Assembly (NCBI GenBank): GCA_958421325.1
Contig: CATZLO010000003.1
Span: 1-50,303, forward strand
Direction of reading: 5' to 3'
Source of the DNA: an uncultured Bacilli bacterium
GTDB taxonomy: Bacteria > Bacillota_I > Bacilli_A > RF39 > UBA660
Length of the DNA: 50,303 nucleotides
This document shows positions 1-50,303 of this stretch, piece by piece. How positions within the stretch are numbered: position 1 is the stretch's first letter; each line of letters starts with the position of its first letter. Under the pieces are notes generated by a model. It was given only the letters and a program-made list of their open reading frames with translations. It did no database searches and was not told the DNA's origin. The translations under genes and the position numbers were made by a program.

Positions 1-25
1 AAAAAACAACCGCAAAGCGGTTGGC

Positions 26-53
26 GAATGAAATTTATTTCATTCCTTTTTTA
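26..53 (+). terminator. Intrinsic terminator of a gene upstream of the window
   Basis: Hairpin gaatgaaa-ttta-tttcattc (26-45) followed by ccttttttatt. A shorter hairpin aaccgc-aaa-gcggtt lies at 8-22. Confidence 0.6.
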
Positions 54-120
54 TTGTTATTTTTATTTTTTGTGATAGTATATAGACACAGAAAAGAGAA
101 AGAGTTATGAAAGTAATGTA

Positions 121-381
121 ATGATTAAAGGGACTGCAGAAGACTATAATAATTTAGTAGTTTATATGGCAGATGGCTCTAAACCAAGGTATGCTATAGT
201 AGAAAAGAGTAAGGCTGTTGCTTGTGGTATAGGAGGATTAATTATTGCTGGTGTTATGGCAGGAGGAGTTCCTAATCAAGATCATTTGTTATTTGTTAAT
301 GCTTTGAGAATAGGTTTTCCAACAATAATTTTAGCATATAGCAGTATTAAAGGAATAATTGCTAAAAAGATATACTACTAA
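121..381 (+). CDS. Small hypothetical membrane protein (86 aa)
   Basis: ORF track. Has a Gly/Ala-rich hydrophobic stretch (CGIGGLIIAGVMAGG) and a second hydrophobic segment. No convincing SD and no family recognised. Confidence 0.35.
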   Translation: MIKGTAEDYNNLVVYMADGSKPRYAIVEKSKAVACGIGGLIIAGVMAGGVPNQDHLLFVNALRIGFPTIILAYSSIKGIIAKKIYY

Positions 382-410
382 AAAAAGACAATGATTTTAT
401 TATAATTGAA

Positions 411-1019
411 ATGAATAAAAATGCTGATAAAAGAACTTTATTAAAAGCTAGGAAGTATTTATATGCTGTTGTTGGGGGAGGACTAGTAGAAGGAGAAAAC
501 TCTAAAAAGATGCACATCATTCTTATTAACTTTAACAATTCTAAATATAATAATGATATAGAAGCGATCAGTGTTGGATATGATTTAAGAAATGAAAAGT
601 ATAATGATGTTATAGATGAAATAAAAATTTATGACATATATCTTGAAAGTCTTGAAAATGTACGTTATAATGGTAGTAACGAAAAAGAAACATATTTAGC
701 ATTGTTTAGAGCAGAGTCATTTGATGAGATGGGAAAAATTGCTAATGGTAATAAGGAGGCTTTGAAAGTAGTGGAAGAATTAGAAAGATTAAGTGAAAAT
801 GATGAGTTTAGAGTCCTTTATGATGCTGAAAAAATGAGAAGAAAAGAAATAAACTCTGCAAGACTTGATGGCTATGAAAATGGAATTACTAAAGGAAAAG
901 GGGAAGAGAAAGTTGCTATTGCCAAAAATCTTCTTAATATAGGAATATCTAAAGGGGACGTAATAAAAGTAACAGGTTTAAGTATAGAAGAGTTAGAAGA
1001 ACTAAAGAAAGAAGTTTAA
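411..1019 (+). CDS. Rpn-family (YhgA-like PD-(D/E)XK) recombination-promoting nuclease/putative transposase, apparently only the C-terminal part
   Basis: The tail ...DEFRVLYDAEKMRRKEINSARLDGYENGITKGKGEEKVAIAKNLLNIGISKGDVIKVTGLSIEELEELKK is the characteristic Rpn C-terminus. At 202 aa the N-terminal nuclease core is not recognisable, so the gene is probably truncated or decayed. Confidence 0.5.
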   Translation: MNKNADKRTLLKARKYLYAVVGGGLVEGENSKKMHIILINFNNSKYNNDIEAISVGYDLRNEKYNDVIDEIKIYDIYLESLENVRYNGSNEKETYLALFRAESFDEMGKIANGNKEALKVVEELERLSENDEFRVLYDAEKMRRKEINSARLDGYENGITKGKGEEKVAIAKNLLNIGISKGDVIKVTGLSIEELEELKKEV

Positions 1020-1067
1020 ACACTTCTTTCTTTATGTTAAAATATTAATAGAAAAGAGGTGAGAAAG

Positions 1068-3347
1068 ATGAACTTTAAATTTACTGATAACTCTATTTAT
1101 ATTGTCCCTAATAGTTTAAAGTTAAAACTATTAGATATCTTATCAACCGATAGTGAAATATATAATATAACTTTTATTAGTTTAGAAGAGTTAGAAAAAC
1201 ATTATTTCTTTGATATAAAAGAAGAAGCCTTACTATATTTATTAGATAAAACTAATGAGAATATCGATGTGTTAAGACTTATGTTAAAAAATCTTTATAA
1301 AATAGATATAACTAAAGATTATATAGAAACTAAATTAAATAATCTTAAGAGTTTATATTTTAATTTGAAAGATAATAATTATTTGATTTTTGATAAAGGA
1401 TATAAAGAATACTTATTAACTAAAAATATTTATATAATAGGTTATAGTATGCTGGAACCATATCAAAAAGAAATGTTAGATAGTATTAATGCTAACTATT
1501 TAGATATTGCTAGTAATTTATCTATAAATACTATTTATAAATATCACTCTATGAAAGATGAAATTATAGGTACTGCTTTAAAAATAAGAGAACTTAATAG
1601 TAAAGGTATTAATTATAATAAAATCTTTTTAGCGGGTATTGATAGTAGTTATAACTATTTACTTAAAACTATCTTTAAGATGTTTGATATCCCACTATAT
1701 CTAAAATCTACTAATAAAATAACTTCCTTAATAAGTGTAAAAGAATATTTAAGAGATAAAGATATTAATCGTATTAAAGACACTGACATAAAGTCTAAAA
1801 TTATGAAAATAGAAAGTGATTTAAATTATGCTAAAAACAGTAAATACTATGATATCTTATTAAAAGAAAAATTAGAGAATACTACTTTAGATAGTCCCGA
1901 ATTAATAGAGTCTGTTAAAGTTTTAAATGAATCTTTAGATATTCCTTATTTAATTAGTAGTGATCAATACTTATTTGTATTAGGATTTAATCAAAATCAT
2001 TTGCCTAAAATTTATAAGGATGAGGATTATTTGAGTGATAATTTAAAGAGTAAATGTAATTTAAGTACATCTTTTATTAAAAATAAATTAAGTAAAGATA
2101 ATTTAATTAGAGTATTAGGGACTATAAATAATCTTACTATTTCATATAAATTAACATCTCTAACAGATGAATATGCTAAATCTAGTTTATTGAATGAGTT
2201 TACTTTAAAAGAAATAGATCATCTTAATTATAATTATAATTATAGTAAGAAATTTAATAATTATAGGGCCAGTAGTATATTAGATATTTATTATAAATAC
2301 CATGAAAAAGATAAAGATTTTGACTTTATAACAACTAATATAGATACTAGTAAATATACTAGCTTTGATCATAAATTTAAAGGAATTAATAGGAAAGGGA
2401 CTTCCTATAGCTTATCTTACTCCAGTATAGATGATCTTGCTAAATGTCCTTTTAAATATTATTTAAAGCATATCTTAAAATTAGATAATTTTGATACTAA
2501 TTTTAATACTAAAATAGGCAATATTTTTCATAGTGTTTTAAAAGATAGCTATAATAATAACTTTTCTTTTGATGCATCTCTTGATAAAGCTTTAAAAGAT
2601 AATTCTTTAGATAAGAGAGAGACTATTTTATTTAAAAGGTTGGAAATAGAATTAAAAGAAATAGTTAACTACAATAAAAGAGTTGAAAAAAGAAGTTTTC
2701 TTACTGATTTTTATGGAGAAAAAAAATTAGAGATACCATTAAGTGAAAATGTTACATTAAAGGGGTTTATTGATAAGATATTGTTTAAAACATTTCATGA
2801 TAAAACTTATTATGCTGTTTTTGATTATAAGACGGGAAGTGCAACATTAAATTTAGATTATTTAGAAGAGGGATTATATTTACAACTACCTTTATATATT
2901 TACCTAATTAATAAAAGTAATTTATTTGAAAATCCTACTTTTGTTGGTTTCTTTTATCAATACTTATTACGAAGTTATAAAGATAAAGAAGAGTGGTTTA
3001 AAAATTTAAAACTAGTAGGATATACTACTGATGATAAAGTAATTCTTTCGTATTTAGATGAAGATTATGAGACTGATTCCTTTGTTAAAGGTTTAAGTGT
3101 TAAAAAAGATGGAGAATTATCTAGTAGAAGTAAGGTATTAAGTGATAGTGAAGTAGAAGATATAATAAACTCTATTGATAAAGCCTTAGAAAAGTGTCTT
3201 AAAACAATAGATAATAATTCTTTTGATATTGCTCCTAAAATAATTAATAACAAAAATATTTCTTGTGAGTTTTGTGCCTTTAAAGAAGTGTGTTTTGTAA
3301 GTCCTAGTGACTATGTTTATCTAGATAAGAAAGAAGGGGAGTCTTAA
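1068..3347 (+). CDS. addB: Helicase-nuclease AddAB subunit B (RexB-like type)
   Basis: C-terminal RecB-type nuclease and Fe-S module (CPFKYY, VFDYKTGSA, CEFCAFKEVC). No N-terminal Walker A. The stop overlaps the addA start (TAATG). I place the start at ATG 1068, with SD AGAGGTGA upstream, rather than the track GTG at 1059. Confidence 0.88.
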   Translation: MNFKFTDNSIYIVPNSLKLKLLDILSTDSEIYNITFISLEELEKHYFFDIKEEALLYLLDKTNENIDVLRLMLKNLYKIDITKDYIETKLNNLKSLYFNLKDNNYLIFDKGYKEYLLTKNIYIIGYSMLEPYQKEMLDSINANYLDIASNLSINTIYKYHSMKDEIIGTALKIRELNSKGINYNKIFLAGIDSSYNYLLKTIFKMFDIPLYLKSTNKITSLISVKEYLRDKDINRIKDTDIKSKIMKIESDLNYAKNSKYYDILLKEKLENTTLDSPELIESVKVLNESLDIPYLISSDQYLFVLGFNQNHLPKIYKDEDYLSDNLKSKCNLSTSFIKNKLSKDNLIRVLGTINNLTISYKLTSLTDEYAKSSLLNEFTLKEIDHLNYNYNYSKKFNNYRASSILDIYYKYHEKDKDFDFITTNIDTSKYTSFDHKFKGINRKGTSYSLSYSSIDDLAKCPFKYYLKHILKLDNFDTNFNTKIGNIFHSVLKDSYNNNFSFDASLDKALKDNSLDKRETILFKRLEIELKEIVNYNKRVEKRSFLTDFYGEKKLEIPLSENVTLKGFIDKILFKTFHDKTYYAVFDYKTGSATLNLDYLEEGLYLQLPLYIYLINKSNLFENPTFVGFFYQYLLRSYKDKEEWFKNLKLVGYTTDDKVILSYLDEDYETDSFVKGLSVKKDGELSSRSKVLSDSEVEDIINSIDKALEKCLKTIDNNSFDIAPKIINNKNISCEFCAFKEVCFVSPSDYVYLDKKEGES

Positions 3348-6300
3348 TGCCTAAATTTACTGAAGAACAACAACTTGCTATTGATTTAGAGGGATCTAAT
3401 ATATTAGTAAGTGCAGGAGCAGGAAGTGGTAAGACTGCTGTTTTAACAGAACGAGTTTTGAGAAAGTTAAAAGAGGGTACACATATAAATGAACTTTTAA
3501 TATTAACATTTACTAATAAAGCAGCATTAGAAATGAAAGAGCGAGTTAGAAAGAAACTGAAAGAAAATAAAATGTTAGATGAACTAGATTTACTTGATAG
3601 CAGTTATATTACAACCTTTGATTCCTATTCTCTTGCTTTAGTTAAAAAATATGCTGATACTATTCATTTGTCATCTGATATTACAATTGCTGAAGCTAGT
3701 ATTTTAGATCTTGCTAAAAAAGAAATATTAGATCAGTTATTTTTAGAATATTATGATAAATCTCCTAAAGACTTTCTTAATCTAATTACTAAATATTGCC
3801 TCAAAGATGATAAAATTATTAAGAAAAGAATATTAGAACTTGATAGTACTTTAGATTTAAAATTAGATAAGAATGAATTTATTAATACATATATTTCTAA
3901 ATATTATGGTGATGAAGTAATAGATAAATATATTAAAGATTTTTTAGAATTTCTAAAAAGTAAAAAAGACAATATTATAAATCTATATGAAGATGTTAGA
4001 AGCTTAACTTCTAGTAAGTATTTAGAACAATTAGAGGAGATGTTTTCACCTTTTATAAATGCAAACAGTTATGAAGAGTTGAGACGAACAATATTTACAT
4101 CACTTCCTAGAGCAAGAACTGGTGTAGATAGTGATTCTAAAGAGCTAAGAGAGAACTTAACAGCAGCACTAAAAGAAATTAGTGACCTAGTTATCTATGA
4201 AACCATTGATGATATTAAAGTTAGTATTATTAAGACTAAAGAATATATATCTATAATATTAGAGTTAGTTAAAGAGTTAGATAGACGTTTTAGTATATAT
4301 AAGAAAGAAAATAATTACTATACTTTTATGGATATTGAAAAACTTGCAATTAGTTTGGTAAAAGATAATTTAGAGATTAGAGAGGAAGTAAAAAAAAGTT
4401 TTAAAGAAATATTAATTGATGAGTATCAAGATACCAATGATATTCAAGAAACCTTTATTAGTTATATTTCAGAAGATAATGTTTATATGGTAGGAGATAT
4501 TAAACAGTCAATATATCGTTTCCGTAATGCTAATCCAGCAATCTTTAAAGATAAGTATGATAATTATAAAAAAAATAAGGGAGGAAGAGTAATAGATCTT
4601 GCTAAAAACTTTAGGAGTAGAAAAGAAGTATTAAGTGATATAAATCTTTTCTTTTCTCATATTATGGATGACTATTTAGGAGAAGCAGATTACAATAATG
4701 GGCATGCTATGATTTTTGGTAATATGACATATGAAGATAAAGCTAAAACTAGTAATAATAACTATTTAGATATCTATACTTATGATACTAAAGATAAAGA
4801 GTATAGTAAATTAGAAAAAGAGGCTTTTATTATTGCTAATGATATTAAAGAAAAAGTTAATAGTAAATATTTAGTCTATGATAAAGATTTGGATGTTTTG
4901 AGAGAAGTTGAGTATAGAGATTTTGTAATACTATTAGACAGAGCGACTGATTTTACTACTTATAAACAAGTATTTCAATATTTAGGTCTTCCTATTACTT
5001 TATATGAAGATGAAAAAACAAGTGGTAGTACTGATTTATATCTTTTAAAAAATTTTTTTATTCTTGCGAAAGCTATTATTACTAATAAATTTGATAGTAA
5101 GTTTAAACTTGCTTTTACTTCTATTGCACGTAGTTTCTTATTTTCATATAAAGATGATAAGATATATCAGACTATTATGAATAACACTTATAAAGAGACT
5201 AGCGTCTATATAGTTTTTAAGGAAATCCTTGAAAATATAGATAAATTAACACCAGTAGTTTATTTAGAATCTTTATTAGATAAATTAGATTATATAGATA
5301 AACTTGCCTTAATTGGTAATATAGATATTAACTCTAGTAGAATGGAATACTTTTATAATCTAATAGCAAACTTAGAAAAAAGCAACTTTACTATTATTGA
5401 TGTCAGTGATTATCTAGAAAAAATTAATGACGAAAAATTAGAAATAAAACTTGCTATTAGCAAAGAAGATAGTAATAGTGTTAAAATTATGACTATTCAT
5501 AAATCTAAAGGACTAGAATATCCTATCTGTTATTTTGCTGGATTTTATAAAGACTTTAATAAGGATGAATATAAGAGCAACGTTTTATTCAATCAAGATT
5601 ATGGTATAATTATTGATGAAGTTGATACTAATAATAAACTAATTACAAAAGTGCTCGCTTTAGAAAAATTAAAACAAAAAGATATTAGTGAAAAAATTAG
5701 ACTTTTATATGTAGCATTGACTCGAGCAAGAGAGAAAATGATAGTAGTTATGCCTAATATAGAAAGTAACAAAGAATTAAGAAATGTTGTTAGTAATTAT
5801 GATAGATTAAACTATACAAACTTTGCAAAAATGGTTATTAGTGTAGCTAGCCTTTTTAAAGAAAAAATTAAAGAAATAGAAACTATAAAAGATATATCTA
5901 AAGAGTATTTAGAAGTTAAGAATTTTTTTTCTAAAGCAGATAAAAATATAAAAAAAATAGAGATTATCCCTTCAGTTTATGATAATAACACTAAAATAAA
6001 AGAGACATATCATAAAGAAAATAGTGATGAAAAAACACAAGAAGAAATGAAATTAATAGAAATAGGAAAAAATGTCCACACTTTTTTTGAACGGATTAAC
6101 TTTATTGATAATAAATTACCCTATATAGAAGATAATTATTATAAGGAAAAGCTTACTAAGTTTCTTAATAGCGATTTTATGAATAAGTATAAAGAATATA
6201 AAAAATATCAAGAATATGAATTTATTTATCAAAAAAGTAATGAAACTTATCATGGTAAAATAGACTTATTATTAGTAGGGGATAAAGAGGCTATTATTAT

Positions 6301-6442
6301 AGATTATAAACTTAAAAACACGAAAGATAAAGCCTATATAGAACAGTTAAATGGATATAAAGAAGTAATTACCAACAAATTAAATCTTCCTACTACTTGT
6401 TATTTATATTCGATAATTGCAGAAAAATTCGAAAAAATTTGA
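3347..6442 (+). CDS. addA: ATP-dependent helicase/nuclease AddAB subunit A
   Basis: UvrD/PcrA-type motifs GAGSGKT, LIDEYQDTN, VGDIKQSIYRFRNA, TIHKSKGLEYP and LLYVALTRAREKM. C-terminal nuclease motif GKIDLLLV...IIDYKLK. Confidence 0.92.
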   Translation: MPKFTEEQQLAIDLEGSNILVSAGAGSGKTAVLTERVLRKLKEGTHINELLILTFTNKAALEMKERVRKKLKENKMLDELDLLDSSYITTFDSYSLALVKKYADTIHLSSDITIAEASILDLAKKEILDQLFLEYYDKSPKDFLNLITKYCLKDDKIIKKRILELDSTLDLKLDKNEFINTYISKYYGDEVIDKYIKDFLEFLKSKKDNIINLYEDVRSLTSSKYLEQLEEMFSPFINANSYEELRRTIFTSLPRARTGVDSDSKELRENLTAALKEISDLVIYETIDDIKVSIIKTKEYISIILELVKELDRRFSIYKKENNYYTFMDIEKLAISLVKDNLEIREEVKKSFKEILIDEYQDTNDIQETFISYISEDNVYMVGDIKQSIYRFRNANPAIFKDKYDNYKKNKGGRVIDLAKNFRSRKEVLSDINLFFSHIMDDYLGEADYNNGHAMIFGNMTYEDKAKTSNNNYLDIYTYDTKDKEYSKLEKEAFIIANDIKEKVNSKYLVYDKDLDVLREVEYRDFVILLDRATDFTTYKQVFQYLGLPITLYEDEKTSGSTDLYLLKNFFILAKAIITNKFDSKFKLAFTSIARSFLFSYKDDKIYQTIMNNTYKETSVYIVFKEILENIDKLTPVVYLESLLDKLDYIDKLALIGNIDINSSRMEYFYNLIANLEKSNFTIIDVSDYLEKINDEKLEIKLAISKEDSNSVKIMTIHKSKGLEYPICYFAGFYKDFNKDEYKSNVLFNQDYGIIIDEVDTNNKLITKVLALEKLKQKDISEKIRLLYVALTRAREKMIVVMPNIESNKELRNVVSNYDRLNYTNFAKMVISVASLFKEKIKEIETIKDISKEYLEVKNFFSKADKNIKKIEIIPSVYDNNTKIKETYHKENSDEKTQEEMKLIEIGKNVHTFFERINFIDNKLPYIEDNYYKEKLTKFLNSDFMNKYKEYKKYQEYEFIYQKSNETYHGKIDLLLVGDKEAIIIDYKLKNTKDKAYIEQLNGYKEVITNKLNLPTTCYLYSIIAEKFEKI

Positions 6443-6467
6443 CAAAATGCCTAAATTGTAGTATAAT
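6439..6467 (+). promoter_or_regulatory. Consensus sigma-A promoter for the 139-aa ORF
   Basis: TTGACA (6439-6444), 17-nt spacer, TATAAT (6462-6467). The -35 overlaps the addA stop codon. Confidence 0.6.
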
Positions 6468-6512
6468 ACAAGCAACTTCAAGATATGGGGTCAATAAAAA
6501 GGGGGTATACAT

Positions 6513-6932
6513 ATGGAGAAGTCATTTATATTTGAATATTTAGATGAGAATGATTTTAGAAAAAGAGAACGTTCTTTAAGAAAATACAATATGTTAGCTT
6601 ATAAAAAACTAACATTCGAATATTATCCAGAATTAAGAAAAGGTCATTTTTTAGGTGAAAAGGTTAGTGAAGATGCTAAAGCAGGTACAATAAACTATGA
6701 ACTTAAATTACCAACTGATGAGTTATCTGCTAAAGTACATGGGGAGATTAGAGTTCATTATACAGTATATCCTGATAAACATGTTATTTTACTTACCAAT
6801 ATTACTCCAGAAGATATTTTAAACGAAGGACATGCAGCTGAATTATCTACTTATAAAGGAGTAATGATATCTAAAAGTCATCCCGAAAAGGATGTGTTTA
6901 AAATCAACCTATTAAATATGTTAAATAAGTAG
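6513..6932 (+). CDS. Hypothetical protein (139 aa) with weak RelE/ParE-like core resemblance
   Basis: SD GGGGG upstream, plus its own promoter and terminator. The segment YELKLP...GEIRVHYTVYPDKHVILLTNITP resembles the beta-sheet core of RelE/ParE-type toxins. This is inference only. Confidence 0.6.
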   Translation: MEKSFIFEYLDENDFRKRERSLRKYNMLAYKKLTFEYYPELRKGHFLGEKVSEDAKAGTINYELKLPTDELSAKVHGEIRVHYTVYPDKHVILLTNITPEDILNEGHAAELSTYKGVMISKSHPEKDVFKINLLNMLNK

Positions 6933-6957
6933 CCATGAAATTGTGGCTATTTTTTTG
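6930..6957 (+). terminator. Intrinsic terminator
   Basis: Hairpin tagccat-gaaatt-gtggcta followed by a T7 run. Confidence 0.75.
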
Positions 6958-7016
6958 TTAAAACCCCTTGCAGAAGTTTAAAATTTATGCTAATATTAAA
7001 TAGCAGTGATTTATAT

Positions 7017-7093
7017 GGACCCTTAGCTCAGTTGGTTAGAGCATCCGGCTCATAACCGGACGGTCGATGGTTCGAGTCCATCAGGGTCCACCA
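7017..7093 (+). tRNA. tRNA with anticodon CAT (elongator Met type, or tRNA-Ile2 read via lysidine)
   Basis: Complete cloverleaf folded by eye: acceptor ggaccct/agggtcc, anticodon stem tccgg/ccgga, loop ctCATaa, T-arm gatgg-ttcgagt-ccatc, encoded CCA. Not initiator-like, because pair 1:72 is G-C. Confidence 0.9.
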
Positions 7094-7100
7094 TTATCTT

Positions 7101-7184
7101 GCGGGTATGGCGGAATTGGCAGACGCGCTAGACTTAGGATCTAGTGTCTTAGACGTGCAGGTTCAACTCCTGTTACCCGCACCA
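7101..7184 (+). tRNA. tRNA-Leu (anticodon TAG)
   Basis: Acceptor gcgggta/tacccgc, anticodon stem ctaga/tctag with loop ctTAGga, long variable arm, T-loop ttcaact, encoded CCA. Confidence 0.9.
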
Positions 7185-7224
7185 GTTGCGAATTTGTTCG
7201 AACTATTCGAACTTTGATATAGGG

Positions 7225-7249
7225 ATCAATCAGAAATGATTGATTTTTC
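7225..7249 (+). terminator. Intrinsic terminator of the tRNA pair
   Basis: 8-bp hairpin atcaatca-gaaa-tgattgat followed by tttt. Confidence 0.7.
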
Positions 7250-7442
7250 GTTTATGCAGTGATAAAAAGCTCTGATAGAAAAGAAATACGCAGTCATTTT
7301 GGGGATAGGTATTTCAAAAGACTTGTGATATGCTATTTTTGTCAACGAGTAACAGTTCATATAAGTGTAAGCTACAGCACTAGATTGTAGATAACTATCA
7401 TGGACTTATTATAATAAAATATTATAAAAGTAGGTGTTAACT

Positions 7443-8300
7443 ATGCAAAGATTTAAGGCTACTAAGATAGCGAGTTTTTTAGGAATATTTTTTAATTTAT
7501 TTCTATTTGTAATTAAGTTTACCGCTTCATTTTTTACCTCAAGTCAAGCGATGATGGCAGATGCTGTTAATAGTTTGGGAGATATATTCTCATCACTTAT
7601 GACTTTAATAGGTAATAAAATAGCAAGTAAACCAAGTGATGATGATCATAATCTTGGTCATGGTAAAGCAGAATATATTTATTCTCTATTGATAAGTATT
7701 GTTATTATGGTGGTAGCACTTACATTATTTAAAGACTCACTAGAATCCATATTTGTTAAAAGTAATTATACTTTCTCATATATGTTAATAGTAGTTTGCA
7801 TCATTACTATAGTTGTTAAACTAACATTATATTTTTATACTAATAAACTATCTAAAAGTCTAAATAGTTTATTATTAAAAGCTAACTCTAAAGATCATTT
7901 ATATGATGCTATTATTACAACAATTAACTTACTAGCAATTATTTTAACTAGCTTTGGAATTTATTTTGTTGATGGCTTAGTGGGTGTCTTAATAGCTTTG
8001 TGGATATTAATTAGCGGTCTTAAGATTTTTAAAGAAAGCTATGATGTTTTAATGGATAAAGCATTAGATAATGATACAAAAGATAAAGTATTAGAGGTAG
8101 TTAAGAAATATAAGGAAGTGAAAAAAATAACTCATTTTAATGCTACCCCAGTTGGTTATAAATACCAAATATCTTTTACTATTTTTGTGGATGGTAATAT
8201 GTCTACTTATGAATCTCATGATATTGCTAATAAAATAGAACGCGAACTTGAAAAGTTTCCAGAAATATATTTAACAGTAATACATGTTAATCCTATTTAA
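7443..8300 (+). CDS. Cation diffusion facilitator (CDF) family divalent-metal efflux transporter
   Basis: Six predicted TM helices plus a C-terminal cytoplasmic domain. CDF-like motifs SQAMMADAVNSLGD and HNLGHGKAEY. Start placed at ATG 7443, after SD AGGTG; the track start is GTG 7434. Confidence 0.8.
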   Translation: MQRFKATKIASFLGIFFNLFLFVIKFTASFFTSSQAMMADAVNSLGDIFSSLMTLIGNKIASKPSDDDHNLGHGKAEYIYSLLISIVIMVVALTLFKDSLESIFVKSNYTFSYMLIVVCIITIVVKLTLYFYTNKLSKSLNSLLLKANSKDHLYDAIITTINLLAIILTSFGIYFVDGLVGVLIALWILISGLKIFKESYDVLMDKALDNDTKDKVLEVVKKYKEVKKITHFNATPVGYKYQISFTIFVDGNMSTYESHDIANKIERELEKFPEIYLTVIHVNPI

Positions 8301-8356
8301 TCCTTTGCAATATAAAGAAAATATGATATAATCTACTGGTAGAAAGAAGGAGTAAT

Positions 8357-9979
8357 ATGGAAAAAATATATGTTTTTGGACATCGCAAACCTGATACAGA
8401 CTCAGTTAGTGCAGCGATAAGTTATTCTTATTTAAAAAAACAGTTAGGTTTTAATGTAGAACCTCGTGTACTTAGTGCAATTAATAAAGAGACCAAATAT
8501 GCACTAAAATACTTTAAGGTAAAAGAGCCCACTTACTTAAATGATGTTAAATTACAACTTAAAGATGTTAATTATCATAAAGGATATTTCTTAAATGAAA
8601 AGAAATCTATCTTTGATAGTTATATCTATATGTTAAATGAAGGCTTAACTGGTGTACCAATTGTTGATGATAAAAATAAATTTAAAGGAATAGTAACAAT
8701 TAAAGACCTAGCTCATACTTTTATTAATACTAAAGTAGAGAATCTTGAAACTAGTTTTGATAACTTACTTAATGTTTTAAATGCTGAAGAAGTAAATAGA
8801 GCTGATGATGAAGTTGTTGGTAATATTTTAGCAGCTGCATATCGTAGTACAACCTTTATTAATACAGTTAATTTAACTAGTGATGATATCTTAATAGTTG
8901 GAGATAGACATAGTGTTATAGAATATGCCGTTAACTCTAAAGTTAAAATGATTATTCTATCAGGATTTAGTGAAATTAAAGATAAACATATAGAACTTGC
9001 TAAAGAAAATGGTGTTAATATTATTAGAAGTAGTTACGATACTTATCATATTGCTAAATTAATAGGCTTAGCTAACTACATTAGAACAATGGAAAGAACT
9101 ACTAAAGATGCAGTTTACTTTGATGAAAATAGTTATGTCGATGATATAATAGATGTTAATAAGAAGTTAAGACATACTAATTATCCTGTTATTAATTCTA
9201 AAACTGGTAAATGTTTAGGACTATTGAGAATTACTGATTTAGATTCTAAAAATCCTAAGAAGGTAATATTAGTAGACCATAATGAAGCTAAACAAAGTGC
9301 TGAAGGTTTAGATGAAGCAGAGATTGTTGAAGTGGTTGATCATCATAATCTAAGCAGTCTATCTACTACTAGTCCTATTAACTTTAGAAATATGGCAGTA
9401 GGTTCAAGTAATACAATTATCTATTCTTTATATAAAGAAAGAGAAATTAAAATACCTAAAGAAATAGCGGGAATGATGTTATCAGGAATTCTATCAGATA
9501 CTTTAATACTTAAATCACCTACAACTACAGAATTAGATAGAAAAGCAGTTAAAGAGTTATCTAGTATTGCAGAAGTTGATTATGAAGAATATGGACTTAA
9601 TTTAATTAAGGCAGGTACATCACTTGATGGTATGAGTCATGAAGATGTACTATATAATGACTTTAAATTATATACTGTAGATGATAAGACTTTAGGTATA
9701 GGACAATTCTTTACTACTAATTTTGATGAAATTAAGAAAGATATAGATTCATATCTTGATACACTTGATAGAGAAGCAGAAGGTAATAATTACTCATTAA
9801 TCGCTTTATATATTACAGATATTATTAAGAACGGTTCTTATGTTTTATTTAATAGAAAAGCTAAAGACATAATGGATATGGCTTATGATAAAGATATGAG
9901 TGAAGGTGAGTACTTACAAGATTGTGTTTCTCGTAAGAAGAATGTTGTGCCTGTAATAATGGCAAGTTTTGAGAAGTAG
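8357..9979 (+). CDS. Family II (Mn-dependent) inorganic pyrophosphatase with inserted CBS/DRTGG regulatory domains
   Basis: N-terminus MEKIYVFGHRKPDTDSVSAAISY (DHH fold), VDHNE, VVDHHN, DHHA2-like C-terminus. 540 aa, with CBS-like inserts (GVPIVDDKNKFKGIVTIKDL). Confidence 0.85.
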   Translation: MEKIYVFGHRKPDTDSVSAAISYSYLKKQLGFNVEPRVLSAINKETKYALKYFKVKEPTYLNDVKLQLKDVNYHKGYFLNEKKSIFDSYIYMLNEGLTGVPIVDDKNKFKGIVTIKDLAHTFINTKVENLETSFDNLLNVLNAEEVNRADDEVVGNILAAAYRSTTFINTVNLTSDDILIVGDRHSVIEYAVNSKVKMIILSGFSEIKDKHIELAKENGVNIIRSSYDTYHIAKLIGLANYIRTMERTTKDAVYFDENSYVDDIIDVNKKLRHTNYPVINSKTGKCLGLLRITDLDSKNPKKVILVDHNEAKQSAEGLDEAEIVEVVDHHNLSSLSTTSPINFRNMAVGSSNTIIYSLYKEREIKIPKEIAGMMLSGILSDTLILKSPTTTELDRKAVKELSSIAEVDYEEYGLNLIKAGTSLDGMSHEDVLYNDFKLYTVDDKTLGIGQFFTTNFDEIKKDIDSYLDTLDREAEGNNYSLIALYITDIIKNGSYVLFNRKAKDIMDMAYDKDMSEGEYLQDCVSRKKNVVPVIMASFEK

Positions 9980-10099
9980 TATGGTTTAGACTATACTTTT
10001 TCTTTTGCTAAATATGTTTAGAAGTGTCTAATTGACTTTATAATCCTTTTATTTCTTCTTTTTTAATGATATAATTGTGGAATAGAAAAGAGGTTATTT

Positions 10100-10915
10100 A
10101 TGACAGATATTATTAATACAATCATTTTGGGAATTATTCAGGGGATTGCTGAATTTTTACCTATTTCAAGTAGTGCTCATTTAATTATATTTAGGGATTT
10201 ATTTGGAATAGGTGCCGATATGTCTACTAAAGTAGCTTTATGCTTTGATTTAGCCTTGCATTTAGGTACATTACTTGCAATAGCAGTATTTTTCTTTAAA
10301 GACTTTTTAAATATGGTTATAAAAGGTTTTACTAAGGGAGTTAAAGATAAAGATGGTAAATTATTTTTTCAAATAGTAGTTGCTACTATTCCTGCTGCTA
10401 TTGTAGGAGTCTTATTTGAAGAGACAATCGAAAATGCTATTAGAACTAACTATCTATTAATTGCAACTGCTCTAATAGTAATGGGAGTTATCATTTATTT
10501 AGTAGATAAAAACTGCAAAGAAGAAAAGAATACTAAAGAGATATCATTTAAAGATGCTATTATTATAGGATGTTCACAAGTCTTTGCTCTAATACCAGGC
10601 TTTTCTCGTAGTGGTACAACTATTGCTAGTGCTAGATGCTTAAAGGTAGATAGGGAAAGCGCTGCAAAGTTTTCTTTCTATTTATCAGCACCTGTTGTTC
10701 TTGGAGCTTGTATCTTACAGTTGTTCGATGATGGAGCTGTAGAATTAATAAGACAAAATGCTACTATATTTATCTTAGGGATTACTATATCATTTGTTAC
10801 TGGCTTAATTTGCATTAAATTTTTACTACATTATTTAAAAAAACACGACTTTAAACTGTTTATGTTTTACCGTATTATCCTTGCCTTAATTGTTATTTTT
10901 ACAGTAATATTTTAG
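10100..10915 (+). CDS. uppP: Undecaprenyl-diphosphate phosphatase
   Basis: BacA/UppP motifs GIIQGIAEFLPISSSAHL and PGFSRSGTTI. Polytopic membrane protein of typical length. Confidence 0.9.
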   Translation: MTDIINTIILGIIQGIAEFLPISSSAHLIIFRDLFGIGADMSTKVALCFDLALHLGTLLAIAVFFFKDFLNMVIKGFTKGVKDKDGKLFFQIVVATIPAAIVGVLFEETIENAIRTNYLLIATALIVMGVIIYLVDKNCKEEKNTKEISFKDAIIIGCSQVFALIPGFSRSGTTIASARCLKVDRESAAKFSFYLSAPVVLGACILQLFDDGAVELIRQNATIFILGITISFVTGLICIKFLLHYLKKHDFKLFMFYRIILALIVIFTVIF

Positions 10916-10967
10916 CTTGCTGATTTACTTAAGATAGGCAAAAATATATTCAAAGAGGTGATAACTT

Positions 10968-11717
10968 ATGTATAATACGCTTGCATTATTTATAACGTTT
11001 CTGTTGGGAATTTTTATAATTATAGGGGTTATAATAGCATTCTTTTTAAAAAAACAGAAGAAGGTTTTAGATTTTATCTTTGCCTTTGCTCTTTCAATTC
11101 TTACAATGTTAATATTAACAGATTTATTAGGACATACTATAGAACATTTAGGTATTAAACACATGTATTTATTTATTTTATTTTCTTGCCTTGGACTATT
11201 AATCTTTAAAATAATAGATGACTTTGTCCCTGAACATGAAGATAATAAAATGACTAAAAAAGAAGAAGAAAAAAATACTGTTCATATTGGTATTCTTGCA
11301 ACTATAGCTTTGATTATTCATAATTTTGTGGAAGGTATGGCTGTTTATTTAACAGCTACTAATGATATTAATCTAGGTATAATGATGGCTTTGGGAGTAG
11401 GGTTTCATAATATCCCATTAGGAATAATTATTACTACTACTTTAAATAATGGAGAAAAAATTGGTAAATATTTATTTTGTATAATTTCCTTATTTATATC
11501 AAGTTTTATAGGAGGATTATTACTTTATTTATTGAATATTAATATGGTAAGCGATATTGTAATAGGTTCTTTACTTGCCCTTACGATAGGTATGCTTTTA
11601 TATATTATTATTTTTGAGTTATATCCTAAAGTTAAGAAAACTACTAATAAAAAGGTTACTATTATAGGACTTTGCTGTGGAGTTGTGATTACTTTATTGG
11701 CAACGTTTGTAGGTTAG
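10968..11717 (+). CDS. ZIP-family metal (zinc) transporter
   Basis: Polytopic membrane protein with motif HNFVEGMAV...GVGFHNIPLG, typical of ZupT/ZIP. SD AGAGGTGA. Confidence 0.8.
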   Translation: MYNTLALFITFLLGIFIIIGVIIAFFLKKQKKVLDFIFAFALSILTMLILTDLLGHTIEHLGIKHMYLFILFSCLGLLIFKIIDDFVPEHEDNKMTKKEEEKNTVHIGILATIALIIHNFVEGMAVYLTATNDINLGIMMALGVGFHNIPLGIIITTTLNNGEKIGKYLFCIISLFISSFIGGLLLYLLNINMVSDIVIGSLLALTIGMLLYIIIFELYPKVKKTTNKKVTIIGLCCGVVITLLATFVG

Positions 11718-11725
11718 GTGTTATT

Positions 11726-12457
11726 ATGTTAGATATAATTTGTTATATTTTTCTCTTGTTTATTCTTTATTCATTTTTTGGTTATATTATAGAGATAATC
11801 ACTTGTTCTTTTGGAACAAAAAAATTAGTGTTAAATCGAGGCTTCTTTTTGGGACCGTATTTACCTATATATGGAATATCATGCCTTCTAATGGGTTCAT
11901 TCATTATAAGATATAAATCTGATTTAGTTACAGTTTTTGTTATGAGTGCTTTTGTTTGTACAACCATAGAATATATTACTAGTTATATTTTAGAAAAAAT
12001 ATTTAAAGCTAGATGGTGGGATTATAGTGATAAAAGGTTTAATATTGAAGGGAGAGTTTGTTTATTTAATGCCTTTCTTTTTGGAATAGGAGGAGTTTTC
12101 TTTACCTATGTTCTAAATCCAATAGTTATATCTATTGTAGGAAAGATTCCTGTATTAGTATTAAGAGTCATTTCTATTATTTTAATGATTATCTTTATTA
12201 CTGATGTTATTATAACTATTAGAACACTTTATCAAGTTAAAATATCGTCATTAAAATTTAAAAGTCGGGATGTAACTGCCGAACTTACTAAATTAATTAG
12301 GGAAGAGCTAACTAAAAAGCGAGATATTAAAACTAATTTCTTTGTTAGTCATATGTTAAATGCCTTTCCTTGGATAAAATCAAATGATTATGATAGTCCT
12401 TTAAGTAAGTTGAAAAGGTATAGTGCTAAAAATAAAAAGAGAAAAGATAACTGTTAA
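11726..12457 (+). CDS. Polytopic membrane protein of the putative ABC-transporter type IV (DUF1113-like) family
   Basis: YSFFGYIIE...RGFFLGPYLPIYGIS...KARWWDYS motif pattern. Start placed at ATG 11726, after SD AGGTG; the track start at 11672 overlaps the ZIP gene. Confidence 0.6.
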   Translation: MLDIICYIFLLFILYSFFGYIIEIITCSFGTKKLVLNRGFFLGPYLPIYGISCLLMGSFIIRYKSDLVTVFVMSAFVCTTIEYITSYILEKIFKARWWDYSDKRFNIEGRVCLFNAFLFGIGGVFFTYVLNPIVISIVGKIPVLVLRVISIILMIIFITDVIITIRTLYQVKISSLKFKSRDVTAELTKLIREELTKKRDIKTNFFVSHMLNAFPWIKSNDYDSPLSKLKRYSAKNKKRKDNC

Positions 12458-12476
12458 CCTGTATAGTAATATAATT

Positions 12477-12503
12477 AATAATAATATTTAAAATATTATT
12501 ATT
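12477..12503. repeat. Perfect AT-only 12-bp inverted repeat (possible weak terminator)
   Basis: aataataatatt-taa-aatattattatt, between the membrane-protein gene and the PMM/PGM gene. Confidence 0.3.
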
Positions 12504-12521
12504 TATGGAGAAAGGATAATT

Positions 12522-13895
12522 ATGAAGAAAAAAGAAAACATTAATAAATATATATTTAGAGGCTATGATATTAGAGGCGTTGTTCCTACTGATATTGATG
12601 TAGATACTGCATACACTATAGGTTTAGGCTTTGGTAGTAGGCTATATGAACTTGGAAAGAATAAATGTGTAGTAGGACATGATAATAGATTATCATCTCC
12701 TGATTTGCATCAGGCCCTAATTCAAGGTCTTATTGATACAGGAGTTAATGTGTATGATTTAGGGACTTGTACAACACCAATGTATTATTATGGATGTATC
12801 AATTTAAAAATAGATTCAGGTATTATGATAACTGCTAGTCATAATCCTAAAGATGAAAATGGTTTTAAATTTGCTTTTTCTAATTATGATAATGCTAAAG
12901 GAAAGGAAATAGAAGATTTTTATAACTTTATAAAGAAAGGTAATTTTCATTATGGAAAAGGCTCTATTACTAAAAAAAATGTAAAAGAAGATTATTTAAG
13001 TGCTTTAACAGATAATTTGTCTTTTGGTAAAAGAAAAGTTAAAGTAGTACTAGATCCTGGTAATGGGACCACAGCTACTCTTTTAGATGATGTTTTTAAA
13101 AGAGTAAATGTAGACTATATCATTATTAATGGCGAAAGTGATGGGAATTTTCCAAATCATCATCCAGATCCATCTGTTGAAAGTAATTTGACCGTTTTAA
13201 AAGAAACAGTAAAGGAAAAGAGTTTTGATATAGGACTTGCCTTTGATGGAGATGGTGATAGAGTAGGAGTTGTTTCGGCTGAGGGGAACTTCATACCAAT
13301 AGATTATTACATGATTATAATTATTAGAAATATTATTAATAAAATAAGCAATAAAACATTTCTTTATGATGTTAAATGCAGTAAAAGTCTAGAAGATGAA
13401 ATTATTAAACTAGGAGGAACACCTTACTGTTATAGAACAGGTAATTCATATACTAAAGCAAAAGTTAAAGAATTAGATCTTGCCTTTGGAGGAGAATTAT
13501 CTGGTCATGTTTACTTTAGAGATAAATTTTTAGGTTTTGATAGTGGTATATATGCGGGCCTTAGATTACTAGAAATTCTTTCTAATACTAATAAGACTTT
13601 AGAAGGCCTACTAGTTGGTATTAATAGATATTATTCAACGCCTGAAATGAAATATAAAACAACTGATGAGAATAAGTTTTATGTGGTTGAAAAAATAGAA
13701 AATTATTGTAAAGAAAAAGGTTATACTTATAATAGCATAGATGGTGTTAGAGTAACTTTTGTTGACTCTTGGGCTAGTCTTAGAGCCTCTAATACGGGAC
13801 CTAACTTAACGGCTAGATTCGAAGCCTCTACCGAGGAGAGATTAGAAAGTATTAAAAATGAATTTGAAAGTTTAATCTTTAAGTACAATAAATAG
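12522..13895 (+). CDS. Phosphomannomutase/phosphoglucomutase family enzyme (alpha-D-phosphohexomutase)
   Basis: FRGYDIRGV N-terminus, active-site loop TASHNPKDENGFK, metal loop FDGDGDRV, sugar loop GELSGH. Confidence 0.85.
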   Translation: MKKKENINKYIFRGYDIRGVVPTDIDVDTAYTIGLGFGSRLYELGKNKCVVGHDNRLSSPDLHQALIQGLIDTGVNVYDLGTCTTPMYYYGCINLKIDSGIMITASHNPKDENGFKFAFSNYDNAKGKEIEDFYNFIKKGNFHYGKGSITKKNVKEDYLSALTDNLSFGKRKVKVVLDPGNGTTATLLDDVFKRVNVDYIIINGESDGNFPNHHPDPSVESNLTVLKETVKEKSFDIGLAFDGDGDRVGVVSAEGNFIPIDYYMIIIIRNIINKISNKTFLYDVKCSKSLEDEIIKLGGTPYCYRTGNSYTKAKVKELDLAFGGELSGHVYFRDKFLGFDSGIYAGLRLLEILSNTNKTLEGLLVGINRYYSTPEMKYKTTDENKFYVVEKIENYCKEKGYTYNSIDGVRVTFVDSWASLRASNTGPNLTARFEASTEERLESIKNEFESLIFKYNK

Positions 13896-13932
13896 GTTAA
13901 AAACATATCTTATAATAGGAAGGATGACTAAA

Positions 13933-15015
13933 ATGAAGGTAGTTATAACTGCAGGAGGTACAGGGGGACATATCTTCCCCGCTTTGGCACTTATTTCCAA
14001 ACTTAAAGAAAAAGATAAGGATGTAGAAGTCCTTTATATTGGGACAACTAATAGAATGGAAAAAGATATAATACCTAAAGAAGGAATACCTTATATAGGT
14101 ATAGAGATGAAAGGTTTAAATAGGAAGAATATCTTTAAAAATGTTGGTGTTATGAAAACATATTTTAAAGCAGTATCTAAAGCTAAAGTAGAGATAACTA
14201 AATTTAAACCAGATGTAGTTATTGGTTTTGGAGGATATATATCTGCACCTGTTATTTATGCAGCAAGTAAATTAAAAATAAAAACTATTATTCATGAGCA
14301 GAATTCTATACCAGGTGTTTCTAATAAATTCCTATCAAGATATGTAGATAAAGTATTAGTTTCTTTTAAAGAGAATATTAAAGATTTTCCAAGTAGTAAA
14401 ACAATATATACAGGTAATCCTCGTAGTGAACAGATAAAAGATATAAAAAAGGTAAGTAAAACGGAATTAGGATTTAAAAAAGATAAGGATCTTGTTATAA
14501 TAGTAATGGGTTCACTTGGGTCCTTAACAATGACCAAAAAGTTAAAGGAAATAATACCTATATTTAGAAATAAAGATTACCAAGTATTATTAATAACTGG
14601 TAAAGATTATTATGATGATTATAAAGATATAAAAATAAGTAGTAATGTAAAATTAGTTCCCTTTATAGATAATTTAATAGGCCTAATGAAGGATGCAGAT
14701 TTAATAATAACTAGAAGTGGAGCTTCTACTATTGCAGAAATCACTAGTATAGGACTTCCTGCTATTATGGTTCCTAGCCCCTATGTTACTAATAATCATC
14801 AGTATATAAATGCTAAAAGCTTGGAAGATGATGGGGCATGTATTATTTTAAAAGAAGAAGATTTTAATAAGAGTAGTTTAATTAATCTATTAGATAAAAC
14901 TATTAACGATAAAGATAAACTAAAGAAAATGCGAGAGGCTTTACTTAAACGAGGAGTATTAGATAGTGCAACTAGAGTATATGAAGAGACTATAAAGTTA
15001 GTTAGGGATGAGTAG
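13933..15015 (+). CDS. murG: UDP-N-acetylglucosamine:lipid I GlcNAc transferase
   Basis: MKVVITAGGTGGHIFPALA N-terminus and HEQN motif. Start placed at ATG 13933, 9 nt after SD AGGAAGG; the track start is 13924. Confidence 0.9.
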   Translation: MKVVITAGGTGGHIFPALALISKLKEKDKDVEVLYIGTTNRMEKDIIPKEGIPYIGIEMKGLNRKNIFKNVGVMKTYFKAVSKAKVEITKFKPDVVIGFGGYISAPVIYAASKLKIKTIIHEQNSIPGVSNKFLSRYVDKVLVSFKENIKDFPSSKTIYTGNPRSEQIKDIKKVSKTELGFKKDKDLVIIVMGSLGSLTMTKKLKEIIPIFRNKDYQVLLITGKDYYDDYKDIKISSNVKLVPFIDNLIGLMKDADLIITRSGASTIAEITSIGLPAIMVPSPYVTNNHQYINAKSLEDDGACIILKEEDFNKSSLINLLDKTINDKDKLKKMREALLKRGVLDSATRVYEETIKLVRDE

Positions 15016-15016
15016 G

Positions 15017-15925
15017 ATGAAGGAATTTTTAAAAGAAGTAGAAAAAAACGATATTGGCAAAATATTAAAAGATGTCTTTAGCAGTAGATATACAACTTAT
15101 AAAGTAGGAGGTTTAGTAAGAGCGATAATAATACCTAAAAATACTGATAAGCTTGTATTATTATGTAAATTGATTAGAAAATATAATATTAAATACAAAA
15201 TACTAGGTAACGGAAGTAATGTACTATTTAGTGATAAAACTTATGAAGGAGTTTTAATTAAATTAGATGAAATTAATAAAATAGAGTTTTTTGGTACTAA
15301 AGTAATTTGCGGTGCGGGAGCGTCTTTAATGAAGGTAGCAAGGGAGTCTATAAAAAAAGGCCTTGCTGGCTTGGAATTTGCAACAGGTATACCAGGAACT
15401 ATTGGCGGAGCAGTATATATGAATGCTGGTGCTTACAAAAGTGATATGGGTTATATTACTAGAAGTGTTAAGGTTCTAACAGATGATTTAAAAATTATAA
15501 CATTAACTAATGAAGAGATGGATTTTCATTATCGTAGTAGTTTTTTACAAAGTCATCCTAACTATATTTGTTTAGAAGCATCATTAAGCCTTAAAAAAGG
15601 TGATAAAAATGCTTTAGAAGAAGTTGTTAAAGATAGAAAATCAAGAAGAGTTAAATCTCAACCTTTGAGTTATCCTAGTGCAGGCAGTGTTTTTAGAAAC
15701 CCAGAAAATGCTGATCCTGCTGGTAAGTTAATAGAAGATTTGGGACTTAAAGGACTTACTAAAGGGGGAGCGGAGGTTAGTGTTGTTCATGCTAATTTTA
15801 TAATTAATAAAAATAATGCTAGTGCTAAAGATATATATGATTTAATTAACTTTGTGAAAGATGCAGTTAAAGAGCATTATGGAGTAGATTTAAAAGTAGA
15901 ACAGGAATTTGTAAATTGGGAGTAA
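15017..15925 (+). CDS. murB: UDP-N-acetylenolpyruvoylglucosamine reductase
   Basis: FAD-binding motifs YTTYKVGG and LGNGSN, plus PSAGSVFRNP. Alternative start at ATG 15008. Confidence 0.9.
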   Translation: MKEFLKEVEKNDIGKILKDVFSSRYTTYKVGGLVRAIIIPKNTDKLVLLCKLIRKYNIKYKILGNGSNVLFSDKTYEGVLIKLDEINKIEFFGTKVICGAGASLMKVARESIKKGLAGLEFATGIPGTIGGAVYMNAGAYKSDMGYITRSVKVLTDDLKIITLTNEEMDFHYRSSFLQSHPNYICLEASLSLKKGDKNALEEVVKDRKSRRVKSQPLSYPSAGSVFRNPENADPAGKLIEDLGLKGLTKGGAEVSVVHANFIINKNNASAKDIYDLINFVKDAVKEHYGVDLKVEQEFVNWE

Positions 15926-15928
15926 TCT

Positions 15929-16612
15929 ATGGCTAAAGTAATCAAGAAGAAGAAATTAAGACTATTACCTTTTCTAATATTTATTATAGCAATTACTATA
16001 ATAGTTTTTACATGCCTATTAATTCTTGATACTAAAGTTAAAAATATTATAATTACTGGTAATGAAGTATTAAGTGATGATGAAATAATAGATTTAGCAG
16101 GACTTACTAATTATCCGAGTTTCTATAAAACTTTAAATATAACTATGAAAAATAATATTACTAAAGAGCCTTTAATAAAAAGTGTTAATATTAATAGAAA
16201 GTTCTATCATATTATAGAAATTAAAGTAGAAGAATATAAAATACTTTATAAAAGAGAGGATAATGGTAAATATGTTTTAGAAAATAATAAAGAGATTACC
16301 CTTTCTAAAAGAACACCTTACACTATACCTAGATTGATTAATGAGATACCTACTAACAAACTAGATATTTTTATAAAATATTTTAAAAGAATAGACTTAA
16401 ATATAAGAGAAAAGATTAGTGAAATAAACTATGTCCCAAATGAATTTGATGATGATAGATTTTTACTTTATATGGATGATGGTAATAGTGTATATATGAC
16501 TATTACTAAATTTGAAAGGCTTAATTATTATAATGATGTATTACCACAGTTAGATGGTAGGAAAGGAATACTTTATTTAGATTCTGGCAACCATTTTCAG
16601 ATAATGGAATAA
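15929..16612 (+). CDS. ftsQ: Cell-division protein FtsQ/DivIB
   Basis: N-terminal basic region, single TM, POTRA-like segment (IIITGNEVLSDDEIIDLAGL). Sits at the end of the mur/dcw block. Confidence 0.75.
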   Translation: MAKVIKKKKLRLLPFLIFIIAITIIVFTCLLILDTKVKNIIITGNEVLSDDEIIDLAGLTNYPSFYKTLNITMKNNITKEPLIKSVNINRKFYHIIEIKVEEYKILYKREDNGKYVLENNKEITLSKRTPYTIPRLINEIPTNKLDIFIKYFKRIDLNIREKISEINYVPNEFDDDRFLLYMDDGNSVYMTITKFERLNYYNDVLPQLDGRKGILYLDSGNHFQIME

Positions 16613-16755
16613 AGTTTTTTTGACACTTATTTTACTACTTATAAATAAGTTACTTGCATTACTCCTATATTTTGTTTTATAATCTAGATATAAGGTATGA
16701 AGAGTAGTAATCAATACATACTAATTATAAAAGTAACTAGGTTGGTGATGCAAAA

Positions 16756-18606
16756 ATGAAAAGATTACTATTAGAAACAAGTTTATCTAAAATGTATATA
16801 TTAGTAGTAGGATTAATATCACTATTGATAATGGGGGGATATTTTTCTTATGCTATGTTTACAGTTAGTAAAGAAAAAGATAATGCAATAAGCATAATAA
16901 CGGGAAATTTAACTTATGAGTTATTAGTAGATGGGAAGCAAAGGTTTCAAATAACAATACCTTCTGGTGAAACTGTTACCCACACAATTACATTAACAAA
17001 TACAAGTAGTGTTCCTGCAAAGTTTATACTTTATTATTCTGATAGCAGTATTTATGACGGAGTGACAGTAGGATATGTCAATGAAAATGGTTATAGTATT
17101 CCCCCAGATAAGAATGGAGTTATTTTAAGTGCAGTAGGTACAGCTGGTTCAAGTCAAACATATCGTATAAAAATATCAGGTAATCAGTCTTCAGATAGAC
17201 GTATTTTAGGATTAAGCGTTCAAAGTGGTCTTGATTATAATGAATTAACATTACCAAGTAGTGGGCATACATTTGATGAATATCCGAATTATGCAGCTGA
17301 TATTCTTTTAGCAGATCAAGGAGGAAACGGCAGTACCTATGATGATGGAGTTGATACTTTTATAACAGGAACTGACCCTAATAACTATATATGGTATAGT
17401 GGTAAGTTATGGAGAGCAGTATCTGTTAATAATCAAGCAAAGACAACAAAGTTAGTAACCCAATGGAATATAAGTGCAATTGCATATAACGCGATTCGTA
17501 ATACAGCCTTTGCAGAAAGTTATATGGAAGATTGGTTAAATGATACAACCGTAGATGGCTTTCTAGGTAATTTAAGAGATTGTGAGAATTTCATTGTAAC
17601 CGATGCAGTATGGGATGCGACAATGGATAATACAGCTTTAGGAGGTATAACAAGACCTAATGGAACGACAACAGTAACTTCCCCTATAGGACTTTTGAAT
17701 ATGTATGAATATCAAGAAAGTTTTAGAGGAATAACTTCTAGTAATGGTTATCTAAATAATGGACTTCATTGGTGGACCTTAACACCATATAGTGCGTCTT
17801 ACGTGCGTTACGTTTACTACAGAGGTAACGCGGACTACGGTACTCCGGCCGTGCAGAGCGGTGTCCGCCCGTCTATAAATCTAAAATCTAGCGTTCGTAT
17901 AGTAGATGGGGATGGAACAATAGATAATCCATATCGCTTAGAAGGAGATAATGATACTAATCTTTCAGGAACGCTTCTTTCAAGTAGATATAGCGGAGAA
18001 TACATTCGCTTTGGAAATGATGAAAATACCCTATATAGAATAGTAAGTCATGAAAATGGAACAGGAACAAAGATAACCAGTGCCGAACCCCTAAAGAGTT
18101 CTGGTAAATTTATAGAAAGGACTTTTGGAAGTAATACAACGTTTTCAAGTAATAATATTATAGGAGCATTTTTAAATGGTGACTATCTAACAAATTATGT
18201 AGGAAGTACATATAGTAATATGATAGAAGATAATACAACATGGTATTTAGGAACAGTAGAAGGTGGAAGAAGTTATAGATTAGCAAAATATACAGATACT
18301 GCTATGAGTAGTTTAACTAGTTCAACTACAAATGCCAAAGTAGGATTACTTCGTTTAGGTGAATTAATGGCAGGACAATTTGAAAAATATTTTGAAAATG
18401 GAGGTACTACAGGACTAACAACTGATTATTGGACCTTAACACCACTCGATGCGTCTTACGTGTGTGACGTCAACATCTATGGTTACGGGTCCAACTTTGC
18501 TTCGACCCACGTGGACGGTGTTCGCCCATCTCTAAATCTAAAATCTAACGTGAAGATAACTTCAGGAACAGGTACTAAAACTGATCCGTTTATACTATCT
18601 ATTTAG
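16756..18606 (+). CDS. Secreted or membrane-anchored surface protein with two tandem ~219-aa modules, each ending WWTLTP...GVRPS[IL]NLK
   Basis: N-terminal signal/anchor (YILVVGLISLLIMGGYFSYAMFT), then an Ig-like-looking region and two repeated modules. Each module carries a GC-rich cassette at its C-terminal end (listed separately). Confidence 0.85.
   Translation: MKRLLLETSLSKMYILVVGLISLLIMGGYFSYAMFTVSKEKDNAISIITGNLTYELLVDGKQRFQITIPSGETVTHTITLTNTSSVPAKFILYYSDSSIYDGVTVGYVNENGYSIPPDKNGVILSAVGTAGSSQTYRIKISGNQSSDRRILGLSVQSGLDYNELTLPSSGHTFDEYPNYAADILLADQGGNGSTYDDGVDTFITGTDPNNYIWYSGKLWRAVSVNNQAKTTKLVTQWNISAIAYNAIRNTAFAESYMEDWLNDTTVDGFLGNLRDCENFIVTDAVWDATMDNTALGGITRPNGTTTVTSPIGLLNMYEYQESFRGITSSNGYLNNGLHWWTLTPYSASYVRYVYYRGNADYGTPAVQSGVRPSINLKSSVRIVDGDGTIDNPYRLEGDNDTNLSGTLLSSRYSGEYIRFGNDENTLYRIVSHENGTGTKITSAEPLKSSGKFIERTFGSNTTFSSNNIIGAFLNGDYLTNYVGSTYSNMIEDNTTWYLGTVEGGRSYRLAKYTDTAMSSLTSSTTNAKVGLLRLGELMAGQFEKYFENGGTTGLTTDYWTLTPLDASYVCDVNIYGYGSNFASTHVDGVRPSLNLKSNVKITSGTGTKTDPFILSI
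17770..17890 (+). repeat. GC-rich, adenine-poor cassette 1 (candidate DGR variable region)
   Basis: Encodes WWTLTPYSASYVRYVYYRGNADYGTPAVQSGVRPSINLKS. The core 17788-17874 is about 57% G+C and 18% A by hand count, with codons gcg, cgt, cgc, ccg and gtg. Confidence 0.55.
18427..18547 (+). repeat. GC-rich, adenine-poor cassette 2 (candidate DGR variable region)
   Basis: Encodes YWTLTPLDASYVCDVNIYGYGSNFASTHVDGVRPSLNLKS. Codon-colinear with cassette 1. The core 18445-18531 is about 54% G+C and 16% A by hand count. Confidence 0.55.
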
Positions 18607-18638
18607 TAATATAATTTAAAAAAAGTTGGCAAAAAGAG

Positions 18639-18667
18639 TTGACAAGTGCCAATTTTTTTCATATACT
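18639..18667 (+). promoter_or_regulatory. Sigma-A promoter of the hrcA-grpE-dnaK operon
   Basis: TTGACA (18639-18644), 17-nt spacer, TATACT (18662-18667). Confidence 0.6.
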
Positions 18668-18671
18668 GATA

Positions 18672-18698
18672 TTGGCAATGGAAAAGTGGGAATGCTAA
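18672..18698 (+). promoter_or_regulatory. Degenerate CIRCE-like operator (HrcA site)
   Basis: TTGGCAATG-N9-GAATGCTAA compared with consensus TTAGCACTC-N9-GAGTGCTAA (6/9 and 8/9 matches). It lies immediately downstream of the -10, as expected. Confidence 0.45.
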
Positions 18699-18739
18699 AA
18701 TTAGTATTTAACCAGTTAATCAGTGCTTTGGAGGTAGTT

Positions 18740-19735
18740 ATGCTTAGTGATAGACAAAATAAAATATTAAAATTAATTGTTGAGTCTTATATTAGACAAG
18801 CTAAACCTGTTAGTAGTAATCAGCTCTGTAAAAGGTTAAAATGTTCCAGTGCTACTGTTAGAAGTGAAATGGCAAGTCTTGAAGATTTAGGATTTCTAGA
18901 GAAAACACATACTTCTAGTGGAAGAGTTCCAAGTGAAGAAGGCTATCGTTATTATGTAGATAACTTAATGGAAGCTAGAAAGATGAATGGAGAAGACATG
19001 TTGAAATTACAGATAATTTTCCATAATCAATCATTAGAACTGAGTGATTGTATTAATAAAAGCTTACAAGTTGTCTCTGATATGACTTCTTATACAGCAA
19101 TTGTTTTAGGTAAGACGAGTCATGAGAACTTGCTTAAGGAAGTTAGAGTTGTTCCACTTGATACTAATCATTTAATAGTTATAGTTGTAACTGATAAAGG
19201 TAAAGTAGAGCATAAAAATATTACTTTAAATAATGTTAGTATCGAAGACATTAGGAAGACTGTAGAGTTAATTAATAACTTAATAGTGGGTACACCAATT
19301 GATGAAGTAAGTGCTAAACTAGAGTTTGAAATTAAGCCTATTATCTCTAAATATGTAGAAGGACATCAACAACTATATAATGCCATTTATAATGTCTTTA
19401 ATGATATTACCAATACTGATATTAATGTTGTGGGTAGAACTAAGTTCTTAGAACAGCCTGAGTTTGATAATGTTGATAAAATTAAAGATTTATTCAAGAA
19501 ACTTGATGATGAAGAGATTCTTCAAGGGATAAAAAAAGATGACTCTAATAATATAGAAGTATATATTGGTAGTGAGAACAAATTAGATGATGATGTTACT
19601 ATTATTAAGACTAACTTTAAGACTGATAGTGAAGATGGAACGCTTGCTATCATTGGCCCTAAAAGAATGGAATATGATAGAGTTGTTAGTATTTTGGAGT
19701 ATTTAAAAGAAAATATAGAGAAAGGTAGTGACTAA
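18740..19735 (+). CDS. hrcA: Heat-inducible transcription repressor HrcA
   Basis: MLSDRQNKILKLIVESYI...PVSS N-terminal winged helix, followed by grpE-dnaK. The true start is ATG 18740 (SD GGAGG); the track's 5' extension runs over the promoter. Confidence 0.9.
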   Translation: MLSDRQNKILKLIVESYIRQAKPVSSNQLCKRLKCSSATVRSEMASLEDLGFLEKTHTSSGRVPSEEGYRYYVDNLMEARKMNGEDMLKLQIIFHNQSLELSDCINKSLQVVSDMTSYTAIVLGKTSHENLLKEVRVVPLDTNHLIVIVVTDKGKVEHKNITLNNVSIEDIRKTVELINNLIVGTPIDEVSAKLEFEIKPIISKYVEGHQQLYNAIYNVFNDITNTDINVVGRTKFLEQPEFDNVDKIKDLFKKLDDEEILQGIKKDDSNNIEVYIGSENKLDDDVTIIKTNFKTDSEDGTLAIIGPKRMEYDRVVSILEYLKENIEKGSD

Positions 19736-22190
<2,455 letters not shown>

Positions 22191-22208
22191 TAGAAAGGAT
22201 AAAAAAAG

Positions 22209-22240
22209 GAAGTAGTGCTATATTTAGGACTACTTCTTGT
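22209..22240 (+). terminator. Putative terminator/attenuator after dnaK
   Basis: Hairpin gaagtagt-(12 nt)-actacttc followed by a weak T-rich tail. Confidence 0.4.
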
Positions 22241-22251
22241 TAATAATAATT

Positions 22252-24048
22252 ATGGATAATCTATTAAAAAGAGAAGATGTAAAATCAAACGATAAATGGG
22301 ATATAGAAAGTGTTTATGGAAGTTTAGATGAATATAATAAAGACTATAATATTGTAAAAGATAATATAGATAAATTAAGAGATATGCAGGATACATTTTT
22401 AAATAATAGTACATCTTTTAAAGAATTATTACTAATAGACAGTAAGACATCTAGATTAATAGCAAAGTTATACACTTATGCAACTCGTAAATATGATGAA
22501 GATACAGGTAATGGTACTTATCAAGAACTTTATGGCAAGATTAATAACTTATATCAAGCATATAATGAAGCAACATCTTTTGTAGTTCCTATGATTTTAG
22601 AGCAAGATAAAGATACTATTATAAGATATTTAGATAAAGAAAAAGAACTTTTTGATTTTAGACATCAAATATTGGATATTTTAAGATATAAAGAACATAC
22701 TTTATCTAAAGAAGAAGAACATGTTATAACAGCTTTTTCCAAAGTATTAGATAGTAGTAGTGATACGGCAGATTTTCTAATGGATACAGATATGAAATTT
22801 GGTACTATTAAAGATGAAGAAGGTAAGAGGGTAGAACTTACTTCTAGTAATTATAGTACTTATTTGAGTTCTAAAAATAGAGAGATAAGGAAAAATGTTT
22901 TTATTAATTATCATAAAATATATGGTAACTTTAAAAATACTTTAACATCAACATTAGCATCTACTTGTGAGGCTTTATCAGTATCTAGTAAATTAAAAAA
23001 ATATAATTCAAGTATGGAAGCAAGTCTTTTTCATGATTTTATTCCTACTAAGCTTTATGATAACTTAATTAAAGTAGTACATGATAATTTGCCTAGTCTT
23101 TATAAATATTTTGATGTGAAGAAAAAAATACTTGGTTTAGATGAATTTCATTTATATGATAGTTATGTTAGTACAGTTAAAAATATTGATAAAAAATATA
23201 GTTTTGAAGAGGGAGAACGATTAGTAAAAGAGGCATTAAGTGTTTTAGGGGATGAATATAGGAGAGAACTTGATAAAGCATTTAGAGAAGGTTATATTGA
23301 TAAATATCCTAATCTTAATAAAAGAAGTGGAGCATATTCATCAGGAAGTTATGATACAAAACCATTTGTCTTACTTAATTATGTAGGTGAATATAATGAT
23401 GTATCTACTCTTGCTCATGAGTTAGGTCATTCTATGCATACATATTTTTCTAATCATTATAACTCTTATGAGAAATCAGATTATCCAATATTTTTAGCAG
23501 AAATTGCATCAACTGTAAATGAATTGTTACTTTCATACTATATGGAAGATAATGCTAAGACTAAAGATGAGAAATTATTTATATTGAATGAAAGACTTGA
23601 CTTATTTAAAGCGACGGTATTTAGACAAACTATGTTTGCAGAGTTTGAAAAATATATTCATGAGTTAACCGATAAGAATGAAGTATTAACTAGTGATGGC
23701 ATTTGTAACTATTATTATGAATTAAATAAATTATATTTTGGTTCTAATGTCGTAGTAGATGATGAAGTTAGATATGAAGCTTTAAGAATACCACATTTTT
23801 ATACACCATTTTATGTTTATAAGTATGCAACTGGTTTATCTATAGCAAGTTATATTGTAAAAAATATTTTAAATAATACGCCTAACTTTAAAGACAAATA
23901 TTTAGAGTTTTTAAAGAGTGGCGGAAGAGATTATCCTTTAGAAGTGTTAAAAATTATTGAAATAGATTTAACCGATACTAAAGTATTTGATGAAGCGTTG
24001 GAAATGTTTAAAGAGACGTTAGACAAATTTATATCTTTAAATAATTAA
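22252..24048 (+). CDS. pepF: Oligoendopeptidase F (M3B metallopeptidase)
   Basis: HELGHSMH zinc motif and typical length (~600 aa). Start placed at ATG 22252; the track start at 22237 lies inside the terminator hairpin. Confidence 0.85.
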   Translation: MDNLLKREDVKSNDKWDIESVYGSLDEYNKDYNIVKDNIDKLRDMQDTFLNNSTSFKELLLIDSKTSRLIAKLYTYATRKYDEDTGNGTYQELYGKINNLYQAYNEATSFVVPMILEQDKDTIIRYLDKEKELFDFRHQILDILRYKEHTLSKEEEHVITAFSKVLDSSSDTADFLMDTDMKFGTIKDEEGKRVELTSSNYSTYLSSKNREIRKNVFINYHKIYGNFKNTLTSTLASTCEALSVSSKLKKYNSSMEASLFHDFIPTKLYDNLIKVVHDNLPSLYKYFDVKKKILGLDEFHLYDSYVSTVKNIDKKYSFEEGERLVKEALSVLGDEYRRELDKAFREGYIDKYPNLNKRSGAYSSGSYDTKPFVLLNYVGEYNDVSTLAHELGHSMHTYFSNHYNSYEKSDYPIFLAEIASTVNELLLSYYMEDNAKTKDEKLFILNERLDLFKATVFRQTMFAEFEKYIHELTDKNEVLTSDGICNYYYELNKLYFGSNVVVDDEVRYEALRIPHFYTPFYVYKYATGLSIASYIVKNILNNTPNFKDKYLEFLKSGGRDYPLEVLKIIEIDLTDTKVFDEALEMFKETLDKFISLNN

Positions 24049-24078
24049 TAAGTCTATATTAGAAGGAAGGTGTAGTAT

Positions 24079-25212
24079 ATGGCAACTAAAAGAGACTATT
24101 ATGAAGTGTTAGGTGTTTCTAAAACTGCTAGTAAAGATGAGATTAAAAGTGCTTTTAGAAAGCTTGCTAAAAAATATCATCCTGATATAAGTAAAGAAGA
24201 AAATGCTGAAGAGAAGTTCAAAGAAGTTCAAGAAGCATATTCGGTTTTATCTGATGATAATAAACGCCGTCAATATGATCAGTTTGGTCATGCTGGCGTA
24301 GGAGGGGCTGGTTCTGGCTTTGGAGGTTTTAATGGTGCAGGCTTTGGTTTTGATGCTAGCGATTTAGGTGATATTTTTGATGATTTATTTGGTGGTGGTT
24401 TTGGTTTTGGAGGTTCTAGTAGAAGCCGTGGTAGTAGCAGAGCAAGACGTGGTAGTGACGTGTTAATGCAAGTAGAACTTTCTTTTGCAGAAGCTATCTA
24501 TGGTTGTGAAAAAGACTTTGATTTAGATGTTGTAACAGAATGTGATAAATGTAGTGGTAAAGGAGGTTCTGGTGAAGAGACTTGTTCTAGATGTCATGGT
24601 AGTGGTACTATTACTAGCGAACAAAGAACAATACTTGGTTCATTTATGACTAAAACAACATGTCCAGAGTGTAATGGTAAAGGCAAGACTTATAAAGAGG
24701 TTTGTAGCAAATGTCATGGTAAAGGACAGGTTAAATCTCACAAAACTATTACTGTAAATGTTCCAAGTGGTATTGATAATGGAGAAAGATTAAGAGTTCC
24801 AGGTAGAGGACATGCTGGAGAAAATGGTGGTGCGACTGGAGATTTATATCTAGAATTCCATATTAAAGAACATAAATACTATGAAAGAGATGGACTTGAT
24901 ATTTATTTAGAAGTACCTATTAATATGGCTGAAGCAGTACTTGGTTGTAAAAAAGAAATACCTACAATCTATGGTAATGTTAAATTAACTATACCAGCTG
25001 GTACTGATAGTGGTGATAAACAAAGACTTAAAGGTAAAGGTATTAAAGACTCTACTAGTAGAAGAGTTGGAGATATGTATGTTATCTTTAAAGTGGTTAC
25101 TCCTAAAAAATTAGCTCGTGATCAAAAGAAATTATTTGAATCTCTTGCTAAAACAGATTTAGATGATAGTGAAATAGATAGATTTAATAAATTTACTAAA
25201 AGTAACGATTAA
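24079..25212 (+). CDS. dnaJ: Co-chaperone DnaJ
   Basis: J domain with KKYHPD, a G/F-rich linker, four CxxCxGxG zinc-finger repeats. Confidence 0.95.
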
Positions 25213-25254
25213 TCATTTATACATATAAAGAAAAAGTTACGAGATAAAATATAC

Positions 25255-25302
25255 CCTATAAAGTGGATCTAAAAAAAGAAAGACATACTTTATAGGTTTT
25301 TA
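25255..25302 (+). terminator. Intrinsic terminator after dnaJ
   Basis: cctataaagt ... actttatagg stem (large loop) followed by tttttatt. Confidence 0.55.
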
Positions 25303-25497
25303 TTATGCCTTATTGTATAATAGAAGAAAGTTGATGATAATGATGCTTAAGTAAAAATAAATAGATTAAAAATATTAATTATCTATTTGAAACTATTTCC
25401 TAAACTCTCTTATGTGAGTATCAAAAAAAGTAATTGTTCCTATTCCTTTACCATTAGTTAAAGTTGTGATAAAATAAACGTACTTGAGGGGGACTTT

Positions 25498-26796
25498 ATG
25501 AATATTTGGAAAGAAGAAAGCTTTGAAGATAAAATATATGATGAAGTAGAGAAGTTCTTTAACATCCATGATTATAGTGAAGGAGATGAGACTCTTGCTT
25601 TAGATATCATAGATAGTCTAAAAGAAAAAAATATTTTAGTAGTGGAAAAAGATGATGACAACTATGGTTATTTAATGCCACTATTATATGCGAGTAAAGA
25701 CAAAACTAATTTTAAGGGCTTTATTATATCAACTGCTACTATTTCATTACAGAGTAAATTAAAGAAAGAAATAGATAAATTATCAAAATTAATAGATGTA
25801 GATATTCCTGTTATTATTGCAAAAGGACATGTTAATTACGTTTGTATGAAAAGATTGGATAAATATTTTAGAATTCATCAAGAAAATAAGATATTAAATG
25901 AGATGAGTAAAAAAATAGAAAAGGAAATGATTGATAAAAAAGATTATCCTGGTATTTCTAATGAGATTTGGACTAATATTAATATAAATGGAGAAAGTTG
26001 TAAGAAGTGTCTATATAAAGGTGAATGTAAATACTATTTAAATAGAAAAAGTTGGCCTAATGCTAGTTATGTAATATGTACTCATGAATTACTAGTAGCA
26101 TCTTTAAAAAGAAAAGATAAGAGAATGTTTAAAGATCCATCTCTTTTAATAGTAGATGAATCATCTATTTTAGAAGAGAAAGTTAGTAGTTCATATGAAG
26201 GTTATATAACTAAAAATATGTTAAAATCTATAATAAGTGAGATATGTTATATTATTGGAAATAAAGAGTTGGGAGAAGAAATTGTTAATATAATTGAAAT
26301 GTTTTATGATAGGCTTGGTAATCTTATTAAAAGTAAATATATAAAAGATAATGATAATTATAAAATATATAGTAAAGAAGTTATAAACTCTTTAAAAGAC
26401 AATATTTTATTATTATTTAATAACTTAAGTGATTTTAGAAAAAAGTTAGGGTTTTATCAAAATAATAAAGAATTAATATATTTAAAGGCGGTATTAAAAA
26501 AATATACTAATATATTATACGATATGATTTGTAAAGAAAGTAGGCATAGATATTATTTTCATTTTCAACCTAATAGTAAAAATTCTATATCTATAAAGTA
26601 TGGTAGGAAAGATTTATTAGAGTTATCGTCATCTTTATTTAATAACAAAGATTATGGTAAAGTATTTACAGATTCTAATATGATAGTTAATAATGATGAT
26701 TATAAAAGCTTTATAGAAAAGTTAGGATTAGATAAAATAGATGATATAGAAATAACAAAAGAATATTCTTTAAGAACTGTTAAAGTAAAAAAGTAG
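25498..26796 (+). CDS. DinG/Rad3-like protein: helicase domain 1 with Fe-S cysteines only, ATPase motifs degenerate
   Basis: ISTATISLQSKL, KGHVNYVCMKRL, CKKCLYKGECKYY, VICTHELLV and LLIVDESS align to DinG motifs. The Walker A position reads VEKDDDNYGYLMP instead of EAGTGTGKT. There is no helicase C-terminal domain (432 aa). Confidence 0.6.
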   Translation: MNIWKEESFEDKIYDEVEKFFNIHDYSEGDETLALDIIDSLKEKNILVVEKDDDNYGYLMPLLYASKDKTNFKGFIISTATISLQSKLKKEIDKLSKLIDVDIPVIIAKGHVNYVCMKRLDKYFRIHQENKILNEMSKKIEKEMIDKKDYPGISNEIWTNININGESCKKCLYKGECKYYLNRKSWPNASYVICTHELLVASLKRKDKRMFKDPSLLIVDESSILEEKVSSSYEGYITKNMLKSIISEICYIIGNKELGEEIVNIIEMFYDRLGNLIKSKYIKDNDNYKIYSKEVINSLKDNILLLFNNLSDFRKKLGFYQNNKELIYLKAVLKKYTNILYDMICKESRHRYYFHFQPNSKNSISIKYGRKDLLELSSSLFNNKDYGKVFTDSNMIVNNDDYKSFIEKLGLDKIDDIEITKEYSLRTVKVKK

Positions 26797-26806
26797 GATA
26801 AAACAT

Positions 26807-26835
26807 TTGACAAGTGTGTAATATAATAGTATATT
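26807..26835 (+). promoter_or_regulatory. Sigma-A promoter of the asnS T-box leader
   Basis: TTGACA (26807-26812), 17-nt spacer, TATATT (26830-26835). Confidence 0.55.
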
Positions 26836-26842
26836 AAACATA

Positions 26843-27118
26843 TCAAATCATTGATGAAAAGAAGTAACTATTTATAATCTTTTATAGAGAACTTGTGGTT
26901 GGTGAAAACAAGTAAAGTGTGAATAGTGAATAACATTTCGGAGTGCTTAAAGAAATTAAGTAGACTAAGCCGGGTGCAAACCGTTACATTTGCTAGAATC
27001 TAAAAGTGATTATAAAGGTTATAACTACATTCTTTATAATAAATTGGGTGGCACCGCGGAAGACTAGTTTCGTCCCATAGTACTATAAGTATTATGGAAC
27101 GAGACTAGTCTTTTATTA
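26843..27118 (+). promoter_or_regulatory. T-box riboswitch leader, probable Asn (AAC) specifier
   Basis: Stem I elements (ttgatgaaaagaagta, AGAGA, ggttggtgaaa). Candidate specifier AAC at 26932-26934. T-box sequence aaattgggtggcaccgcgg at 27041-27059. Terminator agactagtttcgtcccat...atggaacgagactagtc plus ttttatt. Confidence 0.88.
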
Positions 27119-27145
27119 TGATTTATATTTAAAGGAGGAATAATT

Positions 27146-28528
27146 ATGGTAATTGATGCAAAAGAATTGTATGAAAAAATTGATGATGATATGGATAAAG
27201 AAGTTATACTAGAAGGTTGGATTAGAAATCATCGCAAACAAAAAGAGTTTGGTTTTATAGATTTTTCTGATGGTACTTGTTTTAAACATATACAAGTTGT
27301 TTATGATAATGAGTTGAGTGACTTTGAAGTAATTCAAAAATATCATGTGGGTAGTGCAATTAAAGTAGTAGGAACAGTAGTTAAATCACCTAAAGAAGGA
27401 CAACCTTTTGAAATACAAGCAAGTGAAGTTATATTACTAGGAGAGTGCCCTGAAGATTATCCAATTCAACCTAAGAAACATTCTCGCGAGTTTTTAAGAG
27501 AACAGTCTTATTTAAGGCCTAGAACTAATTTGTTTCAGGCAGTATTTAGAATTAGAAGTATAGCAGCTTATGCTATTCATAAATATTTTCAAGATAGAGG
27601 CTATGTTTATTTCCATGCTCCATTAATAACTGCAAGTGACTGTGAAGGAGCAGGAGAGATGTTTCATGTTACTTGTTTTGATTTAGAGAATGTTCCTAAA
27701 GAGGATGGTAAAGTAGACTATAATAAAGATATGTTTTCTAAACATGCGTCTTTAACAGTATCTGGGCAGTTAGAAGCAGAGACATTCGCTCTAGCTTACA
27801 AGAAAACATATACTTTTGGTCCAACTTTTAGAGCAGAGAATTCTAATACTAAAGTGCATGCTAATGAGTTTTGGATGATTGAACCTGAAATTGCTTTTTG
27901 TGATCTAAATAGTGATATGGAAATAATGGAAGAGATGTTAAAATATGTAGTTAGTTATGTATTAGAACATTGTAAGGATGAAATGGAATTTTTAGATAAA
28001 TTTGTAGAGAAAGGATTACTTGATAAACTAAATAAGCTAGTTAAATCAAAATTTACTAGAATTACTCATAAAGAAGTTATAGACATATTACAAAAAGCTG
28101 GTGTAAAATGGGAGTTTGATCCTAAACAAGGTGAGGATATTGCTAAAGAACATGAAAAATATATTACAGAATATTTTGATGGACCTGTATTTATTACCGA
28201 TTGGCCTAAAGATATTAAAGCATTCTATATGAAACAAAATCCTGATGGTGAGACAGTTGCAGCAGTTGATCTCGAAGTACCTGGTGCAGGTGAGATAATG
28301 GGTGGATCTCAAAGAGAAGAAAACTACGATAAATTGGTCGCTCGTATGGATGAGTTAGGAATGGATAAAGAAGAACTTGACTGGTATATTAACCTTCGTA
28401 AATACGGTGGCTGTGTTCATTCAGGATTTGGTATGGGATTTGAGAGACTTTTAATTTATTTAACAGGTGTTGAAAATATAAGAGATGTTATACCTTATCC
28501 AAGAACACCTGGTAACTGTGAATTTTAA
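27146..28528 (+). CDS. asnS: Asparagine--tRNA ligase
   Basis: Class IIb aaRS: OB-fold N-terminus, FRAENSNT, GGSQREE, GFGMGFERL. Lies downstream of an AAC-specifier T-box. Confidence 0.93.
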   Translation: MVIDAKELYEKIDDDMDKEVILEGWIRNHRKQKEFGFIDFSDGTCFKHIQVVYDNELSDFEVIQKYHVGSAIKVVGTVVKSPKEGQPFEIQASEVILLGECPEDYPIQPKKHSREFLREQSYLRPRTNLFQAVFRIRSIAAYAIHKYFQDRGYVYFHAPLITASDCEGAGEMFHVTCFDLENVPKEDGKVDYNKDMFSKHASLTVSGQLEAETFALAYKKTYTFGPTFRAENSNTKVHANEFWMIEPEIAFCDLNSDMEIMEEMLKYVVSYVLEHCKDEMEFLDKFVEKGLLDKLNKLVKSKFTRITHKEVIDILQKAGVKWEFDPKQGEDIAKEHEKYITEYFDGPVFITDWPKDIKAFYMKQNPDGETVAAVDLEVPGAGEIMGGSQREENYDKLVARMDELGMDKEELDWYINLRKYGGCVHSGFGMGFERLLIYLTGVENIRDVIPYPRTPGNCEF

Positions 28529-28533
28529 TTAAG

Positions 28534-28560
28534 GAAGACATCATTTGATGTTTTTCTTTG
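28534..28560 (+). terminator. Intrinsic terminator after asnS
   Basis: gaagacatca-tt-tgatgttttt hairpin running into a T-run. Confidence 0.55.
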
Positions 28561-28586
28561 CCTTTTAATATAATAGGAAAGCCGAA

Positions 28587-29037
28587 TGAATAAAACCTTT
28601 GGATGTTTGTTTATAAATATTATATAAATTATCAAAATTTATGTAAAGATTTAAAAGAATTAGAAAATTAATATGAATAGCTTAAAGAAGTAGTTATAAA
28701 AGATAGGATAGATGGTAAGATAGTTAATGCTATTATTTTAAGAGAAATAATAGATAAGTATTATGTAAGTGTATTAGTAGAGGAAGATATTTTAATAGAT
28801 AAAGTAACAACTACAACTATAGTAGTAATAGATTTAGTTATAACAAGTGAAGGTATTATAGTAACAGAGAGTCTATAAGAAAAAAGCATTTAATAAAAGT
28901 CTATCAGATGAAGGTGTTAGTACATTATGTTCTTTAATAGAGTGGAAATGCAAAGAAAATTTACATATAAGAGAAATACCTACTTTTGTGCGATGTAATA
29001 TAATAGGGTGTTTTGGTGTCTATAAATAATTAAATAA
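28587..29037 (+). pseudogene. Remnant of an IS200/IS605-family tnpB (OrfB)
   Basis: Disrupted frames encode NKTFGCLFINII (compare TnpB N-terminal ktFGc.RfvyN), KDRIDGKIVNAIILREIIDKYYVSVLVEEDILIDKVTTTTIVVIDLVITSEGIIV (compare ...YYvSi.ve......iGiDlGi....tsdG), and SLSDEGVSTLCSLIEWKCKENLHIREIPTFVRCNIIGC. About 450 nt survive of an expected ~1.2 kb, with multiple stops. Confidence 0.6.
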
Positions 29038-29150
29038 AACCTATATAATAAATTAATTAAACAAGATTTATTTTTAATAGAACAAATATTTTATAATGTT
29101 TGCTCTTTTCATATGTGTTTTTTTTTGATAAAATAAATTAAGAAAGAGAA

Positions 29151-29567
29151 GTGATACTTTTGAAAACAAGAAATGAAGTAAGAGAAATTGCTCTTAGAAT
29201 AATTTACAAAATAAACATATTTGATGATGCTCATGTTTATTATGATGTAAATGACTTAATTAAAGAAGAATATGAAGTAGAAAATGATTTTGTTAATTCT
29301 CTAGTTAATGGAGTTATAGAAAAAAAGCCTGAGTTAATTAGTTTAGTTAATAAATATATGTCTGATTGGACTCTTGATAGACTTAATAAAGTAGACGAAG
29401 CTTTATTCCTTTTATCTAGTTATGAGTTAAAATATCTTGATACACCTAGTATTGTTAGTATTAATGAATGGGTAGAAATATCTAAAAAATATAGTGATGA
29501 TAAAGTTACTAAGATGTTAAATGGGGTTTTAGATAACATTTATCATAGTGAGGATAATAATGAATAA
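29151..29567 (+). CDS. nusB: Transcription antitermination factor NusB
   Basis: RNEVREIALRIIYK..., DWTLDRLNKVDEALFLLSSYEL; followed by xseA-xseB as in many Firmicutes. Confidence 0.85.
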   Translation: MILLKTRNEVREIALRIIYKINIFDDAHVYYDVNDLIKEEYEVENDFVNSLVNGVIEKKPELISLVNKYMSDWTLDRLNKVDEALFLLSSYELKYLDTPSIVSINEWVEISKKYSDDKVTKMLNGVLDNIYHSEDNNE

Positions 29568-30813
29568 AGAATACTTAACAGTTAGTCAGTTAACTAAGTA
29601 TATTAAATATAAAATAGATAATGATGTTAATTTAAGAGAAGTTTATCTTAAAGGAGAAATATCTAACTTTAAAGCTCATACTAGAGGACATTTTTATTTT
29701 ACTATTAAGGATGAAGGTAGTAGAATTAATGCTGTTATGTTTGCAAGTAGTGCTAGTAAAGTTAAATTTATTCCCGAAGATGGAATGAAGATACTTGTAA
29801 CTGGAAGGATATCTGTTTATGAAGCGACTGGTGGTTATCAAATTTATGTTAATGAAATGATGGAAGATGGAGTAGGGAATCTTTATGTTGCTTTTGAACA
29901 ATTAAAGAAAAAATTAGCTTCAGAAGGCTTGTTTGATGATAGATACAAGAAAGTAATTCCTAAAATACCAGAACGTGTTGGAGTTATAACAGCACCTACA
30001 GGAGCGGCAATTCGTGATATAATATCTACTATTAATAGGAGATTTCCTTTAACAGAAGTAATACTTTTACCTAGTTTAGTACAAGGAGAAATAGCTAAAG
30101 AAGACATTGTAAGACAGATTAAGCGAGCAGAGAACTACAATTTAGATGTTTTAATAGTAGGTAGAGGTGGAGGCTCTATTGAAGATTTATGGGCTTTTAA
30201 TGAAGAGATAGTAGCTCGTGCTATTTTCGAATGCCCTATTCCAGTAATAAGTGCCGTGGGCCATGAGATTGACTTTACAATAGCAGACTTTGTAGCAGAC
30301 CTAAGAGCACCTACACCAACAGGAGCAGCAGAAGTTGCTGTTCCTAATAAAACTGATGTTATAAACTATATTAATCAGTTAAGTTTAAGAAGCAGAAAAG
30401 CTGTAGGTAATATTTTAGAATTAAAGAAAAAAAGACTTGATAATATTAGGGGTAACTACATCTTGAATAATCCTCTAGATTTATATTCTGCTAAAATTCA
30501 AAAACTTGATTATTTAACTGAAAGTTTAGTTAAGAACTATAAAAATATTATTGATAAAGAAAAGATTAAACTAAATAATATTAAGACAAGGCCACTGTTT
30601 AGTAATCCTTTAGTGATATTAGATAAGACTAAACAAAAATATGCTTTATTACTTGGTAAATTAGATGCCTTATCTCCTTTAAAAACATTAGAGAGAGGTT
30701 ATGGTATTATTAAACTTAATGAAAAGGCAGTTACTAGTATAAAAGACTTAAAGAAAGATGATTTAATAAATATAGAATTAAAAGATGGTAGTAGGGAAGC
30801 TATCATAAAGTAG
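29560..30813 (+). CDS. xseA: Exodeoxyribonuclease VII large subunit
   Basis: N-terminal OB fold (LTVSQLTKYIKYKID...GEISNFKAHTRGHFYFTIKD), RVGVITAPTGAAIRD, GRGGGSIEDLWAFNEE. Start placed at ATG 29560 (SD GAGGA). Confidence 0.92.
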   Translation: MNKEYLTVSQLTKYIKYKIDNDVNLREVYLKGEISNFKAHTRGHFYFTIKDEGSRINAVMFASSASKVKFIPEDGMKILVTGRISVYEATGGYQIYVNEMMEDGVGNLYVAFEQLKKKLASEGLFDDRYKKVIPKIPERVGVITAPTGAAIRDIISTINRRFPLTEVILLPSLVQGEIAKEDIVRQIKRAENYNLDVLIVGRGGGSIEDLWAFNEEIVARAIFECPIPVISAVGHEIDFTIADFVADLRAPTPTGAAEVAVPNKTDVINYINQLSLRSRKAVGNILELKKKRLDNIRGNYILNNPLDLYSAKIQKLDYLTESLVKNYKNIIDKEKIKLNNIKTRPLFSNPLVILDKTKQKYALLLGKLDALSPLKTLERGYGIIKLNEKAVTSIKDLKKDDLINIELKDGSREAIIK

Positions 30814-30825
30814 GAGGAATTGATT

Positions 30826-31056
30826 ATGGAAAAGAAAGAAATGAAATTTGAAGAGAAAATAACTGAATTAGAAACACTTGTTAAAGCCTTAGAAAATGGT
30901 GATGTAGAACTAGATAAAGCGATAGATTATTTTACAAAAGCTACTAAACTTGCTAGTGAGTGTGATAAAGATTTAAAAGAAGCAGAGAAAGCTTTAACTT
31001 CTATAGTTAATGAAGACGGAAGTTTATCAGAGTTTAAAGGCGAAGTAGAAGCATAA
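30826..31056 (+). CDS. xseB: Exodeoxyribonuclease VII small subunit
   Basis: FEEKITELETLVKALENGDVELDKAIDYFTKA is typical of XseB. SD AGGAGG lies 8 nt upstream of ATG 30826. Confidence 0.9.
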   Translation: MEKKEMKFEEKITELETLVKALENGDVELDKAIDYFTKATKLASECDKDLKEAEKALTSIVNEDGSLSEFKGEVEA

Positions 31057-31058
31057 TT

Positions 31059-31313
31059 ATGAGAGAGATTAAAATACATGGTATTTATAAACACTTTAAA
31101 GGAGACTTTTATTTAATTGAAGAAATTGCAAAAGACTGTGAGACATTAGAAGACTTAGTTATCTATAGAAAACTATATGAAGATGGTTCGTGTTGGATTA
31201 GACCTTTAAAAGATTTTATGGAAAAAGTTGATCATGATAAATATCCTAATGTAGAACAAGTTTATAAGTTTGAACTTATAGAACCATATAGTAAAAGAGA
31301 TAATTTTAAATAA
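31059..31313 (+). CDS. DUF1653-family protein
   Basis: IYKHFKGDFYLIEEIAKDCETLEDLVIYRKLYEDGSCWIRPLKDFMEKVDHDKYP matches the DUF1653 pattern (hYkG..Y......H.E..e..V.Y..Ly....W.RP...F). Confidence 0.7.
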   Translation: MREIKIHGIYKHFKGDFYLIEEIAKDCETLEDLVIYRKLYEDGSCWIRPLKDFMEKVDHDKYPNVEQVYKFELIEPYSKRDNFK

Positions 31314-31544
31314 AATTTAGAAAAAAGTGCATATCTATGAAAAACATTAGTTATAAAGAGTTTAGAAAATTCTTAAATAGTGATGTAGATGAGGCTATAT
31401 ACTTCGGGTGTAGTAAAGATAATTTAATAACTTTAAAAGAATATTTTTAGAGCGTTTAAAGATAAGATTTGATAGGTGTGAAAGTAATATTGTTAGTAGT
31501 ATGTTATTTAATTTGGTAAAATAACGTTTTAACTTTTTAGATAA

Positions 31545-31583
31545 TATTTTTATTAAAAGAGTGTTAGCATCAGCTAGCACTCT
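31545..31583 (-). terminator. Intrinsic terminator of spoIVB
   Basis: On the minus strand, agagtgctagc-tgat-gctaacactct overlaps the stop codon and is followed by ttttaataaaaat. Confidence 0.6.
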
Positions 31584-32577
31584 TATCTCCTTCTTCTAAC
31601 ATTGTTGTTATGAAAATACCATACCCTTTCTTAGCATCGTTTACGATAACATGAGTAACCGCTCCAACTATTTTATCATTTTGTATAATTGGTGAACCAC
31701 TCATACCTTGGATGACACCTCCAGTTTCATTTAAAAGTTCTTTGTCTGTAATTTCAAAAAGAATATTTTTAATATCACTATCTTTATTAATATTTAAAAT
31801 ATTTATGGTATACTCTTTTACTTCATTACCATTTATAACAGTCCTAATTATGGCTTCACCTTTCTTAACATCATCCTTTGTTCCTACTTCTAAAGCCTTA
31901 TCTTTTAATAGTTCATCTGTATATTTACCGAAAATACCTGATTCTTCATTAGAATTAATCTTACCATAAGTTATTGTCTCATCATAAGTTGCATTTTTTT
32001 CTCCAGGTGAACCGTTTTCACTTTTGGTATTATCAGTTACTGTAGCTTTAAAGATTTTACCATCTTTTATCTCAAATCTTTCACCAGTAGTTCTCTCAGT
32101 TATTTCATGTCCTAATGCACCGAATATAGTTGTTTTGGGATCAATATAAGTTAATGTACCAATTCCTGTTATTTCATCTTTAACATATAATCCGGTCTTA
32201 CAAACATTCTCACTATCACAAAGCATTTCTAAATTTAATGTCGAAGACTTATTATTACGAGTAATGGTTACATCTAACTTATTACTATCTTTTGCTTCTT
32301 CATTAACAACATTCACCATTTCATTAATATTATTAACTTTATTATTATTTATTTCTGTAATAGTATCACCAATTTCAAAACCGGCATCTTTTCCAACATA
32401 TCTACTATTTACTTCATAAAAGCCAACTACTAAAACGCCTTTAGAATTAACTTCTATACCAATGGTTTCTCCACCTGGGATAATATATTTGGAATAAGCA
32501 TAAATGTTTGTGGGCATAATAAAGAGTATAAGAAGAGGAAAAATTATTTGTAGCTTTAATTTTTTTAAAAAATGCAT
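31570..32577 (-). CDS. spoIVB: SpoIVB peptidase (S55 family, PDZ-containing sporulation signalling protease)
   Basis: Signal anchor, PDZ (GFEIGDTITEINNNKV), GTLTYIDPKTTIFGALGHEI, catalytic GMSGSPII. Start placed at ATG 32577, after SD AAGGAG. Confidence 0.85.
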   Translation of the reverse strand: MHFLKKLKLQIIFPLLILFIMPTNIYAYSKYIIPGGETIGIEVNSKGVLVVGFYEVNSRYVGKDAGFEIGDTITEINNNKVNNINEMVNVVNEEAKDSNKLDVTITRNNKSSTLNLEMLCDSENVCKTGLYVKDEITGIGTLTYIDPKTTIFGALGHEITERTTGERFEIKDGKIFKATVTDNTKSENGSPGEKNATYDETITYGKINSNEESGIFGKYTDELLKDKALEVGTKDDVKKGEAIIRTVINGNEVKEYTINILNINKDSDIKNILFEITDKELLNETGGVIQGMSGSPIIQNDKIVGAVTHVIVNDAKKGYGIFITTMLEEGDKSAS

Positions 32578-32641
32578 TTTAATCACTCCTTAGCTACATT
32601 ATTATTATGGAACATTTTAAGAAAAAAAGACGTGTTAAATC

Positions 32642-32670
32642 TTGCCAATATTAATCAAATATGATATAAT
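32642..32670 (+). promoter_or_regulatory. Strong sigma-A promoter with extended -10
   Basis: TTGCCA (32642-32647), 17-nt spacer ending in TGa, TATAAT (32665-32670). Confidence 0.6.
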
Positions 32671-32695
32671 ATAGAGCTAATTAAGGGGGAATACT

Positions 32696-32998
32696 ATGAA
32701 AGTATGGAAAACTGCTAAATTTTTAAAAAAAGATAAAAATATAGAGTTAATTACTAGAAGTTATATTAATTATATATATAAATATGGGCCAATTAACGAC
32801 ATTATTAGAAAATATAATATTAATCCAAGTGATATTTATAAATTAAATCAATATACTGCTAATAGAATAGCGGGATTACTAATATTATATCTTGCTAAAG
32901 ATAAGAAAAGACTTAATGATATAGTGTTAAAATATGATACTAGTGATCTATTAGTTAGTGATGTTACACCAGAAATAGAAGGATATATAGAAAGGTAA
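32696..32998 (+). CDS. Hypothetical protein (100 aa)
   Basis: SD AAGGGGGA upstream. First gene of a same-strand cassette. No family recognised. Confidence 0.6.
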   Translation: MKVWKTAKFLKKDKNIELITRSYINYIYKYGPINDIIRKYNINPSDIYKLNQYTANRIAGLLILYLAKDKKRLNDIVLKYDTSDLLVSDVTPEIEGYIER

Positions 32999-33007
32999 GG
33001 GGAGTTT

Positions 33008-33115
33008 ATGGAAGCGAGAAAGGTTAAAGGAAATTACAATAAAAAGAAAAATCTTAAAAAACTTAGTTGTTTATCTAATAATAGAAGAGTTAATACAACA
33101 AAATTATTTAAATAA
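33008..33115 (+). CDS. Small, very basic hypothetical protein (35 aa; not in the ORF track)
   Basis: MEARKVKGNYNKKKNLKKLSCLSNNRRVNTTKLFK. SD AAGGGGAG lies 4-5 nt upstream of ATG 33008. Confidence 0.4.
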   Translation: MEARKVKGNYNKKKNLKKLSCLSNNRRVNTTKLFK

Positions 33116-33137
33116 AGATGTATGGAGATAATAAAAT

Positions 33138-33596
33138 ATGAAAACAAAAATTTATAAAGTGCCATTTTATGTCACTAAAGATATTATAGGAAATAAAGGA
33201 AATTATTTTTGTGAAAATAAAGGAATGGTTGTTGTAAGAAAAAATATTATAGGAAAGACCAAAGAAATAATAACTGGTTTTAATGGTTTTTTCTATGCTA
33301 ATAATGAAAGCGATGAATCTTTTATAGATGATATGATTTACAGTTGTATGAATGGATTTTCTCTATATGATACAGATTCTAGTTTTTTGGAAAAAAATAT
33401 TCAAAGAGATGGTTTTGCAATTTCTATTGATAAAAATACTTTTACAGATAAAAATTTAGCAACTTTAGAAGATATAGAAGATTGGGAAAAGAATTTTGCG
33501 AATAGTGAATTTTATAAATGTTATGAGCAAATGCATATTATTCCTAAAGAAGAGAAAAAGGCAATGAGAGGAAAGGTTAAAAGCTTAAAAGCTTAA
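33138..33596 (+). CDS. Hypothetical protein (152 aa)
   Basis: ORF track with SD-like GGAGA upstream. No family recognised. Confidence 0.6.
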   Translation: MKTKIYKVPFYVTKDIIGNKGNYFCENKGMVVVRKNIIGKTKEIITGFNGFFYANNESDESFIDDMIYSCMNGFSLYDTDSSFLEKNIQRDGFAISIDKNTFTDKNLATLEDIEDWEKNFANSEFYKCYEQMHIIPKEEKKAMRGKVKSLKA

Positions 33597-33622
33597 ATAT
33601 CCGAATAATATAGGGGGTTATT

Positions 33623-34642
33623 ATGTATTCTAAAGAATTGATATATAATTATATGATAGGTAATTACATTGAAAACTTAGATGAATTAGAAAGTGATAAT
33701 GACTTTCTTTTTCTAGTCTTAAAAGAATCTAAAGATATCTCATATTATAGTTATCTAGATATATTTTATAGAAGGAACTATAATGTTATTAAATATATGT
33801 TACTTAACTTTAAAGATAATTTTGATGTCTATAGGGAAGATGCTGATTACTTATTAGATAGATTAGATAGAGATAGTTCAGAATATAAAGAGATTATCAT
33901 TTTAATGGCTTCTATAGATAAAAATGCTTTTAATAACTATAAAATATATAGAACCAGTTTTTATGCTGAAGATAGAGTAGAAGTAGGAGCAGTTCAAAAT
34001 AGTGATAAAGAATTTGAAGAATTAATAGGACTTGGTTTTGAAGTAGTTTTATCTAAGTATGAAGATAAGCCTTTAATACTTGATTATTATGCTATATGCT
34101 TTTTATATGAGATATTTTATGAAGATAAGAATTTTGAAGAAATAGTTCATGGAAATATTAAAGATAAAGAGAAATTAAATAAACTAGGTAATACTAAGTT
34201 TTTGTTAGATTATATTGGTAATTTAGATTACTATTTAAAAGAATATTTAAAAGAGCATTTATATCTTTTAGATAATTTATCTAACGACTTGGATTTAGTT
34301 AAGAATAACTGGGATAACTATATTAAAAGAATTAATGAACAAAGAGTAGCGATAGTTTATCAAGTAGTGGAACAATTTATGGAAACATATCGAGGAAAAT
34401 TCTATTTTGATATATATGGGACTTTGGATAAAATAATTCGTAAATATCACTTAGAAGGAATATTTGAACTTGAAGAAGAGATAGAAGAATTTGATTTAAA
34501 AGATAATGAATACTTAAAAGAAAAATTTACTTCTGATATGGATAAGTTAATTACTGGATTATTTAGGGAAGATGTAATCTTTAATGATAATAGTGATTAT
34601 GATAATAATAATGCAAAAGTTATAGAATTTAAAAAGAAATAG
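33623..34642 (+). CDS. Hypothetical acidic, probably helical protein (339 aa)
   Basis: SD AGGGGG upstream. Rich in D/E/Y/L. No family recognised. Confidence 0.65.
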   Translation: MYSKELIYNYMIGNYIENLDELESDNDFLFLVLKESKDISYYSYLDIFYRRNYNVIKYMLLNFKDNFDVYREDADYLLDRLDRDSSEYKEIIILMASIDKNAFNNYKIYRTSFYAEDRVEVGAVQNSDKEFEELIGLGFEVVLSKYEDKPLILDYYAICFLYEIFYEDKNFEEIVHGNIKDKEKLNKLGNTKFLLDYIGNLDYYLKEYLKEHLYLLDNLSNDLDLVKNNWDNYIKRINEQRVAIVYQVVEQFMETYRGKFYFDIYGTLDKIIRKYHLEGIFELEEEIEEFDLKDNEYLKEKFTSDMDKLITGLFREDVIFNDNSDYDNNNAKVIEFKKK

Positions 34643-34665
34643 ATTAAATAAACCTATTTCTTTTT
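34633..34665. terminator. Bidirectional hairpin between convergent genes
   Basis: aaagaaatag-(11 nt)-ctatttcttt. It overlaps the stop of the 339-aa ORF. The T-tract is weak. Confidence 0.4.
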
Positions 34666-34756
34666 AAATTACATAAAAGAATACTACACTAATTACCCCC
34701 ACTAGTATTGCTACTAACATAATAGCAGAAATTATTTTGATCATTTTTTGACTCAT
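34664..34756 (-). CDS. Small hydrophobic peptide (30 aa; not in the ORF track)
   Basis: MSQKMIKIISAIMLVAILVGVISVVFFYVI. SD GAGGTGA lies upstream. A minus-strand promoter TTTACA-17-TATAAT spans 34774-34802. Confidence 0.45.
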   Translation of the reverse strand: MSQKMIKIISAIMLVAILVGVISVVFFYVI

Positions 34757-34856
34757 GTTTTCACCTCACTTCAATTATATATAAAAAGTCTATTTTTGTA
34801 AAATGAATTTAGGTAAATAATAGATAATTATGAATAGTATTAACTAGGTGATTATA

Positions 34857-35486
34857 ATGGATTTAAAACTTAAAAAAGTAAAAACTAAAGTAACTGATAA
34901 ACTAGCAGAGCAAAAGAAAATATATATATTTCTAATAGTAGTAATGCTTATAGGATTAATATTTGGTATTATTTATGCTGTAATATTAAATAAAAGTGAC
35001 CATGCCTTAGTTACTACTAGTTTAGATAGTTTCTTTACTAGTATTAAAAATAATGATATTGATTATAAAAGAGCTTTAATTAATAGCTTAGTTGGTAATA
35101 TATCTTTTGTAACTTTTATTTTCTTACTTGGTATTTCTATTATAGGAATACCTCTAATTATCTTTAGTTTAGCATCTACTGCTTTTATCTTTGGTTTTTC
35201 TTTATCATCAATTATTTATACATATCACTTTAATGGTATTTTAAAGGCCATTACTTATCTTTTTCCTCATCAGTTGATTACTTTATTAATGAGCCTATTT
35301 TTAGGCTTCTATGCCCTTTATTTTGGTATTAAATTATTTAAATATTTATTTAGAGGTATAGATATTAATCTAAGAAGTTCTATGAAAAGATATCTACAAG
35401 TATATATAACAGTTTTATTAACGTTTATATTATGTAGTTTTATAGAAGTATTTTTGTCTCCAGCTTTAATTAAATTAGTTGTTTAA
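34857..35486 (+). CDS. spoIIM: Stage II sporulation protein M-like membrane protein
   Basis: ~210 aa with a five-TM architecture and an N-terminal charged segment typical of SpoIIM. Start placed at ATG 34857, after SD AGGTGA. Confidence 0.6.
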   Translation: MDLKLKKVKTKVTDKLAEQKKIYIFLIVVMLIGLIFGIIYAVILNKSDHALVTTSLDSFFTSIKNNDIDYKRALINSLVGNISFVTFIFLLGISIIGIPLIIFSLASTAFIFGFSLSSIIYTYHFNGILKAITYLFPHQLITLLMSLFLGFYALYFGIKLFKYLFRGIDINLRSSMKRYLQVYITVLLTFILCSFIEVFLSPALIKLVV

Positions 35487-35660
35487 TTTTTATGTAAAGT
35501 TTTTCCAAACATTTTATCTATTATTAAATTACTACTTATATATCTTTTTAAAACTGTTATTCATTAAACTACCCTTAAAGTATAATGCAATTATAAGCTG
35601 TTTTACCTTGAAAGTAAAAGGTAAATATAGTATAATTAGTACGAATTAGAGGTGGTAGTT

Positions 35661-36770
35661 ATGTCTAAAGTAGTAGTGGGAATGAGTGGCGGAGTAGATT
35701 CATCTGTCGCTGCCATTCTTTTGAAAGAACAGGGTTATGAAGTTATTGGACTATTTATGCGTAATTGGGATAGTTCTATTAATAATGATTTTTTAGGGAA
35801 TCCTAATTTAAATAATAATATTTGTCCTCAAGAAGAGGATTATAATGATGCAAAGAAAGTGTGTGATAAGTTAGGTATTCCTCTACATAGAGTAGATTTT
35901 ATTAAAGAGTACTGGGATGATGTATTTACTTATTTTTTAGATGAACTTAATAAAGGTAGAACCCCTAATCCTGATATTATGTGTAATAAATATATAAAGT
36001 TTGATTTATTTGTAAAAGAAGCGAAAAAGTTAGGGGCAGATTATATTGCTACAGGTCACTATGCAAAAATAGAAAATGGTAGACTTATGAGAAGTCATGA
36101 ACATAATAAAGATCAAACCTACTTCTTATCACAAGTATCTAAAGAACAACTTAAAAATGTTTTATTTCCACTAGGAGATATTAAAGATAAAAAAGAAGTA
36201 CGAGCCATTGCAGAGAAGTATGGATTAGTAACTGCTAAGAAAAAAGATTCAACTGGTATTTGTTTTATAGGGGAAAGAAACTTTAAAAACTTTCTTAAAA
36301 ACTATTTACCTAATAAGAAAGGCAATATTGTTAATATAGATACTAATGAAGTATTAGGAGAACATATTGGCCTTATGTATTATACGATAGGGCAGAGAAA
36401 AGGTCTTGATGTTGGAGGAACTAAAGATAAGTTATTTGTAGTTGGGAAAGATTTAAATAAAAATATTTTATATGTTGCGGAAGGGGAGAACAATAAGTAT
36501 TTATATTCAGATAGTGCAATCTTAGAGTCTATTAATTTTAATTGTGATGAAAGGCCAGTAGAATGTACTGCTAAATTTAGATATAGAGCCCCTGATGTAC
36601 CTGTTAAATTAGAGTATCTTGATAATGGAGAAATATTAGTAAGATATGACGATGTAAAAGCGGTAACACCTGGACAAGCTTGTGTTTTCTATAATGGAGA
36701 GTATTGTTTGGGTGGTGGCATTGTTAAAGAAGTTAGAAAAGATGTTGAGAAACTATGGTATTTATTGTAG
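35661..36770 (+). CDS. mnmA: tRNA-specific 2-thiouridylase
   Basis: PP-loop [33 protein letters not shown]. Start placed at ATG 35661. Confidence 0.93.
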
Positions 36771-36807
36771 TTTCTTTTTTTTGTAAAGTATTTTACATAA
36801 ATTTTAC

Positions 36808-36836
36808 TTGACTAAACTTGTCAAACTAATTAAAAT
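36808..36836 (+). promoter_or_regulatory. Sigma-A promoter of the HTH gene
   Basis: TTGACT (36808-36813), 17-nt spacer, TAAAAT (36831-36836). Confidence 0.5.
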
Positions 36837-36857
36837 GTATTATAGGTGGTGTGTGAC

Positions 36858-37625
36858 ATGAAAAACTTAAACATTTTATTAAGTGAACTTGGAATTTCAA
36901 AGGTGAGGCTTGCTAAGTATTTAGGTGTATCAAGACAGATGCTATATAATTATTTAGCAATGGATAGTTTAAAAGAGTGGCCTAAAGAGAAAGCTGTAAG
37001 ATTACTTGCCTTATTAAATATAGAAGATGAAGATGGAGTAAGCGGAGTAAATGTAACAAGTGATTATATTATTGAAGTTGAAAATAGATTAAATGAAGGT
37101 GTTAAAGATTCATCTAATAGAGAAGTATTGGCAGATCTTAAATGTTTTAATAAAAAGGAACAAGAAATAATGGCTGATATTATCAATCTTTTGAAAGAGA
37201 AGTTAGCAGATGATAAGACTAAAACTACTTATAATACATATGTATATTTATATCACTATTTACAATCAATGGAAACGGCAGATGAATTAAGATATATACT
37301 AGCTTATATGTCTAAATCTATGGGATTTACTGATCCAATGGAATTTGTATTTGAAAAAGATAAACAATTTATATTTGAAAGTATTTTATTCTCTGCTATG
37401 ACACTATATCATAACGGAGGAGCATCTAAAAGCAAAATAGCTGAAACTCATAAGAGATTTGTTCAAGATATTGAAATGAAAAAAGAAGAAAAACTTAGTC
37501 GTACTCAAGAGTTAAATACTGCTAAAGTGCAAGCTTTAAGGGAACTAGGATACAGTGAGATTAATGAGATTAATGCTAAAGAAGTACTTGAGAAAATAGC
37601 AGAAATTCAGTCAAGAAAGGTATAA
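36858..37625 (+). CDS. Helix-turn-helix (Xre-like) domain protein with an uncharacterised C-terminal domain
   Basis: N-terminus LSELGISKVRLAKYLGVSRQMLYNYL is a classical HTH. The remainder is unrecognised. Start placed at ATG 36858. Confidence 0.65.
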   Translation: MKNLNILLSELGISKVRLAKYLGVSRQMLYNYLAMDSLKEWPKEKAVRLLALLNIEDEDGVSGVNVTSDYIIEVENRLNEGVKDSSNREVLADLKCFNKKEQEIMADIINLLKEKLADDKTKTTYNTYVYLYHYLQSMETADELRYILAYMSKSMGFTDPMEFVFEKDKQFIFESILFSAMTLYHNGGASKSKIAETHKRFVQDIEMKKEEKLSRTQELNTAKVQALRELGYSEINEINAKEVLEKIAEIQSRKV

Positions 37626-37712
37626 AGTGTATAATTTTTTAATTATAATAGCAGTTTAACAAGATTAATAGGGACAAAAATTTAGAAACTATCTATAAAA
37701 ATAAAAGTGGTA

Positions 37713-37859
37713 ATGACCAAAGTTAAAAAGAGTTTTTATAATAAAATTAGATGTTTAGAACCAGAATATAAAGTTATACCGCAAGCTAATTTAGTTCCTA
37801 TTATAAGCAAGGAAAATAATAATAGATATTATATTGAGAATAAAAACAAAATAGACTAA
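37713..37859 (+). pseudogene. Possible fragment of a DUF2726-like gene (48 codons)
   Basis: MTKVKKSFYNKIRCLEPEYKVIPQANLVPII...NKNKID resembles the N-terminal third of DUF2726 proteins and stops where the conserved D-F core would begin. This is a weak call. Confidence 0.25.
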
Positions 37860-37976
37860 AAAAATTAGTTTTTATTAATCATATTAAAGCGTAAATTAAG
37901 TGTAAAGTACAAAGTGAAGTAGGGTAGTAGTATTACATTTTTTTGATATAATTTAATTGTAGAGAGGTGTATATAT

Positions 37977-38273
37977 ATGAGTAATTCTGAAATTATTTTT
38001 GCTTCTTTATTTGGCTGGTTTTTAATGTTAGGTTTGCCTTTAATTATAGCATTAATTATTATTAAACATTTGAGAAAAAGAGATATTAAAAGACAAGCTA
38101 GATTTGAAATAGGAGTTGAAAAAGAAAAAGAACGTTTATTAAATAATAATACATATAATACCGATGATGTTTCAAATTCTACTTCGCTTTTTGATTTAAC
38201 TATTATTCCTGTATCTATCATAGTCGTTATTTTATTATTTTTTTTATTTGTTGCTTTATTTAATATATTATGA
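37977..38273 (+). CDS. Small two-TM membrane protein (98 aa)
   Basis: SD AGAGGTG lies 7 nt upstream. Two hydrophobic helices flank a charged loop. Confidence 0.55.
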   Translation: MSNSEIIFASLFGWFLMLGLPLIIALIIIKHLRKRDIKRQARFEIGVEKEKERLLNNNTYNTDDVSNSTSLFDLTIIPVSIIVVILLFFLFVALFNIL

Positions 38274-38636
38274 TATATTATTTTTGAAGAGAAAAAGCTT
38301 CATTTTTAACTTGTGATAATAGTTAACATAATATATATTATAGGAAGTTAAATATTTGGTTATTTAAGACTAACAATTATTCATCTTAAGACTCTTGCTA
38401 TTTTATTGATTTCTAATAATCTATAATTTAGTAATACTTTATAATATGTTTTTTGTGTTTTATCTATATAGTATAAAATATTATTATATTATTATATTAT
38501 TATATAATTAAACCTATTAAATTATATATCTACATATTGTACAATTATTTATTTTCTTGCGTAATTACATTCAGCCTAATATACTACTATTCTTATAATA
38601 CTACTATTCTACTCTTTTAATATAAGTCAAACAAAG

Positions 38637-38687
38637 TAGGGGAAGTGAATAAAAAAATAGGGGAATAATATTATATTTTTAGGGAAA
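38637..38687 (+). repeat. Three phased direct repeats TAGGGGAA/TAGGGGAA/TAGGGAAA
   Basis: Copies start at 38637, 38658 and 38680 (21- and 22-nt spacing), just upstream of the SD of the DUF1540 gene. Confidence 0.5.
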
Positions 38688-38714
38688 TATAATATTGAAG
38701 GAGAGATAAAAAAG

Positions 38715-38891
38715 ATGAAAAAACAAAATATTAAGTGTGATGTTGATAGTTGCAAATATAATAGTAATAATAAAGAATGCAACTTAGATGAAATTCAAGT
38801 TAGTAGTAACTGTGACTGTCCAAAAGATGAAGTTTGTGAACAAGAACAAACTGTATGTGCGAGTTTTGAAAAAAATGAAGAAAATAACTAG
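38715..38891 (+). CDS. DUF1540-family small Cys-rich protein (58 aa; not in the ORF track)
   Basis: MKKQNIKCDVDSCKYNSNNKECNLDEIQVSSN...TVCASFEK matches the DUF1540 pattern (C.V..C.y.....C.a..I.V....). SD AAGGAGAG upstream. Confidence 0.7.
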   Translation: MKKQNIKCDVDSCKYNSNNKECNLDEIQVSSNCDCPKDEVCEQEQTVCASFEKNEENN

Positions 38892-38916
38892 TAGATTAAT
38901 TCTACTAGTTATTTTA
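38888..38916. terminator. Bidirectional terminator between the DUF1540 gene and deoB
   Basis: ctagtaga-ttaat-tctactag, flanked by T-rich sequence on both strands. Confidence 0.6.
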
Positions 38917-38938
38917 TACCCTAAACTACTCCTCTTCC

Positions 38939-40108
38939 CTACTCTAGTTTATCTAAGATGCTAGTTCCAATTTCAGGAGGTGTAATTTCAAAATTATCTG
39001 CTATTGTCGCTCCAATTACTGCTATAGTATCTTGAATTTCTAATCTTTTTGGTTTTTTAAAACTTCTACTATATAATATTAAGGGAACGTTTTCCCTTGT
39101 GTGATCATTACCTTTAAAAGTAGGATCACTACCATGATCTGCTGTAATTATAAATAAATCATCTACTTCTAATTTATTTAAAATTATGGGTATTTCTACA
39201 TCTAACTCCTCTATTGCTTTAGCATAGCCTTCTACATCTCTTAAATGACCATATAGACTGTCAAAATCACATAGATTTACCATACATAGTCCCGTAAATT
39301 TTTTATCCATAACATTAGTTAACTTATTAATGGCATCCATATTAGAATTAGCTTTTAAAGTTTTATTTATACTCGTTTTACTAAAGATATCATTCATTTT
39401 ACCTATGGCAATAACATTATAATTATTAGTATTTAGATAATCTAAAATAGTTTTGGATGGAGGAGCGACTGGATAATCTTTTCTTCCGGCATTATTTAAT
39501 TTAAATTTACCATTACTGCCTGTAAAAGGCCTTGCTATTACTCTCCCTACTAAAAATTCATCTTTTAGTGTTAATTCTCTAACTTTTTCGCAATAACTAT
39601 ATAAAGTTTCTGGGCTAATTACGTCTTCATGAGCAGCAATTTGTAAATCGGAATCTGCTGATGTATAAACTATTAGAGATCCATAATCTACTTGCCTCTC
39701 ACCAAGTTCAGTGATGATGCTATTGTCATTGCTACATTTATTACCTATAACTCTTCTTCCTGTAGTAGTTTCAATTTCATCAATTAGCTCAATAGGAAAT
39801 CCATTTTCATTAAAGGTTTTAAAAGGGGTATTTGATGTGATTCCCATCATTTCATAGTGTCCAGCTAAAGTATCTTTCCCAGCATTATTAGGCCTTGCGA
39901 TAGTATAATAAGCCTCTACATCAGTATTTTCATCCATATTTAAAGTATTTAGAAAGCCAATCTTAGCAAGATTAGGAATAAATAAATCATATTTTTCTTT
40001 AATATGCCCTAAAGTATTAGAACCACTATCTCCATAACTAGCTGCATCTTGTGCTTCTCCTACTCCTAAGGAATCTAAAACCATTAAAAATATTCTTTTA
40101 AATCTCAT
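38939..40108 (-). CDS. deoB: Phosphopentomutase
   Basis: MVLDSLGVGE, ITADHGSDP, and typical length. Adjacent to xerD, as in Bacillus. Start placed at ATG 40108, after SD AAGGAG. Confidence 0.92.
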   Translation of the reverse strand: MRFKRIFLMVLDSLGVGEAQDAASYGDSGSNTLGHIKEKYDLFIPNLAKIGFLNTLNMDENTDVEAYYTIARPNNAGKDTLAGHYEMMGITSNTPFKTFNENGFPIELIDEIETTTGRRVIGNKCSNDNSIITELGERQVDYGSLIVYTSADSDLQIAAHEDVISPETLYSYCEKVRELTLKDEFLVGRVIARPFTGSNGKFKLNNAGRKDYPVAPPSKTILDYLNTNNYNVIAIGKMNDIFSKTSINKTLKANSNMDAINKLTNVMDKKFTGLCMVNLCDFDSLYGHLRDVEGYAKAIEELDVEIPIILNKLEVDDLFIITADHGSDPTFKGNDHTRENVPLILYSRSFKKPKRLEIQDTIAVIGATIADNFEITPPEIGTSILDKLE

Positions 40109-40110
40109 AA

Positions 40111-41010
40111 TCAATTCTCCTTCTTTGCTCTTGGATGGTTGTTCAGATAATCAATCTTAACCTTTTTATTAGTTATATGTGTATATATACGAGTAGTAGC
40201 AATATCAGAATGTCCTAAAAGCATCTGAATACTTCTTAAATCTGCTCCTCCATTTAATAAGTGAGTTGCAAAAGAATGTCTTAAACTATGAGGGGATATT
40301 TCAGGATCGAGTCCTTTTTCTTTTAAAATTTCTTTTAAGTTTTTAAAGAATCCTTGTCTTGATATACCAGTACCTCTAGAGTTTAAAAATAAGTAATCAG
40401 ACTGTTTATTTTTTAATAATAGATGTCTTTTATTTAAATACTCATTTAAATAATATTTTTCTACATCATTAATAGGAACAATTCTCTCTTTACTACCTTT
40501 ACCCTTAACTCTAACAATATCATTATTAAAGTCAATATCATAAGCTGTTAGATTAATAAGCTCAGATACTCTTAGTCCTGAACCATACATCAATTCTAAC
40601 ATAGCTTTATTCCTATAGTCAAATGGGGTGTTTAGTTCTATATCTAAAAGTTTATCTACTTCTTCTATAGTTAAACCATGAGGAAGCGTTTTAGTAGTTT
40701 TAGGTCTATCAATAAATTCACTAGGATTATTAGTTTCATTTTCCTCTTTTTCTAAATAGTTATGAAAGTTCTTAATGGTAGTAAGTTTATGAGCGACAGT
40801 TTTACTATCCTCATTACGTTCATAACAATATTTTAGATATTTAGTTATAATGTCCTTTGTTATATTTTTAGTATTATTTATCTTTTCTTTTTCTAAAAAC
40901 CTAATATAGTCTTTCATCTCATAGCCATAACTTTTAATACTATTATTAGAAAGTCCTTTTTCAAATTCACAGTAATTTAGAAAATTTTCATTAGCAGTTA
41001 TAAGTTTCAT
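40111..41010 (-). CDS. xerD: Tyrosine site-specific recombinase XerD
   Basis: GLRVSEL (Arg I), HSLRHSFATHLL (H-x-x-R), LLGHSDIATTRIYTH (catalytic Tyr). N-terminal SAM-like domain. Confidence 0.88.
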   Translation of the reverse strand: MKLITANENFLNYCEFEKGLSNNSIKSYGYEMKDYIRFLEKEKINNTKNITKDIITKYLKYCYERNEDSKTVAHKLTTIKNFHNYLEKEENETNNPSEFIDRPKTTKTLPHGLTIEEVDKLLDIELNTPFDYRNKAMLELMYGSGLRVSELINLTAYDIDFNNDIVRVKGKGSKERIVPINDVEKYYLNEYLNKRHLLLKNKQSDYLFLNSRGTGISRQGFFKNLKEILKEKGLDPEISPHSLRHSFATHLLNGGADLRSIQMLLGHSDIATTRIYTHITNKKVKIDYLNNHPRAKKEN

Positions 41011-41062
41011 AACATCATCCTCATAATTATTATATAACTATTTGAAGATTTTGTAAAAGCGT

Positions 41063-41102
41063 GTATAATATGTTAATTTAGAGTATAATATGTTAATTTA
41101 GA
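41063..41102. repeat. Perfect 20-bp tandem duplication (gtataatatgttaatttaga x2)
   Basis: Seen directly in the divergent xerD / tmcAL intergenic region. Each unit carries a TATAAT box. Confidence 0.9.
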
Positions 41103-41168
41103 GTGATATTGATTTAGCAATTAAATAGTGTTATAATTAATAAACAAATTAAGGAAGGGGTGTTAGTC

Positions 41169-42335
41169 TTGTCTAAACATATAGTTGGTATTATTGCTGA
41201 ATATAATCCTTTTCATAATGGACACTTATATCATATGGAAAAGGTTAAAAAAATGTTTCCAGATAGGCCTATTATATTAATACTAGGTGGTAATTTTACC
41301 CAAAGAGGAGATATTTCTATCTTAGATAAATGGGAAAAGACTGCTATTGCCATTAAATATGGTATTGACTTAGTAGTAGAACTGCCCTTCCCTTTCTCTT
41401 GTGCATCGGCTGATATCTTTGCAAAGGGGGCCATTGATATATTAAATCATTTAGGGGTTACTGATTTAGTTTTTGGAAGTGAGTCAGATGATATAGAAAG
41501 CATTAAAAAACTAGTAGAAACAGAACTTTTCAATGAAGATTTTGACAGCTTAGTTCAAGTTTATTTAAGAATGGGTTATAACTACCCTACCTCACTTTCT
41601 AAGGCTTTAGAAGATATAACAGGAGATTGTTTTAGATTACCTAATGATATTCTAGGTATTAGTTATGTTAAAGCGATTTGCGCTAATAATTATAAAATTA
41701 CTCCTCATACTATAAAAAGAACTAATGATTATCATAGTAAAGATTTAAATAAAAGGAGTATATCCAGTGCAACAAGTATAAGAGAATCTTTATTAGATGG
41801 TAAAGATATAAAGAATAGTATTCCTTCTATTACTTATAATTATTTAAAGAATAAGAAAATACCTAAGCTAGATGATTATTTTAATCTCTTAAAATATAAG
41901 ATAATTAGTTCTAATGATTTAACTATTTATAATTTAGTAGATAGTGGTATTTCTACTAAACTAAAGAAAGAAATACTTAATAGTTATAGTTTTGATGAGT
42001 TAATTAATAAAGTTAAGAGTAAAAATGCTACTTATGCTAAGATATCAAGAATGTTAATTTATATATTATGTGACTATACTAAAGAGCAAGCTAGGAAGTT
42101 TAGGGATATTAAATATATTAGACTGCTTGGTTTTTCTAATAAAGGAAGGGATTATTTAAATAAGATTAAAAAAGATATAGGTATTCCTATTATTAGTAAA
42201 TTTACAAGAGAAAAGGATAGGATGCTAGAATATGAATATCAAATTACAAAGATATATTCTTTAGTTTTTGATAAAGATAAGTCTAAAAGCTTAATAGAAG
42301 CTGAATATAAGATGAAACCTATAAGGGAGGGTTAA
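41169..42335 (+). CDS. tmcAL: Nucleotidyltransferase of the UPF0348/YlbM family (tRNA-Met cytidine acetate ligase TmcAL)
   Basis: IIAEYNPFHNGHLYH HIGH-type motif and typical length. Start probably TTG 41169, 8 nt after SD GGAAGGGG; the track start is GTG 41160. Confidence 0.8.
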   Translation: MSKHIVGIIAEYNPFHNGHLYHMEKVKKMFPDRPIILILGGNFTQRGDISILDKWEKTAIAIKYGIDLVVELPFPFSCASADIFAKGAIDILNHLGVTDLVFGSESDDIESIKKLVETELFNEDFDSLVQVYLRMGYNYPTSLSKALEDITGDCFRLPNDILGISYVKAICANNYKITPHTIKRTNDYHSKDLNKRSISSATSIRESLLDGKDIKNSIPSITYNYLKNKKIPKLDDYFNLLKYKIISSNDLTIYNLVDSGISTKLKKEILNSYSFDELINKVKSKNATYAKISRMLIYILCDYTKEQARKFRDIKYIRLLGFSNKGRDYLNKIKKDIGIPIISKFTREKDRMLEYEYQITKIYSLVFDKDKSKSLIEAEYKMKPIREG

Positions 42336-42338
42336 ATT

Positions 42339-43028
42339 ATGGATAATATGGTAAAAACGAAGAAACAAGGGCTTTTAATAGTTATTTCAGGACCATCTGG
42401 TTGTGGAAAGAATAGTATAATTAATGAATTATTAAAGATAAGAAATAATATCTGGGTATCTATTTCCTGTACTAGTAGAGAACCTAGGGGTGAAGAGAAA
42501 AATGGTATCAATTATTATTTCTTATCTAAAGAAGAATTCGAAAGTGATATTAAAAATGATGAATTCTTAGAGTATGCAGAATATTCTGGTAATTACTATG
42601 GTACACCAAAAAAATATATTAAAGAACATTTAGATAAGGGTGAAGATGTAATACTTGAAATAGAAATACAAGGAGCTTTAAAAATTAAAGAAAAATTAGA
42701 TGAGACAGTATTTATCTTTATAATGCCACCTACTATGAATGAATTAAAAAGGCGCCTTATTAATAGAAAGACTGATAGTTTAGAAAAAATAGAAAAAAGG
42801 TTTAAAAGAGCTTATGAAGAAATAAATGAAATACCTAAATATAACTATGTAGTTGTTAATGATGATTTAGATAAAGCAGTTAAAAAGGTAGATGCTATAT
42901 TAGAAGCAGAAAGATGTAGAGTTGATAGAATTGAAGAAGTCTATCTAGATAGTAAAGAGGAAAGGATTCATGAAGCCTTACTCGATGATGTTAAAGACTT
43001 TGATAATTCTAAAATAGAAATAAAATAA
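42339..43028 (+). CDS. gmk: Guanylate kinase
   Basis: P-loop GPSGCGKN, TSREPRGEE..G..YYF, and the lid region. Confidence 0.9.
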   Translation: MDNMVKTKKQGLLIVISGPSGCGKNSIINELLKIRNNIWVSISCTSREPRGEEKNGINYYFLSKEEFESDIKNDEFLEYAEYSGNYYGTPKKYIKEHLDKGEDVILEIEIQGALKIKEKLDETVFIFIMPPTMNELKRRLINRKTDSLEKIEKRFKRAYEEINEIPKYNYVVVNDDLDKAVKKVDAILEAERCRVDRIEEVYLDSKEERIHEALLDDVKDFDNSKIEIK

Positions 43029-43053
43029 GCAAGGAATTAATCCTCGCTTATTT
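43028..43053. terminator. Bidirectional hairpin between gmk and pyk
   Basis: aagcaagga-attaat-cctcgctt (one mismatch) followed by attttta. Confidence 0.45.
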
Positions 43054-44469
43054 TTATATTTCTTCAATCTTCATTAGGTTAGTAATTCTCTTAGTTTCTG
43101 TATTAGGGAAACCTCCAGTAATTACAATTAAGTCTCCTTCATTAAGTTCCATAAACTCTTTAGCTTTCTCTACACTTCTAGTTAATACTTCATCAGTTGT
43201 ATCTAATAGAGGTAATGTACCAGCATAAACGCCCCAGTTTAAAGCTAAACGTCTACCAGTTTTTTCATCAGTACATAAAGCAAGTATTGGAGCATCTGGT
43301 TTTAAGTTACTAATAACTTTTGCAGTTCTACCACTGATGGTTGCAGCACAAATTAATTTAGCACTTAAAGCATTTGTACTAAGTACAACATTAGAAGCGA
43401 TAGACTTAGTAATGTTATCTAAACTTTCAATATCAAAAGCGTAATCAAAACTTGCATATTTTTCAGTAGTTTCACAAATACTAGCCATAGCAGCAACTGT
43501 TTCAACTGGATGTTTTCCAATAGTAGTTTCACCACTTAACATAACAGCATCTGTTCCATCTAATACAGCATTAGCAATATCACTAGTTTCTGCTCTTTTT
43601 GGACGAATACTATTACTAGACATCATAGTCTCAAGCATTTCAGTTGCAACAATAGATATTTTCCCGAGTCTTCTACAAGTATTAATCATTTGTTTTTGAT
43701 AGATTGGAACCATTTCACTAGGTACTTCTGTACCAAGGTCGCCACGAGCTACCATAACACCATCACTAACACTTAAGATATCTTCTAAGTTTTCAATACC
43801 CAAAGCACTTTCAATCTTACAAATTATTTGTAAGTCTTCTCTACCATGTTCTTTTAAGATTTCTTTAACTTCCAAAACATCTTCTTTAGAAGATACGAAT
43901 GAAATAGCAAGGAATTCTCCACCATGTTCACAAGCATAAATAATATCTTCACGATCTGCATCACTTACATAAGGAATATCTAGTTTAATACCAGGAACGC
44001 TCATACTCTTGCGGTTCCCTAATACTCCACCATCAATAATCTTACATGTAACTCTATCTTCGTATTTGTGGATAACTTCAAGTTTCATCTTAGCATTTTC
44101 AAGTAAAATAATATCACCAACATTAAGAGAATCAATAGCACTTGGATGATTAACAGAAAATCTCTCTTTAGTACCAGTAACTGTTTCTTTAACTATATCA
44201 ATAGTTTCACCAGGAACTAGTTCAATAGAATCATTTTCCATAATTCCACATCTAAACTCTGGACCTTTAGTATCCCAAAGAATAGCAACATTCATACCAG
44301 TTCTTTTTCTAACTTCACGGACTGATGCACATGCTTTCTCTCTTTCTTCTATAGTAGCATGAGAAAAGTTAATTCTTGCTACATTCATTCCAGCTCTAAC
44401 CATTTTTTCCATAACATCAGGTTCATTACTAGCAGGACCTATACTACAAACAATTTTTGTCTTTTTCAT
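43054..44469 (-). CDS. pyk: Pyruvate kinase
   Basis: MKKTKIVCSIGPAS, NFSHA, MVARGDLG. 471 aa. Confidence 0.95.
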   Translation of the reverse strand: MKKTKIVCSIGPASNEPDVMEKMVRAGMNVARINFSHATIEEREKACASVREVRKRTGMNVAILWDTKGPEFRCGIMENDSIELVPGETIDIVKETVTGTKERFSVNHPSAIDSLNVGDIILLENAKMKLEVIHKYEDRVTCKIIDGGVLGNRKSMSVPGIKLDIPYVSDADREDIIYACEHGGEFLAISFVSSKEDVLEVKEILKEHGREDLQIICKIESALGIENLEDILSVSDGVMVARGDLGTEVPSEMVPIYQKQMINTCRRLGKISIVATEMLETMMSSNSIRPKRAETSDIANAVLDGTDAVMLSGETTIGKHPVETVAAMASICETTEKYASFDYAFDIESLDNITKSIASNVVLSTNALSAKLICAATISGRTAKVISNLKPDAPILALCTDEKTGRRLALNWGVYAGTLPLLDTTDEVLTRSVEKAKEFMELNEGDLIVITGGFPNTETKRITNLMKIEEI

Positions 44470-44502
44470 TATTTACTTCACTCCTTCTAATCAAGCTATA
44501 CA

Positions 44503-44511
44503 ATTATAGCA
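44503..44511 (-). promoter_or_regulatory. Extended -10 element (TGCTATAAT) of a probable pyk promoter
   Basis: Minus-strand TGCTATAAT lies about 35 nt upstream of the pyk SD. The -35 is poor. Confidence 0.4.
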
Positions 44512-44583
44512 TAAATTTATTAAAATTAAAAGAGTATTTTAACTGAATTACGAAATCTCGTAACTAATTTATTACATTTTATC

Positions 44584-44612
44584 TTGATATACAGAAATTA
44601 ATATGATACCAT
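44584..44612 (+). promoter_or_regulatory. Promoter of the small hydrophobic-peptide transcript
   Basis: TTGATA (44584-44589), 17-nt spacer ending in TGa, TACCAT (44607-44612). Confidence 0.45.
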
Positions 44613-44666
44613 ATTTGTAGGAACATTTAATAGTTGGGTGGATCTCCTAGAAAGGAGATTGATATT

Positions 44667-44747
44667 ATGAGTAGAAAAGATTTATTAATAGTCTCTTTAA
44701 TCATAATTATCCTTTTACTGATAAAGTTATTATTTCTAGCAATATAA
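44667..44747 (+). CDS. 26-aa hydrophobic peptide, candidate type I toxin (not in the ORF track)
   Basis: MSRKDLLIVSLIIIILLLIKLLFLAI. The SD aggag lies inside the hairpin atctcct-agaa-aggagat (44642-44659). Confidence 0.45.
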   Translation: MSRKDLLIVSLIIIILLLIKLLFLAI

Positions 44748-44785
44748 ATAAAAGCCACCTAACTCACAACTGTTGAATTAGGGGC
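44741..44785 (-). terminator. Strand-specific intrinsic terminator (minus strand)
   Basis: Minus-strand RNA gcccctaattca-acagttg-tgagttaggtggc (~12 bp, one bulge) is followed by ttttatttatatt. On the plus strand the same hairpin lacks a U-tract. Confidence 0.55.
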
Positions 44786-44878
44786 TAATCGAAAAAATAT
44801 AATTTGGTAGGTCCACTCAACATGCGATTATTAAGTGTTCCTCATTTTTTATTGTATGTAAATTTCTTTTACATATTC

Positions 44879-44907
44879 ATAGTATCATAAATATTAACTC
44901 TTGTCAA
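44879..44907 (-). promoter_or_regulatory. Near-consensus minus-strand promoter for a ~125-nt antisense RNA
   Basis: Reverse complement reads TTGACA-17 nt (ending TGa)-TACTAT. Confidence 0.55.
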
Positions 44908-44910
44908 AAA

Positions 44911-46168
44911 AACATTAACAAATTTTATAACAAATTTTATAATGAATATAATAATGATAAAAATAACACGATAATTGAAAATGCTATGAAAAAAAGGGTA
45001 TGGAAAGCTTTTGCTTAAATATTGATATTATTAATAGTGCTCCAAATGTTTTCAATATAGAATTACCAAATACTAAAATATATTATCAAGAAGATTCTTG
45101 GTTATGTTGGCTTTATGCAGGAATTAATTTTATTGAAAATAACGTTGCAACTAATCTTAACATTTTACCTACAGATGTAAATTTATCAATAAATTATCTA
45201 TCTTTTTTTGATAAACTAGAAAAATCAAATGCTTTTTATAACATAATAATTGAAAAAGATAATTTTGATTTAAAAACTGAGGTAAATAAACAATACATAG
45301 AGGATGCTTTTTTGAGGGCGGACGTTTCACATTTTTTAAAGAACTAGTTAATAAATATGGTATAGTTCCAGAAGATGTAATGCCTAAAACACTTGATAGG
45401 AAAAACTCTGAACAGCTAAGAAGACTTTATAATGAAAAACTTAAAAAAGATATGTTTAAATTACTAAAATTAAAAGAGAATAACACTTCAAAAGATGAAC
45501 TTTATCTAAGAAAAGAAGAAATGTTAAAAGAAAATTACAATCTTTTATCTAAATGCTTGGGCTCTATTCCTCTATCGTTCACATATGAATATAAAGATAA
45601 AGATGGAAAACTAATCAAGTTAGAAAATATAACTCCTATAGAGTTAAAAAATAAATATTTATCTATCAACTTAGATGATTATGTAAGTATTGTCAATGTT
45701 CCTATCTATAATACCGATTATAATAAGCTTTATAGAAAAGAATATAATGAAAATATAGATGGCAAATATGTTGAATTTATTAATAAGCCTATCGAAGTAT
45801 TAAAGGATTTAGCAATTAAGCAATTAAAAGATGGTATGCTAGTTTATTTTGCCTGTAATATTGATAAAATGAGAGATAGAAAATCAGGTATATTAGACTC
45901 TAACTTGTATAATTACAAAGATGTATTTAATATAGATTTATTAACCAAAGAAGAATCTTTAGGTAGGTTTGACATTTATTATCAACACTTAATGGTAATA
46001 ACTGGAGTTCATATTGAAAATAATAAACCTATTAGATGGAAAGCTGAAAATAGCTATGGCGATAAATTATATAAAGAAGGTTATTATATAATGAACGATA
46101 ATTTCTTTAATGATTTTGTTCTTATGGTAATAATTAATAAGAAATATTTAAGTAAGGAAGACTTATAA
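44911..46168 (+). pseudogene. pepC: Aminopeptidase C (C1B, bleomycin-hydrolase-like) gene disrupted by homopolymer frameshifts
   Basis: Three frames together give a PepC-like protein: INKFYNKFYNEYNNDKNNTIIENAMKK / (K)GMESFCLN...NVFNIEL...QEDSWLCW... / EGGRFTFFKELVNKYGIVPEDVMPKT...VITGVH...AENSYG. Frame changes occur at the A7 run 44989-44995 and the T6 run 45308-45313. No canonical start was found for the N-terminal piece. Confidence 0.8.
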
Positions 46169-46215
46169 CTATTTAGTAGCAAACCTATAATATTAGGTAG
46201 ATATAATCCATTTTA

Positions 46216-46250
46216 AAAGACTTATGTTTTTACTCATAAGTCTTTATTTT
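46216..46250. terminator. Bidirectional terminator between pepC and mutM
   Basis: aaagacttatg-(8 nt)-cataagtcttt with T-runs on both sides. It overlaps the mutM stop. Confidence 0.6.
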
Positions 46251-47062
46251 TGGCAATTAGGACAAAAGTAAGTTCCTCTTCCCACTACTTTAGTAACAAT
46301 AAGTCTCTCGCCACAGGTTGGACATACTCCATCTTTTTTACCATGAACAGCAAGCTCATTTTGAAATAAGCCATGTACTCCTTCTGCTGATGTAAAACTC
46401 TTAATAGTAGTGCCACCCATAGTAACAGCTTTATCTAATATTTTTTTAGTATTCTTTATAATAGCATCCGCTTCCTCCATACTAATACTATCCGCTTTCC
46501 TCAAAGGGTTTATATGAGATGCAAATAAAATCTCATCATCATAGATATTACCAATACCAGTAATTATAGACTGATCAAGTAAAGCAGTTTTAATAGGAAC
46601 TTTTTTCTTTCTTAAAGATTCTAGTAAATAAGTAGGAGTTAAGCTCTTATCGTAATACTCCAATCCTAAATCAGAAAGAGGCTTTAAATTATAAACTTCA
46701 TCTTTGGGAAGACATGCCATTTTACCAAACTTTCTAACATCATTAAATCTCATATCAGTATTATCTGTAAAAGTAATAATAACATGTTCATGCTTTGCTT
46801 TAGGAACACTAGGGTCTCTAAAAAAGAATTTTCCTTCCATCCTTAAATGACATATTAAGGCTTTAGTAGTAAGAAAAATAACTATCCATTTCCCTCTTGT
46901 CGTAATAGATTCAATTCTTTCACCTACTAAATCTTTCATAAACTTATCTATATCACCAATAATTATATTATCCCAGTATACATCTACTTTCTTAATAGTC
47001 TTACCTATAATAATATGTTCTAATGTCTTACTTACTGTAATTACTTCTGGTTTTTCAGGCAT
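46244..47062 (-). CDS. mutM: Formamidopyrimidine-DNA glycosylase
   Basis: N-terminal MPEKPEV (catalytic Pro2), H2TH region, C-terminal zinc finger CPTCG...FCPNCQ. Confidence 0.92.
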   Translation of the reverse strand: MPEKPEVITVSKTLEHIIIGKTIKKVDVYWDNIIIGDIDKFMKDLVGERIESITTRGKWIVIFLTTKALICHLRMEGKFFFRDPSVPKAKHEHVIITFTDNTDMRFNDVRKFGKMACLPKDEVYNLKPLSDLGLEYYDKSLTPTYLLESLRKKKVPIKTALLDQSIITGIGNIYDDEILFASHINPLRKADSISMEEADAIIKNTKKILDKAVTMGGTTIKSFTSAEGVHGLFQNELAVHGKKDGVCPTCGERLIVTKVVGRGTYFCPNCQK

Positions 47063-47064
47063 TA

Positions 47065-47559
47065 TTAATCACTTCTTTCACTTCTTAAATCTAATTTGTA
47101 TAATCTTTCAATTCTTTGCTCTTTTTTAAAAGTATCAACTTCTCCAATAAAATTCCATCCAAATTTCTCATATAAGCCTATATGTTTTGTATATAGAAAT
47201 AATTTATTAAAATCAATATTTTCTTTAGCATTGTCATATACGCTTTCTAATAATCTTCTTCCATAGCCTTTACCTCTATATTTCTCATCTATATAGACAT
47301 TAGCAAGCCAAGGATAAATATCTGGTCTAACACTTAAATCATCATAAGCAAATTGATACATGCCAATAATTTCATTATCTAAAAACACTCCATAAGTTTG
47401 TGGCAACCTATTATCTTCCATACTGTGTTGCATAAAGCATTTAACTGCATCCTTACTATATCCATCCCGTTGGCCCCACCAATTATACATCCATTCGCTT
47501 ATTTTATCTAATGTTTCATTATCAACGTTTACTAATTTTCTAACTTCTAAATTTTTCAT
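47065..47559 (-). CDS. GNAT-family N-acetyltransferase
   Basis: Acetyl-CoA motif IDEKYRGKGYGRRLLESV. 164 aa. Confidence 0.8.
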   Translation of the reverse strand: MKNLEVRKLVNVDNETLDKISEWMYNWWGQRDGYSKDAVKCFMQHSMEDNRLPQTYGVFLDNEIIGMYQFAYDDLSVRPDIYPWLANVYIDEKYRGKGYGRRLLESVYDNAKENIDFNKLFLYTKHIGLYEKFGWNFIGEVDTFKKEQRIERLYKLDLRSERSD

Positions 47560-47572
47560 TTAAAAACTTCTC

Positions 47573-50194
47573 CTACTTAGCTTCATACCAATCATTACCT
47601 GTTTCAATATCTACTTTTAAAGGCACATCTAACTTAATAACATTTTCCATCTTATCTCTTACTAACTCTTTAACTTCCTCTAACTCATCCTTATAAACAT
47701 TTAAGACAAGTTCATCGTGTACCTGAATAAGTATTTTACTCTTTAAATTTCTTTTAGTCATTTCTCTATGCAAATCTACCATCGCTTTTTTAAGTATATC
47801 AGCAGCACTACCTTGTATAGGAGTATTAAGAGCCATTCTCTCTCCTCCGCTTCTTACCATATAGTTACTACTCTTTAACTCATCGATAACTCTTCTTCTG
47901 TTCATAATAGTAGTAACATAACCGTTCTTATAAGCCTCTTTCTTTTCTTTATCCATATATTCACTAATACCAGGATAAGTCTCTAAGTAGTTATCCATAA
48001 ACTTTTTAGCACTACCTACATCTATCTTTAAGTCTTCAGATAGACCAAAACTACTAATACCATAAAGAATACCAAAATTAACCGCTTTAGCATTTCTTCT
48101 CATGGCTTTAGTTACATCTTTAATATCTACTTTAAAGATATCACTAGCAGTCTTGGCGTGAATATCTTTATCCTCTTTGAATGATTCTATTAAATTAGTG
48201 GCCTTTGAGAGTGAGGCGAAGATTCTAAGCTCTATTTGAGAATAATCAGAACTCATAATAATAGAGGTATCTTCTGGTATAAAAGCTTTTCTTATTAATC
48301 TTGTATAATCACTTCTAATAGGGATATTTTGTAAGTTAGGTTCAGTTGATGAAAGTCTTCCTGTTCTAGTTAAACATTGATTAAAGATAGTATGAATTTT
48401 ACTATCATCTTTTATCTTATCTAAAAGTCCTACTACATAGTTTGCATAAAGTTTCGTTAGCATTCTATATTCTAAGACGTTATTTACAATAGAGTGATAG
48501 GGACTTACTTTATCTAAAATGTCTTTACTAGTAGAGTAACCTGTCTCATCTTTTTTTCTCTTTTTAGGATAAGGTAATTCTAATTTTACAAATAATACTT
48601 CACCTAATTGTTTAGGAGAGCTAATATTAAACTCACATCCTGCATCTTTATATATATCTTGTTCCATGTCTTTTATTTTAATTTCTAACTCATCTTTTAA
48701 TTTTAATAGGTAATCTTTATCTATTCTAATACCTGTTAACTCCATATCAGTAAGAACATATGCTAAAGGCATTTCTATCTCACTAAATAATTTAGTCTCT
48801 CCATACTCATCAATCTTAAGTAGAAAATCACTTTTAGTATTATAGATAAAATTGCTTTTTAAATTACATTGTTCTTTTGTCTCTTCTAACTCTACTTTTT
48901 TTCGCCTTTTTAAAGTCCCATAGGTATCTTCAAAAGATTTAATTTCTACTTTTAAATCATTCATTAAAGTGGTAATATCATCATTCATCTTATAGTCTAA
49001 TAAGTATGATGCAATCATAGCATCATAATTACAGTTATTCAATTTAATACCAAGCTTATTTAGTAAAATATAGCATTTCTTAACATCATAAGTGGCCTTA
49101 GGTGTATAATTTTCAAATAATTCCTTATGATTAATTACATCTTCACCTTTTATAAAACAAGTACCACTTTCGTTTGTAAAACTAACACTAATAATAAAAG
49201 AGTCATTATAATTATAAGCATTCATCTCTATATAAAAGGAATATTCTTTACTACTATCAAAATCTTTAACGTCTACTTCTTTTATTTCTATATTTTTATC
49301 ATTATCATGATTTTCTTCTGTACTGATATCTAGATTATTAACTTTCTTTAAAAGAGATTTAAACTCTAATTCTTTTAAAATATCTATATATTTTGTTTTA
49401 TTAAGTCCATTATATTTACAATCTTCTAGACTAAATGGAATATCTACATCTCTATAAATAGTTGCAAGGTCATAACTCATATAAGCGTTTTCTTTATTAT
49501 TAATTAGCTTCTCTTTAGTTTTAGGAGTTAACTCATCAACATGAGTATACAAGTTATCTAAGGTTTTATATTTTTCTAATAAGTTAATCGCAGTCTTTTC
49601 TCCAATTCCTTTAACACCAGGTATATGATCAGACATATCCCCCATTAAAGCCTTAAGATCAATCATATTAATAGGATCTACTTTATAAAACTCTTTAAAT
49701 ACTTCTCTATTAAATCTAATAAATCCCTTAGTCTTTAATAGTTTAACATCTACTTCCTCACTAATTAATTGTAATAAGTCTTTATCACTTGAAATAATTG
49801 TTGCGATAAACTCATATTCTTCATCAACTTTCCTAGCAAGTGTCCCTATTATATCATCTGCTTCATAATTATCTATTTCAAAATGTTTAATTCCCATTGC
49901 ATCAAGAACTTCTTTAGCTTTAGGAAACTGTAATTTTAAGTCTTCCGGTGTCTCTTTACGACCTGCTTTATATTCATTGTATTTATTATGTCTAAAGGTT
50001 TTTCCTTTATCAAAAGCAACTAAAATATAACTAGGCTTTTCTTCTTCAATAATCTTATTCATCATATTTATAAAGCCATACAAGCCATTAGTAGGAAAAC
50101 CTTTAGAATTTCTCATAATAACCCCACTATAACTAGTAGCATAGTAACTCCTAAATAAAAGATTATTTCCATCAACTAATATTATTTTCTTCAT
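47573..50194 (-). CDS. polA: DNA polymerase I
   Basis: 5' nuclease N-terminus (ILVDGNNLLFRSYYA). Polymerase motifs DYSQIELRI, RRNAKAVNFGILYG and QVHDELV. 873 aa. Confidence 0.96.
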   Translation of the reverse strand: MKKIILVDGNNLLFRSYYATSYSGVIMRNSKGFPTNGLYGFINMMNKIIEEEKPSYILVAFDKGKTFRHNKYNEYKAGRKETPEDLKLQFPKAKEVLDAMGIKHFEIDNYEADDIIGTLARKVDEEYEFIATIISSDKDLLQLISEEVDVKLLKTKGFIRFNREVFKEFYKVDPINMIDLKALMGDMSDHIPGVKGIGEKTAINLLEKYKTLDNLYTHVDELTPKTKEKLINNKENAYMSYDLATIYRDVDIPFSLEDCKYNGLNKTKYIDILKELEFKSLLKKVNNLDISTEENHDNDKNIEIKEVDVKDFDSSKEYSFYIEMNAYNYNDSFIISVSFTNESGTCFIKGEDVINHKELFENYTPKATYDVKKCYILLNKLGIKLNNCNYDAMIASYLLDYKMNDDITTLMNDLKVEIKSFEDTYGTLKRRKKVELEETKEQCNLKSNFIYNTKSDFLLKIDEYGETKLFSEIEMPLAYVLTDMELTGIRIDKDYLLKLKDELEIKIKDMEQDIYKDAGCEFNISSPKQLGEVLFVKLELPYPKKRKKDETGYSTSKDILDKVSPYHSIVNNVLEYRMLTKLYANYVVGLLDKIKDDSKIHTIFNQCLTRTGRLSSTEPNLQNIPIRSDYTRLIRKAFIPEDTSIIMSSDYSQIELRIFASLSKATNLIESFKEDKDIHAKTASDIFKVDIKDVTKAMRRNAKAVNFGILYGISSFGLSEDLKIDVGSAKKFMDNYLETYPGISEYMDKEKKEAYKNGYVTTIMNRRRVIDELKSSNYMVRSGGERMALNTPIQGSAADILKKAMVDLHREMTKRNLKSKILIQVHDELVLNVYKDELEEVKELVRDKMENVIKLDVPLKVDIETGNDWYEAK

Positions 50195-50303
50195 ATCTAA
50201 CCACTCTTTCTTTTTTTATTGTACCACACCGCTAGCTTTTTGAAAAACTATTCGCTGTGTCCTAGATTATAAGGGGTAAAGTATTTACAAATTTATGAAA
50301 ATT

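Follow-up and report, generated by a model that had tools for sequence, protein, structure and literature searches.

Putative DGR-written variable regions in a two-module DUF6273 surface protein of an uncultured Bacilli bacterium, most likely orphaned from their template

Two GC-rich cassettes within a single surface-protein gene of an uncultured, small-genome Bacilli bacterium of the human gut are supported, by comparative sequence analysis, as variable regions (VRs) of a diversity-generating retroelement (DGR), an already known type of targeted hypermutation system, and the locus that carries them is most likely orphaned or dormant. The whole stretch of DNA that we analysed (50,303 nt, hereafter the window) represents 50 kb of a genome of ~1.3-1.5 Mb. 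The explanation that we consider probable is that both VRs were written by a DGR from one template repeat (TR) and are now orphaned and static, and that the locus varies by module swapping. The mechanism itself is not new; the features of the locus are collected in Table 1.

Table 1. Features of the target locus and its chromosomal slot, in window coordinates
Feature	Position	Strand	Basis
FtsQ/DivIB gene, upstream slot boundary	15929..16612	+	Via 99-100% identical annotated loci L034 and L045
DGR target gene, 616-aa surface protein: N-terminal membrane anchor, beta-sandwich domain, two DUF6273 modules each with a VR at its end	16756..18606	+	ORF, Pfam, homologues, AF2 model
Putative hydrophobic anchor or signal segment, aa 1-35, MKRLLLETSLSKMYILVVGLISLLIMGGYFSYAMF	16756..16860	+	Sequence and predicted helix aa 2-43
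Module 1, best DUF6273 match (aa 247-378), VR1 at its C-terminal end	17494..17889	+	Pfam
VR1 5' frame block TGGACCTTAACACCA (WTLTP)	17773..17787	+	Conserved; outside the TR homology, unmatched by relatives' TRs
VR1, ends in GGTGTCCGCC	17784..17869	+	Homologous to related DGR TRs: blastn with L041 and L019 TRs (E=1.2e-6), registered comparison, entropy peak aa 349-368
VR1 3' flank CGTCTATAAATCTAAAATCTAGCGT, candidate IMH-like	17870..17894	+	Nucleotides conserved in VR1, VR2 and relatives; TR counterpart differs (CATTTCCTTTTAAAMCTAG); function predicted
VR2 5' frame block TGGACCTTAACACCA	18430..18444	+	Conserved
VR2, ends in GGTGTTCGCC	18441..18526	+	Homologous to related TRs: blastn with L041 and L019 TRs over 18452-18526 (E=5e-5), registered comparison, entropy peak aa 569-588
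VR2 3' flank CATCTCTAAATCTAAAATCTAACGT, candidate IMH-like	18527..18551	+	Nucleotides conserved in VR1, VR2 and relatives; function predicted
Target-hrcA intergenic, the TR-unit site in related genomes, here without a TR	18607..18740	+	Sequence, TR searches
hrcA, downstream slot boundary	18741..19735	+	Via annotated relatives

The Pfam match of the 616-aa protein to DUF6273 (40 bits; cut-off 23.5) falls in two stretches; the modules had previously been framed as DUF1566-type, but the domain found is DUF6273. Published work describes DUF6273 as a C-lectin-like target domain of DGRs in which the VR is C-terminal (PMC11792537). The AF2 model of the full 616-aa protein, based on a 115-sequence alignment, is of low confidence overall (pLDDT 48) and reaches moderate confidence only in an N-terminal helix (aa 2-43) and in beta-strands at aa 54-158; the model of module 1 alone is also of low confidence (pLDDT 39). 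The low pLDDT of both models is due to alignments that are too shallow in diversity. A profile search of PDB sequences returned no match up to E=10, and an exact search for the target protein among assemblies yielded no record. The protein family is large (3142 homologues), with several paralogues per genome in differing contexts, and the architecture of two modules and two VRs is kept across >100 full-length homologues at 62-83% identity. The chromosomal slot, described in an earlier note on this DNA as lying between the dcw cluster and hrcA, was confirmed as FtsQ/DivIB-hrcA by synteny with annotated relatives. The protein would bind a ligand at its VR surface, and two-VR surface proteins of this kind are plausibly adhesins or receptors.

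When recomputed, the coordinates, composition and 657-nt spacing originally given for the cassettes proved correct. Against a window average of 27.4% G+C and 38% A, the cassette at 17788-17874 contains 57.5% G+C and 17.2% A, and the one at 18445-18531 contains 54.0% G+C and 16.1% A. Both lie in one ORF, at matching places in two modules that resemble each other only weakly (35% identity over 106 aa), again as proposed earlier. The blocks of perfect identity between them (TGGACCTTAACACCA, GCGTCTTACGTG and TAAATCTAAAATCTA) stand, but the differing positions number 33 of 87 rather than the 32 first counted (54/87 are identical). The claim that the codons of the cassettes are rare elsewhere in the window likewise agrees with the counts: GC3 reaches 0.62 in the cassettes, compared with 0.16 for 33 background ORFs and 0.15 for the remainder of the target gene, and the preferred codons include TAC (7/9 in the cassettes versus 0.11 in the background), AAC (3/3 versus 0.17), GAC (3/4 versus 0.10), GCG (3/5 versus 0.06), GTG (4/8 versus 0.07) and CCG (2/3 versus 0.01). 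Among all 87-nt segments of the 50 kb, the cassettes are equalled in G+C solely by a tRNA-Met/tRNA-Leu pair (7017-7184); the GC-rich peak at 7041-7216 was rejected as a candidate TR, being tRNA-Met and tRNA-Leu.

The assignment of both cassettes as DGR VRs, already suggested from their composition, is now upheld by the DUF6273 domain, by family-wide hypervariability with an AAY spectrum, by an enrichment of differences at adenine positions and by adenine-specific TR-VR mismatches in relatives. Across 120 homologues, sequence entropy peaks only at aa 349-368 and aa 569-588 (about 2.0-2.3 bits versus <=1.6 elsewhere). In these homologues, invariant V, R, V, G, A, G, R and P occur in alternation with the variable columns, and 1297 of the 1318 residues in the variable columns (98%) can be reached from AAY. 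When VR1 and VR2 are compared with each other and scored on the TRs of relatives rather than on a cognate TR, their differences fall on 19 of 28 positions that are adenine in related TRs and on 8 of 47 elsewhere, a tenfold enrichment (p=1.5e-5). About 8 differences lie at positions that are never A in any related TR, which supports the caveat of the earlier note that the cassettes could be a fossil or have separate TRs; against this 8/47, loci whose cognate TR was found show 0-4/47.

The pattern scan for a TR, conducted with a template predicted from the VRs, recovered TRs in Bacilli/'Tenericutes' MAG loci (L009, L017, L019, L021 and L025), and a second scan added more. The first scan also matched DGR loci of Clostridia, Lachnospiraceae, Bacteroidota and Kiritimatiellae, where an RT lies next to a nearly identical TR core. 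In the related genomes the TR is situated ~115-120 nt 3' of the target stop codon wherever the gene end was read, including in the syntenic FtsQ-target slot; in L029 and L030, a terminator hairpin followed by the TR takes the position of the target-hrcA intergenic of the window. Relatives with long enough contigs show the order target, TR, orf111/112, Avd-like, RT, and complete DGR cassettes are present in L017, L025, L030, L031 and L033. The RT of the relatives (311-316 aa) matches RVT_1 with E=2.6e-20 and contains IGNYTSQ at residue 199 as well as YMDD. The start of the RT is overlapped by a 114-aa Avd-like ORF, whose match to Pfam bAvd is full-length but weak (E=0.007, 17 bits versus a cut-off of 40). 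An Rfam search with the TR-spacer region of L030 returned no family, and a scan of viral contigs with the TR 3' pattern returned no match, which argues against a phage-borne cassette of this type.

In these relatives, TR-VR mismatches affect 64 of 146 A sites versus 23 of 346 non-A sites (p=4e-21); between TR and VR of L019 there are 0/47 mismatches at never-A positions. The VRs of each genome follow the TR framework of that same genome. The homology between TR and VR ends in the relatives at a GC-rich GGYGYYCGSC, beyond which a VR-specific flank (CNTCNNTAAATCTAAAATCTA) is opposed to a TR-specific one (CATTTCCTYTTAAAMCTAG). The GC-rich 3' block of the cassettes, for which an IMH-like role had been suggested, fits this arrangement, with TR-VR homology ending at GGYGTYCGSC, and the flank after the GC block presumably acts as an IMH. 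Between the strains represented by L030 and L031, 34 nucleotide differences lie within the VRs, as against 4 in the remaining 3' 1.1 kb. With 34/38 differences in the VRs, this DGR is, judged from the strain comparison, demonstrably active and serves as a positive control.

The window itself yielded no third cassette and no TR: a 3-mismatch pattern search, repeat finding and sensitive blastn with 12 TRs of relatives matched only VR1 and VR2 in the 50,303 nt. A 31-nt AT-rich match to the TR downstream flank (6325-6355, E=2e-5) has no GC-rich core upstream and was dismissed as chance. Among six-frame ORFs of at least 50 aa in the window, phmmer gave no match to the RT, Avd-like or orf112 proteins of the lineage; the same queries did detect distant DGR RTs in other loci. 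In the window, as in L034, L045 and L047, hrcA lies directly 3' of the target gene. The differing downstream junctions of L036, L048 and L049 were considered as TRs and rejected, that of L036 being an IS66-type end. The original statement that no TR or RT is nearby is valid for the window locus but not for related genomes, with their TR ~115-120 nt downstream of the target. The cognate TR would be expected to read ACGTCT-AAC-GTG-CGT-AAY-GTN-(AAY)3-GGT-AAC-GCG, followed by CATTTCCTYTTAAA. None of the 17 TRs from genome and metagenome scans came closer to being cognate than 9-10 non-A mismatches, and the best of them for each window VR (L019 and L041) leave 9-10 such mismatches of 47-48.

Both VRs are nucleotide-identical in L045-L049, which come from independent human-gut assemblies of several studies, with 1-3 substitutions elsewhere in the gene; the VRs of P0121-P0124 and P0127 are also invariant. 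The flanks of these VR-identical backgrounds diverge by up to 5-11%. Orthologues with invariant cassettes, which the earlier note had named as grounds for refutation, therefore do exist within the allele lineage of the window; they argue against ongoing diversification here, not against a DGR origin. The contrast between the window VRs and the active L030/L031 control is significant, albeit on small counts (p=0.003). The invariance could partly reflect the recent spread of one allele rather than a loss of the machinery. Variation at the locus has another source, as illustrated by L034, whose flanks match the window at 99-100% identity but whose identity falls to 59-87% over 17400-18560. Among alleles, module segments show mosaic recombination, and alleles of the same species at this locus have differing non-A frameworks (e.g. 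GGC GTC CGG versus GGT GTC CGC). Variation at the window locus is thereby shown to come from the exchange, among strains and species, of the two-module region as a unit.

According to the explanation that we favor, ~85 nt at the C-terminal end of each DUF6273 module would have been written by mutagenic retrohoming from one TR, whose GC-rich and family-conserved non-adenine bases would pass unchanged into the copy, with randomisation at its AAC/AAT codons. Together, these two processes would account for cassettes that are rich in G+C and poor in A, that use NNC codons and that have synonymous codons alien to a 27% G+C genome. The TR/Avd-like/RT cassette is absent from the slot and from the 50-kb window, the VRs would be frozen, with some differences at non-adenine positions, and the present-day diversity would reflect recombination in which strains and species replace the entire two-module region. 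It is unlikely, in our assessment, that the gene is instead an active remote target, with a cognate TR, Avd and RT located elsewhere in the chromosome beside a paralogue and rewriting both VRs in trans, the common VR state of the sampled strains then being merely one that spread recently or is under strong selection. Such an arrangement has precedents in the remote targets of non-phage DGRs, and it would agree with the several paralogues per genome in differing contexts and with the concentration of VR1/VR2 differences on TR adenine positions. Moreover, the circular 1.52-Mb genome of L009 carries a TR unit without an adjacent RT, which indicates that unlinked arrangements or partial losses do occur in the clade. 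However, an active system is hard to reconcile with the complete identity of the VRs among independent human samples and among backgrounds with 5-11% diverged flanks, when the remainder of the gene has acquired 1-3 substitutions and the active relative places 34 of 38 differences in its VRs. Nor could a single TR maintain all of the differing non-A frameworks of same-species alleles, and the never-A differences (8/47) exceed those at cognate-TR loci (0-4/47). We infer that the host genome has no active cognate DGR elsewhere.

The origin of both VRs from one TR has to be weighed against two different templates (from different donor genomes or times) whose products were joined in a recombinant mosaic gene, a scenario to which we assign a still smaller likelihood. 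The 3' halves of the VRs do differ (ACT CCG GCC GTG CAG AGC versus GCT TCG ACC CAC GTG GAC), VR2 resembling the L001/L002 type (TCG ACC NAC GCG NAC) and VR1 the L019 type (AGT CCG NCN), and mosaic recombination of module segments is evident among the alleles. On the other hand, VR1 and VR2 have a common framework over the 5' two-thirds, both VRs match one TR framework in every relative from which a cognate TR and both VRs were recovered, and the 8 non-A differences are explained equally well by drift after the loss of homing. A history without any DGR, in which the GC-rich segments arrived by horizontal transfer or inter-module gene conversion and the binding loop was under ordinary diversifying selection, appears highly improbable. 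While whole-module allele exchange does happen at the locus, this history leaves unexplained why changes hit codon positions 1 and 2 but spare a third-position C or T, why 98% of the residues are AAY-reachable, why VR1, VR2 and TR have frameworks that agree within each genome, and why the relatives have A-rich TRs with adenine-specific mismatches and adjacent RT genes. It is already contradicted by the TR-VR mismatches, by these frameworks and by the registered comparison of VR1 and VR2.

Among known systems, the DUF6273 DGR targets of gut phages and prophages (tentaclins; Faecalibacterium prophage Lelie, Roos and Pioen) share the Pfam domain and the C-terminal location of the VR, and the scaffold that their VRs and TRs encode closely resembles the present one (N V N N N G N A N N N ... 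N G V R P). In contrast to these targets, which belong to a phage tail module, the target in the window is chromosomal, cellular and membrane-anchored, has two modules with two VRs, and occupies the dcw-hrcA slot with no TR or RT at the locus. Several paralogous surface-protein targets of one chromosomal DGR, some of them not adjacent to the RT, also occur with non-phage DGRs (the Treponema denticola TvpA family, Legionella LdtA and Lineage 4 of Wu et al. 2018), for which remote targets >100 kb from the RT are documented. Those systems use FGE-sulfatase/TvpA or DUF1566 frames, unlike the DUF6273 frame with two VRs per target described here; they also differ from the gene order of our relatives (target, TR, small ORF, Avd-like, RT) and from the apparently static VRs of the window. 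More than one VR per target ORF written from one TR has likewise been reported, with 31 cases of several VRs in one ORF (Yan et al. 2019, PMC6642488), although in the present family the two VRs are at equivalent positions of duplicated domains, 657 nt apart. Two VRs in one ORF, which the earlier note had held to be unusual, and remote targets are thus both already documented. The relatives resemble Bordetella phage BPP-1 (Mtd, TR, Avd, Brt) in the adenine-specific TR-to-VR transfer, the small Avd-like protein and an RT with [LIV]GxxxSQ, and the GC-rich homology end followed by a VR-specific flank appears analogous to IMH/IMH*. They depart from the avd-TR-brt order of BPP-1 in having the TR upstream of avd, an extra 111-112-aa ORF, an Avd match below the Pfam cut-off and a cellular target.

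Overall, these results explain a compositional anomaly, the alien codons in a 27% G+C genome being the footprint of a retroelement template, and a template predicted from the VRs alone recovers real TR and RT cassettes in public genomes. They also document that surface proteins with two VRs form a large family (>3000 homologues) in uncultured gut Bacilli with small genomes. The loci of this family range from active through TR-only to fully orphaned, and these three states form a natural series for the loss and replacement of DGRs. A bolder extension, which we regard as possible but rather doubtful, is that the lineage lost its DGR machinery and that the frozen two-VR cassettes now form a standing library, which strains, and even species-level lineages, exchange through homologous recombination at the fixed FtsQ-hrcA slot. 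If true, surface variation would have passed, in evolution, from mutagenic retrohoming to recombination.

A total of 3142 homologues of the target protein were detected, most of them in assemblies of gut metagenomes, and those bearing a name belong to the genus Candidatus Onthousia (Bacilli incertae sedis). When the best 120 (62-83% identity) are aligned, peaks of column entropy are confined to residues 349-368 and 569-588 (2.0-2.3 bits versus at most 1.6 elsewhere), and in both spans hypervariable columns are interleaved with V, R, V, G, A, G, R and P columns that do not vary. These spans correspond to the two GC-rich cassettes (VR1 and VR2). Nearly all residues in the variable columns of VR1 (1297 of 1318) are encodable from AAY by adenine-only changes, and the nucleotide framework GTGCGT NNN GTN NNC NNC NNN GGT NNC GCG ... 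GGYGTCCGSCC recurs in relatives at just 65% overall identity. The alternation, the AAY spectrum and the shared framework are the footprint expected of mutagenic retrohoming by a diversity-generating retroelement (DGR).

Among all 87-nt windows of the stretch (27.4% G+C and 38% A as a whole), only the tRNA gene pair is as GC-rich as the cassettes (see table). Their GC3 is 0.62, as compared with 0.15 in the remainder of the gene and 0.16 in the 33 other ORFs, with TAC, AAC, GAC, GCG, GTG and CCG strongly over-represented; the synonymous-codon argument of the earlier note is thus borne out quantitatively. The cassettes are spaced 657 nt apart and have 54 of 87 positions in common. The identity blocks quoted in that note are present in both, and the divergence it described between the cores is real, although our recount gives 33 differing positions rather than 32. 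The encoded protein has a hydrophobic anchor at its N-terminus, a beta-rich region and two modules that resemble each other weakly (35% identity over 106 aa). Pfam assigns DUF6273 above cut-off and in two parts, the best of which ends with VR1; this C-lectin-like DGR target domain, with its VR at the C-terminus, has been described in gut phages and Faecalibacterium prophages (PMC11792537). The protein has no sequence match in PDB, and with two AlphaFold models of low confidence its C-lectin-like fold is putative. Ligand binding is its putative function, and a candidate IMH can be assigned in the VR flank.

Features of the window and of related DGR loci (L, loci from other genomes or assemblies)
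Feature	Position	Strand	Size	Remarks
VR1	17788-17874			G+C 57.5%, A 17.2%
VR2	18445-18531			G+C 54.0%, A 16.1%
Target ORF	16756-18606		616 aa	carries both cassettes
tRNA-Met (CAT) and tRNA-Leu (TAG), adjacent genes	7017-7184	+		sole other segment as GC-rich as the cassettes
T-box leader	26842-27080	+		141 bits; upstream of 460-aa ORF 27146-28528
Small ORF, first 3' of TR	L025:6341-6679; L017:1311-1658; L030:9348-9683	-; -; +	111-115 aa	conserved; no family (Pfam) match
Avd-like ORF, second 3' of TR			113-114 aa	bAvd match full-length, weak
Reverse transcriptase, third 3' of TR			311-316 aa	RVT_1 E=2.6e-20; IGNYTSQ and YMDD

A scan of one genome per GTDB species with the template implied by the VRs (GTN AAY AAY NNN GGT AAY GCG AAY AAY) matched 24 loci. 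Five of these, in low-GC Bacilli or 'Tenericutes' MAGs (L009, L017, L019, L021 and L025), each have an A-rich version of the cassette. At the four loci whose sequence extends to the target, a DUF6273 gene with two VRs, this version lies ~115-120 nt past the stop codon. Mismatches between this template repeat (TR) and the VRs of the Bacilli loci fall on 64 of 146 adenines versus 23 of 346 other bases (p=4e-21), the latter mostly at the 5' edge of the homology, and the TR framework of each genome is reproduced in both its VRs. Most of the remaining loci are DGRs of Clostridia, Lachnospiraceae, Bacteroidota, Kiritimatiellae and others, in which the TR core is closely similar and a reverse transcriptase (RT) lies alongside. 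The GC-rich non-adenine scaffold is thus widely common to this class of template, which explains the foreign look of the VRs in a genome of 27% G+C.

A near-identical TR core (AAT GTS AAC AAC AAY GGT AAY GCG AAC AAY AAC AAC GCT TCN AAC ... GGC GTK CGY CC) occurs in L005-L028, in MAGs assigned to Clostridia, Lachnospiraceae, Erysipelotrichaceae, Muribaculaceae, Fermentimonas and Kiritimatiellae; L005 and L027, although placed in different phyla, show no difference over the stretch compared. This points to either a mobile element, probably carried by phage, or an artefact of binning.

Complete cassettes, with three genes 3' of the TR, were found at L017, L025 and L030-L033. In this lineage the first, a small ORF, invariably separates the TR from the Avd-like gene and may be an additional accessory factor. 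At L029:11837-12344 and L030:8926-9348 the target gene is followed by a terminator hairpin, the TR, ~200 nt of conserved spacer and a second hairpin (ACGTCAA...TTGACG with the T-run TTTTTTT) before the accessory genes; judged from this layout, the TR unit resembles a small transcription unit of its own. It has no Rfam match. An isolated TR unit at L009:4332-4702 (OZ006970.1, a circular 1.52-Mb Bacilli MAG) shows adenine-specific mismatches to the VRs of the adjoining target. Over ~3.4 kb in each direction no ORF matches Avd, RT or the small ORF; beyond the unit come a convergent VTT-domain gene and a polysaccharide deacetylase gene. This DGR is either half-degraded or has its TR and RT unlinked. 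The L030 cassette is located amid housekeeping genes on a 1.29-Mb contig. A pattern scan of viral contigs gave no match to the TR 3' pattern. Between two strains of its species (L030 and L031) 34 differences fall inside the two VRs versus 4 in the remaining 3' 1.1 kb, which serves as a positive control of an active element.

Locus L021/L029 has flanks 88% identical to the window and shares its gene order PGM-MurG-MurB-FtsQ-target, followed by a terminator hairpin and TR. In the window, as in L034, L045 and L047, hrcA directly follows the target. As the earlier note had reported for the neighbourhood of the cassettes, no TR is present anywhere in the 50 kb, and neither RT, Avd-like protein nor the small ORF has a homologue in any frame. 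The adenine signature is nevertheless kept, in agreement with the proposed VR identity: of the positions that are A in related TRs, 19 of 28 differ between VR1 and VR2, versus 8 of 47 among those that are never A (p=1.5e-5). A cognate DGR might reside elsewhere in the genome, of which these 50 kb are covered, and remote targets are on record for non-phage DGRs. We consider this unlikely. Never-A differences number 0-4 of 47 at loci with a cognate TR, below the 8 of 47 here. Of the TRs recovered, the closest (L019 and L041) have 9-10 non-A mismatches to each window VR.

The 90% cluster of the window protein contains another five sequences of full or almost full length (~15 contigs). All have the window's two VRs unchanged, and their substitutions (R63G, A130S, S146L, S154N and H338Y) lie elsewhere; in L045-L049, from independent human-gut studies, the 174 nt of VR sequence show no differences and the remaining gene has 1-3. 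Even with flanks 5-11% divergent from the window (L047 and L048), the VRs are unchanged and the allele is nearly identical (3 nt differences). Conversely, L034 is 99-100% identical to the window in its flanks and just 59-87% over 17400-18560. These comparisons mark the two-module region as a recombination hot spot and imply allele exchange between strains and between species-level lineages. Among the alleles P0002-P0010 the N-terminal 225 aa and the C-terminal tail are identical and both modules are mosaic; non-A positions vary between their VR frameworks, and therefore one TR cannot maintain all alleles. With VRs invariant and modules swapped, variation at the locus currently arises by recombination that replaces the two-module region rather than by retrohoming.

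The site 3' of the target is an insertion hot spot, since some conspecific strains (L036:7838-7892, L048:3568-3621, L049:1995-2056) diverge 13 or 34 nt past its stop codon, with contig ends nearby, and the sequence at the L036 junction corresponds to the ends of an IS66-family element present in L001. Upstream of hrcA (18620-18700) are two imperfect palindromes, TTGGCA-N15-TGCCAA and TTGGCAATGG...GCTAA, which may be CIRCE-like operator sites; the L048/L049 insertion junction lies inside the former.

Several VRs per ORF have been reported for 31 DGRs (PMC6642488). The present family is set apart by its conserved architecture of two modules with two VRs, by the order target-TR-ORF-Avd-RT and, in the window, by an orphaned state at a housekeeping slot with VRs that are apparently frozen.

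Follow-up and report, generated by a model that had tools for sequence, protein, structure and literature searches.

What is encoded by the roughly 360 bp that lie upstream of pyk in a 50,303-nt stretch of DNA (the window) from an uncultured Bacilli bacterium? A sequence-only reading of this interval had proposed an unannotated type I toxin-antitoxin module, a class of systems that easily escapes detection, its two products being very small and quick to diverge, and that one recent account places, so far, only in Proteobacteria, Firmicutes and Tenericutes (PMC12390103). That proposal is supported by an architecture that is conserved, with compensatory changes, in seven divergent types; these come from about 20 genomes of relatives and from 12 metagenome contigs. 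The locus is probably a type I toxin-antitoxin-like module that is carried on the chromosome and belongs to a family not described before; it would encode a putative toxin and two predicted RNAs.

Feature map of the predicted unit

The whole module occupies about 44560–44915 as a discrete unit. Direct re-reading of the sequence returned all six elements on which the earlier proposal had been built, each where it had been placed; they include the ORF, the 7-bp hairpin over its SD, the T6 run and the plus- and minus-strand promoters with their TGn extensions, both of which were recovered by a consensus scan. The hairpin said to carry a U-tract in the minus orientation alone proved to be the only terminator-like site in a 900-nt scan (44300–45200), which reported exactly one, at 44782–44758 of the minus strand, compared with 0.0±0.2 in shuffles. 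The antisense RNA, expected at ~125 nt over the last ~100 nt of the plus transcript, is predicted here at about 123 nt, with the two RNAs overlapping at 44748–44850. Judged by sequence, the antisense promoter (TTGACA) is nearer to consensus than the toxin promoter (TTGATA, TTGCTA). The features are as follows.

44584–44612, plus strand: putative toxin-mRNA promoter, TTGATA-17-TGaTACCAT, from the consensus scan; predicted TSS at A44619
44619–44850, plus strand: predicted toxin mRNA of about 232 nt, from folding, with its terminal nucleotides base-paired and a U6 end
44619–44647, plus strand: 5' arm of the closing helix (H1 44619–44634, H2 44635–44647), its distal part overlapping the anti-SD
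44642–44659, plus strand: local SD-sequestering hairpin, atctcct-agaa-aggagat (AUCUCCU/AGGAGAU), read directly
44667–44747, plus strand: 26-codon ORF, putative type I toxin, MSRKDLLIVSLIIIILLLIKLLFLAI, basic at the N-terminus and with a single hydrophobic stretch of TM length
44746–44785, minus strand: predicted antisense terminator, a hairpin (44754–44785) followed by the U-tract UUUUAUUU, which exists on the minus strand only
44806–44842, plus strand: 3' arm of the closing helix (H2 partner 44806–44820, internal loop 44821–44827, H1 partner 44828–44842)
44845–44850, plus strand: U6 run directly 3' of the closing-helix 3' arm, the probable 3' end of the toxin mRNA
44748–44872, minus strand: predicted antisense (antitoxin) RNA of about 123 nt, from folding; an nhmmer profile of 25 copies spans 44872–44748
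44810–44841, minus strand: antisense stem-loop SL1, core CACUUAAUA-AUCGCA-UGUUGAGUG with GG..CC flanks
44855–44875, no strand assigned: invariant palindrome TATGTAAA-n5-TTTACATA, spanning the predicted antisense TSS
44879–44907, minus strand: putative antisense promoter, TTGACA-17-TGaTACTAT, with 10/12 consensus matches plus the TG; predicted TSS at G44872

Copies in relatives and conservation of the two predicted RNAs

We collected 24 distinct full copies and 5–6 degenerate ones from MAGs of ‘Candidatus Onthousia’-like gut Bacilli and from metagenome contigs. Homologous modules with 68–95% nucleotide identity lie upstream of pyk in 18 related species-level MAGs (the L010–L036 set), and further copies occur in the unrelated contexts of murC, PFOR, fpg and TnpB, with tandem copies in L030 and L096 and with no conserved partner gene adjoining them. 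One assembly holds 11 copies on 10 contigs of similar coverage. At the fpg-pyk site of close relatives the module is present in some genomes and absent from others. The fpg-pyk spacer of these genomes emerges from the results as an insertion hot-spot. Blastn and tblastn searches of the 50-kb window for paralogues found none, the peptide-level matches being AT-rich noise; fuzzy block matching and nhmmer found no distant copies in relatives whose Pyk is at most 78% identical (102 sequences, 755 kb); and viral contigs, plasmids and phages gave no module matches. Five remnants have lost the toxin promoter, the 5' UTR and the start codon and keep an intact antisense unit, and the reverse case was not found. 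Part of this asymmetry is an ascertainment effect, because the antisense-promoter block served as the bait for the metagenome scan; in the unbiased pyk-synteny set the count is 2 versus 0. Chimeric remnants, such as L021b, hint at shuffling between conserved blocks.

The central structural claim of the sequence-only reading was a 16-bp pairing between the two ends of the plus transcript. RNAfold extends this pairing to 29 bp, joining 44619–44647 with 44806–44842 in two helices that flank a 7-nt internal loop, within a fold of −65 kcal/mol (MFE, z = −5.5) that none of 200 shuffles equalled in stability. Dinucleotide shuffling gave a mean of 5.6 end-to-end pairs and never as many as 29 in 500 trials, yet 95 of these had at least 12, so that the 16 bp on their own are not decisive. 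At the level of sequence comparison, it is conservation and covariation in relatives that raise the module above chance.

An end-to-end helix of 12–34 bp is present in the MFE structure of each of the 24 distinct full-copy mRNAs, whose predicted lengths are 225–269 nt, and in every full copy it ends just before the invariant U-run; a run of T5–T8 occupies that position in every copy. A classical terminator hairpin is missing from the plus RNA, which ends with the end-to-end helix and the U-run alone. In an alignment of the two arms connected via an artificial linker, 85.7% of cells pair, compared with 38–47% when the partners are slid. The covariation score of this alignment is 0.331 versus 0.07–0.19, a value reached by none of 500 shuffles, and 15 of 27 closing-helix pairs are changed on both sides; these figures represent about seven lineages in one narrow clade and count sequences rather than events. 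Compensatory changes include AGGAAC/GTTCCT to AGAGAAC/GTTCTCT and AGGAACATTTAAT/ATTAAGTGTTCCT to AGGAATACCTAGT/ACTAGGTATTCCT. Read on the plus strand, the helix contains 51 G-U cells as opposed to 19 A-C cells. The −35 element, the 17-nt spacing and the extended −10 element (TGATACTAT in most copies) of the toxin promoter are conserved in the copy alignment as well.

The minus RNA also folds stably (z = −4.0), and RNAalifold predicts an 8-bp SL1 core from the minus-RNA alignment. The SL1 cells comprise 141 Watson-Crick, 51 G-U and no A-C combinations; hence SL1 can form on the minus strand only. By these pair counts, each strand carries a structure that it alone can form. The antisense promoter is nearly invariant in all copies, toxin-less ones included, and a hairpin with a U-rich tail folds at the terminator position in every copy, orphans included (in type B the U-tract is interrupted by a C). 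RNAalifold did not recover this terminator from the MAFFT alignment of the minus RNAs because indels misalign the region, so it is seen in single-sequence folds only. A cis-antisense RNA with its own promoter and terminator is thus found at the level of prediction and conservation.

The predicted antisense is complementary to the toxin-mRNA 3' UTR and covers the closing-helix 3' arm in full. Since the terminator hairpin is also present in the plus-RNA 3' UTR, the two RNAs have complementary loops that could form a kissing site. The palindrome TATGTAAA-n5-TTTACATA falls in the most conserved block of the copy alignment and could serve as a 5-bp 5'-terminal hairpin in the RNA and as an operator in the DNA; the hairpin pairs are invariant in 25 copies, which makes covariation uninformative there. 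No Rfam family matched in the window at its gathering score. A permissive scan of 44470–45000 returned only a terminator-like chance match (Ref55, E = 1.5), and the covariance models of the known Rfam antitoxin RNAs (RatA, SR4-type, RNAII/par, SprA1as, Sok, Sib and IstR among others) gave no match.

The peptide and competing explanations

The short dedicated mRNA predicted here carries a small (<60 aa) hydrophobic ORF with translation signals, and an ATG ORF is retained in 24 of 24 full copies as the only conserved ORF of the plus RNA (the other two frames contain 5–8 and 0–2 stops). The peptides fall into seven types of 22–31 aa, all of which begin with M-[SNK]-[KRT]-K, are rich in K/R at the N-terminus and continue into a hydrophobic helix. 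In 21 of the 24 full copies a GGAG-type SD is found 6–10 nt before the start (8 nt upstream for the ORF in this window); it is lost or displaced in the other three (L023, L024 and L027). These three copies, and the remnants, in which it is always the toxin half that is missing, are indirect signs that the peptide may be toxic. Within-type substitutions are too few for dN/dS, so the coding argument is the retention of ORF and SD across types. Three peptide types were scanned without a Pfam-A match at E up to 10 and with only chance matches in NCBIfam (E above 2), and no peptide similarity was found to the known toxin families Fst/Ldr, TxpA, BsrG/E/H, YonT, SprA1/SprG, Hok, Ibs, ShoB and TisB, among others. 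A protein database search with a 45-aa, in-frame-extended type C ORF retrieved only four unnamed proteins; proteins of this module are essentially absent from protein databases.

Restraint of toxin translation by mRNA structure is found as a thermodynamic prediction with covariation. For the type A copy of this window, the probability that the SD is unpaired is at most 0.07 in the full-length, 3'UTR-blocked and nascent folds, and the local hairpin at 44642–44659 forms in the latter two. The same thermodynamic prediction gives about 0.13 or less in all three states for types A, C, D and F, and less masking for type G (~0.25–0.3) and for some type B copies (up to ~0.7). The anti-SD sequences differ between types, and the SD is masked mostly by a nearby anti-SD rather than by the mRNA 3' end. 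We also considered an anti-SD that toggles between the SD and the SD-like GAGG of the 3' arm, switched by the antisense. This idea is not generally supported, as types C and G keep the local SD hairpin at full length and pairing of the SD is predicted throughout the modelled states.

All of the RNA-level evidence would fit equally well with a regulated but harmless membrane peptide of 26 aa that is tuned by cis-antisense and mRNA structure and might, for instance, modulate the activity of a sensor or transporter. The lack of a match to any toxin family points the same way, as do the many small hydrophobic Gram-positive proteins that are not toxins according to a review (PMC10730256). We nevertheless judge a non-toxic peptide to be unlikely. 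A harmless accessory would not be expected to exist as seven types in many dispersed or tandem copies, each with a matched antisense, nor to show one-sided loss in which the toxin half disappears and the antisense stays intact, nor to need two or three layers of predicted translational silencing; it also has no conserved neighbour as a partner.

The intact antisense of the five toxin-less copies raises a different explanation, in which the minus-strand sRNA is the real gene, a member of a trans-acting family under a shared regulated promoter, and the plus transcript is a sponge or decoy. Conservation within the unit is indeed highest in the antisense promoter and the ~25 nt at the start of its RNA. 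However, SL1 and the spacer, which make up the sRNA body, diverge together with their own cis partner, where a shared trans target would require constancy, and all 24 full copies have the ORF, SD and ATG, save for the three in which the SD is lost or displaced. These observations make a trans-acting role improbable.

We hold it to be highly improbable that the unit acts at the DNA level, as a MITE-like mobile element or a recombination cassette in which terminal inverted repeats of 29 bp mimic an RNA helix. In favour of such an element are the inverted-repeat nature of the helix arms, the occurrence of the unit as a discrete sequence in many copies, some of them in tandem, the breaks of several assemblies at the module, and the IS and the intron inserted at its left border. 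Against this, the arms lie inside the promoters and not at the ends of the unit, their changes are compensatory rather than copy-identical, and the G-U and A-C counts favour pairing on one strand, where a DNA repeat would be symmetric; there is no associated target-site duplication or transposase, and plasmid and phage collections hold no match.

The sequence-only reading had itself named a scenario that would undo it, a minus promoter merely driving a long pyk leader, with the hairpin and U-tract as an attenuator and the small ORF and plus-strand features incidental; although no other site upstream of pyk matches the consensus as well as 44907–44879, which points toward the gene, this explanation fails, and is scarcely credible, because pyk has its own promoter (TGcTATAAT at 44503–44511, about 35 nt before the start codon). 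This TGnTATAAT element is kept in the module-less genomes L031 and L035, and the same 90 nt are retained in L004 and L008, which have an IS at 44559/60. Moreover, a group II intron RT gene separates module and pyk in L020, the module also stands beside other genes and in places where it faces gene 3' ends (L090, L021b and L029b), no riboswitch or leader family matches, and the G-U and A-C counts of the end-to-end helix tie it to the plus strand.

Relation to known type I systems and proposed mechanism

The type I reading had likened the layout to bsrG/SR4, txpA/RatA and fst/RNAII. The likeness holds for the 3' overlap: Gram-positive families in T1TAdb have the asRNA on the 3' side, partly overlapping (PMC8594479), as do the RNAs predicted here, over about 100 nt. 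The 5'-3' helix sets the module apart from bsrG, and no such helix is described for txpA.

For bsrG/SR4 of the Bacillus subtilis SPbeta prophage, it is documented that contact is made through the terminator loop, that decay is controlled and that the SD is sequestered (PMC3834814). Both systems combine a small ORF for a hydrophobic toxin, its SD partly sequestered, with a convergent antisense that has its own promoter and overlaps the mRNA 3' end by about 100–120 nt. In both, the antisense terminator loop is complementary to an mRNA loop, and for SR4/bsrG contact between these loops has been shown to start binding; the same outcome, decay and a translation block, would be expected. The present module has no sequence similarity to bsrG/SR4. 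Its antisense ends at the stop codon and stays out of the ORF, its mRNA is closed by a 5'-3' helix to whose 3' arm the antisense is complementary, and its peptide has 22–31 aa rather than 38 aa and lacks the charged C-terminal tail. The txpA/RatA pair of the B. subtilis skin element (PMC3531473) likewise consists of convergent, 3'-overlapping RNAs whose duplex is an expected RNase III substrate, but TxpA is an unrelated peptide of 59 aa and the RatA Rfam family has no match in this module. The fst/RNAII system (par of pAD1, Enterococcus; Fst/Ldr superfamily) shares convergent Gram-positive RNAs that meet at a terminator hairpin, an ORF left uncovered by the antisense and a 5' structure that sequesters the SD. 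In Fst, however, the pairing that counts takes place outside the overlap, at 5' direct repeats (PMC8594479), whereas the antisense of this module resembles the mRNA 5' arm instead of complementing it; the peptide matches neither the Fst motif nor the Pfam Fst family. SprA1/SprA1as of Staphylococcus aureus, also without sequence similarity to this module, has a 3'-overlapping antisense that leaves the ORF uncovered, and a CCUC-type stretch in our predicted antisense (the complement of the 3'-arm GAGG) might conceivably pair in trans with the SD, in the manner of SprA1as.

The closest parallels to the closing helix lie in aapA/IsoA of Helicobacter and hok/Sok of enterobacterial plasmids, multi-copy families with module-specific antisense RNAs. 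For aapA/IsoA and hok, a 5'-3' long-distance helix that locks the full-length toxin mRNA is documented, together with SD-sequestering hairpins that can form first, during transcription (PMC6733600). In these Gram-negative families the antisense RNAs lie in the 5' part of the mRNA and act on a 3'-processed, activated form (PMC6733600), whereas the antisense of the present module covers the 3' UTR and the 3' arm itself, and its SD is masked mostly by the nearby anti-SD and not by the 3' end. The module would join two designs usually described apart, the Gram-positive 3'-overlapping antisense and the hok/aapA fold-back lock, with the predicted antisense aimed at the 3' arm of the lock.

We propose the following scheme. 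A sigma-A-type promoter at 44584–44612 would produce the ~232-nt mRNA, closed by the 5'-3' helix before its terminal U-run, and a stronger convergent promoter at 44907–44879 would produce the ~123-nt RNA with a 5' hairpin, SL1 and an intrinsic terminator. [quoted passage not shown] Antisense in excess would then make first contact via the complementary loops of the shared hairpin, and pairing would spread to a duplex of about 100 bp, which would open the closing helix and itself be cut by RNase III, so that no toxin is made. If antisense synthesis stopped, the more stable mRNA would outlast the antisense, the membrane peptide would be made and growth would halt. We infer that the antisense neutralises the toxin from roughly 100 nt of perfect complementarity and from the analogy with SR4 and RatA (PMC3834814, PMC3531473).

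If the type I reading is right, these uncultured, small-genome gut Bacilli (the ‘Candidatus Onthousia’ group) harbour a family that is invisible to current annotation. Its seven natural variants with compensatory changes would form a ready mutational series for the co-evolution of lock and antisense, as well as compact parts for RNA-based control devices.

More doubtfully, the copies may be exchangeable cassettes under common control, in which two near-invariant promoter blocks bracket a fast-diverging core that is switched by a factor and shuffled by recombination. If so, one trans factor acting on the invariant palindrome could silence all antitoxin promoters together and release about ten different membrane toxins jointly, for example during phage attack or stress, and recombination between the conserved blocks would shuffle toxin-antitoxin specificities. 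The core of such a cassette comprises the ORF of the toxin together with the antisense body and both helix arms, and the blocks are the toxin promoter with an upstream palindrome and the antisense promoter with TATGTAAA-n5-TTTACATA at its start site.

Anatomy of the locus and its copies in relatives

We read the region 44200–45300 for a candidate type I toxin-antitoxin module, using the ORF list for the frame and a consensus scan for both promoters. The following elements, each described in the sequence-only reading, are all present:

44584–44612 (+), toxin promoter, TTGATA-17-TGaTACCAT
44642–44659 (+), hairpin atctcct-agaa-aggagat, with the Shine-Dalgarno (SD) sequence as its 3′ arm
44667–44747 (+), ORF of 26 codons, peptide MSRKDLLIVSLIIIILLLIKLLFLAI
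44754–44785, hairpin with a U-tract on the minus strand only
44845–44850 (+), T6 run
44907–44879 (−), antisense promoter, TTGACA-17-TGaTACTAT

The sole terminator-like site in the 900 nt scanned lies on the minus strand at 44782–44758 (shuffles, 0.0±0.2). The antisense promoter is nearer to consensus than the toxin promoter, an order of strength that fits an antitoxin produced in excess.

A scan for further copies found them in related MAGs and metagenome contigs and none elsewhere in the window. By blastn with 44560–44915, the unit lies upstream of pyk in 18 species-level MAGs at 68–95% identity; two copies stand in tandem in L030, and L021 and L029 carry one additional partial copy each (L-numbers denote contigs or MAGs of relatives, with the suffix b for a second copy). 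A pattern search with the most conserved block added 12 metagenome contigs, on which contexts vary (murC, pyruvate:ferredoxin oxidoreductase, fpg, an IS605-type TnpB, a radical-SAM gene) and the tandem arrangement recurs. Eleven copies on 10 contigs of similar coverage in a single assembly suggest many copies per genome. Several assemblies end in or near the module (L006 and L007 at window position 44672; L013, L015, L016, L032, and L033 20–176 nt upstream of pyk), and so many independent breaks are expected of a repeated or strain-variable element. No relative of the unit was found among the viral contigs, plasmids, and phages searched. The total is 24 distinct full copies with seven peptide types.

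Peptide types of the module copies (the window copy is type A)
Type A, 26 aa, MSRKDLLIVSLIIIILLLIKLLFLAI
Type B, 30 aa, MNKKDCLISSLIIILFLQNLIFLFMILALI
Type C, 30 aa, MSKKDFLVSTLLFIIILLIVLLFVVIIILI
Type D, 31 aa, MKTKTFIIKVLKLIPLILLSLSFLVLTFKIK
Type E, no length given, frame-disrupted (L092)
Type F, 27 aa, MNKKDFLVFSLVMIIFLLLFLLFIVLI
Type G, 22 aa, e.g., MSKKDFLIVILLIIVILLIIYR

All full copies have an ATG start, preceded in 21 of 24 by a GGAG/GAGG box 6–10 nt upstream, and stop codons number 5–8 and 0–2 in the remaining two frames. Gene callers almost never annotate these ORFs; a 45-aa extended type C query retrieved four unnamed proteins. In type C copies (L010, L011, L018, L020, L022, L028, and L036), an in-frame AUG in the 5′ arm (AAUGG), without an SD and buried in the closing helix described below, lengthens the ORF to 45 aa, and P0001 and P0002, among the few database proteins of the module family, are this extended call.

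The block 44845–44907 (U-run, palindrome, −10, spacer, and −35) hardly varies from type to type, even with cores that differ by at least 30%; this near-invariance could reflect a shared regulator or recombination between conserved blocks. Its palindrome, TATGTAAA-tttct-TTTACATA (n5 spacer, 44855–44875), spans the predicted antisense start, where it may act as an operator bound by a shared regulator or form a 5′ hairpin that confers stability; conservation of the ~60 nt around it goes far beyond the needs of a promoter alone. The module is bounded on the left by a second palindrome, TTACGAAATCTCGTAA at 44548–44563 (relatives have TTACGAAAATTCGTAA), ~60 nt 5′ of the toxin transcription start.

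Strand-specific folds of the two predicted RNAs

The plus RNA (44619–44852) folds with a minimum free energy (MFE) of −65 kcal/mol (z = −5.5), matched by 0 of 200 shuffles. The 5′-3′ pairing claimed in the sequence-only reading is present, but its length of 16 bp was too short by nearly half, as the first 29 nt (44619–44647) pair with 44806–44842 in a 29-bp fold. None of 500 dinucleotide shuffles gave 29 end-to-end pairs; because 19% of shuffles reach at least 12, the single-sequence case for a 16-bp helix is weak. With the 24 distinct mRNAs each folded from predicted start to U-run, this closing helix is present in every MFE structure (12–34 bp), begins at nt 1 or 2, and stops just 5′ of the invariant U-run. 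In an arms-only alignment (the 5′ 26 nt and the 3′ arm joined by an artificial linker, with pairs counted for two helices), 85.7% of cells are paired versus 38–47% with partners slid by 1–3 columns, two-sided changes occur in 15 of 27 pairs, and the covariation score is 0.331 versus 0.07–0.19 when slid, a value reached by 0 of 500 shuffles. The changes include a compensated insertion (AGGAAC/GTTCCT to AGAGAAC/GTTCTCT), a compensatory change (AAUAG/UUAUU to AAUGG/CAUU), and, in type G, wholesale replacement of the arms (AGGAAUACCUAGU/ACUAGGUAUUCCU). Read on the plus strand, the arms give 51 G-U cells against 19 A-C cells, an excess that assigns the helix to the plus-strand RNA.

The minus RNA (44872–44740) folds with z = −4.0. 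A common fold starting at the G at 44872 is predicted in 27 of 27 distinct copies, including those without the toxin half: an invariant 5-bp 5′ hairpin, an A-rich linker, the stem-loop SL1 (44810–44841 (−)), a spacer, and a hairpin with a U-rich tail. The RNAalifold consensus recovers the 5′ hairpin and an 8-bp SL1 core. SL1 can form in minus-strand RNA only, because its cells comprise 141 Watson-Crick, 51 G-U, and 0 A-C pairs; read on the plus strand, the same nucleotides belong to the closing helix instead. Such overlapping, conserved, strand-specific structures would be hard to explain unless both strands give functional RNAs.

Folding predicts a paired SD in types A, C, D, and F (unpaired probability ~0.13 or less in three modeled states: nascent, full-length, and 3′ UTR blocked) and a less masked one in some type B copies (~0.5–0.7) and in type G (~0.25–0.3); the anti-SD sequence varies with type. 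A switch in which the anti-SD toggles between the SD and a 3′-arm GAGG, thrown by the antisense, is not borne out across types, as types C and G keep the local SD hairpin in the full-length fold.

[quoted passage not shown] L092 has a hydrophobic frame without an ATG, and the SD is lost or displaced in L023, L024, and L027. No toxin-only remnant was seen among the copies or by profile/block search of the relatives' sequences; the remnant count is skewed by the metagenome bait, and the unbiased synteny set gives 2 antisense-only versus 0 toxin-only copies. The direction of this asymmetry is what addiction logic predicts. [quoted passage not shown]

For the toxin-antitoxin reading, we propose a mechanism modeled on the documented behavior of bsrG/SR4 (PMC3834814), on txpA/RatA with RNase III (PMC3531473), and on aapA/IsoA and hok (PMC6733600). 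The nascent toxin mRNA would be silenced by the local anti-SD hairpin, and the end-to-end helix with the U-run would then complete and stabilize an mRNA that is poorly translatable. Excess antisense RNA would first pair through complementary loops of the shared hairpin 44754–44785, after which a ~100-bp duplex over 44748–44850 would open the closing helix by taking up its 3′ arm and would itself be degraded. Upon loss of antisense synthesis, the peptide would be made and inserted into the membrane.

The module shares its organization with Gram-positive families in T1TAdb (PMC8594479) and its fold-back lock with hok and aapA. The peptides matched no family in Pfam or NCBIfam, and Rfam gave no match at the gathering score and, at E up to 10, only a terminator-like chance match (Ref55, E = 1.5). 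By sequence, the peptide and both RNAs lie outside described families, making this a putative new family with a known type of organization.

The fpg-pyk insertion hot-spot

The window's Pyk protein occurs on many gut-metagenome contigs, and its nearest genome relatives are uncultured Bacilli/‘Tenericutes’ MAGs, including ‘Candidatus Onthousia’ species (Bacilli incertae sedis). The ancestral gene order is fpg-module-pyk, and this spot is an insertion hot-spot. In strains with identical Pyk, an IS with a 466-aa HTH_29/HTH_23 transposase lies between pyk and the module exactly at 44559/44560, inside the left-border palindrome (L004:215–1615 and L008:1–80, both contigs terminating within the IS). 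A gene for a group II intron-type reverse transcriptase/maturase (434 aa, YADD motif) separates module and pyk at L020:2514–3818. The module is absent from L031, L034, and L035, and in a close relative (L017:1175–3809) the fpg-pyk interval instead holds a DUF7192 gene and a gene for a 570-aa AAA_5 ATPase; the two may be a defense-like pair, which would make the spacer a variable hot-spot.

The rival already named in the sequence-only reading, that the minus promoter only drives a pyk leader, is disfavored because pyk keeps its own extended −10 (TGyTATAAT; TGcTATAAT at 44503–44511 (−) in the window, the probable pyk promoter) despite insertions, replacement, or absence of the module, and is thus independent of the promoter at 44907–44879. 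The pyk −35 is weak (3 of 6 positions match) and hence was missed by the promoter scan.

A few relatives share with the window a split pepC that is inserted between module and fpg. This aminopeptidase C gene (Peptidase_C1_2) forms two ORFs, of 115 aa (45000–45347) and 262 aa (45380–46168), matching profile positions 36–121 and 157–419 of 438. The split is not a sequencing error, since every relative carrying the gene has it, and leaves two readings: a pseudogene or a two-part gene. Two perfect tandem copies of the 12-mer TAACAAATTTTA (44916–44939) overlap a near-consensus plus-strand promoter, TTAACA-17-TATAAT (44915–44943), which probably drives pepC. Elsewhere, the window holds a full-length T-box leader (26842–27080 (+), 141 bits) and two tRNA genes (7017–7090 and 7101–7181 (+)).
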